Below, one piece after another: positions 1 to 64,000 of a DNA stretch of 64,000 bases. Each line of letters starts with the position of its first letter. The first letter of the stretch is position 1. The notes below the pieces were generated by a model that was given only the letters and a program-made list of their open reading frames with translations, searched no databases and had not been told where the DNA came from. Both the position numbers and the translations under genes were made by a program. Source of the stretch: Psilocybe cubensis (lineage: Eukaryota); assembly GCA_017499595.2 (NCBI GenBank), contig CM039001.1, positions 3,906,001 through 3,970,000 of the forward strand. The letters run 5' to 3'.

Positions 1-673
1 AAATCAGACACCACTATATCGCATTAACGTGGAACTCGATCTGAATCCATTTCTCCCCGTTTCATATGTGACCAAGATCATACGGTATGGTGTCAATCCT
101 CCCGAAAGTCTCGTCGCAGAGTTTGCGTGAGTGCGTTATCTATTTCTCTTCATTGACAATACCATTCATGAATTCAATTTTAGAATCGCATTGAATAACA
201 AGCGGGCGGTGTTGAGGATGGGAGATACGTCTACACGGCTGTCGAATGTTTTGTACAGCGTCCACAAGTCTCCAGTAAGCCTCATGTGATTTAGGTCGTT
301 TCCGGTGGAATTGTATAAATCATGTTGCAGAAACACTTCAACTGGATTCTCGCACATCAATTGCATTGGGACTGCCGTGAGGTTTTGAGAGATGGATCAC
401 CATTATGTATCGTAGGTACCGTCTTTTTGTTCACGATATGTCACTAAACCCCCTGTATGACCTAAGTGCTACTTACCTGCGCCAAAGGACCCGTCTCTCC
501 CCGCAGATTCGTCTTCCAATCAAAGTATTAAGATCGCACAATTCATTCCACCACCCCCAGACAGATCACCTCCTCACCCCGATGCGACTCTGACCGTCTA
601 CCCAACTGGCCATCAAATCATGGATGAAATCATTGTCTCGGCACTGGTCGTCGAGCGAATGCTTACTAGATAA
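1..673 (+). CDS. 3' part of a spliced hypothetical protein, DUF6593-like
   Basis: Four exons joined at GT-AG sites read NQTPLYRINVELDLNPFLPVSYVTKII...KHFNWILAHQLHWDCR...LTVYPTGHQIMDEIIVSALVVERMLTR*, with the stop at 671-673. The C-terminal 'D.IIVS.L..ER' resembles the agaric DUF6593 family. The start lies upstream of the window. Confidence 0.7.
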
Positions 674-836
674 AGCGCAGACTACGATGAACGCACAGAA
701 TTATCGATATACTACTAAATTCTTAAAAAGCTGATTCAGCTTTAGCGGCCTGTACGGCCATTCACCAATCATTGAGGAAACGGAGAGACTTCGCGACAAT
801 TGAATTGACCTACTAGAAAATTTTCAGCTCTGGACA

Positions 837-1182
837 CACGCCGGACAAAAATGCTGACCAGTTAGCCTGGGTGTTGTCCTGACCAGTGACGTGACTAGTA
901 CCGTGACCAATTACATAGCGTCACATATATGTTGTCACGCTAATTCATTATTAGTAGACTCGACAGTAAATGGCAAATTACTTGATTGTCTTGCGTTAGA
1001 ACTCAGTTCGGAGTAGGAAGAAGTATTAAACAATCAAGTAATATGTTATTTACTGTTGAGCCTACTAATAATGACTTAGCGTGACAACATATGTGTGACA
1101 CTATGTAATTGGCCACCGTACTAGTCACGTCACTGGTCAGGACAACACCCAGGCTAACTGGTCAGCATTTTTGTCCGGCGTG
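837..1182. mobile_element. 346-bp foldback MITE with CACG termini and 3-bp TSD (CMC/CACTA-like, non-autonomous)
   Basis: Arms of about 150 bp (837-989 and about 1031-1182) are reverse complements, beginning CACGCCGGACAAAAATGCTGACCAG. ACA flanks both ends (834-836, 1183-1185). Confidence 0.85.
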
Positions 1183-1360
1183 ACAGCGAGGGAGGCCCGA
1201 ATACCTGGCATCAACCAAGTCTCTTTTACTGCGCACCTAAGCCCGATTGATGGATGACAGTGATATTCGCAACAGAAGCTATGCTGATTGGAATGGAAGG
1301 GAATGTGTCTACATATAAGCCATAGGAACCCGCTTCGATGTCTAGACTCCCAAGTACAGC

Positions 1361-3193
1361 TTATTTTACACCACGCAAACCCATTCCAACCTTCCGGCTG
1401 ACATGCCCCACAAAGCTCTCGAAAAGTGCCCGATCGTTTCCAAAAATCCACTGATTCTCTACTACATTGACGGGATCAGCATGGGCTGTGTCCGCGAGGA
1501 CTCTACAACTGCAGGTTAGAGCAGGTTGAGAACCAGACAAAATATCGTCTGCGTCCAATGACGCCGGATCAGGTTTTTTACTACTATTCTTGTTCGCCCG
1601 GCTCCTCCGAGCGCTCCTCGACCACGTGTTCTGGCGAGCTTCCACGAAGAAAGAATTTAGTGACGTAGTCGTGTATGAAACACCTTCGATGCCATGCAAA
1701 GTTTCTATTAGTTTTGTGGATACAAGATGTGTTGCAGGGCCAGGGAATGCCTGCACCAGAGTGTTTTTTGGAGGCATACATGGGTATAGAGCATGCTTGG
1801 GTGATATTGATTGAATGCGAGCCATTGTCTGTTCGACATTAATAAGCACTGCATTAGAACACGGGGGTGCGAACTCACGTCTGGCAGTCGAGTATCTGCG
1901 AATGACCAGGCAATCGCCCAGCGGCGCGTTTGGCCTTGCACAAATTCAGTGACGGCGTAGTTCGTTATCTGCATGAGCTATTAGAACGTGGCGCTCCATG
2001 TGAAGGAAAATGGAGCACCGAACGCTGACGCAGCACTTCTACGATAGTAGCTACAGACGACATCTTGCCTAGCATCGATGTATACCATCTAAGGAACTTA
2101 TAATCAGGCGGTGATATAAAGTAGAGGAATTACCCACTTGCATCTAGTCATAAATCGTTCGCTTTCATCCAAGATCTTCATCACGAACCCTTCTTCCCCG
2201 CCATGCGGATATATCATCTCAATGTCTGCTCCTGTACAAACAGCATTGGGAGGAAACTCCTTTGCTTCAGCAGACTGTACAACTTCGGCGGCACTCCCGT
2301 AGAACGGCGGGTTACACATCGTGAATTCAAAAGTACGATCATCCTCAAGAGGGAAGAGAATAGACTGGTCTGGAGAAGCCTTTTCGACGTGTATTCGAGA
2401 TTGCATATTATTGTTTGATATGTTACGTCGAGCAGACTCATACGACTCGTAGTCGATTTCTAGGATAGGTGTTTGCCTAACATATCAATAATTAGACATT
2501 AAGATCAACTCACCTGTCGCCACCATTTCCCAAGTAGCTTCCAATTTGCATATCAGAATGGGATATATAGCTGTCGACCCAGTCCCTCTTATATTGAACG
2601 AATTAGATGTGACTTATTTGATATTCAGATGGCGTACATGTCGATTCCACGAATTGGTCGTGCGCGCGAATGCGATCCAAGCACATCTTCGTGAGCTCGT
2701 ACAATGTCTTGAATCCACAATGCGTAATTAAGCCTATAAGTGACTATCTGTCAGCTCGTTGTCTGTGGTAAGGTTTTGTGACTGTTGACTAACCTATTGG
2801 GTACCTTTTTCCGTTGACCTTCGCTTCAAATCATTGATACGTTGAGGAGACCTAGAAACACGTACCGGCGGGCACAACCGCGTGGATGGGATGTCTAAGG
2901 TGACACCGAAGTCGCGCTGCATGATGGCTTCGGTGAGGCGTCTGTTCTAAATAAACTCAGCGAAAGAGAATCAAAAGGTAGCAGAAGGGGTCAAGATACC
3001 TTTGAGCAGTCTCATCTTTGAAATCGATGGTTGGTTTTCCAGTTTTAGGATCATGTATCAGACTTCCGTCGTTCGCCAGTAAGCTTCAGAGGAGGACAGG
3101 ATACTGTTAAACATACTGTTGTTTGAGTTTGGGGTATGATTCTGATAGCTGTGTAAAGTCCGGTGGAATACGATAAGGATTGCGGACATGCAT
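1361..3193 (-). CDS. METTL16: METTL16/RlmF-family SAM-dependent methyltransferase (probable U6 snRNA m6A methyltransferase; same family as PsiM)
   Basis: Spliced translation MHVRNPYRIPPDFTQLSESYP...[31 protein letters not shown]...FEFTMCNPPFY...GGEEGFV...WYTSMLGK...TEFVQGQTRRWAIAWSF. The NPPF catalytic motif is present. An 11-nt microexon lies at 2794-2804. Confidence 0.92.
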
Positions 3194-3445
3194 GAATATG
3201 AACGTGTGACCCAACCCACTGACGCGGACGCACCGACAGAAACAATGTATTTGATATTATAGCTGCCGCCAAACAACTGTGCCGGCCGATCGCCGATCTT
3301 AAAATTGACGCCGCAAAAAATAGATGTCAATCAGGGGTAAATGCAAAGTTACAAACGCAATGGTTTTGAGAGCGAAGTAAATAAATAGATAGTACAGAGA
3401 GCATACAGCATGGAAGCATTACAAAATTTACTAATTGTTCATCAC

Positions 3446-4172
3446 TTAGGCTGAAGTGGTAGCAGCTTCTGTCTCGGCAATGTAGTGTCGGGCAAAGAGA
3501 TCATTTTGGATCCAGATCACCTGTAACAACAAAAATTGGCGTTTTGGTCTCGGTTGAAGTAGCGAATGAAAAATGTTACCTTGTTTACGGCCCTCATGAC
3601 TGCGTTTTTTGTTGTAATGTCGAGGTCCGGATGGGTGATAACTGCATTGATGACAATGTCCTGGACGTATCCAAGCAAGATACTACAGTGGATATATTCG
3701 ACTCGGAGAGGGGGTTTCGATTTACTGTCGAACAGTTAACCTTTGGTAACAAAGATACGTGAAGTTCATACCGATGCGCAAATCCTGCCTGTCCTGTATG
3801 CATCAAACCGACTTTATTGAGATACTCCCAACTTGATTGCTTTGAATAGTCCATCGTCACTAGCTTAACCAAATATCCTGCCAAAAAATCCTTTCTGAAC
3901 TTGATCTGAGGATGGTCCAATGAAAGATCTGAAGCGTCTGTTGGGGTGACGCCGTCATAACCTGTTTGTCGGGGTACGAAGGACTTGGCGGTGATGTCAA
4001 AGGAGAGTAACTTTTGGTAAACGGCGTCGACGACGGCTGGGACGAGGGGGCCAACGACAGGTGCGGCGGCGTGTAATGCAGCGGCATCTTCAGACGTGAA
4101 TTCTATGAAGTCTCTTAGATATTTAATGCGTGACGGAAGGTCGTTGAGAGATTCTTCGGAAATGTGCTGCAT
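3446..4172 (-). CDS. Protoglobin / globin-sensor domain protein
   Basis: MQHISEESLNDLPSRIKYLRDFIEFT...VVDAVYQKLLSFDITAKSF...YLNKVGLMHTG, then spliced exons ending VIWIQNDLFARHYIAETEAATTSA*. This matches the pattern of fungal single-domain protoglobins. Confidence 0.88.
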
Positions 4173-5842
4173 AGTGGCTTGAGAATAAAGAGAGTGGTAA
4201 GAGGAACTATACTTTTGACTGCCGCAAGTCGCGTCTTTAAATAATGAAAAATCATTATGAACGAGCACCTTTACGTTCGGGATATTGTTCTAGAATGTCT
4301 CCAGACAATTCCCAGACCGTAGCCGAGCTCAACCGAAGCCAAGATATCAGTCATCGGTGAGAACCGCCAAAGATTTAAAATCACTTCGATGACATTGGTT
4401 GGGACTACATGGATCATCCTTCTGCAGGAACGATCGCGCACTTGTCGCAAATGTCGGAAAAAAAAGGAAACAAATTTCTAATATTCTCACGTTTGGGATT
4501 AATGCGTGTACTATTTTTAGACGATACTGTGTCGTTGTCGGACTGTCCACCTGTTAAGCCACAAAGGACAAGGAAGTGGAGGCCTTTCCCCGGGATATGC
4601 TTTAGTACAGAGCATGCAAACATATACAGGGTATCAAAACTATAATCTCTGCAAGTATAGTCTTAATTAATTGTGGTTACCTTGCAGTCATTCTCAGCCC
4701 GACCAGAAAATATACTTACCCCAACTTACTTCTGTTGTCATTATAATAAATCATTCAAACGTTTAAATGAGTACCCCGGTCCATCTATACTAGAAATATG
4801 GCAGATATGTCCATACACCTTGCGAAAATGTGTCAGATATGTCTATATGCCTTGCGATATGTCGCAGTTAACTTCATATGTGCTATCCTATCCTACGATA
4901 GCTTAAATTAAGAAAGACATTGTTCAGGATCTTCTGGACTCTGTGTATTCATGTACCTTCCAGAAAACATTCCGTCATTGAAAATAACTAACTATGGGAA
5001 CCCCTGCAAATTGAGTTGTTCGATAATCATGTCAACGGTTGCTTATCAGTCATCGACCTCTGGGAAAGACATCGTCTTTCTCGACATGCTACGTTTCTTA
5101 ACTATCTGAATACTTACCCTGAATCCTTATAATACGAATAAGTTAGCAAAGATGACCATCCTGACGTCGAATAAGTCATACCAAAACCGAATGCCACCAA
5201 CCCGGATAGCAAGCATGATAAATGCACCTCAGGCTCGGTGTCCGAATAATATCAGTTTAACAGTCTTATACTAAATGCTTTGTGTTGAGGTACTTTAATG
5301 TTTTGTCATAATGTGAACTACTAGTACGCATATTGCTTCTGGCTTGCTCCTGGCATCAAGTTCACGACTCGGCTCAGTCACGAATAATCTTATCTTATCA
5401 AACTCAACTAAAATCTCTTAGTATCTCTCGGCGGGAACCGCGATGATGGAAATTATTCATCTCATTCCCTCATCCTGTCACTTTGCTTGGACTCTCATCC
5501 ATCGAGGTTTAGGGTACCTCCGGCTCAGTATTGTTTCGTCCATGTTAAAATTCAACATCTTCTTTCAATTACTTCGCTTCAGATCCTTTCATCCTTCCAC
5601 CAGGACCAAGGATAAATGTCGGCAGTACAAACTGGTTAGCGGGCCGCCCTCAATGGAGTACCGAGTGGCCCTCATGAAGAAAGGATCACCTGCTTAATTT
5701 CATTCCCTTTATTTGGTGCGCCAGCGCGACAGGACTACATTTGACGTGCATCCTTGTCTTCTGTTTCTTCTCAAAGGTGGAGGATGCATATAAGGCGAGC
5801 CGTCGATGCAAAGACCTTCACTTTAATTTTTCCGCTTGAACG

Positions 5843-8800
5843 ATGAGCGGTTCAAAATCCTTTTCTCTTCTTTTGGCGCTTGTATCGTGCATCCATGTTG
5901 TAGCGGACTTTGGTGTACGTGATGGACTGCATTTCTCTTTGGAATCTAGGGCGACGAACATCGATGGGTCAATCCCGACGTATAAAAACCCAAAAGCTTC
6001 GATTGAGGCGCGCGTCAATGACTTGCTCCCGCGTATGACTATCGAGGAAAAAGTGGCTCAAATGTATGGACCAAAATATTGTCTGCGTTTTCTTGTGTTT
6101 ACCTAATTGTTCTCTGCAGTATTCAGGGCGACCTCAACGGGTGGATGGATCTGTCTGATCCCCTAGATGATACAAAGATATTCAATCAGACTGGATTAGT
6201 GAGCCGAACGCACATTTTTGGATTTTAATGCCTAAATTTGTTAAATACAGGAAGAAATGATGCGATTAAAAGGCGGTAGCATATGGGGAGGTTATCTGGT
6301 ACCATACGACAAGTTTGTTTTCGGCGTCACGGTGGGACAGAAATATTTGATGGAGAATACAACCCTCGGGATCCCTGCACTTATTCAATCTGAAGGTCAG
6401 AAAATTCTATGCAGAATCTAGCACCCTTTTGATAAATAAACTCAGGTCTTCACGGTTTTACCAACAAGGGAACCATATTTCCCTCGCCAATCGGTCTAGC
6501 GGCATCGTTTGATCCCAACTTAGTCTCACAGGTTTCCAATATAACTGCCTCTGAAGCAGAAGGACTAGGTATCAACCACATGTTTGCACCTGTATTAGAC
6601 TTGTCTCGTGAACTTCGCTGGGGACGCGTTGAAGAGAATTTTGGAGAGGACCCTTTCTTGACTGGAGAAATGGGTCATGCTTTCGTTACTGGGCTCCAAT
6701 CGGGCCGACGGAGGAACGCCAGTAGCAATGCTATAGCCCGTGTTGCCGCTACCTGCAAGCATTTCGCTGCTTTCGGGAGTCCTCAAGGAGGATTGTGAGC
6801 CTTCAATGTTGTCATAACAAGGCGTGAAATCCTTACATTATACAGGAATATTGCCCAAGTATCGGGAGGCGAACGCGAATTAAGGACTATGTTCTTGAAG
6901 CCATTCAATCGCGCATGTGTCGAAAGTCTCTCCATTATGACTGCCTATTCGAGCTACGATGGTATTCCCGCGATTGCCAATTCCCGTAGGTCATCCTATC
7001 GTCAATGTTGTCATCGAAGTTCTGATCTTTGTACTCAGATTTGTTGACTGATATTGTTCGTAATTTGTGCATTTAAATGTTCTATCTCTAACGTGATCAT
7101 ATGGTTCATTTTAGCTTCGCAACGAGTGGGGGTATAAATATTGGGTAACAACGGACGCCGGATCTGTGGACCTTCTAATTAACCTCCATGGTACTTGCGA
7201 TACAAGGGAATGCGCTGCAAAGACTGCGTTAGAAAATGGTATCAGCGGAGAGATGGGAGGCGGTCAGTTCACCGATTTATAGTACTAATTGTATTCAACT
7301 GATTAATTCCTACCAGGGACGTACACATACCTCACACTACCTGGTAATTAATCATTGACTGTCTCATGTTACGTGGATGCTCATATCTCACACTGTGCTA
7401 GACCAAATCAAGGCCGGCACTGTCGATGTGAAGTTCCTCGATGCCACTGTCAAGGGAATGTTGAGTGCAAAGTTTGCTCTGGGTCTCTTCGAAAGTTAGT
7501 TTCACTCCCCAATGATCTCGTCTCGAATATTTAACTCACTCTATTTACAAGACCCTTATCCATACGAAGACTACATGTCCTTCATTCGAACTCCTGAATC
7601 AAGGACTGTTCTCCATCAAGCTGACACCGAAAGTATCGTTCTTCTTGAAAATAGAAACAATGTGCTGCCTCTCAAAAAGAACATTGGATCTATCGCTCTT
7701 CTGGGCCCACAGGCTAATCGTGTCACGGTTAGCAAGTTCCTCCTTTCAGTGTCCAATATCTAATTTTTTATGGGCAGTTTGGCGATTACGTATTCTTCAA
7801 CGCTTCTCTGGCTGGCATATCTCCTCTCGACGGATTCAACCAATTCATCACAAATACTTCCAGTAAAACGAAGATTAATTTTGCTCCAGGGTGCGAGCTT
7901 TGGTCAAACGATGATTCGGGTATACCTGCTGCTGTCCAAGCCGCGCAGGCTTCTGACGTCGCAATTGTCATGGTAAGTGACACTTGTGGAAGTTTGGTAG
8001 GCATGCTTATGAACCGTATGTCCAGGTTGGTACGTGGTCCCTTGATCAGACACTGCTGTGGACTCCGGGAACAAATGCCACCACTGGAGAGCATGTCGAT
8101 CTCGCCGATCTTGGTCTTGTCGGTGCTCAACTCAAACTAGTACAAGCAGTAAAGGCCACAGGGAAACCCACCATAGTCGTATTTGTTAGTGGGAAACCGA
8201 TCGCCGAGCCATGGATACAAGAAAGTGGGGAATGAATTTGTGCTTCCCAATAAGCTTTTCATTTAATCATCTGTCCATTAACTCATTAGATGCCGACGCT
8301 GTCGTCCAACAATTCTATCCCGGGGAATTAGGAGGTAATCCTAACTGATCCTCTACCTTCTATGTGAAGATCTATTGATTACCGTCACCTCAGGACTCGC
8401 TATTGCCGAGGTCATTTTTGGCGCGGTGAATCCGTCCGGTAATTATATACACGTACCTTCTAACTTTGATCCATTACCAATACCGCCCCTCGTTAGGTAA
8501 ACTGCCAGTGTCGTTCCCGCGTGACGTTGGAACAACCCCAGTGTTTTACAATTACCTGAAAGGCAGCAGGCCAATTGATGCAGGTCAGGTTTTAGATAAC
8601 GGACAGCTCAAGTTTGGACATCAGGCAAGTCAAGTACACAGTGAATCGTGACGGTCTCCACGTTAACTTACGCTTAATCCGTTTTTCAGTATGTCCTCAA
8701 TAGCCCCGTCCCCCTTTGGAGTTTTGGACACGGCCTGAGCTATACTACCTTCAATTAGTGAGTGCGTTCCATCTGCGTGTCACTGATCCCCTAACAGTAT

Positions 8801-9255
8801 TGTTAGCACCAATTTGAAAGTATCCCCTTCAACGATCAGCGCTAACCAAGATTTCACTGTCACCGTCACAGTTAAAAATACGGGAGAGGTAGATGGAAAA
8901 GAGGTTGTTCAGGTGAATTTATTTTGATTTTACAATCATGCGAATGCTTGACATGACGAATCTGTTATCAGGTGTACATGACCGATGTCGTTAGCTCTGT
9001 AGTCACTCCAAATCAGGAGTTAATTGGATTTCAGAAAGTGGACATCCCGTAAGACAAGTTTCAAGTTTCTGGATACTGTTTCATTGTCATTTCTTTAGGG
9101 CTGGAAAGTCGGTCACTGTTTCCATCAAGGTTCTGTCTTCCCAACTTGCGGTTTGGACTTTGAAGAACACTTGGGTAGTCGAACCAGGGGCATTCAATAT
9201 CAAAGTGGGAACAAGCGATCAGGCATTTGCTACCACGACCTTGACTGTACAGTAA
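5843..9255 (+). CDS. Secreted glycoside hydrolase family 3 (beta-glucosidase/beta-xylosidase) with C-terminal FnIII-like domain
   Basis: Signal peptide, then RVNDLLPRMTIEEKVAQ, RELRWGRVEENFGEDP, ATCKHFAAFG, WVTTDAG (nucleophile Asp), ESIVLLEN, PSGKLPVSFP, FGHGLSYTTF and GKEVVQVY. Many short introns. Stop at 9253-9255. Confidence 0.95.
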
Positions 9256-9385
9256 AATTGTGACATGTGGTACCAAAGTTTACAAGAAATGATATATTTC
9301 TTCTCACTCTTGTTATGCTTCGAACTAGGAGAGGTGAAGCCAATGATGAAGGTACGAATGCTATACAATATGCGGCATTTTTTCA

Positions 9386-10632
9386 TTAATTTTCGACAAT
9401 ATCTGTACTGAATGAAACCTCCTTCCATTCCTCCAGTCGTTCCAGAGCACTTAACGATGCAGTTTTAGCTACATTATAGGCATCAGTTCCTAAGGAAAGT
9501 CCTCTTGGAAACTGTTTTCCTGCAGCCTGGCCCTCGCCTCGTACGAGATCTAAGAGGATGTTGACACCCTTTATTGGGTCACCCGGTTGCTTGCCGTTGT
9601 AAGCTGCAGAGTGGAAGGGATGAGAATTGTCGCACTTGCGTTTGTTAAAACAATTCCCACCTTGTAAAGCGTTTTCTACAGTCTCATTTATTTCCTGATA
9701 ATCAGAGATTCTGGAAACTTGAGGAGCACGCTGATCTGCCTGCAAGAAGGAGGTTCGAAAGTATCCAAAGTCAACACAAATGCTTCTTAATCCAAGGGGG
9801 GAGATTTCATCGTGTAATGTCTCCGCTATGCCTGTTGGAATCTCAGTATGCTAAACCTGATATTTGAAGGCAAAATGAATACCTCGAAGGGCCCATTTGG
9901 TGGCAACATATAAGCCAGCATACGGCGATGATCTAGGTGAATAGGAATCTTGAGCACTTGCCAAATCTATGCCACTTCTGAGAAACTTACTTCCAACCTC
10001 CAAGTGATCCGATGAATAAGACGGTTCCAGTCCGTTTTTCTCTCATATATGGCAGAAAAGCCCGACTGACATTGAGGGCTCCAAAAACATTAGTGCTAGG
10101 TACTGATGGTAAGTTGAAAAGATAAAGCCGCGCTCGTCTGTCCCTCACTTGAACTGATCATAGGTTTCTTGGGGTCTAAAAGTACAAGAAAATTTGCATT
10201 AGTATTGGAGTCCTATCAGTAAGTAAAATAACTTACGTGCTTTCCTCTATAGCGCCAACAAGTATATATCCTAATTCATGTCAAAAACTGTCAACAACTC
10301 GGCTACATGGTGAAACATACCAGCATTGTTGACAAGAACGTCGATTCTTCCATGTATGGCGACCGCTTTTTGCGCAATTTCTTCCAGGGTCTCTAGGGGT
10401 GATGTAACATCTAACTCGATAATATCTGCACCTTTGGATTTGAGATCCTCAAGTTTGCTTATTGATCGAGCTCTGCCAGTCGCAATGACTTTTTCACCTC
10501 TCTTGAGGGCCTCAAGGGCAAGGTCACGACCAATCCCCGACCTGTAAGATATGATTTAGCAAGATAAAGATAGATCTATCATGATTTTGCGTACGATGTC
10601 CCAGTTATAAGCCAGACAAGCTGTGATACCAT
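9386..10632 (-). CDS. Short-chain dehydrogenase/reductase (NAD(P)-binding Rossmann fold)
   Basis: Spliced MVSQLVWLITGTS-SGIGRDLA...GRIDVLVNNAG...NVFGALNV...YAGLYVATKWAL (YxxxK)...QPGDPIKG...LGTDAY. Confidence 0.9.
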
Positions 10633-11123
10633 GCTGTCGATTATTTATGGGGCTGTATGGGGGGATATAAAAGTTAGGAATGCAACTTCTCGAGGGTGGT
10701 TTCGACCTTTTCTATCTGCTCCGATGTCGTCAGTGGTCAGCTGCCAAGACCCTGACTTATTATCGCACTATCACTGTATGACTCATCCTTCCTTGATCTA
10801 TACCGTAGATGGGAACAAGGATTACATAGCATTCTCAATCCATTTCTGAATAGATTCAATGGAAGTAATCACAGACTACAGTCACCCACGATGGATATGA
10901 GCTATGCCGGAATGCCGCTATGTTTACATCGTATTAGGGTACTGATGGCAACTGCGGCATAACGAGCGGAGGATTACGGCACTTCGGCATAAATGTGGCA
11001 GTGCTAAGATAACGAAGCAATTTTTTTATCGCCTTACCGTTCCTTTGCATTTCGAACTATCTTCCCGAGCCTGAAAATTCTTTAAAATACAAACACGCCG
11101 ACGAATATGCCCATTGGATACGC

Positions 11124-12180
11124 ATGATGTGTAGACCCCATCGACCCGTCATCAGCGCCTTGTTAATTGACATCTCGGGGACGCTTCATGTAGGCAAAAC
11201 ACCAACTCCAAAAGCAGTTGACGCATTTCATAGACTCAGAGAGTCATCTATCCCTTTCCGACTCTGTAGCAACTCGAGCAAAGAGTCGTCGACAGACCTC
11301 GCCAAGCGTTTGGAGAGTTTGGGTTTCGAAATCTCCTTCCAGTCTAAGAAGGAAGATTTTGTCTATCCTGGCAGTCACAATTCGCAAATACTATGGACAA
11401 GCATTGCTGCTGCTGCTCAACTTGTCAAGAATATGAACCTTGAAAAGTGAGCGGTATGAGTATATGTCCATGTTCAAAGATTGAGAACTTTTTAGGCCTT
11501 TGTTGCTATTGTCCGAGTCTGCTGCATCAGAAGTATTGTCTCAGTTGTCCCCAAACGGCCGGAGTGCTTTGGAATCCGTCGATAATTGTTATGACTCTGT
11601 CGTTGTTGGACTTTCCCCCTCCTCCTTCGATTATGGTCACCTCAATGAAGCCTTCCGTGTGCTGAAAGGAGAACATAAATGCAAAGTTCATGATCAGCAA
11701 GCCACTCCATCAGTCCCATTGATCGCAACACACAAAGCAAAGTATATTCAAACAGACGATGGTCTATCCCTAGGTCCCGGCCCATTCGTCACGGCACTTG
11801 AAACAGCGACCGGTGTAACTGCACATGTTGTAGGAAAGCCTAGCAAAGCATTCTTTAACATGGTTATCGATGATATCAAATTATCAGAACCACTCAGCGA
11901 CCCTGCCAAGCTTGGCAAAGGGGCCGCCACTAACGACAGGGGCAAGATCGCCGTGATTGGCGACGACGTAGAAGCAGACCTTGGGGGCGGTGCCGTTGAG
12001 CTTGGCCTATGGCGGGTACTAGGTAAGTGCATGTTCAGCACCATGATTTCAACCATGAACGTTCTTCCTTTAGTGAAAACAGGAAAGTACCGGCCAGGCG
12101 ATGAAACAAGAAAAGGGATTGTTCCTCCGGATGAAATTTACGATTCTTTTTCCGACTTTATCGATAGCCTTTTGAAGTAA
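11124..12180 (+). CDS. HAD-superfamily IIA hydrolase (HDHD2/LHPP-like)
   Basis: Motif I LLIDISGTLH, motif II CSNSS, GPGPFVTALE, VVGKP, IGDDVEADLGG and VKTGKYRPGD. Confidence 0.9.
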
Positions 12181-15100
12181 TGTGCAATTCACACTATTTT
12201 CGAATCGGTATATTTGATTAAAATCGGTGTATGGATGGCTAGTGGCCCACCTCCATGCTGACTATTATAGATGATTCTACGATGATTCATTCTCTCAGCC
12301 GATTCGTGAGTTGAGGTGAAAGGATGTGTGTGTCTTTTCAAATCGATACATAATATCATTCTGAAAGTCCGATTTCCACGCAGAACTAATCTCGCAACGA
12401 AGAGAAATATCAGATTTTCGCACATTCGTCATCTCCGTTGTGTGAACGCGGAAAATAAATTTCAGACACGATGATCAGTTAGATGTTGGTGTGCTATCGT
12501 CCTTGTCAGCCACCTCGATAATAATCCTGCATTCGTCTAAGAGGATGTAATGGGTGATACTCTCAAAACTTTGGTGATATTACCCGACAACCCCACAGGA
12601 TTATGTGCAAATCTAACCGACAGCCTTAGAACGTCGGTTTTTTCTCCTTTTCTCTTTCATTTTGTAAACCCAATTTGGGGGCGAACATTTTGCTTCGGAC
12701 GCGCAGCGTTGAAATATATTATCGAAGAGTCAACTGATTGTCATTTGGAACTTAGTATCGCCATGGAGCTCAAGCTGATTTCCTTTATTTTACCACCCGC
12801 TTAAAACAAAAATCCTTCGTGACGACCTGGAGGATATCTAATGTTATCTTCAGCAGAATGAAGAACTGATGTCATGGGCTGAGAACCCCGGCTAGTGTAT
12901 ATCCGTGAGTAAATCACTACCACTCCGTTCTTTTTTTAACAGAGATCTTTATACAGTTGTGTTCTAGGAGATTGTCACGCGGTGAGCACATTGCCTTTGC
13001 ATTGCAAGGAACCCTGCACACGCACATACACCGGAAGACATGGATTCATTTTCGCCATCATTAGGCGTTTGCTTCTTCCCGACATGTAAGGATTATCTGC
13101 TAATCCCAGGCATTTAATTGCATTTCCCGAACATGCCAATCGCAGCTTGAAATATATCAGATCGGTGTCGAATGAGGCTTCCCGGCTGCCATGCTGCAGG
13201 CACAGTTTACAGCGGAGCTTGTTGATCTTGCGACTTGAACTCGACGCCTAAAAGCTCCTGAAGGGGACCCTTGACTGCGTTCATAAGGCAGCTTATGAAT
13301 TTTCGAGATGTCGTCGACTTCCTAGTCCCTTGGGTATATCATGCTGCCCAAGACAAAACGGCGATATCGGCTGTCTGCATATTGCTGAGTAAGAGTATAC
13401 TGGCGGAATCGTGTAACTGGCTGAGTGACGACCATCCACATCCACGAGAACATATTAAAATAGCATTCGCCTTTACACGATCCACTTTGGGGTTCCACCG
13501 GCAATCAATGTTATTTCTGTCTATGTGCACTCAAAGGGTTTGAAGGTGACAGAAAGATCTTCCTATGGCGTCCTTTCATTACAAATCCATTGATGTGCGA
13601 CTGCGCTGCAGGGTGCAATGTATACAGATAGTGTCGCTCTCAAAGACGATGTTCACTCAGCCAGGTATGTAGACCATCGCTCCCCGAGTGTCAAAAATTG
13701 ATTACATGGACATCACAACTATTATGGATCCTCAAATACCTGACAGCATCCACATCTATTTGGTTAAAGTTGAAGCATTAGGTGAACACTGATCGTACTC
13801 ATGATCATCAACATACGAATATTAGGCTAAAGACACGGGTGCCATAAGAACATCTCCATTTAGCAGCGCGTCTATTTGTGGATGATGATCGTGGTGCAGC
13901 GCGAATCCTCAAATACATGACAATGATTATCATGCCCTATATGGATAAAAGGCAAATGTGAAAGGAGGATCCATCTCTCCGTGACACGCACACACCCTGC
14001 CTGCATTGTGCCCAAAAAAAGACGAAGCACTGTCCAGGTTCCCAGTTGCTGATACCTACCGCCCACTCCGGGCATCGCTCTGCGTTTGAGGGTTTGAACG
14101 AGGGGCTGGCGGCTTTCCTGCCGTTCACTGGCCTCGATGATTGGATAATTAAAGCCTTTTTGGAGCTGGAACCAGTGCTAATTATGAGTCGTGTGAGGGG
14201 CTTCACACTCATGGAAGTGCATCCGAGAGCACTGTACGTGATGACGATCGCGTATTTCAATGGACTGGTGCTTACATGCACCTGAAGCGGCACGATATAC
14301 ATCTCATCACTGATTCCAAACACTCAGAGTCAATCCAGAAATTTCGGCAGATGCGTACTTACTGGAATACAAAACAGAAATATATTGCCCACGGATAAAA
14401 TGTTGCTATTTGGACGGGGGGTTTGAATCCGGCGACGCGAACGGATTGGACCCATCCGGCTCTTGTAGTGTACTAGTCGCCAGGCGCTTATTTTGTCGCA
14501 GCGGGCTGTAACGTGGCCTCGGATATGTCTGTGGGATTTGTGAACTATCGCCCCTTTGCTATAACCATGTCCCTGGTGCATCCACCCGGCGTCTATGCAT
14601 AGAACAGACTGTCGCTTTAATTACATCGGCCCGGCGGGTAAAAATGTCATTGATAATTCTGAGGAATGGAGGGGAGAGGAGCTGAAGTACAACTTTTACT
14701 TCAGGTATGCTAAACTAGGACAGCTAGGGCATGAGTGTCTTTGAATGCCGCAGGCTCTCCACGTCCCTCGTGAGGAATCATGGGTATTCAAAAGTCATTT
14801 AAGCTACTAGCAGCAGGCCCGATGGGTATGAGAATGAATGTATAGTTTGTACCCCAGCGGCGTCGCCGGCATTTAATCTCCCATAGCACTAAGCAGCAAT
14901 GAATCGATTCGCGATTCGATTCGATTAGTCCACGCCAGTCGCCCATGTCGTGTCCGTGTGGTGGTGGTGTGGTGGTGGTGGCTTCCCGCCCTCGGATGTC
15001 TTTCTTCCTCATCAAAACAGCTTCTCTATCCGATTTTCATTGTTTCCCAGAGCCTCGTCGGCGATTATAGCCTGGGAACTCGACATCGATGTATTGGTAC

Positions 15101-18100
15101 AACAACCTTCAACCTGATTCCCGTTCATAATTGTTCTGGCCTCTTAAATATGATGTATAAACGGATTCGGGACGGATCTATGAAGAATGAGTACATTGAA
15201 TGACTGTCAATGATTCATTCAATTGGAGGGTAGAACCATCAGGATCGACCAGCCACACGCTGCGGGTCTGGCACTCAGTTGCCGTGACTTAAACAGGCTA
15301 TCATCCGAGAGGTAAAATAACGAATAATTAGCATAATTACCCAGGCGTGGGTAGGTAAGAATTTAACGTTCAAGTCGCCTAGATTTCATTACATCGGGCA
15401 GTACTTCATTTTAATTTCATGAAAAGGTTCTTGGAAAAATCTAAACCTAACCCTAACCCTAGCCCTAACAAAACCTTGCAAATCGCACCGAAAACCACAA
15501 AATCTAGAACAAGAAGCACCGTACCCCTCGGACGACTCGGTGATCAAAAAATAGCATTCTAACTTTCAAATAAAAGATTATGCGTTCTACGTTGCCTTTC
15601 TCTTTCTACACTTCTACCCGCTCTGTATTCTACATTCCGTTTTCCGCGATCGTGTCCGCGTTCGGGAGTCGGTGAACAAAAGGCAAGAAGCGTCGATGTG
15701 GGAGCGGCATTCAAACTCACAGGGGAGGGCGGGGCGGGTAATTCGTAATTTTGTATGGGAAGCGAGGGGAGGATTAAGGTGTCTTAATACGTACATGCCA
15801 CATATACGTCGTGAAATCTCACGACCATTGCTGGCAGTGCTAAAGTACATTTAGCCCAAAGTTTGTTTTCCTTTTCAGGATTTGCTGAAGACTCCTCATT
15901 TATTAGACTGGGTAGGTGTGTGGCCTCGAAAGCATTTTTTCTGGGGGTGTGTTTGTGTTAATTAATGTGATAGCTCAGACGAGATTCAGAGGATGCTACG
16001 ACACGACTCGAAGGAGGGGTGGCGAGTTATGTACGTATTGTCCGTCACGGCCGAGTCGAGTCAAGATTTGTATTGCCATTGGAGACTGGAGTCGTGGATC
16101 AAATAAACTAGAACATGTCTATTCTGGGGGCGGGAGGGCGGCGCTCAGACTCATCATCCTCATCGACATCGACCCCCAAAACGTAAAGGCTTTAAACGCG
16201 TGCAGGTACAAGTTCGCCTAGGACACCTAGTAGTAGTACACCGGTACACCGGTCGTACTGCTAAAGCCTCTTTGACAGTAGAAATTTAAATCTTAAAACA
16301 CACCGCAGGGCCCGCGCTTCTGATGGGATTGGGCTGGATGGGAGACGAGACGAGAAATTGAAGGATGAATGAACGAATGGATGGATGAATTAATGCAGGC
16401 GTGAAAGAAAGACTTGGACTAGAACTAGAACCAGAACCAGACCGTGTTTACGAGTTTGAATCTGAATCGCGTCTTCGGCTCAGCGCTCTCCCCTCTCCTT
16501 CGGCCATCATCATTATCACCATCATCATCATCATCATCGCCATCGTAATCAGAACGCATGGCACGGCGTTCAAAACTCAAATGCAAATGAAAAGTCTATT
16601 CGAAAGGGGTGACCAGCTGCACGCCCGTGAAGCGAGTAGAAGCTGAGCTTGAAGGGGGGGGCGGTCTATCATCGACCCATCCCATCGACAATCGCTATTC
16701 GGCAATCCTCCAATCCTTCAATCCGCTAATGGAAATCCGACAGTCAACCGTCAACGGTAGTCAACAGCAGCGCCCAACTGCAATTGTACCGGCTATCTAT
16801 CCACGCTGTACTGGATTACTTGCTTTACCATCGAAGGTAGATTGAGTATTTTAGTTGTTCCGTCGTTTCGTCGTTTTAAATCCATGATCTCACTCGCGCC
16901 TACACCCGCTTTGGATTTTGGACACTAGATTGTATCTGCCTTCATCTCGTCTCGTCTCACTTTGCGGCGTCCAGATGGTGGGGATGTCTGTCTTGTATTT
17001 GTATCCACCATTTTCATCTTAGTCTTCATTTGCATTTGCATTTACATTTACATTTGAATTTAAAATAGTCAGGCATCTAGTGCGGGCGAGCGGGCGATTG
17101 TCCGTCAATTAGATCTTGCCTACACGTATTTAGACCAACTACCAGTATAGTGCCTCGTCGGCCTCTCAACGTACGGAGAGACACCGGCGTAGAGGTGCTG
17201 CTAGTAGACCCCCGCGCAACTAAACGATCTTTAATTTGGCTGGTAGCGAAGTACTATTAGCACTAGTACCAGTAGCGCACGCTGATTTCGGCGTCAGCGG
17301 TGTTTAAGCGCGCGTGCGTGCACACATGCATGTGTGTGTGAGTGAGTTTCGAGCTCGAGGCAGACTCTCTGGAAGTCTCTAGAAGTTGAGGATTACATTA
17401 ATATTGTACATCCCCAACTTACCTCTCCGTCCCAAGTCAATCTTCCCAGCACCTTGAAGCAGGAGTCTGCAAAAAACGAAAGTGTAGACGCACTCCGGCA
17501 CGCACACGCACACGCACACGCACTGGCCATCAGATGGGATGGTAAGGCACATAACACGTAGCACGCGAAATCCATACTAGTAAGGATATTTCCATGTATA
17601 TATCCATTCAAGTTTCCATGCCGTTCCATTGACCGATGACCACTGACCGCTGCCGTTGCCGTTTAATTGGACTGGTGGCACCTGGCAGACAGACAGGCAT
17701 GAAGGAACGAACGTGATCCAGACCGTGAAGGTAAATCAACTCGAACGTCAATCTTCAGCGTTAGCCTCCAAGCTCAAGCTTCGAGCCCTTCCAAACTCCA
17801 ACGGGACAACTCCGAGCCGAGTCACCCGCGCGGTCCGTGGATATAACGGTCATCAGAAACCCCTACGGTAATCTCAGGAGTTAGAAGTTAGAAGGTTGGA
17901 GGTAGAAGGTAGAAGGTAGAAGGTTTGGACGTGGACGTGGACATCGACGTTGGTCTGGGGTCTGGCTGCGAAGCTTGGTGTGTCCAGGAAATCCGGGAGA
18001 GGAAGGGGAGTCTAATGGGCTAGGAGCTGGGAAAGGAAGTGAAATATCTGGGAAAGGACGCTGGGTATGGGTAGGGAGTCTAGAAAGGGAGAAAGGAGAG

Positions 18101-19089
18101 GGGGATTCAGAGGGAATCAGGGAAACAAGGAAGGAAGGGAAGGGAAGGGAAGGGAGGGAAATTGGAAGGATTCGCAGTGTGATGTAATGTAATATCAATG
18201 TAATAGCGTTAGATTACATTATGATTTCCCTTGTACCATTATTATTACCATTACCATTACACTTACATTACATTTTTCATCGCCGTGTATTCGATGCGGT
18301 TGGATTACCGGTGAGAGACGAGGAGGGTGTATAGCCGAGGGCTTTAATTTTCGATTACTATTACAATCACTGGGAAGTGCCAGAGCGACAGAGGGGGGGT
18401 GCGAGATCAAGCGCGAGAACGAGAGCGAACAATGGAGTCAAAACAGTTAAATGTAAAAGGAAAAGTAAATTCAACAGAAAAGGCAAAAGTAGAAGCAAGC
18501 TTGAAAGATCCCACACGAACATCGAACATCGAGCGAAAAAGATAAGGACAAAGACAAAGACAAAGACAAACGATGACAAAAAGGCCGCCGAATATGGATT
18601 TGAGCACCAGCAGTGCCATGGGATTGGGAAAGCGGAAGGCTCGATATGTACATATGTACGCATATTTAACGTTTAACGTTTGAATACAGTAGTCCTATAG
18701 CTATTTCTTCTCTGACGACGAAAGTCGGCGTGGGCGTGGGCGTGGGCGTTGGCGCATTGTCGTAGTTAGCAATGTACGCGCGCGCCACGCACAAACACAC
18801 GCGCACTGACACACGCCGCGCACGTAGCGCACATGCACACGCGCGTGCAAGCCCTTTTAAATTCGAAGGTTTCAGCAGCACATCGATTCTGGAATACAAA
18901 TTTTCAAAAAGTCAAGAGTCAAGTAAAAGTAAAAATTCCAGTCGAGGCTTCCGCACTGGACCATCCAGGATCCAGAATCCAGAATTTTGAATTTCAAATT
19001 TCAGCGATCGTGGACTGCCGCCTGCGACTGCGACTGCGCATGCGCATACGCATGTGTGCCCTTTGCCCTGTGCCCATTCTTTTTTCCTG

Positions 19090-19770
19090 CTTGCAGTGCG
19101 CTGTTCCCTGTTTGCAGTGCGCTCATTTTGGGCCCTGTACATCGCCCAGTCCCCTGTTTCTGTTCCCTGAACATCTCCCAGTTACCTGTATGCAGTGTAC
19201 TCGTCCCTGTACATCTCCCAATCCTCTGTTCATCTCCCAGTTCCCTGTTTGCAGTGCACTCTCACTCCCTGTACATCTCCCGAATCCCTGTTCTTGTTCC
19301 CTGTTTGCAGGGAAACTTGAAGGTCCCTGCCAGATTATCGTTGATTTTACGAGTGAGTGACTGGTTGATTTTCGATTGATTTTCGAACTCTCTGGATTGT
19401 GTATTGGTCGATTGATTCTCGATTCACTTTCGATTGATTGTCTCTGGCGATTGCTTTTCGAGTGAATGGCGATTGATTTTCGATTGTCTGGTTACTATTC
19501 TCTATCGACTGTCGATCGATTTTCGTGTGCATTGTCGATTGTCTGGCCATTGATTTTGCGTTGACCATTGACTGGCGTGCGGACATTGTCGATTGATTGT
19601 CGATTGATTTTCAGTTTTTTTATGGATTTTCGATTGTCTGTCGGCGGGTGTTGATTGCGGATTGTCAATTAATTTTCGATTGATTTTCTTAATGACTGTC
19701 GATTGATTGTCTTACTGACTGTCGATTGATTTTCCATTGTCTGTCGATTGATTTTCCATAGATTTTCGAT
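19090..19770. repeat. Two adjacent degenerate tandem arrays
   Basis: CCCTGTACATC / TTCCCTGTTTGCAG units at about 19090-19310, followed by many GTCGATTGATT(TT)-type units at about 19360-19770. Confidence 0.75.
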
Positions 19771-21799
19771 TGCGTTGGACCCTTACTGGCATGCGCAGTG
19801 GCCTGTCAAAGCCAGCTCCTGTGTTATCTGTCAAGATCCATGTACACCCTTCGCCCTTCGCCCTTCGCCCTTTACCGGTTACCCTTCGCCCTCTGCCCTC
19901 TGCTTTTGCCTCTGAACCCTCTGCCCTCTTCCAACTTCTCTCAGGCTCTGCCTTCTGCTCGTTGGGTATCAAACACTGCTTTCACTCTACGCCTTGCACT
20001 CGTTCTCCTCCCGATCCCGATCCCGAATAAAACATCATAAATCAAACGTGATGTACTCACTCAAATTTGTGAAAAGACCCTCTGACGTGACTTCTCCCGA
20101 AGACACGAGAAACGCACGCGGACGGGAATACATCATGTACTAATTGGCTCTCCCGAGCAAAGGCACTTGAGCACACTGTCAGAAAATTTACAATCGCACG
20201 ATCGCTGATAAGCAGTGGCGCGCTACGAGCGCGCGCACAAGTGCGCGCTCCCACGACTGCGCCGCGTTCCCACGATATGCCGCGCACGGCATCGACCATT
20301 GACCATCGGCCTATAATATAACCACGAACCTCGACATCCACAACCTTCTCCCCCTTCGTCAACCAGACCACCAGACCACCCTATATCAATCTTATTGCAT
20401 TCAGGCATTTTCAACTTCGCCTCCTATTGCGCGCGATATGCCCCCGATCAAGCCTCATGGAGTAGTCAAGACCTTTCCCACGTTTCCACGCCTAGGCGTC
20501 GCGATCGACTTGGTGAAAAATACGAATTTGGGTGGGTGCTTCCTTCAGCCTCACCCTTCAAATTCAAAAACAGCTCCGATTCCACAACTTTTCGTACATT
20601 CGATAGCTTTATATTCCACCTTTTGTAATGGTAGTGTTAGAACCACTTAGCTCACATATACTACTACTAGGTAGGTAGAGTAGGTTTTCCCCCCTAGAGT
20701 ACCGTGTACCGTGACCATTCCCTCCCCAAGTACTAGACACATTTTTGCGAATTCGTATCGAATTTACTGCGTTCTCCTGCGTCGCTTCGAGCTGCGTTTA
20801 AGTATATAGCATATTGCGTTCACCAGCGTCGTTACCCGCAGTCAGAACCGCCTGCATTTTTTCCGTGCCCTCTCAATCAACAGTTCCCCAGTCGCCTGTG
20901 GTTTGGTTATGCAGGGCTCTTTGTGGAGCTGCCCGCGCACATCAGCATCAGCGCATCTTGCATGAGAACTTGGGTGGTTTAGGCACTGCCTAGCAAGTAT
21001 CTCTGTCCCTCCACGCCCATCACGCCCGTCAGTGTATCATCGCACATGAGACGAGCAAGGAAAAATCACGCAAATGAGAGCGCGAACGCGAACGCGAACG
21101 CGAACGCAGAGGTGAGCGCACACGAGCAGAATTACAAACGCACAAACACAACCTTGACACAAACTTGACACAAACGCAACCACAACCACAAACGCGAGCG
21201 CGTGCGCATCGGAGCAAAATTCAATTTAAGCGCTCATGCTAGTAACAGTAGTAGTAGTACTTGACTCACGGACTCGGGCTGACTTTCTTTCAGGAATTAA
21301 TACAACTTGAATATTGAATATTGAATAATAACATTGAATACTAATATTGAATAGCTTGAATAGCTAATTAGTATCTATTGCTAGCGCTCGGCTGGACTTG
21401 TTCCTTTCCTTTCCTTTCCTTTCCTTTCCTTTCCTGCATCCTATATATCCGATATATCTATATCTATATCGTAGCACCAGCACAACGACACGACACGACA
21501 CGATTGACAAATGACAAATGACAAATGACAAACAAATAAATGATGAATGATGAGATAAACGACTGACGATCCTCGCCCGCACCCGCGTCGAATCGAAGTT
21601 TAAACTTGAGACAAGTTTGCGGGACGTTTGAGAGAAGTTTTGTGCGTTTGAGGGACGTTTTGAACGCCGGATTCAGAGTTCGCACCGCCCACGGCGTCTT
21701 AAATCTTAAGTCCAAAAATGTTTCCTCTGGATTCCAACTGGATTCTGGAGTCTGGAGTTTGTTAGTGGATGATTAGTTTTACCAAGTTGCGAGTTTTTT

Positions 21800-22432
21800 A
21801 CGTTTTTTCTTTGGATTTTTCTAACGATTTTTCGTTTTTTCTTACGATTTTTCGTTTTTTCTTACGATTTTTCGTTTTTTCTTACGATTTTTCGTTTTTT
21901 CTTACGATTTTTCGTTTTTTCTTACGATTTTTCGTTTTTTCTTACGATTTTTCGTTTTTTCTAACGATTTTTCGTTTTTTCTTACGATTTTTCGTTTTTT
22001 CTTACGATTTTTCGTTTTTTCTTACGATTTTTCGTTTTTTCTTACGATTTTTCTTTTTTTCTTACAATTTTTCGTTTTTTCTTACGATTTTTCGTTTTTT
22101 CTTACGATTTTTGGTTTTTTCTTACGATTTTTCGTTTTTTCTTACGTTTTTTCTTTGGCTTTTTCTTACGATTTTTCGTTTTTTCTTACGATTTTTCGTT
22201 TTTTCTTACGATTTTTCGGTTTTTCGAACGATTTTTCGTTTTTTCTTACGATTTTTCGTTTTTTCTTAATGATAAAGTTTTTTTTCTTTTCTTTTTTCTG
22301 CTTTTCTTTTTCTTAACGATACATTTCGTCTTTTCTTAACGATACATTTCGTCTTTTCTTAACCATACATGTCGTCTTTTCTTAACCATACATTTCGTCT
22401 TTTCTTAACGATACATTTCGTCTTTTCTTAAC
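21800..22432. repeat. T-rich minisatellite: 20-bp unit CTTACGATTTTTCGTTTTTT (over 20 copies), then a 23-bp variant TTTTCTTAACGATACATTTCGTC (about 5 copies)
   Basis: Directly visible periodicity with no unique spacers. Confidence 0.95.
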
Positions 22433-23300
22433 ATGAAATTCCCTCTTTTCTTAACACCAAAACCAAAACCAAAGAGTCTTGAAGCTTTAAGCGCAGAAAG
22501 CAACGACGAGAGTTGTACGTTGTAGCTTTGTAATAGCAAGTTAAGGAGCAACATCGCCGTCGCTCTTGCCGTCGCTGTTCGGATTCAAGCCTGTCGGAGT
22601 GCGGAATGAGGAGTGCGGTAGATGTTTACACCGGTATACCTGCACCTGCACCTGCACCTGTATACCTGCACCTGCACCTGCACCTGTATAACTAGACATA
22701 TATATCTATACGCCTATATATATGCACGCTAAGCGCTAAGCGCCAAGCTATTAGTGTATTACGATGAGAATCAGGATAGGAATCGTGATTCGGATTAGTA
22801 GGCTAAGAGTCAAGAGGAGCGGGATGGGAAGAGTTGAGAGGAGCAGGAGCAGGAGCAGGAGCAGGGGGAGGGGGAGGGATGTGGGATATGTGTAAGCGTG
22901 ATGTGGACGGATGAATGTGGATGTGGATGTGGATGTGGATGCGAATGGTGTGGATGCGAATGGTGTGGATGAGGATGAGGATGATGATGATGACTTAGAT
23001 GTGGATAATGCAGGACGGAGGGATGATGCAAGGAGGAAGGAGGGAGGGTTGATAATGATTATTATGATCTGGAGGAACGGAGGGACTGACGAGGGAAGGA
23101 AGGAAGGAGGGATGATGATGATGATGATGATCCCAGCACGAGCGTCGCACGAGGCACGGCGAATAAACGTTAAACACGACAGGAGCAGGGCAGTACATAC
23201 ACAGGCCAGGGAAGTAAAGATGTGTGCAGATGCAGATCATGATGCACTGTGCAGTTCAAGTTGTGCACGCTCTGCAAAAATGAAACGCAGACGGGACGGA

Positions 23301-24013
23301 CAGGACCCGGGAAGCTCCCCTATAAGCATGTCCGCCTGGGATCCCAATTTTTGCCCTCAAATCCGCGAGATTTTGGGGCTCAAATCCGCGAAACCGGACA
23401 ATGCCCGATAGGGGCATTCCCAATTAGATATTTTTTTTCAGCCCTGCGGGGCGAGCTTGCAAAACCACTCGACGGCTCAACAAGTCATTAATTAATTGCA
23501 AAATAAACATATGGAGTAGATATTTAGGTGTTACAGGCTTCGAGGGGAAGGATTTTGAGGAGGTGGAACCTCCATTACTAGTTATCAGGATAGTGAAGAA
23601 ATATGTCAGGGTAGCAGAGAAAAGACGTCTTCAAGTTTCACTAATATGCTGTATATAGGAAATGTAACCTTGCTTCGATTTACTACTGTGAATTTCCGTT
23701 GATTTCCATCGTCTACCGCTCTTAGATAATAGACGCTGGCCAATCATTGCAATCTAAGCGGGATCCCGGCCCCAAATTTGGCCAACAATTAGCTGCATCT
23801 GGGAAAAACGGTTGCGGCATGCCGCCTTTGAACAATTACTACAGAAGTTTTGTTAAAATATGGGCCTCAAATCCGCCAAACCGGACTTTGTTTGGCCAAA
23901 ATTTTGCCTGTGGCGCCCTCAAATCCGCGAGAACTGGACAAAGAAATTGCCATTTTTTGGCCTCAAATCCGCGAAAATCCGGACATGCCGGTACGGGAGC
24001 TTCCCGGGTCCTG
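23301..24013. mobile_element. 713-bp non-autonomous DNA transposon (CAG...CTG ends, hAT-like organisation)
   Basis: 34-bp TIR CAGGACCCGGGAAGCTCCC... (first 19 nt perfect, 30/34 overall). GACGGA flanks both sides. Five subterminal CTCAAATCCGC motifs. Confidence 0.8.
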
Positions 24014-25571
24014 GACGGACACGGCGACGGCGATTGTACCCGCCACGTGGACTTTGATTTTGGAGTGATTTTGGACTTTGGGCGTTTGGACTTTGGCGTT
24101 TAAGGGGACGGCATTTTGAGAAGACTTGTTGGAGTGTGTGAGTGTGAGTGATTGAGGTGTTGGGAAAGGAATGGGAATGGGAATGGGAATGGGAATAGAC
24201 ATCGGTCATCTAAATCCAAATCGAAATCCAAATCCAAATCCAAATCCAAGTTACTCCCTACTCCTCGCTTACTTTAGGAGACAAAGTCAAAGTCAAAGTC
24301 AAAAGTAAAACTGAAAGTCGAATTAAACAGCGAAAATGGCAAAGGTGGTGATGCATATGGTGAACAATCGACGATTACCAATACCAACACCAGTACGATA
24401 CGATACGATACGTTACCGGCATAACCGATTATCATTGTCAATCCCATCGCAGCGAACAGGAAAAACGCCGACAAGGTAAAGGCAAACGCAAACGCAACGG
24501 CAACGGCAACGGCATTAAACCCAAAGCCAAAACCAAAGCCAAAGCCAAAGGCAGAGGAAGAGGAGAGGGTTCCTGGGACTGCGGAGTTACCGATGAGCGA
24601 CCCCCCTTCAAGTATTACTATTACTATTACTATTTTTATTAATGCATCATCATCATCATCACCCGTCACCCGATTTGCATTGCATTGCAGAGATTCGCAA
24701 GGTGGGTACTGTGCGTGCCTACTTTATCTCACTCAGCCTCGTACCGTGTACATACGTACGTAATTACACACCTTCGTGAAACCCGGTTAAACGACGGGTT
24801 TCCCGATATATCCCAGATCCTCAGCGAAAAATTAGCATTACGAAGAAAAGGACGAAAAGTGAAAACGCCGAAATTGAAAGCGAACGCGAAAAGCGAAATG
24901 ACCGAAGGGGGCCACGGGCGACACAGGACAGACAGCGCCAATCCCTCTCCCTCTTCCCTCGCGGATTCTTTTTGCCTTTGTCACCCCCCCCCCCCTTCCC
25001 TTCCCCTTTTGCCCCTTTTGTACCCCCCCCTCCCCTCTCCTGCTGCACCCCCTCGGATTTGCCATCGACACATCGACACCAAAATGGATATGGATATGTA
25101 CTACACACATCCGCATCGAGATTAATATTACTGGTATGGATCATGATCATGATCACCCAGCCAGATTCCGATTCCGATTCCGATTCGATTGGAATCGAAT
25201 CGAGCATTGGTGAATGCCGTGCCGTGCACACTACCTACATACAGGAATCAGGATAGAAATGGGACGCCAATCCCAATTCCCAATCCTTAATACCCTCGCC
25301 TCACAGTACGGGCCTAACACCCCCTACCCCCCTGCCTATTTCCTTTTTTAACTCCTCGGGTTATCCGGTATCGCTGGTTCTGCGTACCCATCCCATCTTA
25401 TATACTACATCTTATATCCCGTGTCCTGTGTATCGTATCCATTTAAAAGCTCTCCGACGTATCGTGGACCGTTCCAATTTCCAACCCCGTCTATTCCAAC
25501 GTCCATATACCCTTTCGCTTTCTCATTTCCCTGTTGCCTGTCTGTTCTTTGAGAGATCCTTCGTTGAGAGA

Positions 25572-28500
25572 ATGTCGTCGTCGGCGGGGAGCGCGAGTCC
25601 GGCTACTACGCTGCCTAGCATTCACGAGATGTTTCCCGGTGTGTATCTGTTCTTCTCTTTCGTGATATTCATCTTTCATCGTCGTCATTTCGTGTTCACG
25701 TCCATTTATCAATCAACTTCATTCATTTCATGACTTACGCATATCAATTATAGACCACCTCCTCCCCCTCCCCCTCCCCCTCCCAAAACCCGACCCACAC
25801 CATCCCCACTCACACCACCACCACCACCCCGCACACGCAGACGCAAGCCCGCGCAGCAGCGCAGCATACACCCACCTTCCGGTTCGTATCCGTCTCCCCA
25901 CCCACCCAAGATACACCCTAATCAATTATCTATATCCCGATGCTAACGTGGAATCAAATTCCTTTTTTCTCTTTTTCATACTTTGTGTTTCGTTTTTGGC
26001 GAGTATAGGTACCGAGCGCGAGCGCGAATCATCGGGACCGCGCACACGCGCACCCGTCGAGTTCAAGTGCAAGCGGGAGTCCGGGCTCGAGCAAGCGCCG
26101 TCCCTCAAGCTCAACCTCGTGTCCCCCACACGCGCAGGGTGACAGCATATACGCATTCACAGCGCTCCGTCCTTCCTCATCTTCCTCATCCTGCACCACC
26201 TCACCATACCCCAAACACCCACACCCACACCCGCAAAATGGGCCGTACCCGCCTATATACCGCACAGACGCGCTCCTGCCCTCACCCGCTTCTTCCTCCT
26301 CTTCTTCCTCTTCTTGTTCCCGCGACAGGGAGAGGGAGAGGGATGAGTACGCGGAGTGTAGCGGTAGTCGGGCGCATTATGGTCCTTCCTCTTCGTCATC
26401 GGCGGGGGTGTACGCGCCGCCGCAGCCTCCGGGGCACCAGCAGTATGGTTATAGCGAGCGGTACGCGCCGCGGCGCATGTCGTCCGCCCCCTCCGCGTCT
26501 GCGTACCACGCCCATTTTCCACGCGCGTACGCTGATGAGGAGCGCTACCACGAGCGGTACCACGAACGCGGGCGTGCTCTTTACCAGACCCGAGCCCAGC
26601 ACAACGCCAACGCCAACGCCAACTACAACGAGCACGAAGTCGACCGGGAACACGAAAATGAGCACGAGCACCAGCAAGAACATGAGAATGAGAATGATCA
26701 GGAGCACGACCAGGACCAAGACACATCAAACGGCAAAAAACACGTCTGTCCGACGTGTTTTAAGCGGTTTAATAGGCCGAGTAGTTTGCGGATACATGTT
26801 AATACGCATACGGGCGCTACGCGTGAGTGGTTTGTTTTGCTTTTTTTTGCTTTCTTTCTTACCACTTCACTTACCATTTGACGCTTACCACTTCACTTAA
26901 CGCTTACCACTTACCACTTCACTCACCACTTACCACTTCACTTACCACTCACCACTTCACTCACCACTTCACTCACCACTTCACTCACCACTCACCACTT
27001 AATTCTTACCACTTCACTCACCACTTCACTCACCATTTCACTCACCACTTAATTCTTACCACTTAACGCTCACCACTGACCACTCACCACTTAATTCTGA
27101 ACTAACAGCCTTCCGCTGCCCATGGCCGAACTGCGGCCGCGAATTCAACGTCAACTCGAATATGAGGAGGCATTATAGGAATCATACCGCGCCGGGGTTT
27201 TCGAGGGCGCAGTCTCAATCTCAGGCGCAATCGCAGGTGCAGGGGCAGGCTCAGGCGCAGGCGCAGGCGCAAATTCAGAACGCCAACGTCAACGCGAGCG
27301 CTAATAGCGCGAATAACAACGCCAATGCGAATCGCGGTGCTAGTGGTAATGGTAACAACACCTCCCAGCGATCGGCGTCCTCGCTCTCTACCACCACGAG
27401 TGCGAGTGCGGGCGCGGGCGCGGGCGTGGAACAGGTCGTGCAGGGGACTCAACTTGGCGCAGATGGTAGGAGGAAGCGACGGCGGACTATGCCTTTATCT
27501 ATGCCTCCGGTACCGGTACCGGTACCTGTGCAGCAGGGAAATGGGAATGTTGGGTATAGAGCCGAGTTCGAGTATCGACACGGGCAGTATGGGTCGCCTT
27601 CTATGCACCCATCGCATCCCTCGCACCCTTCACACCCATCGCACCCCTCGAATGGGCATGGGCATGCGCATGCGCATGCGCACGCTTTGAGTCCAGCTCA
27701 AAGTCCGCTATATGCGGCCCGGTCAACTAGCGCAGGAGGGGGAGGAGGGTACCCGCATAGCGCGCACCCGGGCGCGTCGCCTCGTTCCGCGCACTTGTCT
27801 GCGCATCAGCAATTCCACCACCACCACCACCACCACCAACAGCATCAGCATCAGCATCAGCAGTCGCCAGAGTCCCACCATCAACACCAGCGCCAATACG
27901 CGCAGCAGTTCCAGCAGAGACACGCACAGAGAGAAAGAGAGAGGGGGGGACAGTTCCAGCAGCAGCAGCAACAGAAGCATCATATGCCGTCGCCGCCTAT
28001 ATCGCATGTGTCTATTAGCGAAGAAGACGAGGATGAGTGCGAGGAGGAGGGTGTGCGTGGGGGGATGAGGATTAGGGGTCAGGGGAGGGGTCGTGGGGGG
28101 AATATGAGTGCAAGTGGGAGGGCTAGGGTAAGGGGGGTTAAAGATGAAGATGGGGATGAAGATGGGGATGAAGACGATGATATGCGCGGATACGACGAGC
28201 GTGAAGAGGAGGAGGATGATAGGATGGACGAGGACGCGGCGGAGGAGGACGAAGACGAGGACGCAGAGGAGGATGAAGAAAGAGACCATATCAACCTTAC
28301 GCGCTCGCTTGCGCGTGTAGCTGTGCAGCATTCGCCGTCGCTTTCTCCTTCGCTCTCTCCGTCGGTTTCGGTTTCTGTCTCGGCGGCGGGGGTGGGGTAT
28401 GGGTATGGGTATGGGTATGAGAAGGAGAAGGAGAAGGAGCGCGTTGAGTATGGATATGGGTATGGGTACGAATATCATCAGCACCAGCGGTACTCTTCCG

Positions 28501-28919
28501 AGCGCTCTCGTCCACAATCCACTATCACTACCACCGCGCACCCCATTGACTCCAATGCCCACCTACAGCCAACCGCGCACGCGCACGCGCATGCCAGCGG
28601 TGGAGGAGGAGTTGGAGGAGGAGGAGGAGGCGGGCCAGGCCCATTAACACCCGGATCAAGCTTCCACTCTTCCTCCCCATCCGCCTCATCTTCCTCATCC
28701 TCGTCCTCGTCCTCGTCCTCAGGATCGTCCGCTTCTCCATCTGTGTCACCCTCGCCTCCACCTGCTCATCCCTCGGCGCTGTCATCCGTGGCGAAACAAC
28801 AGGGACAGGGACAGGGAATGGGGGTGAAGCACCGATCGCTGGCGGATGCACCGCATGTGGCTGCGCGACTTCGGCCTGCTTTTGGCGGGAGTGGTGGGCG
28901 GGATAGGGTGAGAGCTTGA
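25572..28919 (+). CDS. C2H2 zinc-finger transcription factor, FlbC / Schizophyllum C2h2-like
   Basis: Exons 25572-25638, 25754-25881, 26009-26822 and 27109-28919 splice in frame. N-terminal LPSIHEMFP motif. Two fingers: KKHVCPTCFKRFNRPSSLRIHVNTHTGATPFRCPWPNCGREFNVNSNMRRHYRNH. Long His/Gln/acidic/Ser low-complexity tracts. Confidence 0.92.
26855..27095. repeat. Intronic tandem repeat (CACTCACCACTT / CTTACCACTT units)
   Basis: Fills most of the 286-nt intron 26823-27108 that separates the two zinc fingers. Confidence 0.85.
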
Positions 28920-29439
28920 GGATGGGAGGGGGGAGGTTTTTCTTTTTGAGGGTTTGTTGAACTTTGTTCTCTTCGCTGAGCTTTGGCTTGACTATGTGTG
29001 GTGCGGGGCAGGGGTGGGCGTCGTTGGATATCCCTTTTTGGCGTTGTGTTGGGGGGGGGGGGTTAATGTTATTGTGTTTCGCTGTCGTTCTCTCCCTTTC
29101 GCTACGCCTACTCTTTGCTGGATCTATCACTCTCGATACCTCGTTTTCTTGGTTTCTTGGTTTTTGATACCCTCCTCTATTCTATTCTACTCCTTTTCTC
29201 CTTTTCTGCTCTGTTTTTTATGTTTCTGTTTCTGTCGATGTCGATGTTGTTGCTGTTGCTGTTGTGTTTGTATCGCTACGTCCAAGTCTCCGTCCGAATC
29301 TGCGTGTATCTGTATTAGTATCAGTTTTAGGTTTAGTTTTAGGTATAGGTATACTCTACGTGTTGTAATTCTGAAATCGTGTGGAAGTAACTTGATTTTT
29401 TTTCTTGGTCTTTTGCATGTTTGCATACTTGAAAGGCCA

Positions 29440-29590
29440 AACGCTGAAATGCTCGAATGCAAGTGCTCGAACGCAAGCGCCCGATTGCGAACGCTCAAAT
29501 GCAAAAGCTCGAACGCAAAAGCTCGAACGAAAACGCTCGAACGCTCAAACGCAAGTGCTCAAACGCAAACGCTCGAACGTTCAAGCAATT
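29440..29590. repeat. Degenerate AACGCTCGAACGC/AACGCTCAAA tandem array downstream of the C2H2 gene
   Basis: Visible repeated GCTCGAACG / GCTCAAACG units. Confidence 0.75.
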
Positions 29591-30202
29591 CCGAAAAGCT
29601 TCATGCTTAAGAGCCTGGTCTGAAGCTGGATTTTGAATCGTTTCACGACGATGATGATGATGATGATGATGATGGTCATTGGTTGGGGTATAATCATCAT
29701 CATCATCGGTCGGGGTATACTATAATCAATCTCAGTGCTGGGGATCATAACGCACTTACGTGTGCCTCAGGCTCAGTGTTTGTGTTGCTAAGTTAGTGTA
29801 AAAATGTGAATTTAAAGGCAGAAGAGCGAGGTGCGAGGTGCGAGGTGGGCCTCAGATAACTTTGACTTTGACCAAGCAATTTCTCGGTGTCGATGCGTAT
29901 GTTAAATTCAAAAAACTTCAAAATATCGTGTTAATCGGCTGTCCGGTATACCGTATAAAAATATCTTCAAGGTCCGCAGACCTGACTGTGACTGGTGACT
30001 GAAGAAAGAAAGAATGGATAAGTTTTAGAGACACAATTGGTTGAGTTGAATGAGATTGACCGGAATAGTGGTGCTGAGGTTTGGGTGCTTGAAGTATCAT
30101 CAAGATATTCAATCCAAAGCCAAGTCTCAAGACGTGAACAATGGATTACACAGACGGAATGTCACTTTTTTTGTTTATTCTTTTACTTTTTGAAAATTGC
30201 AG

Positions 30203-30423
30203 TGACGATTGACCTACTGCATGTAAGTATAGTGTTAGTGCTAACAAAAGAAGATGGCAGGACGGTTATGTCGAAGAAGTCTCGAATTTATGTATTGGAA
30301 ATGAGAATACCTGGTTAGTTTCTGACGATTAACCTACTGCATATAAGTATAGTATTAGTTTTAACGAAAGAAGATGGAAGGAGGCGGTATATCGAAGAAG
30401 CCTCGAATTTATGTATTGAAAAT
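30203..30423. repeat. About 100-bp direct duplication, period 120 bp
   Basis: TGACGATT(G/A)ACCTACTGCAT(G/A)TAAGTATAGT...CTCGAATTTATGTATTG starts at 30203 and again at 30323. Confidence 0.85.
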
Positions 30424-33400
30424 TAGCTGGCATGGACATGCCAGGTTTACACCTGGTGCAATTTGCGTAGTTGCCATTTTGTAAGCCTGCTGCCTTACTA
30501 CTCTACCGTTTCTGCTATATATATACTGTCCGTGATTAAGAAACATATCGTTTCTTAATTGGTTCTTTTACCTTACCGGTTTGAGTGTCACTGCTGTGTT
30601 CGGACAGACAGCAGCGTTACACATTTGGTACATAAATGTAAACAAGCGGCTGAAATCTTATCATGGTTGAAATCTTAAAAGTTATCATGGTACAACTTAT
30701 CGCATGCACTGTACCTCGTATATATTGCGTCGAGCACCACAGTCCATATTTCCCACCGCGACACAGCATATTCAGTTCAAACATTGTGAATTTTTCTGTT
30801 CGTTATGTTCTTGGAGGACGGAATATCCTAGTGATCAAAAATACTTGTATAGAGGTTCATTCCTTTCGTGTGAAAACTGTGCCATACACTTTCGGTGGCA
30901 AAAATGGGACTGATTATACTGACCTGTTTCAACCGTGGCCATGACTGATGTTGGAAAAAGAGTTATTGGTTTGCAGTGGTTGGATAAGACCTGTTTATAG
31001 GAGACGCGTATAAAACAGGGTTTTAGGTCAGATGGCATTGTTATTTTCCAACCATGCCAGCTAACTGCGAACGGAGTTCGCATTTGCCGAGTGAGAATAC
31101 CTGGTTAGTTTGCCTATTCAAAAATTGGAGGAATCTTTCGGACTTTAAAATATAATGCATCATATATACAATTTACGTTATCTCGGCTTGCTGAATTTAA
31201 TTTATACACCGTCAGATGATTTTCCCTTTGCTAATGGTATGTTCTTCACATGCGCCAGTTGGATGCAATGTAATTGGACGTCACTTACTTACAGATGACC
31301 GCTGACTACTTACTTATGGTGCGTAATGTGTTGTGTCCAGCCTCAAGGGTGTTTGTTGGGAGAGCCGGAGTCTAGAGTCGGAGTTTGGGAAGCCATCACT
31401 CGGCATCAGGAAATGCCGCATAATTAAAAATGTTTGGTCCTGGGCATTGGGCACCTCGCTCTTTGGTTTTCCACATAGCAGGGGCATCATGATCAGACTC
31501 TGGAGTCTTGATCGTCTTCATCTTCATCATTATGGTGTTCATCACTCTCATCACAATCATAATCACAATCACCATTATAATTATAATTATACCCATCTCA
31601 CACAACTTGAAAGAATTCCCTTAATCTCTTTGAAATTGCATGCGTTCATCCAAAGCTCACACCATCGTGGTAATAGTCATAGTCATGTGTTGTGTTACGG
31701 TTGTGGTAATTATCATGATCATAAGATGATATGACGTGAAATGAGACGAGATGTGCAAAGCTAATCCGCGATGTGCAATCCCAAATGTCAATCTCCATCT
31801 CGAATCGTCAATCTCAGCGGAGTCGTTGTGAGGTACGGTTACATGTTTGCATTTATTATAATGTAACGTTTTACCTTTTGGCCAGTTCTTAGCAGCTACT
31901 AAGCAACCTTGCGGTATTGAGAATTTAATAATCAAGAGTTGTGTTGTGTAGAGTGGTAAAGGTCTGACTGGATATCTATATCTCTTCCGATCCCTGACGC
32001 CCGAGACAAATTTGAACAGTGTGTAGATTCGCAAGCTTCAAATTGTCTGTGTCTGTTCCGGTAAGGGTTAGTAAATTTATGGCGTGGGCTGCGGTTAGGT
32101 TGAGGTTTAGCCGTGGTTTTCAGGGTTTGTTTAATTGCTTTGCGTTGTGCTTCGTTTGTACAGATACGTTTTTAACTTGGATTTTAATTGGTGTTTTAAT
32201 TTGTTACCAAGGTGTCTCATTCAGAACACAAGAAGGTGCTGCGCAAGCTCGGTGCTTCAGCACTGAGAAAAGCACCTCCGAGTCCGAGTGATATTCTAAG
32301 CAACTGAGTCAAAGTATAGTAGATCCCGTCTCCCATAGACTTGCTCCTTTCTAAAACCTATCGTCTGCCACCATCTACCACGAAAGAGTCGGGACAATCG
32401 GTATCAGTATCGTTGGTAAAGTCAACAGCGTCAGTGTCAGTGTCATTCACGGCAAATCTATAGCAGTCCCATTCATCCATTATTCCACGAATTTCTGACT
32501 CGAACGACTGATCGATCATCAGGTGTTTATTCAACTGAACTCTGGGTTATATGAGCCTGTTAACCGTGTTAATATTAGTGTTAGTTCCAGTCCGAATCCC
32601 AGTCAGGCCAGCTGTGATCCTCTCCATACTATTGACAGATGATTTTCTATACTTGCTGATACATATAAAAGCAAGTTACATTACCTACCGATGATTCGCC
32701 AGTGTGTCGCTCGGATGCAATGTCAATTTCAATATGTTAGCTATAGTTATTGTTATAGTTGTGGGTAAAGGTATGGGCGTTTTGTATGAAAGCCGGAATG
32801 AAACACGTTTCTGCGTGTAATTTTTGTGAAGAGGAAAATTCGGAGTGTGACTTGAGGTTTGGTCTCTTTTCTCTTTATTGGGATCGGGCTCTTGGGCTGG
32901 GCTGGGACTCGGTGGGTCGGGTCTGAGGCTGGCGCCCACGCCTGCTGAGTTTGATTAGAGAACAAGGCAAGGCCCTTGTACCTTGTACTCGTTATAGCTC
33001 TTGATCAGATTACGCGCCATCACACACACACAGGAGTCCAGGAGTGATTGGGAACTGCAGAATTGTGGGCTATGTGGGCTATGTGGGCTGCTTGTTACAA
33101 ATTACATTTAGATTTAGATTTCTCAAACGCTGTCACGTTGGACCACTACAATCACCACAATCACCTCAATCACTGGAAAAATAATTAAAGACCACGAATT
33201 GCCCATAGACTCCGCATCATCGTGATGACGATCATCATCAGCGCACTTACACGGATCCTCAAAGGTCCCAAAAATGAACTATGTATCCCACTCGCGAGTC
33301 ATGGGAAGGGGGAGGATGTGGGGCGCGCGCGCACCGGCACGCACCTCGCCCTCACACCTCAAGGCCTCAAGTTGCACTCGAAATCAATCATATCCAATGG

Positions 33401-34235
33401 AGCGATGGACCCCCTCTTCCCCTTTCCCCTGCCCCGCGCCGCCCTGCCCCGCGTCGTCTTTGGATAGATCATTAACGTCAATGGGTTGCTCTAGATCTCG
33501 CGTGCTAAATATGTGGCATGGTGTGAATAGTGACAGGCAAAGACAGTTGGCTGTTTCTGTTTCTGTTTTTGTTTCTGTCTCTTTTTCTGTGATAGTGATA
33601 GTGATATTTTGAGATACTGATACTCTCCCCCAAATACAAAGGCCGGTAAGATATCGTAGATGACTAATATGATTTTATTTATCATATCACCTCAGAGCAC
33701 AACAACTTGCAGAGAATGTGCTGATGACAGATGCAAAAAAGCGTGGAATGCAACGTGCGGCGCAGTGATTGTGTCTGTTCTGTTCTGTCAAGTGTCCTTT
33801 TCTAATAAAATATGATGAGATATTACAATAAATTGTGGGCTACAAACACCGCCGCGTGCATACCTCGCACCGCATCGTAGTAGCAGGGACTGACATTAGT
33901 GGCATCTTTAATTTTGGACGCGGCAAGTGTGCGACCATCGTGGGTGATTTTCTTCTGTTAAGCATCTTCTTTAGTAAAGCGGCTACGAGCTCGAATTTCT
34001 TTTTTGGGAAATGCCTTATCTGCAGCAGGTGCGTCTGCGCTGCGCAAGTCGTCATGAGTCGGCAAAGTCAAGGAAGGCGTCAAGCGAGCAGGGTTCATGG
34101 TGAGAGTCGCACGTATTAGCTAGCCGAGTCCATGAATTGCGGACGCGGATGTGTATATCCGTTTATATTTTTTTTCTTGTGTTGTGTTTTTTCTTGGGGG
34201 GAGATGTCATGGTTTTTGGGAGTTTGTACGTTAGG

Positions 34236-34785
34236 TTGACAGATGAAGAGCTGCGCCTTTCTGCGCCTCTATTTTGGGGGTTACTTTCACGTTGACGCCG
34301 TTTGCTGGATTTGTGCTTTTATTCCCTCGATAAATGGAATGGATTTGAAGTGGGTCAGCTGTTATCTGTTTAGCGCCGAGTGGTGGTAACTTTTTATTGG
34401 ACTTCATGGTTTTCTGGTGGTCATGCCTTACATTGACAGGAGAAGAACTGCGCCTTCTACGTTTTTATCTTGCAACTTTTCAGGTAGGCTGGAGGTGACA
34501 CCTTTTGCTTGATTTGTGTTTTTATTCCCCGATAAACGGAATGGACTGGTATACAGCTGTTGCCATTTGACGCCGAGCAGTAGTAAAGCTTTTTTTGGGG
34601 TCAGACGCCAAGGATTTCTGGAAGTTCCATCTTACATTGACGGCAAATGGGTTGCGACTCACGACGTTTTTATATTTTTTGACCGCTACATAGGCTGGGG
34701 GTGCTTTTACATTTTTGACTCCCCCGATATATGGAATCTATCTGCGGTCAGCTGATATCTCTTTAGCGCCGAGCATTAGTAGATG
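34236..34785. repeat. Degenerate tandem repeat of about 200 bp, 2-3 copies
   Basis: Recurrent TTGACAG...GAA.(A/G)(A/G)CTGCGCCTT, GATTTGTG.TTTTATTCCC..GATAAA.GGAATGGA and CAGCTG...CGCCGAG blocks. Confidence 0.65.
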
Positions 34786-37534
34786 GGCGCTCACACTCTT
34801 AATCGACCAATGGGCACAAATTTTGTCGAAAAGAACGGAACATTTTAATTCTATTATCTTTTTCTTAAACTTCTCGGGCGTCAAGGCTTCACCAACGTTA
34901 TTGCACGACCAGCTTTAAGCGTCTAATAGATCCATCTCCCTTGAGCTATCTACTTCCCTTTGACTATATCCAATAATATAGAAATTTTACGTTTTCAGGA
35001 AGGCCATTTCAACACTGATCTTTGGATTATCGTCGCCCAAAGATCGTCACACAACGTATTGGATCGCTGGGTCTATCTATTCTCTATTTGAAAGTTTAAA
35101 TTTCGATTTAGATACAATTATCTGCACACATGATTGCCATTGACATCTGAGTAGCGTCTGATGAAGAAAGCTACGGCCATATTTTGCCTATATGCAGAAC
35201 ATCAAAACATTCTGTTGTGTGCCGTTATTATGCTTTTTGGAACATGAGAACAAAAAACTAGTTTATTCCGCCAATGAAGGAACAGTTGTAAGTCCAAACC
35301 GTCTTAGTAATCTATGCTTCTTTCCAATAACTTCACATGTTCCCCAGTTGACCCAGGCGCTTCGACCTTTGATCTATCAGTGATGCTGCTAGGGGCTTCG
35401 GAGGCAATACCTTCTCCCAGGATTCACGTCATTAATTTCCCTTGAGTTATTCTGGTGACACCGACATACCCCTGAGAAGCAAGGAGACTTTACATTTGCA
35501 TCAACAACAATCGATACAGGCTCAGAAACCATGTGCGTTCATGAGAGTACTGATATGTCTTTGTGAAAATCTGCATTCTATTCCGAGGATTTTCACTTCT
35601 TCCAAATTATGATACTCCATCTCTGCCATCACATTATCTCTAGTGTGCTTTCAAGTAATGTTTTTCCGAATCTGAAGATGAGCTACTTTTAGAAGAGGTT
35701 TGGTTATATATAACTTATACTTAAAGCCAGAGTACTTAGGCTAATTTGCGTTATACAGGTTTGTAGATAATGTCATCTTACTTACTCAGAGTTGATTATT
35801 CAGGCGCTTCGGATCCATTCGTAACCGACGGTGATCGACGCTTAAGACGTTCAATTCAAAAGGGGTGAAATCTATATACGATAGCACGCGACCCTAGATC
35901 AATGATCTGCTGCTTGGATCGGAGCTATCATGGCGCGGACAAGTCTTGGGGATTTCCCAAGAGATAAACAACAGAGAAGTCTCCGAGAATATCGTTCTAA
36001 AGCTTCAATGAATACGCTCGCTAGGATAATATTCTAGCAAAACATAATCTCGTCTCGTCAGCCTTTTGCCATTACACTGGAAGCTTTGCCCAATGATAAC
36101 TTTACAAATAATGTGATACTGGTCATGTCAAACTCTATCTAAAGCTTCGTCGATTGGTTCGATGTAACCATCAAAATGCTTTAAGAGTTAAGAATACAGA
36201 CTGTTCTGTGTTTGTGACCTTCAATCTGTTTTGGAACACTCTAGGAAAGATGGCAGGAGGCCAATTCAATTTTGGACCACATCACTTGTTAAATCATCCA
36301 GTTTTGTCTGTAACGCCATTCGTCGGGCTCGAGGGTAATGACAAGATGTTCGAACGTCTCGAAGCTCAAAGAAAATCATCCCTTATGTGTTGCTGCTAAA
36401 TGGAGAAGCCTGTTACCTTAATTTTATACGCATGGAGACAAACCCCTCGCTGGCATAAAACAGGAAATTCGGACCAATATCACTTTTTGCATGAATGACT
36501 GCTTATGTACTTAAGGTTATTAGTAGTATGACAGGGAAGTATTGTTGCTCTGAGATGATTGTCGCATGCTTCCAGCCGGAGTTTTGATTCTAGCAGGAAC
36601 CTATACTTGTAACTTGACACCCCCCTCACAAATATAATCGCAATTCCACCGATTCGGCATGTAATCACATTGGAGGTCTTGAGGCTACCTTATAATTTAT
36701 TCCTTTTTCTTCCAGCTAAATGACGATGGCGCCGACATATGCGGCTTCGACGATTGATTTGCCGACCGGCTCACTAAGCCGGATGGTCGTCGCTAGCGCT
36801 TAGGAGGTTGGTTTTTAGCGCTGGCCTGAGTTAATGCGTTGCAATGGAAATTTCGTCGATCCTTGGGCCAGAATATCGGTAACTTCTCCCCATTATCAAG
36901 CTTCCCCCAGATGAGTAGGTTCATACTCGCTGTGAGCGTCGGCGCTATCGCGTAGAACTTCCATTCACACCTGACTCTCGTTTGACGATTCCTGACGTCG
37001 AGTAACGCCGCATAACATGAAGAATTAAGTGCTCGTACATAGGTAGATTCTTACAACGCACCCCACTGCCCCTGACATTTATTTCGGAAAGCATCGCACT
37101 TTGGCGAATACGCGATTTATAGATAGAAAACGGCGTCAAACTTTGCCTGGCAGGTTGGGGCACAGAGCGGGAGCGCTCAGGTCGCGGCAAGCGACGATTT
37201 ACTCCCCTTTGCCGCGGTTGAAGCGGTTAATCATCTTCCATGCGACCGATCGTCGTGCAATGTCAAAAGTCAAGCTTGGGGATTTCCCGATCATGTCGTG
37301 GGATAGCGTGGGATGCAGCCTCGTCCATTGTTACTGAGATGTTAATTGCCATACGTCAGTGTCAAAGTGACGAGGATACATATTGCTTAAGACCTTTGTT
37401 TAGTATTTGGCACAAACTCGGTATCATCTCTGCTAAAAAAAGGATATTCATGATACAGCGGTTAACGAGTTTTGGTTAACCTAGTAGATACAAGAATATA
37501 GAATCGACTGGGTTACATCGCATTATATCTGTAT

Positions 37535-38922
37535 CTACAGTTTGCTTGACAAGGTTCGATCTTTCGTCACAACTGCGGCCAAGAGTGCTGCAGCTAATGC
37601 GGAAGGTGCCTCCTGTACAACCTGCCAAAAGAAAGAGACATTTGGTCGAATCAGTATCCTTATACCCGGGAACCCATTTAGAAGTACTCGTACAAGATGA
37701 CCTGCGCCCTCTATTCGCGCGACTGATGCAAAGGTTCTTCCCTCTTGAGGATTTATCAACGAATCTTGAATATCTCTTTCACTGAATACCTTGAGTCAGT
37801 AATACTATCTCACGAAATGGGTCGGTCAAATTGCTTACAACATGTCATTTCTGTCTCCGTAAATCAAATGGACAGGGACGTGTCTACAGATGATATTAAG
37901 CTGGTTCACCGCATCACGGATGAATTGATATCCTGTAAATGCAATATTCTCTTCCTGTCTGTGAGTCGTCAATGTAACGCCAGATTGTTTGTCGGGGTAA
38001 AACGCTGTTGGAAGAGGTCGAAGACCGTATTTCTTTTGCGATATCAGCTGTTAGACGGAAATAATCACCAAGTGTAGTGCGCACTATATAGGTATCAAGA
38101 ACCCGTTCATCCCACATTGCAAAGGGGAGGCTCCCCTTTATCGATTTGACAGCAGCGTCATGGCTCTTCCAAGTATCTCGTCTGATAGGGGTCATAGTCT
38201 CCACCATCTTGTACATGTCCGAAAATTGGCCTTCCTTCTCTGTCCCCCACATTGGTGGATCGACGAGAATGACACCTGCAAACGGAATGCTGGATGGCGG
38301 GTTAAAAAAGGAGGTCGAGAGTGCCCTTTAGGAAAAATTATAGTTCACATTAATGAAATAATGGGAGATAATGTGAAGCATACACAGCAACGGATCCCGC
38401 GGAATGTCCACATATAAAGATTTTATGGCCTTGTCGCATGGGATCAAGTAGGCCAGATCTATAAAGTGCCGAAAACGCGTCCGCATAGTCCCATATCGCT
38501 TTCAAGGGGAAGATAGATCAGCAAACTGCCACGTCATAGTTGAAGGGAAACGTACTCAGTATGCCTGGTTTACGGGATAAAACGTCCTCGTTTAGAGTAC
38601 ACCCTTCTCCATGATTCTGGCAGTCGAGTGCCCATGCTTCATGAACAACCATTCCCTTATCTAGTTCAAAAAGGTCTTCTATGGTGGGTTCCCAGGTTTC
38701 TTTAACTAAAATTTAGAAGAATGGTTAGTGGTTATAATGAAGAATGAAAAAGAGACGCCACTCACAGAAGCCAGCACCATGTGCAAGTAACAAGATTACG
38801 CCAGGTCCTTCAGGAATGGGGGTTTTCAGGTCAATTTTACGCATGTACCTCTTCATCGGGCATGTCAAAGGAACTCCATAGGTTAGTGTGCTGAGGGTAT
38901 ATCTCTCGATTTCAAGTGTCAT
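37535..38922 (-). CDS. Alpha/beta-hydrolase fold protein (Abhydrolase_6-like)
   Basis: LLLAHGAGF, KETWEP, WALDCQNHGEG, nucleophile elbow CGHSAG, VILVDPPM and ARIEGAGHL. Confidence 0.88.
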
Positions 38923-39627
38923 TACGAGAGCGATGCAAAAGTCAGCGTCAATTCGCGAGCGATGGGGAAGTTAGAGGGGGTAATGGACAAGGAGAACGTT
39001 GCGGACGAAGAGGAGTAACGTCTGCCTGAGAACATCTTCAGCATTGTGCCCCGCGGCGTCCACTGTGCATGCGGTGGTGATAGTAGTCTGACAAGCCTGG
39101 AACGCCATTTGGTAAATCTCCTCATAGCTAACTGATAAGAGTAGGGTTTGACTAAGCTATGTACTGATTAGATTAGATTAACCTCACTATCGTCCAGTGG
39201 TCACGTTCAACCGAAGATCCAGACCTTTTTTAATTAGACTAAGCCGAGCTCCACTGTTAACGGCACTTTGATGCCCAGCGCAACTTATTGCATATTGTAG
39301 GAGGGCAATTACACCAGATTTCACTCTTCGAATGACCCCAATTAGGTCTCATTCAAGCGCTTTTGTGAGTGTCTTTATGCATTGTTCTCTATACAACTTT
39401 GAAGGATATGGGTACCCGCCGAAATGATTAAATATTGGCCACCTTCACCCGACAACCCCACCTGAGCGTTTAAAATTACGGCACGAAAATCACACTTAGC
39501 GCGTCAAATTCAAGGGCGCTGTCATATGTAAGCTGTAGTAATGATATATATCTTGGTAGCTCCGATATAAAAGAACTAGCAGGGTGTATTGTGAAGTGCG
39601 TTTCAGGTTTCCTTCCTTACGATCGCC

Positions 39628-40316
39628 ATGTCTAACGCAGAGAAAGGCAACGTTGTAAGTCTCTATGCCTCTGTTTTTCAAAAAAGAGCTCTTTTTGCTG
39701 ACATTTCAACATCATCTTCTAGACGACTCAGCCTCAGGCTGTGCCTCAGATGGTCATTCCTGGTGGGGGGAACAGAAACGCGTTGAATCTCCCCCTTGAC
39801 AATGAGGGGAAACGAGACTGGAGCTTTGGCCTTTTGGATTGCTTCGGTGACATGAACAAGTGTAATTCCTCGATTTGTTCTTAGAAGATTTATATCCTAA
39901 TTCTTGTTGAAAGGCTGCCTTGCGTGCTGGTGTCCCTGCTTGGCTCACGGTCAAAACAGGCGACGCCTCCAATACCTTAACGTAAACGGCGTACCGGATC
40001 CAGAAAGACGAAGAATTGTTGCTGAAGGAGACAGCGTGCTCTATGCACTCATCGAAGTGGCTTGTGATATGGGCTGGATCCTTCAGGTACGAATCCTTAG
40101 TCATGCATGTGTACCTGCTGATACCTGACGAATGTATCAACTGACTCGCAGATCGAAACGCGTCGCAATATCCGCAACCGCTACAACATTCGCGGAAGCA
40201 CCACTAGTGACTGTTGCGCCCCTTTCTGCTGTCAGGCATGCGATCTTATCCAAGGCAGTCGCGAGATAGAACTTGAGGAGGAGAGCTTTGGGAATGCTCA
40301 GACTCCTCAGAGGTAG
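39628..40316 (+). CDS. PLAC8-family cysteine-rich protein
   Basis: Spliced GGGNRNA...RDWSFGLLDCF...CLACWCPCLAHGQN...RRNIRNRYNIRGS..SDCCAPFCCQACDLIQGSREIELEE. Confidence 0.92.
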
Positions 40317-40754
40317 TCTCCGAGAAGTATCCGTGACATTTAAATATGCGATACACCACTGCGCACCGAATAATTCTATCCCACTGGACGTCTATATAAT
40401 CGATCTACCATCACGTCAATAATTTTACGATTGGTACGATTGGTTCGGTCTGTTGGACGTCAAAATACCATATAAATTGGCCCACAAATTACGAAATGAT
40501 GATAAGTTGAAAACAATATACCTTGAGAGTTAATTAAAGCAATCGTCAGCTATGTCTGAGTCCTGACTTCACGAGTGTCAACCAAATTTTTTTGGTTGAA
40601 CAACGGATACAAATGGCAAGCGAACATGATTGTCAAAGTTGGCGGATCATACTTACGTGTTTGGTTGGGCGTGCAAGCACCTCCGTTAACTTTTTCAAAG
40701 TCCGCGCACGCCGAAAACGTCAGCGATTTTGCTAGTCCTCGATCCAATTCCGTC

Positions 40755-41129
40755 ATGTCCCAAAGCCTCTCCCCAGAATGCACGCCTCTGAAACAAAAAT
40801 ACGACTCATGCTTTAACTCATGGTTTGAAGGATACTTGGAACCCGCTGTTGCTGCCGGCCAATCACCAGAGACGCGTGCTGCATACTCCAAGAAAAAGGC
40901 CGACGAATTCAATCAAAAGTGCGGAAAGGTTTGGGAGGAATATAAATCTTGCATACAGGTGCGAGAGTTGCAATTTTATCTCTTTTTCGATTCCAAGGTG
41001 ACACCTCTTTGGATACAGGTTGCAGTCAAGAACCGTGGATTGGACGCACTATTGCAGCAGGCAAGAGAGGAAAACCCTCTTGTTGACCCCATCCCACCCC
41101 CACCATCTCAGCCCACGAAGTCATCGTAA
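40755..41129 (+). CDS. MDM35: Mitochondrial distribution and morphology protein 35 (TRIAP1 family, twin CX9C)
   Basis: MSQSLSPECTPLKQKYDSCFNSWF...CGKVWEEYKSCIQ; one intron at 40959-41018. Confidence 0.92.
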   Translation: MSQSLSPECTPLKQKYDSCFNSWFEGYLEPAVAAGQSPETRAAYSKKKADEFNQKCGKVWEEYKSCIQVRELQFYLFFDSKVTPLWIQVAVKNRGLDALLQQAREENPLVDPIPPPPSQPTKSS

Positions 41130-41451
41130 CTATTATGGGAATCTGAACGGTTAAAATGTAATATAGGTACGTATTTCATTGTGCTGCAGAGCGCAAACGG
41201 TGTTCCTGACGCGTATTCCGTTCCTAGAGAAAAGCTAATACCCCAACTCCAATAGTGTATAATAGGTAAGCCCTCCTAAAGATGAATTTCTTCCGAAAGT
41301 TCTTACAACTCAGCAGGGAATGATCTAATTGCTATCCATGTTGTCTTGCCGCAGAACACTAATTACTGAACGTATCTTCGAGCAAAACATACGAAGCTTT
41401 CCGCATACGATATATATATCACCATCCAAGTATTCTCTCAAGGATCTTACA

Positions 41452-41990
41452 TTACTGGGATGACCTATGGAAACTTCGACAATCCATTTCTATGAAGTCT
41501 TCGGATATTAAAAGCTCATCACAAATATCAGGTTTTCGGGAAAATACAGCCATTTTCATGAATCCTCTTTCATTCGCTTGCGACTGCGCACCATACCAGC
41601 TCACACGACATATACCTGACTTTTGTTGATCCGTGACCTGACACCTGCGATTCAATATCCGTCGGTTTTCCACGTGTGTTTCTGCATCCTCGACTATCCT
41701 AATGTTTAACCTCTTGATCAAATTCATCCGAATATCCATTTTCAATTTTATTCCCATGTGGTGTTGCTTCGATGGATCTACTTGATCCCCCATGACCGGA
41801 GTAGCGATCATAAACACTTAAATTGGGTATGTCTTGATGTTGTGCAATGTATCATTATCAGTACTCACTTCTCCACCGCCAGTTCAATGAAAATTCCCGT
41901 CCGCGGTCTTCCGGTTTGAACGGTAGATAGAAACTAAGTGTACGGTGTTCAATGTGGTGAAAACTCGCGGACTTGTACGTCCCTGCAATG
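41452..41990 (-). CDS. Possible hypothetical protein or gene remnant
   Basis: A 121-codon ORF is joined in frame to an upstream exon via a GTGAGT...TAAG intron. No family recognised and no start codon located. Confidence 0.3.
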
Positions 41991-42399
41991 GTATGTCTGT
42001 AACTCGATCTTTGCACAGCTGCTTATCATGGATGCCACTGTCGATGCTGTTCTCCACCGACAATATAAATTCCTTTTTGGTCCATCGTGTTTAGGCAATT
42101 CAGTTCAATAATCTCCTAGATGTCTATCGAGTCCGTCACGAAACTACATCTGCATGCGGAGTGTCGAGTGCATTTTTCAAAGCAGGTCTCTGACAAAATT
42201 TAACTATATACGAGTAATAAGCGAAAGGACCCTCCGTATAATCCACAGGAGCGATTGGTACACCATCTACCCAACTCTGAAGACGGACGGCATCGCAACT
42301 CTGCCAATCATGAACCCATGATGATTAACAATGCTCCTCTTCGATTTTCGGTTATCCTACACTTTTCTGCTCGTTCTGTTTCGCTACTTGTAAGAAAGA

Positions 42400-43040
42400 A
42401 GGGTAACGGACACAACATCCAAGCGATGAGTGTTTATGCGCGTTTCTCGGGATTTTGATCATAATCTGGTACGAAATGGGACCAAAAGTTCTCGCTTGTG
42501 CTTGTACTTTCCCAAATGAGATTGAGCCCAGTCAGCACAACACGGCAAACTTGTGGGTGTTCTGGAGTCTGTACGGGGTTTATTATTGTTAATCATTTAG
42601 TTTTATTCATAGAAAGACAATCCCAAGATCATCGCTCGGTTAACATCCGCCTGGTACATAATCGGCTAGGTTTGTGCCCTTCTTTTCTGCGTTGGGGTTA
42701 CAGAACGAGATTTATGGGATGACTGTCTACTTTAGGCATGGGTTGGTCGTTGCTTGCCGTGTCGGTAAGCTTATGTGCTACCGCCAACTTTACACCCCCC
42801 CTCCAACAAGCGATGCAAGATAAGGTCATCTTTATGGCTGAATGGAACGTTATCGGCATGGTTATTGCGTACGCAATGGCACATATCGGCCGTCCAACAT
42901 CGGGTTTCGAGGCTTGCAGGGATGTATGTCTTCTCAGTATCTCTTATCCCACTGTATGTTAATCTTTTCGTAAAATGAATCTCGCAATGTGAACTTCTTG
43001 CCGATCCCCACTCCCCATCTATGTGCTCGGTTGACTGGAA
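42400..43040 (+). CDS. Possible multi-exon hypothetical protein
   Basis: Short segments bounded by GT/AG can be joined as ...HGKLVGVLES-KDNPKIIARLTSAW-HGLVVACRV-AMQDKVIFMAEWNVIGMVIAYAMAHIGRPTSGFEACRD. Both ends are uncertain. Confidence 0.35.
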
Positions 43041-43770
43041 GTCAAGGGTCATAGTCGTATATGCGGATGTCCTGGACAGATCGAAATCCATGTTAACGTA
43101 TGTCCCTGTTTCGAACATTCATCGACTATAGCTGAATCACATATTGACTACTTAAAAATTCTTACACTTGTTACATGCTAAATTCACAACGCACATTTCT
43201 ACTTCTATCATCAATTATCCTTCCGTTCCCATATTCCAATTACTAATGTGGTATATCTGGTATCTAGCTGACATCAATACATGGATATGTGCTGGGTTTC
43301 TCACTGCATACCAGTGATGGTACACCAGACTGTCCTACTTCCGTCACAAACCGTAGGGCTCATCTCATCTCGGATTGGATGCACGCAGCATTTGTAGCAG
43401 TTTTCCCGTAAGATTTAAGGTAACACAGGGCGACAGCGCCTCAGCTTGTGTAACAGGCGGTTCTTCCTCGTGTTCAAAAACCGGAGTCTGTAATAAGGAG
43501 GTCGAGTGGCAATCGTGCTTGCACGAAAGGTAACAACTAACGAAATACTCAGGAAAGACTTGACATAATGCATAAAAATTTTGTAGAGAGGGCTTTAATG
43601 GCTAAAGGTAGTATGCTACAGTACAAATGTGGATTATCCTGTAATGGTGCCTCTATCATGATTCGAGCCATTTCAGGATCGGACTGAAAACCTTCAACAC
43701 CTGCAGATACCACTCGCGTTTTTGGTCACCAATATTCATGGCGAAATTTTCAATACCCGTATAGAATCAA

Positions 43771-45658
43771 TCATACTTTGACCTTTCTCTTCGAAGTCGA
43801 AATGAAAAGCAAAATAACACCGCCCAGCATGGTTCCTACCCCCATACATCCTGGAAATCCAACGTAAATTATCACGCTGACAGTGATAAAGCGGATAGGA
43901 TCGGCGTACCGACAAACAATTCGACCTTCCTAAACCCAAATCCGCCATAGGTCGCTTTCGACTTGTCGCTACTGTTGCGAAGCGAGGCAGCGATGATGGG
44001 GCCCACAATGGACATCACTCCCTCTACACCGGTGAAGCATCCAAATGCAATGTTCGTGATATGGTTATGGTTTCCACCTATCTCTGACGCCGCCGCTGGC
44101 CATATACCTGGAAATGCGCCTCCCTGAAGAGCACTGATGAATATGAAAGCGTACAAATGAAGACACCGTTAGAGATTTAATCACTCACAAACCCACCGAA
44201 CACCGTTGCAAATGCAAATATCCATGCGAGCGACGATGCGAACCCCCAGAACACAAAGGCCGCTAAGGCACAACCAATACCACTGGCCATTATGACGTAT
44301 GCATATGGATATGAGTCAGAGAACCTCCCGAAGAGGATGAGGAAAAGTACAGATGCTGCGTTGAATAGAGCCAGAACCAATCGAGACGGAAGCACTGCTG
44401 ACGACAGAGACGAGGTGTATGTTGGTATGAATAAACTGACAGGAAAGAAACCTAGTGCCTGGACAATTGTTATTCCAATCTATATAAATTTCTATCAGCA
44501 TAACCGCTGGTCAATTACTGACCGCCCACGCACAACCACGAAGAGTACTGGGTTCTTCAGAAGCGATAAGTCACTTGGAAGCCAAGGTTGGCGAGGATGT
44601 TCTTCGCTCGGCCTGCGTATTGGTACTCTCGGCTTGAGTCCTATCAGCGCAATGACCAAGCATACTCCAAAGGTAAGCGCCCATATCCTATGGTGCAATC
44701 ATTCTCCTGTCAGGTAGACTTCGGTGATCGACATACCTCAGAGTCCATCTAAATCCTACATGTTCTAGCAGGTATCCCATCATAAGCGGGAAAATAAAGC
44801 CTCCTACTCCCGAGCCACAGAATATGATTCCTGTGGCAAGGCCACGTCTGTTGATGAACCATTCGGGCAGCCACACCATGACGGGAGAGTAAAGAAATCC
44901 GGCGCTGATACCGAAAACAACCCCCTGCAGTACGATCATATGCCATGTCTGATTTCAGGAGCATGAGGGTGTATGTGTCTGATATGGTTGGGAATATATA
45001 CCTTGGTCGCAAAGCTAGATAACAAGAGCGCTGCGATGCAAATGAAGAGCGATAAGTACATCCCAGGCCTTGCAAACTCGGGGTATCGCTGATACACTAG
45101 AGAGACTTAGTCAATTTTATTGCTTGCAGAGCTTCCCCAGTTACACACATATAATTATAAACACCAGCTCTATAAATTGAATACCGAGGGACGCGGTCCC
45201 AATGGTTGATATTGCAGCTGCAGACGACTTGTTGAAAGGCGGGTTCGATGAGTAGTATTCTTCCCAATACATCATAAAGTCAGTATATAAACAGCCCCAA
45301 GGTACTATCCTGCCTACCTTGAAAGATCCCGTACGTGTTGTTCCAACCCCAGATACAAACTTCAAAAGCAAAAGCGGAGAAGCAGAACAACCATGCACCC
45401 CATCCCTATCATGAAAGTGTAATCATCAATCGGACTGGATAGTTATATGAGAAACAAGAAGAGGGCGGCAACCTCGTCAACTGGCGGAGCAGAATGGGGC
45501 ATTACAAGCGATTGGAAGTCAAGTTGATCGCGTTGTTCATGTAGGTCTGCTTTATTACCATCTGCAGCTGGTGATTGTACATTTCGTTCTCTCCTGTGAA
45601 CTTGAACACCAGAGGGATTCGATGATTGTCGATGAAGTTCTTCTAATGCATACTCCAT
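43771..45658 (-). CDS. MFS transporter, monocarboxylate-permease (Mch-like) family
   Basis: Hydrophobic exons with LQGVVFGISAGFLYSP..WLPEWF.NRRGLATGIIFCGSGVGG, FGRFSD and SIVGPIIAASL. Confidence 0.9.
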
Positions 45659-46642
45659 ACTTTGACAGGGGTGTTGCAACACGACAGTCTGACCGCCCGT
45701 GTCTTTTATATCGTTTCATGGTGATATCGGTTACAGGATTCCCGCGCCAATTATACGTTCTTCAATGCCGTCAAACTTGCACCTATTGGTGATCCATTTC
45801 TACATTTCCCAGAACCAGGATCAATATCAAATTTCTATTCAACAAAATACATGAAAAAATTTGTGATGAGAAATTTGGGAGAGGAGTGAGATCCAGTCAC
45901 ACAATCAAAGCTACCATACGAGTTGGATGTCGGAGGAATTTGAAATGACATCATCAAGTAGAACGCGATCACTGACCTTAGACTCGATATAGAGAAGAGG
46001 AGCACTGCTCCCCAGTCGTTAGAAGTGTGTGCGCGATGTATCATACTCTATGAACTTAAATACAATCAGACCCCCAAGTTTTACCATGTTGAAGAGAGCG
46101 ATGGCGTTGAAGGCACAGAGCTGCCAATTGGTGAGTTACCGTGAGAAAAATCATCTTGAGACATTTATTCCCATCACATGACCCAGCCCCAAACGCGTCA
46201 TAGTAAACCGTGGTTCAACTAACCACTCATATCGTGCAATCCGCGTAGATAGATACAACGCGTCATATATAAGTTAGTCTACTTAGTAGGTTCCTTGTAT
46301 GTGTAAACCGATAGTGTCTAGAGTAAGAAGATCAACCGATGCTCCAATGATATCGTCCAGCAACCCACAAAACGCAAAATTGCCATTTCAGAAAATGAAC
46401 ATACAGCAAATGCCTAGGCTATTTTTGGCGGAAAAAAATTCTAGCCTCTTTTCCAATTCTGAGCGCTCGGCGCCCACGCCCAGATCAGCCAATATCCGCT
46501 TTTATGGTTACTGCATCCCAGAGAATAGGTTTGGAAGAGGCCTGATATTGTTGCCCAAAGCTGCTTTGAGGTTCGACCATGTTTTGAAATAACTAATTCT
46601 CAGTGGCAACAATGCTAGCAGATCCCATCAGCGCAGGTCACA

Positions 46643-48006
46643 ATGCTTCCATCTTTTCTTGGTTCAGGTTTCCTGTCATCTGGCCAAGGACTGGCGACGC
46701 ATCATATTCGAACATTACGACAACCCCGTACCTTATTACCGAAAAAGGTATGGACGCGGACTGAGAACCTCCGCTTTGCCCATAAATGGGCAGAATTTGT
46801 ACGTTCCCGCCTTTGTTTGTCAACCTTACTCGGGAAACATGAACCATATTCGAATGGGATTGTGACTCATATGTGGACTCGAAGAGATACCCGACACTAC
46901 GGTAGGCCTAGAACAGTAAGAGGGCGGTATGCCGCCCCGACCAGAAACCCCGCCCTGCGCCAAATAGGGCCCATTTTGTTGATGTCGGTCAAACAACTGC
47001 GCCCTATAAGAGCGCATCCCGACGGATATGACTCACACAGGCAATCCCGCCGCCTAGCACCCTGTATCCCTCTCACAGCCTACACCACCCGCTAGCCCAC
47101 AGTCGTCCCATACATATCGCATCATCATGAATCATTCCACCAACGTCGGGGTATCTTCCGCGTGGACCCTGTCGTCTAGTAGTTCCTGGGGTACTGCTTC
47201 CGCCTCAGGATATTCTGATTGTGATTCCTCCTCTCAGTCCTGGGGAGTCGATAGGGGCAAGACACCATTCGGCAGTGTGTCCAGTGTCAGCTTAGGCCCG
47301 TCGGGGTCGACGACGAGTGTCCCATCGCCGTGGGGCTCTCAAGCAACCCTCGTCAATGGAGGGCACGCATTGCCGCCAGAGGCCTCGTCGTCGTATAGTT
47401 ATACGCGATATCCAGGGCCTTCACTGTCTACGGCGTCGACGACGACTTTGGTAAATCCACCTGTTGGTGTACAAGGTGATGTTGATCTTTCCCGAAATGA
47501 AAAGTTCAACATTGGCTGATCGATTGATACCCGATGTAGGCCTTTCCCATCTGGGTTATCCGACTCATTTACCTGAGCGGTCACCTCACCTCTATCTTCA
47601 TCCCTCCCTGCAAGACTCGCGCCTATGCATCGACTTTGCCCGTCCTTTGCCAAAGTTTGCACCGAAGAATCTACAGTTTTCAGGTTTTAATCCTAGTATC
47701 ACTTACATGGATGTACATTTTGAAGGTTTCCCTTACTGGACCCTAAGAATTCACACACATCATGCGCTGACGATGTGGGATATAATCAGCCACATTCACT
47801 ACCATCTCCAATCTGTGGATATAGAAGCAACGTCAGCAAATCAAAGAACCACACATAATGTGTTGCATGCTAGAAATCACAATTTGAATCCTGCGGTGCA
47901 CGGCGCTGGGGTCAGGCGCATTGATGCACTGGGCCGCAGAACTAAATTTGCAGGCTTCAAGCCTACTGGTGGCGCCAATGGCTGGATTATCTACTTTTCA
48001 AACTGA
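46643..48006 (+). CDS. Hypothetical protein with Ser-rich region and DUF6699-like C-terminus
   Basis: ORFs 47127-47519 and 47464-48006 can be joined by an intron. C-terminus has FPYWTLRI..LTMWDII..I...L and GVRRIDALGRRTKFAGF. The 5' end is uncertain. Confidence 0.6.
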
Positions 48007-48708
48007 AATATGGCATCACGGAAGACTTTCTCACTTATACCCAAAGTCACAGTGCGGATAGCACATATTATCTGCATACCTGTTGCGCATATCCTCCACT
48101 CAACATTCAAAAGTTGAAATAGTCACCATACCACTTGGCACTATGACCGCCTAAGCTATACTTGTGCACGCGCCTCAGCTTTCTTGTTTTCAAAGTTTGT
48201 TGTTAACCACTTCTCAGGTACCCCATCTCTCAAAGTTAATTTATCGCTCAGAATCAAATTCGAACATTGTTGTACATCATACCCATAAATAACATTCTGT
48301 AGCCGGACTTTGTACGTTAGACTGAGAGAACTTTTCCCTATACATACCCTTGAACAATGATTGCTTTCATATGAGATATGTGAAAGCGGATACTACCTCC
48401 TCAATACGAAATGGTTGTGGTGGGGAATCGATCTTGGACAAAGGCAACGGTCTTCTCATCATATATTGAGTCAAAAATACCGCTGATGGTCAATAAGAAC
48501 GTCTGGTGTTGATGATAGTAGGCGTATCAGTAAAATCTGGTTTCTCACAAAGTATGTTGTTACTTACGATGATTGATGTTTTAGATTCACCTGTGCTTGA
48601 CTACGTCGGCATATAAGTGATCACAATCCCAAAGTTTCCATTATGAACGTCAACACCTTTCTTGCCTTTTCCAAACGTTTTCGGTAGTCTATAGACATAA
48701 CTGTCTAG

Positions 48709-50355
48709 ATGTCTCTCCCCGACACCGTTATTATCGACGATAGCGATCCCAGCGTCGTTTACGAGGAGGGAAAATGGGTGACGGATACTTCCTCCCTGAA
48801 TTACACAGTTAACGGCAGGCCGTTCAACAACACAGTTCATACCACTTTCCAACGGGCATTTTTTACAATAACATTTCAAGGTTAGATTTACTGCTCCTAT
48901 CTTTTTATCATTAAATTCAATAGGAAATTCAGGAAATGAAATCGACCTGTGGGGACTCTCATCGTCTCCAGATGTATGGGTTGACCACCCAGACGTAGAA
49001 GATGCACGTCTTGCATCAGATATACCGTATAATGGTTCACTGTATGGTGTTTCAACAGTTCCAGTTTCTAATTGGTCACCAACGTTTGGAGTAAGAGCTG
49101 CTCCTCGGGAACAGCCACGTTTTCGCTTCTGTGTCGGATATTATCAGTCTGTGGGATGGGTGTCAGGTACAATATACAGTCTGAGAGTTACAGTCAATGG
49201 GACCGAAGACAACCCAGTCTCATTTGATTTCGCCAGATTCGCCCCTGCAGGGTTTTCAAAACCGGAGGAAATGACGACGGGGGTTATGGAGTATATATTT
49301 CATAGCAATGGCGGATACGGAGGGAATAACGAGGCTCATCCGGAGGATTGGGAAAACCCTTATTTATTCAACATAACAACATCAGATGCTCCCTATACAT
49401 TCAATTTTACAGGTGCGCTCCTTATTTTCTTAATGGTTATTTTCCTATACTTATTTCAACGTTAGGTACATCAGTTGCTGGACTGGGTGGAAATGGAATA
49501 AATGATTCGCACATACCAGCTATGGCATCATATTCCATAGATGGCGGAGACCCCGCCAATTTTACAGTCAATAATTTAGCAACGTCAGTACTAAATACCA
49601 TAAAGGGGCAGACAATATTTCAAACCCACCAAGTACCGCCTGGAGACCACAGCATTAAGATTGTCTATCACGGAAATAGCACCACTACCCCACTCTCTCT
49701 ATCATCCCTCCTTGTGACCGGCGCACAAAGAATTCTGAGCGTCGACCCCCCTCCACCAGGGCAATCGTCGTCATCTATGGTTCCACAACCGTCTCCTACG
49801 ACTCGTATACCACCAATTGCACATCATAAAGCATCGCCCAGAGGGGGTATTTCACGAATACCAGTCATTGCAATTTCAATATCTGTCTGCATCGTGGTCG
49901 CACTGTTATGCTTCATAGGATTCTTGCTTTACCGGAGGAGACAACGTCGCCTGAAATCAAAGCGCTTTTCCTCTTACAGTATTGATCCTGGTCCTGTTGC
50001 GATGGCAATTGTTCCATTCCTCGATTATTCTGCTGTTTCACTACTTAACGAAGACTCGGATGGCGAGGTTTCTAAGAATACAAGCTTCAGTATCCCTGGG
50101 GAATCACAAGCACAGGCCGGCGCGCTAGTGGAAACCCAGAGAGCTTTGTCACCTTTACCAGCATCATTGGCACTCGTTCGAGTTGTTACCCGAGTACATG
50201 AGGACAGTGGGTTATTACCTTTTCGGCCAGAGGGGCAGGTGGTAGTAGTAGACATTCCACCATCATACACAAGCTTAGGTGACCAAGCTCAGAGGGAAGA
50301 TGTGCATGGAGAAGTAGTTCATTTATTGAAACCCTGTCCAAGCTATGACTCGTAG
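48709..50355 (+). CDS. Single-pass membrane protein with N-terminal beta-sandwich-like ('IIDD.DP') domains
   Basis: MSLPDTVIIDDSDPSVVY..., FNFTGTSV, ASYSIDGG, GDHSIKIVY, a Pro/Ser linker, a TM helix followed by RRRQRR, and C-terminal HEDSG and PPSY motifs typical of this agaric family. Confidence 0.8.
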
Positions 50356-51699
50356 CTAGAATATGTATAATAGTGTGGTAGTTATTGTCTGTGGGCGCAA
50401 GCTAGTCTTTAGGTACAACCATGATTTGGATATACCCTGTTGTTGAGTCTATTCCTTCACTATTACGTACGAATGTCTATGGTACGGTATATTAAGTGTG
50501 AGCCAGTACATTATATAAACTGCATAAGAAGTCCATTACTAAAATCCTTGACATAAATAAGGCCTTTTTTATGACTTCAGAGAGTCCCAGAAGCACCGTG
50601 CTTCAGAGGCCATTTAGTACGTGCTTAAATGCGAACGAGATTATCGGTCAATAGGCCACAGGATTTCATAAGGTAAATTATTAATCATTAAACAATAGTA
50701 GATTGGCAGATCGAAAGATTTAAGAACTTCTATCATGGACAAAATTGCTTGTATTTTGGGACACGATAATCGATTGCCTTCGTTGGTATGGAAAGCGAGA
50801 CTGTCAAGCCTCAAAAGCCGTTGCCAAACATCATCGGGTTGTCAAGCCGTGCACGCTTGGCAAACTCTCGGCAAGCAAAGACCCTGTGCACCTGGAGCCG
50901 CCAAAAAATAGTTAGAATTTGATAAGATCAGGTCATCTATAGTAGTATACTATATGTACACAATTTTTCCGCTACGTGGTGTGCATATAGAGAGCATCCA
51001 TGGAAAAATCAGGGATGTGGTGCTCCCGCGCAGCTTGTGCACCGTTTCAACTCTTGTCGGAGTTAGATAGGAGTCAAAATATCAGCGGCCCGCCCGTGGG
51101 ACTTGGTGTAAAATGTTTACTTTTAATCGCGCGCAACCTGGATGGTGCAGGAAACATGGAGGGGCACACTGAAAAATGAGACGAAGCTCCCGTGGGAATG
51201 GATCAAGGACAGCAGAGGAGTTTTAGTGGGTATTGATCCAGTTAAGGATGATGGCAGAGCCAGAGGTAGGACGACCTACCACACGCCCATCACCTGAAAA
51301 CGCCGTTATAACGGGCCGGATTAGAGTCCCACACTAAGTGCTTAAATGCATTTCTTCTCGGTGATTTCCATATATTTAAATACTGTTCTACTGACATCGA
51401 GGTGTAATCCCTCGAAAAACACAAGCGGGCTGCAAGGCAATGACTAGGTCGCTGCCGACCAGCCGATAACGCTCCACCAAAAAAAAAAAAAAAAAAAAAA
51501 AAAACATCGCGCGCAACCCAATAACGTCGTAAAAAGTTCAATCCCCTTCACAGAACCATTTAATAACATTTTTTGGCAGTTGTATAGATGTACTAGACCC
51601 TATAAAGCAGTTTCTATCAGAGATCATGTCTGAAATTGAGACTGTCACGTTAGCTCTATATCAGTACATCGTCCCCTTCATTTCCCTCGTTCTCGTCAT

Positions 51700-52480
51700 C
51701 TGTAAACTGAATTTTGTCGAACTACATCTCTCCATCGCTTTCATCTATCCCGACAAGTACTCTGTAATGCTCGTTATCTAGTAAACAGTTAGATATAGAG
51801 AAAACATATTATGATCAAGCTCACCTAGCCCCAAACCAATGTTAACCCCGCCCATGTAATGGGTTTCTTCATTCCACCAAACAGATCCTCTCCTTGAGGC
51901 TTAGAAAAATTCCTATATTAAACCACCAAGACTGAGGCGAATTCAAAGGAATTCATTGAGGAAAACACCTGGCAGTGTGTTTGATCGACTGCCGCTCACA
52001 CAGTAACCCTGCCCCACAGGTAATTCTTGGTGTTACCGAATGAACGGAAGTCTTTCAAAATAACACCCTGCCTTTGGTGGTCCAGATCGTTGTCACAGTT
52101 TAGTAAGCACAAGAAGCTTTCAAGCCCCGTTAGCCAGTCAGATGGTCTGAAATCATTGTCTTTATAGCCACAACAGGGCATATATGGAATATGGGATCTT
52201 TTAGATGGATCATGTGAAAGGGAAACCACAACTTTTCCGGCTGTGGGATCATAGACGTGGTAATCAAGAAGTTTATTGTTAAAAGATTGAACACAGTATA
52301 TAAAAGGTCACCGGTCAAGTCCCGTATATTATCTACTATGAAAGGGATTAAATCCACATGCATTTTTTTGAGCACTTTGGGCATCCCAACTATGAAGAAA
52401 ACCTTCCCGATTACTGTTCAAATGGTTCCAAATATATAAATTATGTTACGGATACTGAAACATGTGGTATACATAGCAGG
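51700..52480 (-). pseudogene. Possible degraded gene
   Basis: Overlapping coding-like ORFs in shifted frames (52130-52384, 51996-52229) plus splice-like signals. No intact frame and no family recognised. Confidence 0.25.
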
Positions 52481-54525
52481 TTTAAAAGATACATACGTAT
52501 AATTATGCTTCCCGGTGTCTCTCACCTGTCCCAAAAAACGACGATTTCACTGAGCGGTGATATGTGCGTGCCGTGATGGCCGGTCGAGCGTGAGAACTCA
52601 GTAGAACTCAGCTGTCTATCCAAATTGGCGATATGATACCAACAAGAGAAGCAACCTATCTTCATAAGTCAAGATATCGTGCTTAATACATATCCATATT
52701 CATTTTACATATACTAAAAGTGAAATATATCCACAAATGTATGGCAATATCACTTCATTGACCCTTCACGCACAAAGACCAGCCGAGCTAACCCGCTTTT
52801 CCACGTACATTCGGCAAGCGCGGCATGTACGATCTTGGATTGAGTGCCACAATATCTACTGTTTGACTGCCAATGAATGTTACAACAATAGTTATATGAC
52901 TCGATTTTGTCAATTTATATACATGTCGATTCAAAGGTTTTTGTATTCGGAATAACTGCGCAATCCAACCTAGAGAGTTGGCCGGGAATTAGGGTAGCTG
53001 GCTGCTCTCGTGATCGTGAGAGAATAAGTTTTCTCCAAAATAAAAGCTGGCAATTCCTCATCCTGTTTCCTTTGATTCTTCCACAATCAATAACCGCTTA
53101 TGATGATACTGTCTGGTGCAGCGAGTTGAACCAGCCGCGTCTCGTTTCGACGAGGCAGCAGGCGGTGTTGACATCGTCCGTTTGGCACCACATACCTTGT
53201 TAACAACATAGGGACGGGCTGAAACTATCTGATGGCGGTTCTTGATTTGCTCCTTCCCTTTTTCTGTCGCTGTTATATGTTGGGTCTGGGTTGTAATGGG
53301 AAGTTGGATCAGTTGCATATTTGAAGGTACTATTGTACACGTACGTGGTCTTTTATGTTACTTCCTTCTCTTCGCTCACTTCTGCTATTCCACGTCATTT
53401 GATCCAGTGTTCAAAGTTCTGGTTTTCAAATGATAAACATCTTTTCTTTCATGCCCTCTATCCGCCGCATCCGCATTTTACATAGAATGCATGGTCGCAG
53501 CTACTCAGGCATGCCCCATTCATCGCCTGCACAGCCTGCACATCCTACATTACGCTCTCATGGCCATCTATACTGCGTTTTATTGTCAGGTTCCCACTTC
53601 ACTCTTATTTAAACCGTCTTGAGTGTCGGTGTCTTTTGGAGAGGAATTTCTTACTCTCTCTGAGTCTGGGCACTAGTGTTATCTGGGTGGCACCGCGATC
53701 TGTTGATTGTTTTTTTGGATTCAATGCTGCCGATTCGGATTATCGTTTTCATGGGGTAGTCACTACATGAAGTGAATCATTTGTGTGTTCAGTATGGACC
53801 TCGGTCGACTACGTTGCCTTGTCTCCTCGACCCCAATGATCTGGCAACCCCCTGAAGTTTTGGATGGTTCCCATTCTTCTATCTAGGACTGTTAACGATG
53901 TCCTTGCGGTCATTCTTTCTCAACATTTTCGAGTATCTCCCATCTCCTTGCTTTTATATTTTTATTCGAACTTTGTCTTTGAACAGTGATAATACCTTCG
54001 CATCCGCAACTGCGCTAACTCTTCCCATCACGGCCCGCGCCCAACATACAAACAATGACAGGAACAGGAGAGGAAGGAGCGCATCAAGAACTCACCATCC
54101 CGAGTTGTCGATGATCATTCGGTTATGATTGGCCTTGACGCTTGGGACGGCAATATATTTTCCATAAATCAAGGATGTTATCTAGCAACTGGCAGACCAA
54201 ACGGTGCCTTCCAGCCGACTACAAACCCTGTCCCTTGAAGCTGCTCCTTTGTTCTACATTGCCATATAATTGAATAATTATCATAGGTTTATACAAGTAT
54301 TGAGTTCATGGTGCCCTGTACCTTGGGCTTTCTGAATCGCTGAATATTACTGATAACTTAGAATTAAATAACGGCTGGACTGGCTAATGAGATTTAACCA
54401 CACGAAGCATAAGAAAAACGCAAATCCGATCGAAAAGGGCGAAAGGAACACCCAAATTGCAAAGCAACCGCTCGCGCTCAACAATGAACCAACAATGGAC
54501 ATCCGTGAGAATTTACTTGCAGTCG

Positions 54526-54617
54526 TCGGAGTTTCAAAAAAACCTTCTTAAACAGCAGATCACCTCGTTCTGTATTACAACCCATTGTTCGTTTCGACTT
54601 GGTTCATACAGCCTCTC
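54526..54617 (+). promoter_or_regulatory. Conserved leader/promoter boxes shared with 55864-55980 (minus strand)
   Basis: TCGGAGTTTCAAAAAAA is identical at 17/17 nt. A 38-nt box just before the ATG is identical at 35/38 nt. Confidence 0.7.
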
Positions 54618-54625
54618 ACTCAATC

Positions 54626-54967
54626 ATGGACTTTCTTTATCGCTACGTGTACGCTTATGAGATCAATGCGCGTCTTATTGGCGAAGTTTATGGATTCGAC
54701 GCTTTTGCTGATCGCAGCAAAATGCTGAAGGTCATTAAAACAGTTCACAACGAAATCAGAGAGACAGGCATAAATGTCCATTTTGCGATTGGCACAAGGA
54801 TTAAACATATCGACAACGAAGATGATACAGTGACCCTCATTATTTTCGACCATCACCATGACGAAGCCCGATTAAGAGAGAAAGTCGCCAACCACACCAC
54901 TCCAGCAGAATTTGCTCCATACTCTAACATCCTCATAGGTCCTGATGTCTACAAGAGTAGCGCATAA
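54626..54967 (+). CDS. Small hypothetical protein (113 aa), paralog of 55522-55854
   Basis: Uninterrupted ORF MDFLYRYVYAYEINARLIG...ILIGPDVYKSSA aligns end to end with the convergent ORF. A probable 3'-UTR intron follows the stop. Confidence 0.8.
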   Translation: MDFLYRYVYAYEINARLIGEVYGFDAFADRSKMLKVIKTVHNEIRETGINVHFAIGTRIKHIDNEDDTVTLIIFDHHHDEARLREKVANHTTPAEFAPYSNILIGPDVYKSSA

Positions 54968-55521
54968 TTATGGTGAGTGTTACCTTTAATTGGGTCGACT
55001 CGAGCTCTCATTAATTAGTTCTTTATACCAGTGGATGAGATTCCATCGCCTGATATTTCTGACGACCCCATCTCTGAACCCTTTAAACCACTCTCCCTTT
55101 CTTGAGTAGTAGTCTCTTCCCTGGATCCCTGACACAAATAAGTCTAGATTTCTAGGAGTTCACATACATACAAAGACATTGTAGACGTAGATACCATGAA
55201 CATTCAACCCCGAGTGTAGAACATGTCTTTGTTGTTCCACGTCAATTAACTATCCAAGATTATTCTGAAGCCACGAACCAAACTACACCAAGAAATCAAT
55301 CTGATAAATACGGAAACGTTGAGGTTGGTTGCCATGTTGAACCGAAAATAAAGTTTCAAGTGCTCAGTATTCATTGATTGTCTTCATACGTATTGAAAAT
55401 AATCAACAAAGCTGGTATAGACTGGCTTAGGACAAAATGAGGATGTAGAAAAGTAGAATATGGTTAGTTACGATGCATCAACAGACTCAACAGAGAAAAG
55501 CACATACCAGTTTTGGAAAAT

Positions 55522-55854
55522 TTATCCAGCAATCTCGCAAACAACAGGTCCGGAAAGGAGGTACATAAAATGGTCGAGAACGGGCGGTGTTGGTGGCAGG
55601 GGTTTGTCAAGTAATACTTGTTTGACATTAGCGTCGTCCAGAACAAAGATGTAGTATGGCTCATCCCCGGGAGATTCAGATAGCGAAGATTGCATGATTA
55701 CATGGCTGTCAACTTTTCGAATTCGATTATACACCACTTCAGCGACATCCATGTAAATTCCAAAGTTGGTCTGGGCATCGAGGTCCAATGCGGTAACAAT
55801 TTTTTCCCGGTCCAGTTTATAGCCGCGGACAAAACGCTTGGTAGTAGCACCCAT
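55522..55854 (-). CDS. Small hypothetical protein (110 aa), paralog of 54626-54967
   Basis: MGATTKRFVRGYKLDREKIV...LLSGPVVCEIAG; shares motifs and the upstream leader with its partner. Confidence 0.8.
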   Translation of the reverse strand: MGATTKRFVRGYKLDREKIVTALDLDAQTNFGIYMDVAEVVYNRIRKVDSHVIMQSSLSESPGDEPYYIFVLDDANVKQVLLDKPLPPTPPVLDHFMYLLSGPVVCEIAG

Positions 55855-56439
55855 TGTTTGAAAGAGAGGCTGTATGAAGCAAGTGGAAACGAAGAATGGG
55901 TGGTTGTAAGTTGGGAAAGACGTGACGTTGCGGCTGGTTGCGCCCTGGACCTTCTTAAGAGGATTTTTTTGAAACTCCGATTCATGACCCTTACTACTTG
56001 TATGCTCTAAAAAGGACTAGTAACCTAATTACAAGCTTTCCTCTGGCATTGCTACGGCTGCCGAAATGTCAAACAGGAATATTTTATGTTGGGTGCACAA
56101 TGCCTCCTTAGAGATTAAGCAAAAATCACAGTGAGGTGCCATGAGATGCTGCCCCACCATTGTCGCGTCGAATGACTTGTTTTTACTTGACCTTATGCTT
56201 GACATTCAACATTTTATTTAATTGAGGAAGAACATTCAACACGACTGTTCCTTTCTCATCCTCTTACTCTTCGACAAAATTATTATATCTTTCACCTGTT
56301 TTCCAGGGTCGTTATTACCTCGGGCACACGGAGTAACTTTGTGTTCACTTCAGTACCTATTTTTACCATTTCAGCTGTTTTTCCGGCTACAATAATCTCA
56401 AATAACTGATTGAGAGAAGGTTTTCCATCACCCTGATTG

Positions 56440-56954
56440 TTATAGACATAAACTGAACTGTATAATTCATGAAAAGGAGGAGATTAGTTTAATGTCACTG
56501 CAGTGTAGCAACTCTCACGTATATGTTATCCACAACGCAGGTGTACGGAGCATCACAGACTGAAAATATCAGAGTCAGTCCGAGAATCGAGTTCATGTCA
56601 CTCCTTGAAATTGGATGGAAATTGAAAGAAAATCGGGGTTTGTTTTGCACACCTACCTACAGGACCCGTCCATCCAAGTCCACCACACTGAGCGTAGTGA
56701 GCGACAGTAGTTCCGGTAGGCACTGGGGCGGTTGAAGTCTCAGCTGGAAATGTGGCTGTGGGCAGACTAGAAGAACTGTTATCACAGATGATCATTGTGG
56801 ATCCAGATCCAGGCGCCCATGTCAGATACATGGAGGCAGTTTAGTTCATTGACAATTACCTTTGGGCATTGACAACAAAGGACTGGAAATGATGGGTAAG
56901 CTCCCATGTTAAACTCCCAAGAACGAGGATGCGGAGAGCTGTTAATGCGAGCAT
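56440..56954 (-). CDS. Small secreted CBM1-only protein (about 90 aa)
   Basis: Four exons give [90 protein letters not shown]. The CBM1 four-cysteine pattern is intact. Confidence 0.82.
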
Positions 56955-57346
56955 TGGGAAGAGAACTGTGAAGTGAAGTACAATAATTTGTTCTGCGGAA
57001 GAAGACAGGATTATGTACCCAGCTTACCGTTCCTTGACTTCGGAAAATCATCATCTATCTCCAATAGAAGTACTGATATCCGATGGATACATATAGGACG
57101 TTCCCGAGTGCTGACCATGTTTTGTATTCTCAGGTATTCTCGGATCATTCTATCGGTCAACCTCGAAAGTTGGAATACAAATGACGTTCGTTGGCTCTGT
57201 GCTTAAGAAACTCAGGCATTCATTTGTTTGTCGATGACTTAAATCACCGCTTCCTATCAACAGAGACTAGGTATTTTCCTGGATTGTCCCCTTTGATGTT
57301 CATTTTCAAAGTACGACAATCACCTGGAAGCTTCTTAACTACAATA

Positions 57347-58041
57347 GGGACCTTCAGAATTGAAATACGACCCGACTAGTCGGTCGTATTTGGCCCTGTC
57401 CGATTACGCTTAGTAAGTCAAAGTTCAAGGTCCGCTTTGTGACTGATGTGACGGAATTGCGGCCCTCTTATCACTGGCTTCCACCATCTTCAATCCTCTC
57501 CCCATCACCATTCCTATGGAGGCTTTCATTTCATGCCTGTATATATTAGACTATTAAGATTTTGCTCTCCATGAAGTACTGACCGTCTTTCTGGTCTTGT
57601 TTGCATGATCAAGGAGTGATGATATGAAATATTTCACTCATCAGTGCCTGTAATTTAGATACTGCTGTAACAGCACCTCCAGAGGACATTTTCGCAACAC
57701 ATAGAAACACATTTTGTTTGTTTAATCATTGTTTAATTCTCTAACCACACAGGAGATGCACCAAACACGTCAATACTGAAATGAGAGTATAAGAAGCAAG
57801 CATTGATTCGGTCTCATCAACCCCCATCTCTGTTTCCCCTTGCCATTTTTTCTTAGTATCGCTCAATGCCTATTCAAAAATCTACGTAGATTAAATATTA
57901 TCTACGCTGTCTACGTCATTGGGAGTGACATAGAAGTGACAGTCCAAGACAAGGCCAAGCACAGTCGGACTTCGAATCATCAAATCGGTGGCGTCGAAAT
58001 ACGACCGACTAGTCGGGTCGTATTTCAATTCTGAAGGTCCC
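57347..58041. mobile_element. 695-bp MITE with perfect 45-bp TIRs, flanked by TA
   Basis: GGGACCTTCAGAATTGAAATACGACCCGACTAGTCGGTCGTATTT at 57347-57391 and its exact reverse complement at 57997-58041. TA on both outer sides. Confidence 0.85.
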
Positions 58042-58185
58042 TAATGTTCTAACAAGACAATTTGAGCAGAACTCTTGTCCGATTGTCCTCACATCATATA
58101 GAAAAATTCAAAAATACCAAAGGTAAAGTCGAAAGGCGAAACGTCCAAATAATACAATAGTCCAATCTTTTCATGCATCATCATT

Positions 58186-59777
58186 TTAGACTGAGGATTT
58201 TGTAAACTGATGGTTGAACATACGTTATTAGCCGTCAGAGAGGAAGATTGACAATAAAATACTGACTGATGTTTGTAAAACTGGGCTCCAGATAACCTTT
58301 TCCGAACCTTGAACATCGTGAAATGACACCTATAGTAGATCTCAGCCAAGGTTAAACAGGAAGGATTGACATAAAGAATTACCGTGATCTCGGGGTGCGA
58401 GTTGAAATGAAGGTCCGAGGCACCAACGTCTGCATTTTGTTCAACGTTGTGTGAACGAGCGTTGAGCCTTGGTGTCATACGACAAGTCAAGGAGATGAAT
58501 CAATATGTAATTTTGAGACTCACGACACGAGAAGCGAGATGGAATAGACTGAGGCGTATGCAGTTAGTGTAGCACCTCAAGGAGAGCGTTCATTAGGCAG
58601 ATGCTCACATTTTGCGAGGACGATGTAGATCCCGAGCCAAATCACTATCGTTACTTCAATGACATGTTCCTGTTTACCTAAGTATGAATCACTCACTGTT
58701 TGACATTGATTGAAACTTGAAGGGCGTCAGTGAAGGTATCATTTATGAGAAAAAAATTCTTACACAAATTATCACCGACACTGAGGTCATGCTATAAAAT
58801 AAACGGCGTTAGACTCCGCATTGTGCTGGAATAAAATGACAGGAGTACCTGGTTATGAGCCCAGTTTCTGAGCAAGTGAATAAGGTAATTGTCACATTGC
58901 TTCAGTAAGTGAAATAAACCACACTTACGGAGAGAAAATTGAATAAGACGGTTTAAGAATACGGTTGTCCTGTGACAAAATTGAGATACTACAGTATAGG
59001 TAATGACACGGAGATAACCTACGACTGAAGATTTGTCGGGGATGCCAGTTTTCTCAGGTAGTACACCATTGAAGCCGCAATAAGCAAATCGGCAGTCACT
59101 CCTGCACTCAATGCCAACGTAATCAGCCAACCGAAATTGAACACAAAGACGCCGTTTGGTGTTCTAGGAACGTCCAGAATGCTCTCCACGGATAGTGCTA
59201 CACCACCTGCAAGGCGGAGGAGAGTGAAAATAAATGCGATTGAAGTCAGGAAGAATTTCCTGGACAGTCGATAAATGCGATGGCAGAAAAAACACTACAT
59301 CGACGCTTAGTGTACTTGTCTGGCAAGGTAGTTTCTATCTTACCTGGACGATGAATGTTATGATATTCTCGGTCAACACATTTGCAGAGAGCTGGTACGA
59401 ATTGGCCTCCCCTCTGGTCGAACGTGTTACAGTTTCAAAGTAGATTGTGTGGGAAGCCGTGATTGAGTGAAAAACCTCTATCAACCTGCCAAATGTCAAC
59501 GGATGGGATGAAACAATTAGGCAGAGGTAGATATTACAAGAGTAGAGCGACCTGAAATTATTATTGGTTTCAATATTCTAGAGTCCGTAGAGATAGAACG
59601 AGCACGCACCAGAAGTTTTAAACCCAGTCTATCTCCTCCACTACGAGTAAAGTACGTGTACCCCTGGGAAAGAGATACCCCCAGCAGAACCAGACTCACG
59701 AACGTTGATATCTCGACTGCTCCAAGATCTTGGTTGGATGTAAAAGCAAAACTTCCATTTTGAATTAGCCCAACCAT
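58186..59777 (-). CDS. Multi-pass membrane protein, DUF6534-like
   Basis: DLGAVEISTFVSLVLLGVSLSQGYTYF..SGGDRLGLKLL N-terminus and a 'LNAR' motif after the last TM segment, typical of this agaric family. The 3' exon is approximate. Confidence 0.78.
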
Positions 59778-62119
59778 TATTGATGTTTGAAAGAAAAACG
59801 CGAAATGAGAATGCTATCCGGAGCGAGGAATGGCAATTGAAAATCGGTCCTCAAGACCTCGGTGTCGGGGAAGAAGGATAAAAGGTACCAAATACCCATC
59901 CTCATTGCGAGCACGTCTAAATAGTGGTAGAGATACCACTTTTATGCCCACGATTGAGTAGGCTACTGACGTATGACATTGACTTGACCAGTCATATCGT
60001 CGACAGTTGCCTTCGGCTTTCCCAACATGCATCATTCGATGCAGCCTAAAATTTCTGTATTTAAGACAGAGGATCATTCGTATAGGGGTTTTGAAAGATG
60101 GAAAACACGTATGTTCAGCTCACTGTTTATTCTTCACCGAAATCAATGGGTTTGGATTAGAGTATGAGCCATTGACAGTGAGAACGTTGCAACTCGTCTG
60201 ACTGCTGGCACAGCCGCTGTGAGAAAAATGATGGGAGAGAATTCGAAGAGCTGATGGATGTTCGGGAGAGCTCCGGCGGAGAATGAAAGCGGAGTCAAAA
60301 ATTCTGACGAAAACCGTTGCGGGGAACAAAATATTAAAGACTGGATTCATAGAGACAGAATCGCGATTCTGAAGCGGCACAGAATCAGAGGCGCTTCAAC
60401 GCTTCAACGATTCCGATTCTGCGCCGATTCTGCGTCTTCCCGCGCTTATGATGACCAGAATTGCCTCTGAATCGTCCACTCTGACCTGCCCAAATGTCAA
60501 CATGCACTTGAGCGTTCAGTGGCACAATGGCTATCTTGTCCAGCCGTAGGTGCAGTAAACAAATTATTGAGATTATGATAAGGGAGGTCAATATTTACCG
60601 ACTTGCTCCAAGATCACCAGGCCGTAAAAATGAAAGTTTACTGAGTTGATTATTGATTTTGACCACACGTTGCGACTCCAAGGCATTTTCCCCAGAACTC
60701 GGAAGTGATGAATTGATCGCTTAATTCATCCTTTGAGGTGAAAGTACTGTGGGCGTTATCTGAAGATCAGTAACTCAAGCAATACAATGTAGCTGATGGA
60801 ATACCTGCTCCTGCTGGAACCCTATAAACGATACACTTCAAAGCCAAGACATGTGGTACAGATCATTAACTGTGCTCCACTGCAGCGCAAACTACCTCGA
60901 CAAAGCGATAAAACAGTAAACAGTAAAGTGTCCAATCTAGTTACATCAGATTTCCCCACACACAGTGACGATCAGCCTGCACACCTCACAGCCTGATATA
61001 TCCAAAGTTCGGCGCGGCTGGTGGTCGCGGGACGGTTTCATAAACGTACTAGCTCAAGTCAAAGCCATGGAGGACCTCGAAAGCTCCCCGTGTCGTTGAT
61101 TTCTATTAAATAAACGAGCTGGGCGAATGGAATAGGTACATACCCACGCCCGTCGTCCCGATCTCCCCTCGACTGCGAGCCGCTGCTACTTCCCCGTCAT
61201 CATCAAGCCATTTTGGAATCCGACTCCTTCTAGTGCTGGTCACCAGGTTGCTACTCCTTCTACTACTCGCTCCCGCTAACCTTCTGGACGAGTGTCATTC
61301 GTTTTCTATGCTCAAGGTCTCACCGCCCAGGCTCATCGATTGACATGCTCACTCATCTCTCTTACTATGCTGCCCCAGCGGGGATCAGCTCTGCTTAAAA
61401 ATGAACCCGGAGCTGCGATCCTGATAAGCAAACGATACCATGCCTCGGACACTGTCACCGGGGTGGTTCGTCAAACCCCTGCCTGCTTTCTGGTTGTTTG
61501 TGGGGCTCATGTCTTTCCGACCTCGGATCAACCGCTCACCCACCAATAAACACTCCTAGGCCTGGCGGCACAAATCACAGCCAACAAAACACCACATTCA
61601 CACCCCACCACACATAGAAGAACGGGTTCTCGAAAACGCATGCCCTTCCCACATCCCTTTCATATCGCACAAAAAACGCTCATATGATCACGATAACCTG
61701 GCACCGACGGAGGGACAAGGAACGTTATTTCTGACAATCTAATTTCGTCACGCCTTGCGCCAACCTCATGCTGTGCTTTTGGGTTGTCACCCTCCCTAGT
61801 TCCTTTCAGACTTCTGAACTGCGCTCAACTTTTTTTTGCCTGCTTCTTTCGAGCTAAAGCCCTGGAACTTGTCAAGGGCTATACAGGCCGACCTTTATTG
61901 TGGAACGCCAATAGACCGGCGCGCCGCGCTCGTGCGGGATTTTTGTCGAGACTCATCCGACCTGTGCGGGCCCTCGGGAGAATTTTCGCACCACGTAAAG
62001 CTTGATTAAAGAGCAGAAGCCTCGAGGTTTAGAACCCTGACTGATAGACATGATTGCTATGTGTACACACAAAACGGCGTGCGCACCGGATAAAGAACAT
62101 CGCTTAGCGATTGCGATTG

Positions 62120-62537
62120 CCCATGGGGTCATCGATAATCTGACATGGATTGGCTCAGAGAAAAATCGAATGTCGAGTTCTATGCATCTATCCAAGACTT
62201 GCAGGCTTGTTTGAAACATCTTGGTTCTCGAGAAGAATTACCCATGGGATCATCGATTATCTGACATAGATTATTTCAGTGAAAAAAACGATTGTTTGTA
62301 GTTTTATAGCGAGGCGAGGCATGAGGGGATCAGCAAGATCTTTGAGTGAATGAAAGAAGTTTTCATGTCTCTCCGGGCGGAGAGCACTTTGTGCCTCTAC
62401 TCACTAGCTAATGCATTGCTATCTGGTAGTATACGTCTGTCGTTGACACCTTGAATGACCCTCAAAAAACGAGTTCTACACATCGACCCAAGATTCGAAG
62501 ATTGTAAGCTTGCAGACTTGTTTGAAACATCTTGGTT
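62120..62537. repeat. Interrupted direct duplication
   Basis: CCCATGGG.TCATCGAT.ATCTGACAT.GATT occurs at 62120 and 62241. CTTGCAG.CTTGTTTGAAACATCTTGGTT occurs at about 62198 and about 62509, with about 190 bp extra in the second copy. Confidence 0.7.
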
Positions 62538-63309
62538 GAATGGTTCACCCGCAACAAAGGTCCGATTAGAGGGAGATGCAGTGATAATTAATTAATGGGA
62601 AACCCAGAGAAGAGAGAGAGAGGATAGCATAGCCGATAGCAAGAGTGAAAGAAAAGCGGTGAGACTATGAATATAATAATCATGAGAGGGGACATGACAG
62701 AAGAGGACATGATACAACACAACGGTAATGACTTGGATGATGAGTGAAATGGTCAAAAAAAAAGAGAGAAAAAAAAAGAGAAAACATCAGACGAGGGCAG
62801 CGAGAAAGAAAAAAAAATGTCCTATGTAGTTACTAGGATGCAAAATGCAAATGCGATATGTGACTGTAGGGTGTATGAATGGGTCATCAAGAGGTGCGTA
62901 ACCTCACGGGCCAAGATTAACAAGAATGCGTCAATGATGTCGGGATGGGGGATGGGGAGGCAAGTCGGAGAGCTGATAAATGCATGAAGGGATTAGAAAC
63001 CGCATGGGTATCGCGTGAGCGGGAGGGCGTAGGACTGAAAAGTTGATTGCTAGAGTTGTACTTGTAGATTGTAATGCGATGCACGATGGATGGATGAAAC
63101 GAAACCATTGCAAAAATCGAGGGGCGAGTTGTAGATACTATTACCAACGCAAAAGAGCAGTAGAACCGGTGGAGAGATGATGATGGTATGATTCGATACA
63201 AGGGGGGTATGGTTGAAAGAGTGGTATCTTCGACGAGAACCATGAGTCGCCGTGCCACCCAAACAATCACCTGGAGAGGAGGGGGCCAACTGAACACCGA
63301 AAGCCAGAA

Positions 63310-63400
63310 CGGGGGAAGGGGGACACCAGAACGCAGAACCGGGAAAGGGGACACCAGAACGCAGAACCAGTGAAGGGGGGACACCAAATCGCAGAACCCA
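63310..63400. repeat. About 29-bp tandem repeat (AAGGGGGACACCAGAACGCAGAACC), 3 copies
   Basis: Directly visible, downstream of the last gene. Confidence 0.8.
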
Positions 63401-63565
63401 GGATCATAAAATATCGTAGCAGCAACTGCGACGAGACCGAAAACACATTTTTTTAAACCTCCCCTTCTCTTCTGAAGCAGCAGGAGTAGCGGGTAGGTAA
63501 GTTAGAGAGACGACGGACGAGCCAGCTCCAAACAGGGTAGAAATCTCCGGGATTCAAATTCATCT

Positions 63566-64000
63566 TCAGGCTTCCGATTTGAGCCACAAGCGTTCGCCAC
63601 CATGAGAACTAGCATTCGAGTTCGCCTCGGCCGCATCAACAGCCTCGAGCAATTCAGCGTCCGGGTCCCCGTCATTTTCAGGATCGCCCTCGCCATCACC
63701 ATCACCCTCCCCGTCCAAATCATCGTCCTCCCCAGCAGCGTCCACAGCATTCAACAGCTCCGCGTCGGCCTCGGCCTCAGCATCTGCGTCAGCGTCCGCA
63801 TCCACGTCGGTCTCGCCCCTCGGTGAGATGGACCCATGCAACCCAGACCGCTTGGCAGGAACGACCCCGCCAGACGGGCTCCCCTTTCCTCCCCGCACAC
63901 GCCCATTCCGCGAGTCCGAGCGCGCGCTGTGCATCGCAGCAGCAGCAGCCGACCCGCCCCGCCCAATATTCGACGTGGGCAGCTGATCAGGATCGCGCTC
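63566..64000 (-). CDS. Acidic low-complexity C-terminus of a gene extending beyond the window (possibly a regulatory protein)
   Basis: Open frame from the window edge with a duplicated DAELL(N/E)AVDAA motif, ending ERLWLKSEA*. Confidence 0.65.
   Translation of the reverse strand, partial: ERDPDQLPTSNIGRGGSAAAAAMHSARSDSRNGRVRGGKGSPSGGVVPAKRSGLHGSISPRGETDVDADADADAEAEADAELLNAVDAAGEDDDLDGEGDGDGEGDPENDGDPDAELLEAVDAAEANSNASSHGGERLWLKSEA

Follow-up and report, generated by a model that had tools for sequence, protein, structure and literature searches.

We found that two small genes of Psilocybe cubensis, here called A and B, converge tail-to-tail and carry upstream of their ORFs two short blocks of non-coding DNA that are far better conserved than the proteins themselves. 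It is probable, in our judgement, that the locus arose by an old inverted duplication of one small, lineage-restricted gene, and that the promoter element and the leader of both copies have been kept by selection. Each copy would form an independent transcription unit made up of an untranscribed 26-nt box (box 1), a variable spacer, a conserved block (box 2), and an ORF of 110-113 aa that is followed directly by an intron in the 3'UTR. The upstream blocks would have stayed 86-92% identical through selection as cis-regulatory sequence. Box 1 would most likely be a transcription-factor site. Box 2 would most likely combine the initiator or core promoter with a pyrimidine-rich leader, unstructured and free of AUGs, through which both mRNAs acquire a common start and a common translational behaviour. 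The features are collected in Table 1, with positions counted in the window, that is, the whole 64-kb stretch of DNA that was analysed.

Table 1. Features of the convergent A/B gene pair (positions in the window, with strand and supporting observations)
Feature	Positions	Strand	Remarks
Box 1 of gene A, putative upstream promoter element (TCGGAGTTTCAAAAAAA + CCTTCTTAA)	54526-54551	+	inverted repeat I3; ~-55 to -30 from the presumed mRNA start
Box 2 of gene A, putative initiator region and whole 5'UTR (~45 nt)	54577-54625 (repeat to 54626)	+	inverted repeat I1; RNA-like contig starts
Gene A coding region	54626-54967	+	113 aa; ORF list, RNA-like contig cover, homology to B
Gene A 3'UTR intron, 59 nt, GT..AG	54973-55031	+	5 nt past stop; splice sites GTGAGT...CCAG
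Gene A 3'UTR exon (minimum extent)	55032-55296	+	X1 record 4 to 55296, X2 record 9 to 55274; no differences in either
Gene B second 3'UTR exon, start (minimum extent)	55412-55425	-	identical to the 14 loose letters of X1 record 6
Gene B 3'UTR intron, 82 nt, GT..AG	55426-55507	-	14 nt past stop; splice sites GTATGT...CCTAAG
Gene B coding region	55522-55854	-	110 aa; ORF list, RNA-like contigs, codon positions of variants
Box 2 of gene B, putative initiator region and whole 5'UTR (~46 nt)	55855-55904	-	inverted repeat I1; end of X2 record 11
Box 1 of gene B, putative upstream promoter element	55955-55980	-	inverted repeat I3; ~-80 to -55 from the presumed mRNA start

BLASTP aligned the A and B proteins colinearly over residues 6-108 and 7-105, respectively, with 20/103 identities (19%) at an E value of 0.001. 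In a shuffle test, their local alignment score of 52 (z 6.2) was matched by 3 of 5000 shuffles, and the semi-global score likewise by 3 of 5000. Besides the score, A and B have in common a similar length, the position of the 3'UTR intron, and the order of the predicted secondary-structure elements. The donor sites of the two introns coincide in the DNA alignment, and we took the matching 3'UTR introns as a further mark of common descent. Judged from their sequences, A and B are weakly but truly related.

At the DNA level, identity between the two coding regions is at the random level. The 109 codons that align have an identity of 0.37 at the first position, 0.52 at the second, and 0.30 at the third, with a pS of 0.80 (saturated, beyond correction) and a dN of 0.98. 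Because the synonymous sites are saturated, we reasoned that the duplication is old and that neutral DNA of equal age should no longer be alignable. Indeed, similarity is lost in the spacer and in the 3' regions of A and B, as the neutral expectation has it. The divergence of the proteins looks like the age of the duplication, and may be due simply to that age.

The upstream boxes depart from this pattern. An inverted-repeat search returned a box 1 pair of 26 nt that is 92% identical (24/26), including a 17-mer identical in both copies, and a box 2 pair of 50 nt that is 86% identical (43/50). Both are specific to this locus within the window: the 17-mer has two matches at ≤2 mismatches versus 0.05 expected (0/100 shuffles yielded two), and the 37-nt core of box 2, written with its three G/C positions, has two matches at ≤3 mismatches versus 0.00 expected. 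The spacer between the boxes is twice as long in B (50 nt) as in A (25 nt) and is identical at 12/25 positions where it can be aligned (manual count), and in the DNA alignment the similarity between A and B stops ~8 nt ahead of each ATG. All three differences within the box 2 core are G versus C, spaced 9 and 6 nt apart and hence in the same codon phase; this all-G/C spectrum in a 37-nt core is odd, and we have no explanation for it. The first-pass annotation had described two facing ORFs of ~110 aa alignable at low identity, preceded by a box matching at 17/17 and by a box of ~38 nt just before the ATG, with leaders conserved far beyond the proteins. This description is upheld by the protein alignment and by the longer inverted repeats, whose identity of 86-92% stands against coding DNA at the random level.

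To follow the transcripts, we used five public runs, all from one organism, that cover the stretch, none of which is recorded as RNA. Runs X1 and X2, which belong to one study, were taken as RNA on the strength of spliced joints and patchy cover (15 and 12 of 30 bins, respectively). Their contigs cover both A and B. In A, one X1 contig and one X2 contig carried the joint 54971->55031 (cut +1), and the DNA-like runs X3 and X5 read straight through the intron, the joint being absent there. In B, the intron was deduced from a window-identical X1 contig that ends at 55508 and continues with 14 loose letters equal to 55412-55425. A and B are therefore genuine transcribed genes: RNA-like contigs lie over both, and the joint in A is spliced. 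Given the common boxes and the presence of both genes in the same two RNA-like runs, A and B may also be co-regulated. Contig depths of A and B were above those of the neighbouring genes, depth not being a valid ranking of genes.

The ends of these contigs may mark the starts of the mRNAs. In X1 as in X2, the first base of the variant contig of A is 54582, and for B the variant contig (X2 record 11) has its end at 55899. These two positions correspond to one homologous base within box 2 (CCATT...), and each contig carries one extra unmatched letter. The contig ends, all from one study, are a weak hint that both mRNAs start at this base. If so, box 2 would span from approximately -4 to +37 and would thus make up nearly all of the 5'UTR, the conserved block running from ~-4 of the mRNA start through ~37 nt of a leader of 45-46 nt. 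Taking the contig ends at face value, box 1 would be untranscribed promoter DNA, because the RNA-like contigs begin downstream of it. There was no RNA cover over 55900-57227 or over box 1, an absence that by itself we did not count as evidence. Box 1 of B is separated from the start by ~25 nt more than box 1 of A, and so would not be a core element of the TATA type that acts at a fixed distance. By eye, box 1 was a poor fit to a heat-shock element or a TATA box, and we rejected both candidates.

The 5'UTRs of A and B contain no AUG, and therefore each ORF would begin at the first AUG of its transcript. Both leaders are rich in pyrimidines (69% in A and 74% in B). We observed that they fold more weakly than shuffled sequences (z +0.67 for A and +0.82 for B), with 158 of 200 shuffles folding equally well or better in each case, and Rfam gave no match at E ≤ 1 over 53500-57000. 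A structured cis-regulatory leader RNA was rejected on these two grounds, and the weak folding suggests that the constraint acts on the linear sequence rather than on a hairpin. A complementarity between the first 10 nt of the A leader and the start-codon context of B (D2) was judged to be chance. In filamentous fungi, highly expressed genes are known to have pyrimidine-rich tracts where transcription starts (the 'CT-box' idea). Such tracts would explain the composition of the leaders, but not near-identity over 50 nt. In the excerpts retrieved, the literature on CT-rich leaders concerned plant material only. The earlier proposal of a cis-element, in the form of either DNA or 5'UTR RNA, is supported in that the conserved upstream DNA behaves as a discrete element, one block being apparently promoter DNA and the other 5'UTR; box 2 may act either as DNA or as RNA.

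Two nested pairs of inverted repeats that enclose a segment of 1455 bp could also be the terminal or subterminal repeats of a foldback or MITE-like transposon carrying both ORFs. However, the segment has no target-site duplication (the flanks read ...GCAGTCG and TTCATGA...), and the X3 and X5 haplotypes show no presence/absence difference. Neither did we find an extra copy: in the 64-kb window, a pattern search and an nhmmer profile of both leaders returned no further one (next best E 4.7), and the box pattern had 0 matches in the contigs of a metagenome collection. The repeats instead coincide with the apparent mRNA 5' ends of homologous genes and are fully explained by an inverted duplication. 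We regard the transposon reading as barely credible.

X1 and X2 also contain variant copies of both genes; these variant transcripts are deeply divergent (7-13%), and by far the more abundant. The variant contigs of A differ from the window at 12/134 and 25/199 positions, and that of B at 27/381 positions; overall, 40 of the 203 haplotype differences were among those listed. For B, 17 of the differences listed (22 of 27) fall at third codon positions (P ~3e-5 against an expectation of 1/3), and 15 of these 22 are synonymous and seven non-synonymous. Since the listed differences are mostly synonymous and at third positions, we concluded that the reading frame of B is under purifying selection. 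For A, the differences listed (13 of at least 37) comprise five synonymous and eight non-synonymous changes, so that A appears less constrained than B in this small sample. The first-pass annotation had further proposed that the proteins are diversifying. This was not borne out, given the 15 synonymous versus seven non-synonymous changes in the B variant and an A-B divergence that fits the age of the duplication.

X3 and X5 lack the letters specific to X1 and X2, and for this reason we take the variants to be alleles from a different strain; alternatively, they may represent a strain-specific second locus. Over 54582-54715, the A variant differs at 12/134 positions, and among the seven differences listed, one lies in the leader and six in the ORF. 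The remaining five could fall in the leader, and strict constraint would then be less well supported. The indels of the other haplotype (six upstream of A and one upstream of B) all lie outside the boxes, a distribution that is not significant, as the boxes make up about one-fourth of that DNA.

The main rival to selection on the boxes is concerted evolution, in which the leader of one copy recently overwrote that of the other by gene conversion or by template switching between the inverted arms; recent gene conversion had already been raised in the first-pass annotation as a possible objection. The inverted copies are only 1.2-1.4 kb apart, a geometry that favours intrachromosomal exchange, and if the five remaining differences of the A variant sat in the leader, alleles would be no closer to each other than paralogues are. 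On the other hand, the similarity is split into a 26-nt and a 50-nt patch, and a recent copying event across both should have homogenised the spacer between them, which instead matches at only 12/25 positions and differs by 25 nt in length. The patches are also flanked by non-homologous DNA (coding identity ~40%), which would leave little substrate for a heteroduplex. Short patches such as these, at 86-92% identity, generally recombine poorly. Overall, we consider recent overwriting rather unlikely. Selection on the boxes, as suggested by a single comparison of paralogues in one genome, remains our preferred account of the block pattern.

A more elaborate proposal is that the 45-nt leader is an RNA-level operator (bound by a single RNA-binding protein, or acting as a signal for localisation or for translation) that ties together paired ancient, Psilocybe-restricted ferredoxin-like proteins, the divergent variants being balanced old alleles of a non-self recognition locus or a killer/antidote-type locus. 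We think this very unlikely. A prediction of the A + B complex returned a score of 0.00 ('no answer'), which speaks neither for nor against a heterodimer. The roles in defence or recognition, or as a heterodimer, that the first-pass annotation put forward would be conjectural. As a whole, the evidence for A and B points to regulation in common, and not to a system of a novel type.

The public annotation of the locus bears on whether the boxes might encode protein. The sole public protein match here is XP_047750967.1, a 229-aa P. cubensis protein in a cluster of one, whose C-terminal 110 residues (120-229) are 100% identical to B. Three pieces make up the model: a signal peptide, positions 1-13 of a CBM_1 domain of 29 positions, and a read-through of the B leader joined to B. 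The other half of the CBM_1 domain (CDAPYTCVVDNIY) is encoded further downstream, on the minus strand at 56519-56557. We concluded that XP_047750967.1 is a chimeric model, because its CBM_1 domain is cut at 13/29 and the remainder is encoded further on. The exact sequence of gene A is absent from the public protein collection.

We nevertheless weighed the view that the boxes are protein-coding or micro-ORF sequence, whether they extend the N-terminus, as the 229-aa model has it, or belong to an upstream or an antisense ORF. Frames are open upstream of both ATGs, and an upstream ORF at 54484-54660 reads box 1 as SEFQKNLLK, in a frame equal to that of the B read-through. Box 2 contains an antisense ORF of 10-11 codons (MNQVETNNGL / MKQVETKNGWL), and the three G/C differences are third positions in this mini-ORF and in one sense frame, although three sites are insufficient for a test of periodicity. 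Against a coding role, the RNA-like contigs stop short of box 1, and the public model that reads through the B leader is the chimera with the truncated CBM_1 domain. Box 2 is, moreover, out of phase with the ORFs: its distance to the ATG is 45 nt in A and 46 nt in B, so that in frame with the ATG it yields unrelated peptides in the two genes. Coding boxes are, in our estimation, highly improbable.

Searches for relatives of the two proteins were largely empty. Among proteins of near length, A had two candidates, none at E ≤ 0.01, and an A + B profile had 43 candidates, none at E ≤ 0.1; among longer proteins, none of 117 candidates for A was a relative. A search of B against 1.84 billion representatives returned a single match, B itself inside XP_047750967.1. 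Protein patterns matched 161 stretches in metagenome contigs, 0 of which were confirmed. PHROGs and NCBIfam gave nothing under E 0.1, Pfam gave no family for A and for B only Ykof (E 0.041, 14.8 bits, under the cut-off of 21), and a sequence profile search of the PDB gave only a match at E 0.91. ESM Atlas offered weak leads, to FAD-oxidase_C fragments for A (0.90, 147 shared features) and to phage hypotheticals for B (0.88). In the literature, we found no paper on the locus tag, and nothing relevant on the P. cubensis transcriptome, orphan genes, or heterozygosity.

Structure prediction gave somewhat more. The AlphaFold2 model of A is moderately confident (pLDDT 72.4, pTM 0.64) and comprises the elements E5-14, H15-22, H30-45, E52-58, E68-78, H80-89, H94-99, and E103-112. 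This order, beta-alpha-alpha-beta-beta-alpha-alpha-beta, corresponds to the ferredoxin-like beta-alpha-beta-beta-alpha-beta topology in a domain of ~100 aa. For B the model is poor (pLDDT 49.5) but shows the same order of elements as that of A. When the A model was compared with the PDB by Foldseek, none of 487 matches reached E ≤ 0.001 (best 0.14, TM ~0.36-0.41), and among 48161 chains compared by VIA-align, three reached Z ≥ 5 and none Z ≥ 8, the best value of 5.2 being under the tool's meaningful level. The weak fold matches are generic ferredoxin-like ones (S6, LsrG/ABM, EthD, and ACT). No signal peptide is present in either protein. From these models, A and B may be small cytoplasmic ferredoxin-like domains, a resemblance of fold rather than an assignment to a family.

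If the duplication is old, related mushrooms should have orthologues, and our protein searches gave none, which counts against the explanation that we favour. On the sequences searched, the gene pair has so far been found only in Psilocybe cubensis, and small unannotated genes would escape protein searches. A, itself missing from the public protein collection, exemplifies such an escape.

The analysis adds an unannotated expressed gene (A) and corrects a chimeric public model in which B is fused to half a CBM1 gene. It also delineates a compact natural module of promoter and leader, ~100-125 bp in length and conserved in two copies, as a candidate expression element for Psilocybe. The locus would be a clean case of cis-regulatory DNA outliving the sequence of its protein, instructive if unsurprising. 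It would gain in interest only if a larger set of genes in the genome turned out to carry the boxes, or if the variants were shown to be ancient alleles.

Several known systems resemble the A/B pair in part. In size (~100-110 aa) and, for the A model, in the beta-alpha-beta-beta-alpha-beta order, the proteins are like LsrG, EthD, ABM, the stress-responsive Dabb proteins, and ribosomal protein S6. They differ from the dimeric alpha+beta-barrel families in that A and B have no sequence match in Pfam or the PDB, the resemblance being one of fold only. Conotoxin precursors have a conserved coding signal and propeptide and a variable part under positive selection. In these precursors, as in A and B, the 5' part of the gene is conserved beyond the part that encodes the mature protein; in A and B, however, the conserved part is non-coding and B is under purifying selection.

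The mimp element is a dispersed transposon with inverted repeats of its own that lies upstream of the promoter. In the available excerpt of PMC3599309, effector genes of Fusarium oxysporum carry this MITE in the promoter, and as with A and B, a common short upstream element precedes small, dissimilar fungal genes and could be used to find further members. Unlike mimp, the A/B boxes were seen in two copies only in the 64-kb window and have no target-site duplication, and one of the two blocks would be the transcribed leader itself; unlike the Fusarium effector genes, A and B encode proteins without a signal peptide.

A further parallel is found in duplicated genes that retain footprints shared between paralogues, in which, as here, short conserved blocks lie at or just upstream of the mRNA start and the rest is saturated. 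Such footprints are usually confirmed across species, whereas the A/B boxes belong to a family with no known relatives. The contrast between A and B is extreme by this standard, with 19% identity in the proteins and 86-92% in the leader.

Within the 37-nt leader core, part of the conserved block that would cover nearly the whole 5'UTR of genes A and B, we observed only three differences between the two copies (54587/55894, 54596/55885 and 54602/55879), spaced 9 and 6 nt apart. All three are G in copy A versus C in copy B when read in gene orientation; on the chromosome + strand, both copies carry G at each site.

In the RNA-like runs, we found variant contigs of A and B that differed by 7-13% from the window, alongside window-identical contigs. 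The variant contigs reached a depth of 200-667, compared with 18-38 for the window-identical ones. The B variant carried about 15 synonymous differences, which imply a deep divergence, and the alignment of its 3'UTR to the window was lost at the 85% level. These variants may come from another strain, as alleles of the two genes, or else from a second locus.

Upstream of A, contigs from the DNA-like runs X3 and X5 revealed a structural polymorphism, with 38 other letters in place of 328 nt in X5 and in one X3 haplotype. Upstream of B lies a small gene with about three introns, all short, that encodes a signal peptide and one CBM1 (fungal cellulose-binding) domain. The public 229-aa protein model XP_047750967.1 is chimeric because the CBM1 domain of this gene is broken off there at position 13 of 29 and then spliced to the read-through of B's leader.

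Beyond the CBM1 gene, many contigs from all four runs broke at 57339-57400, their loose ends differed from one contig to another, and the DNA depth rose there from ~24 to 100-143; a dispersed repeat therefore starts at ~57342. The same DNA contains a short palindrome, AAATACGACC...GGTCGTATTT. The Protoglobin and DUF6699 ORFs are ordinary neighbors without a link to the A/B gene pair.

Positions of neighboring genes, variant contigs and the structural polymorphism
Feature	Position	Strand	Remark
Protoglobin	3597-4289	-	exon-sized ORF; Pfam, E 3.7e-27
DUF6699	47455-48003	+	exon-sized ORF; Pfam, E 4e-13
Structural polymorphism	53985-54314		upstream of gene A; X3, X5 contigs
Variant contigs, A and B	54582-54910 and 55519-55899		RNA-like runs
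CBM1 gene	56437-56957	-	small, stand-alone; upstream of B
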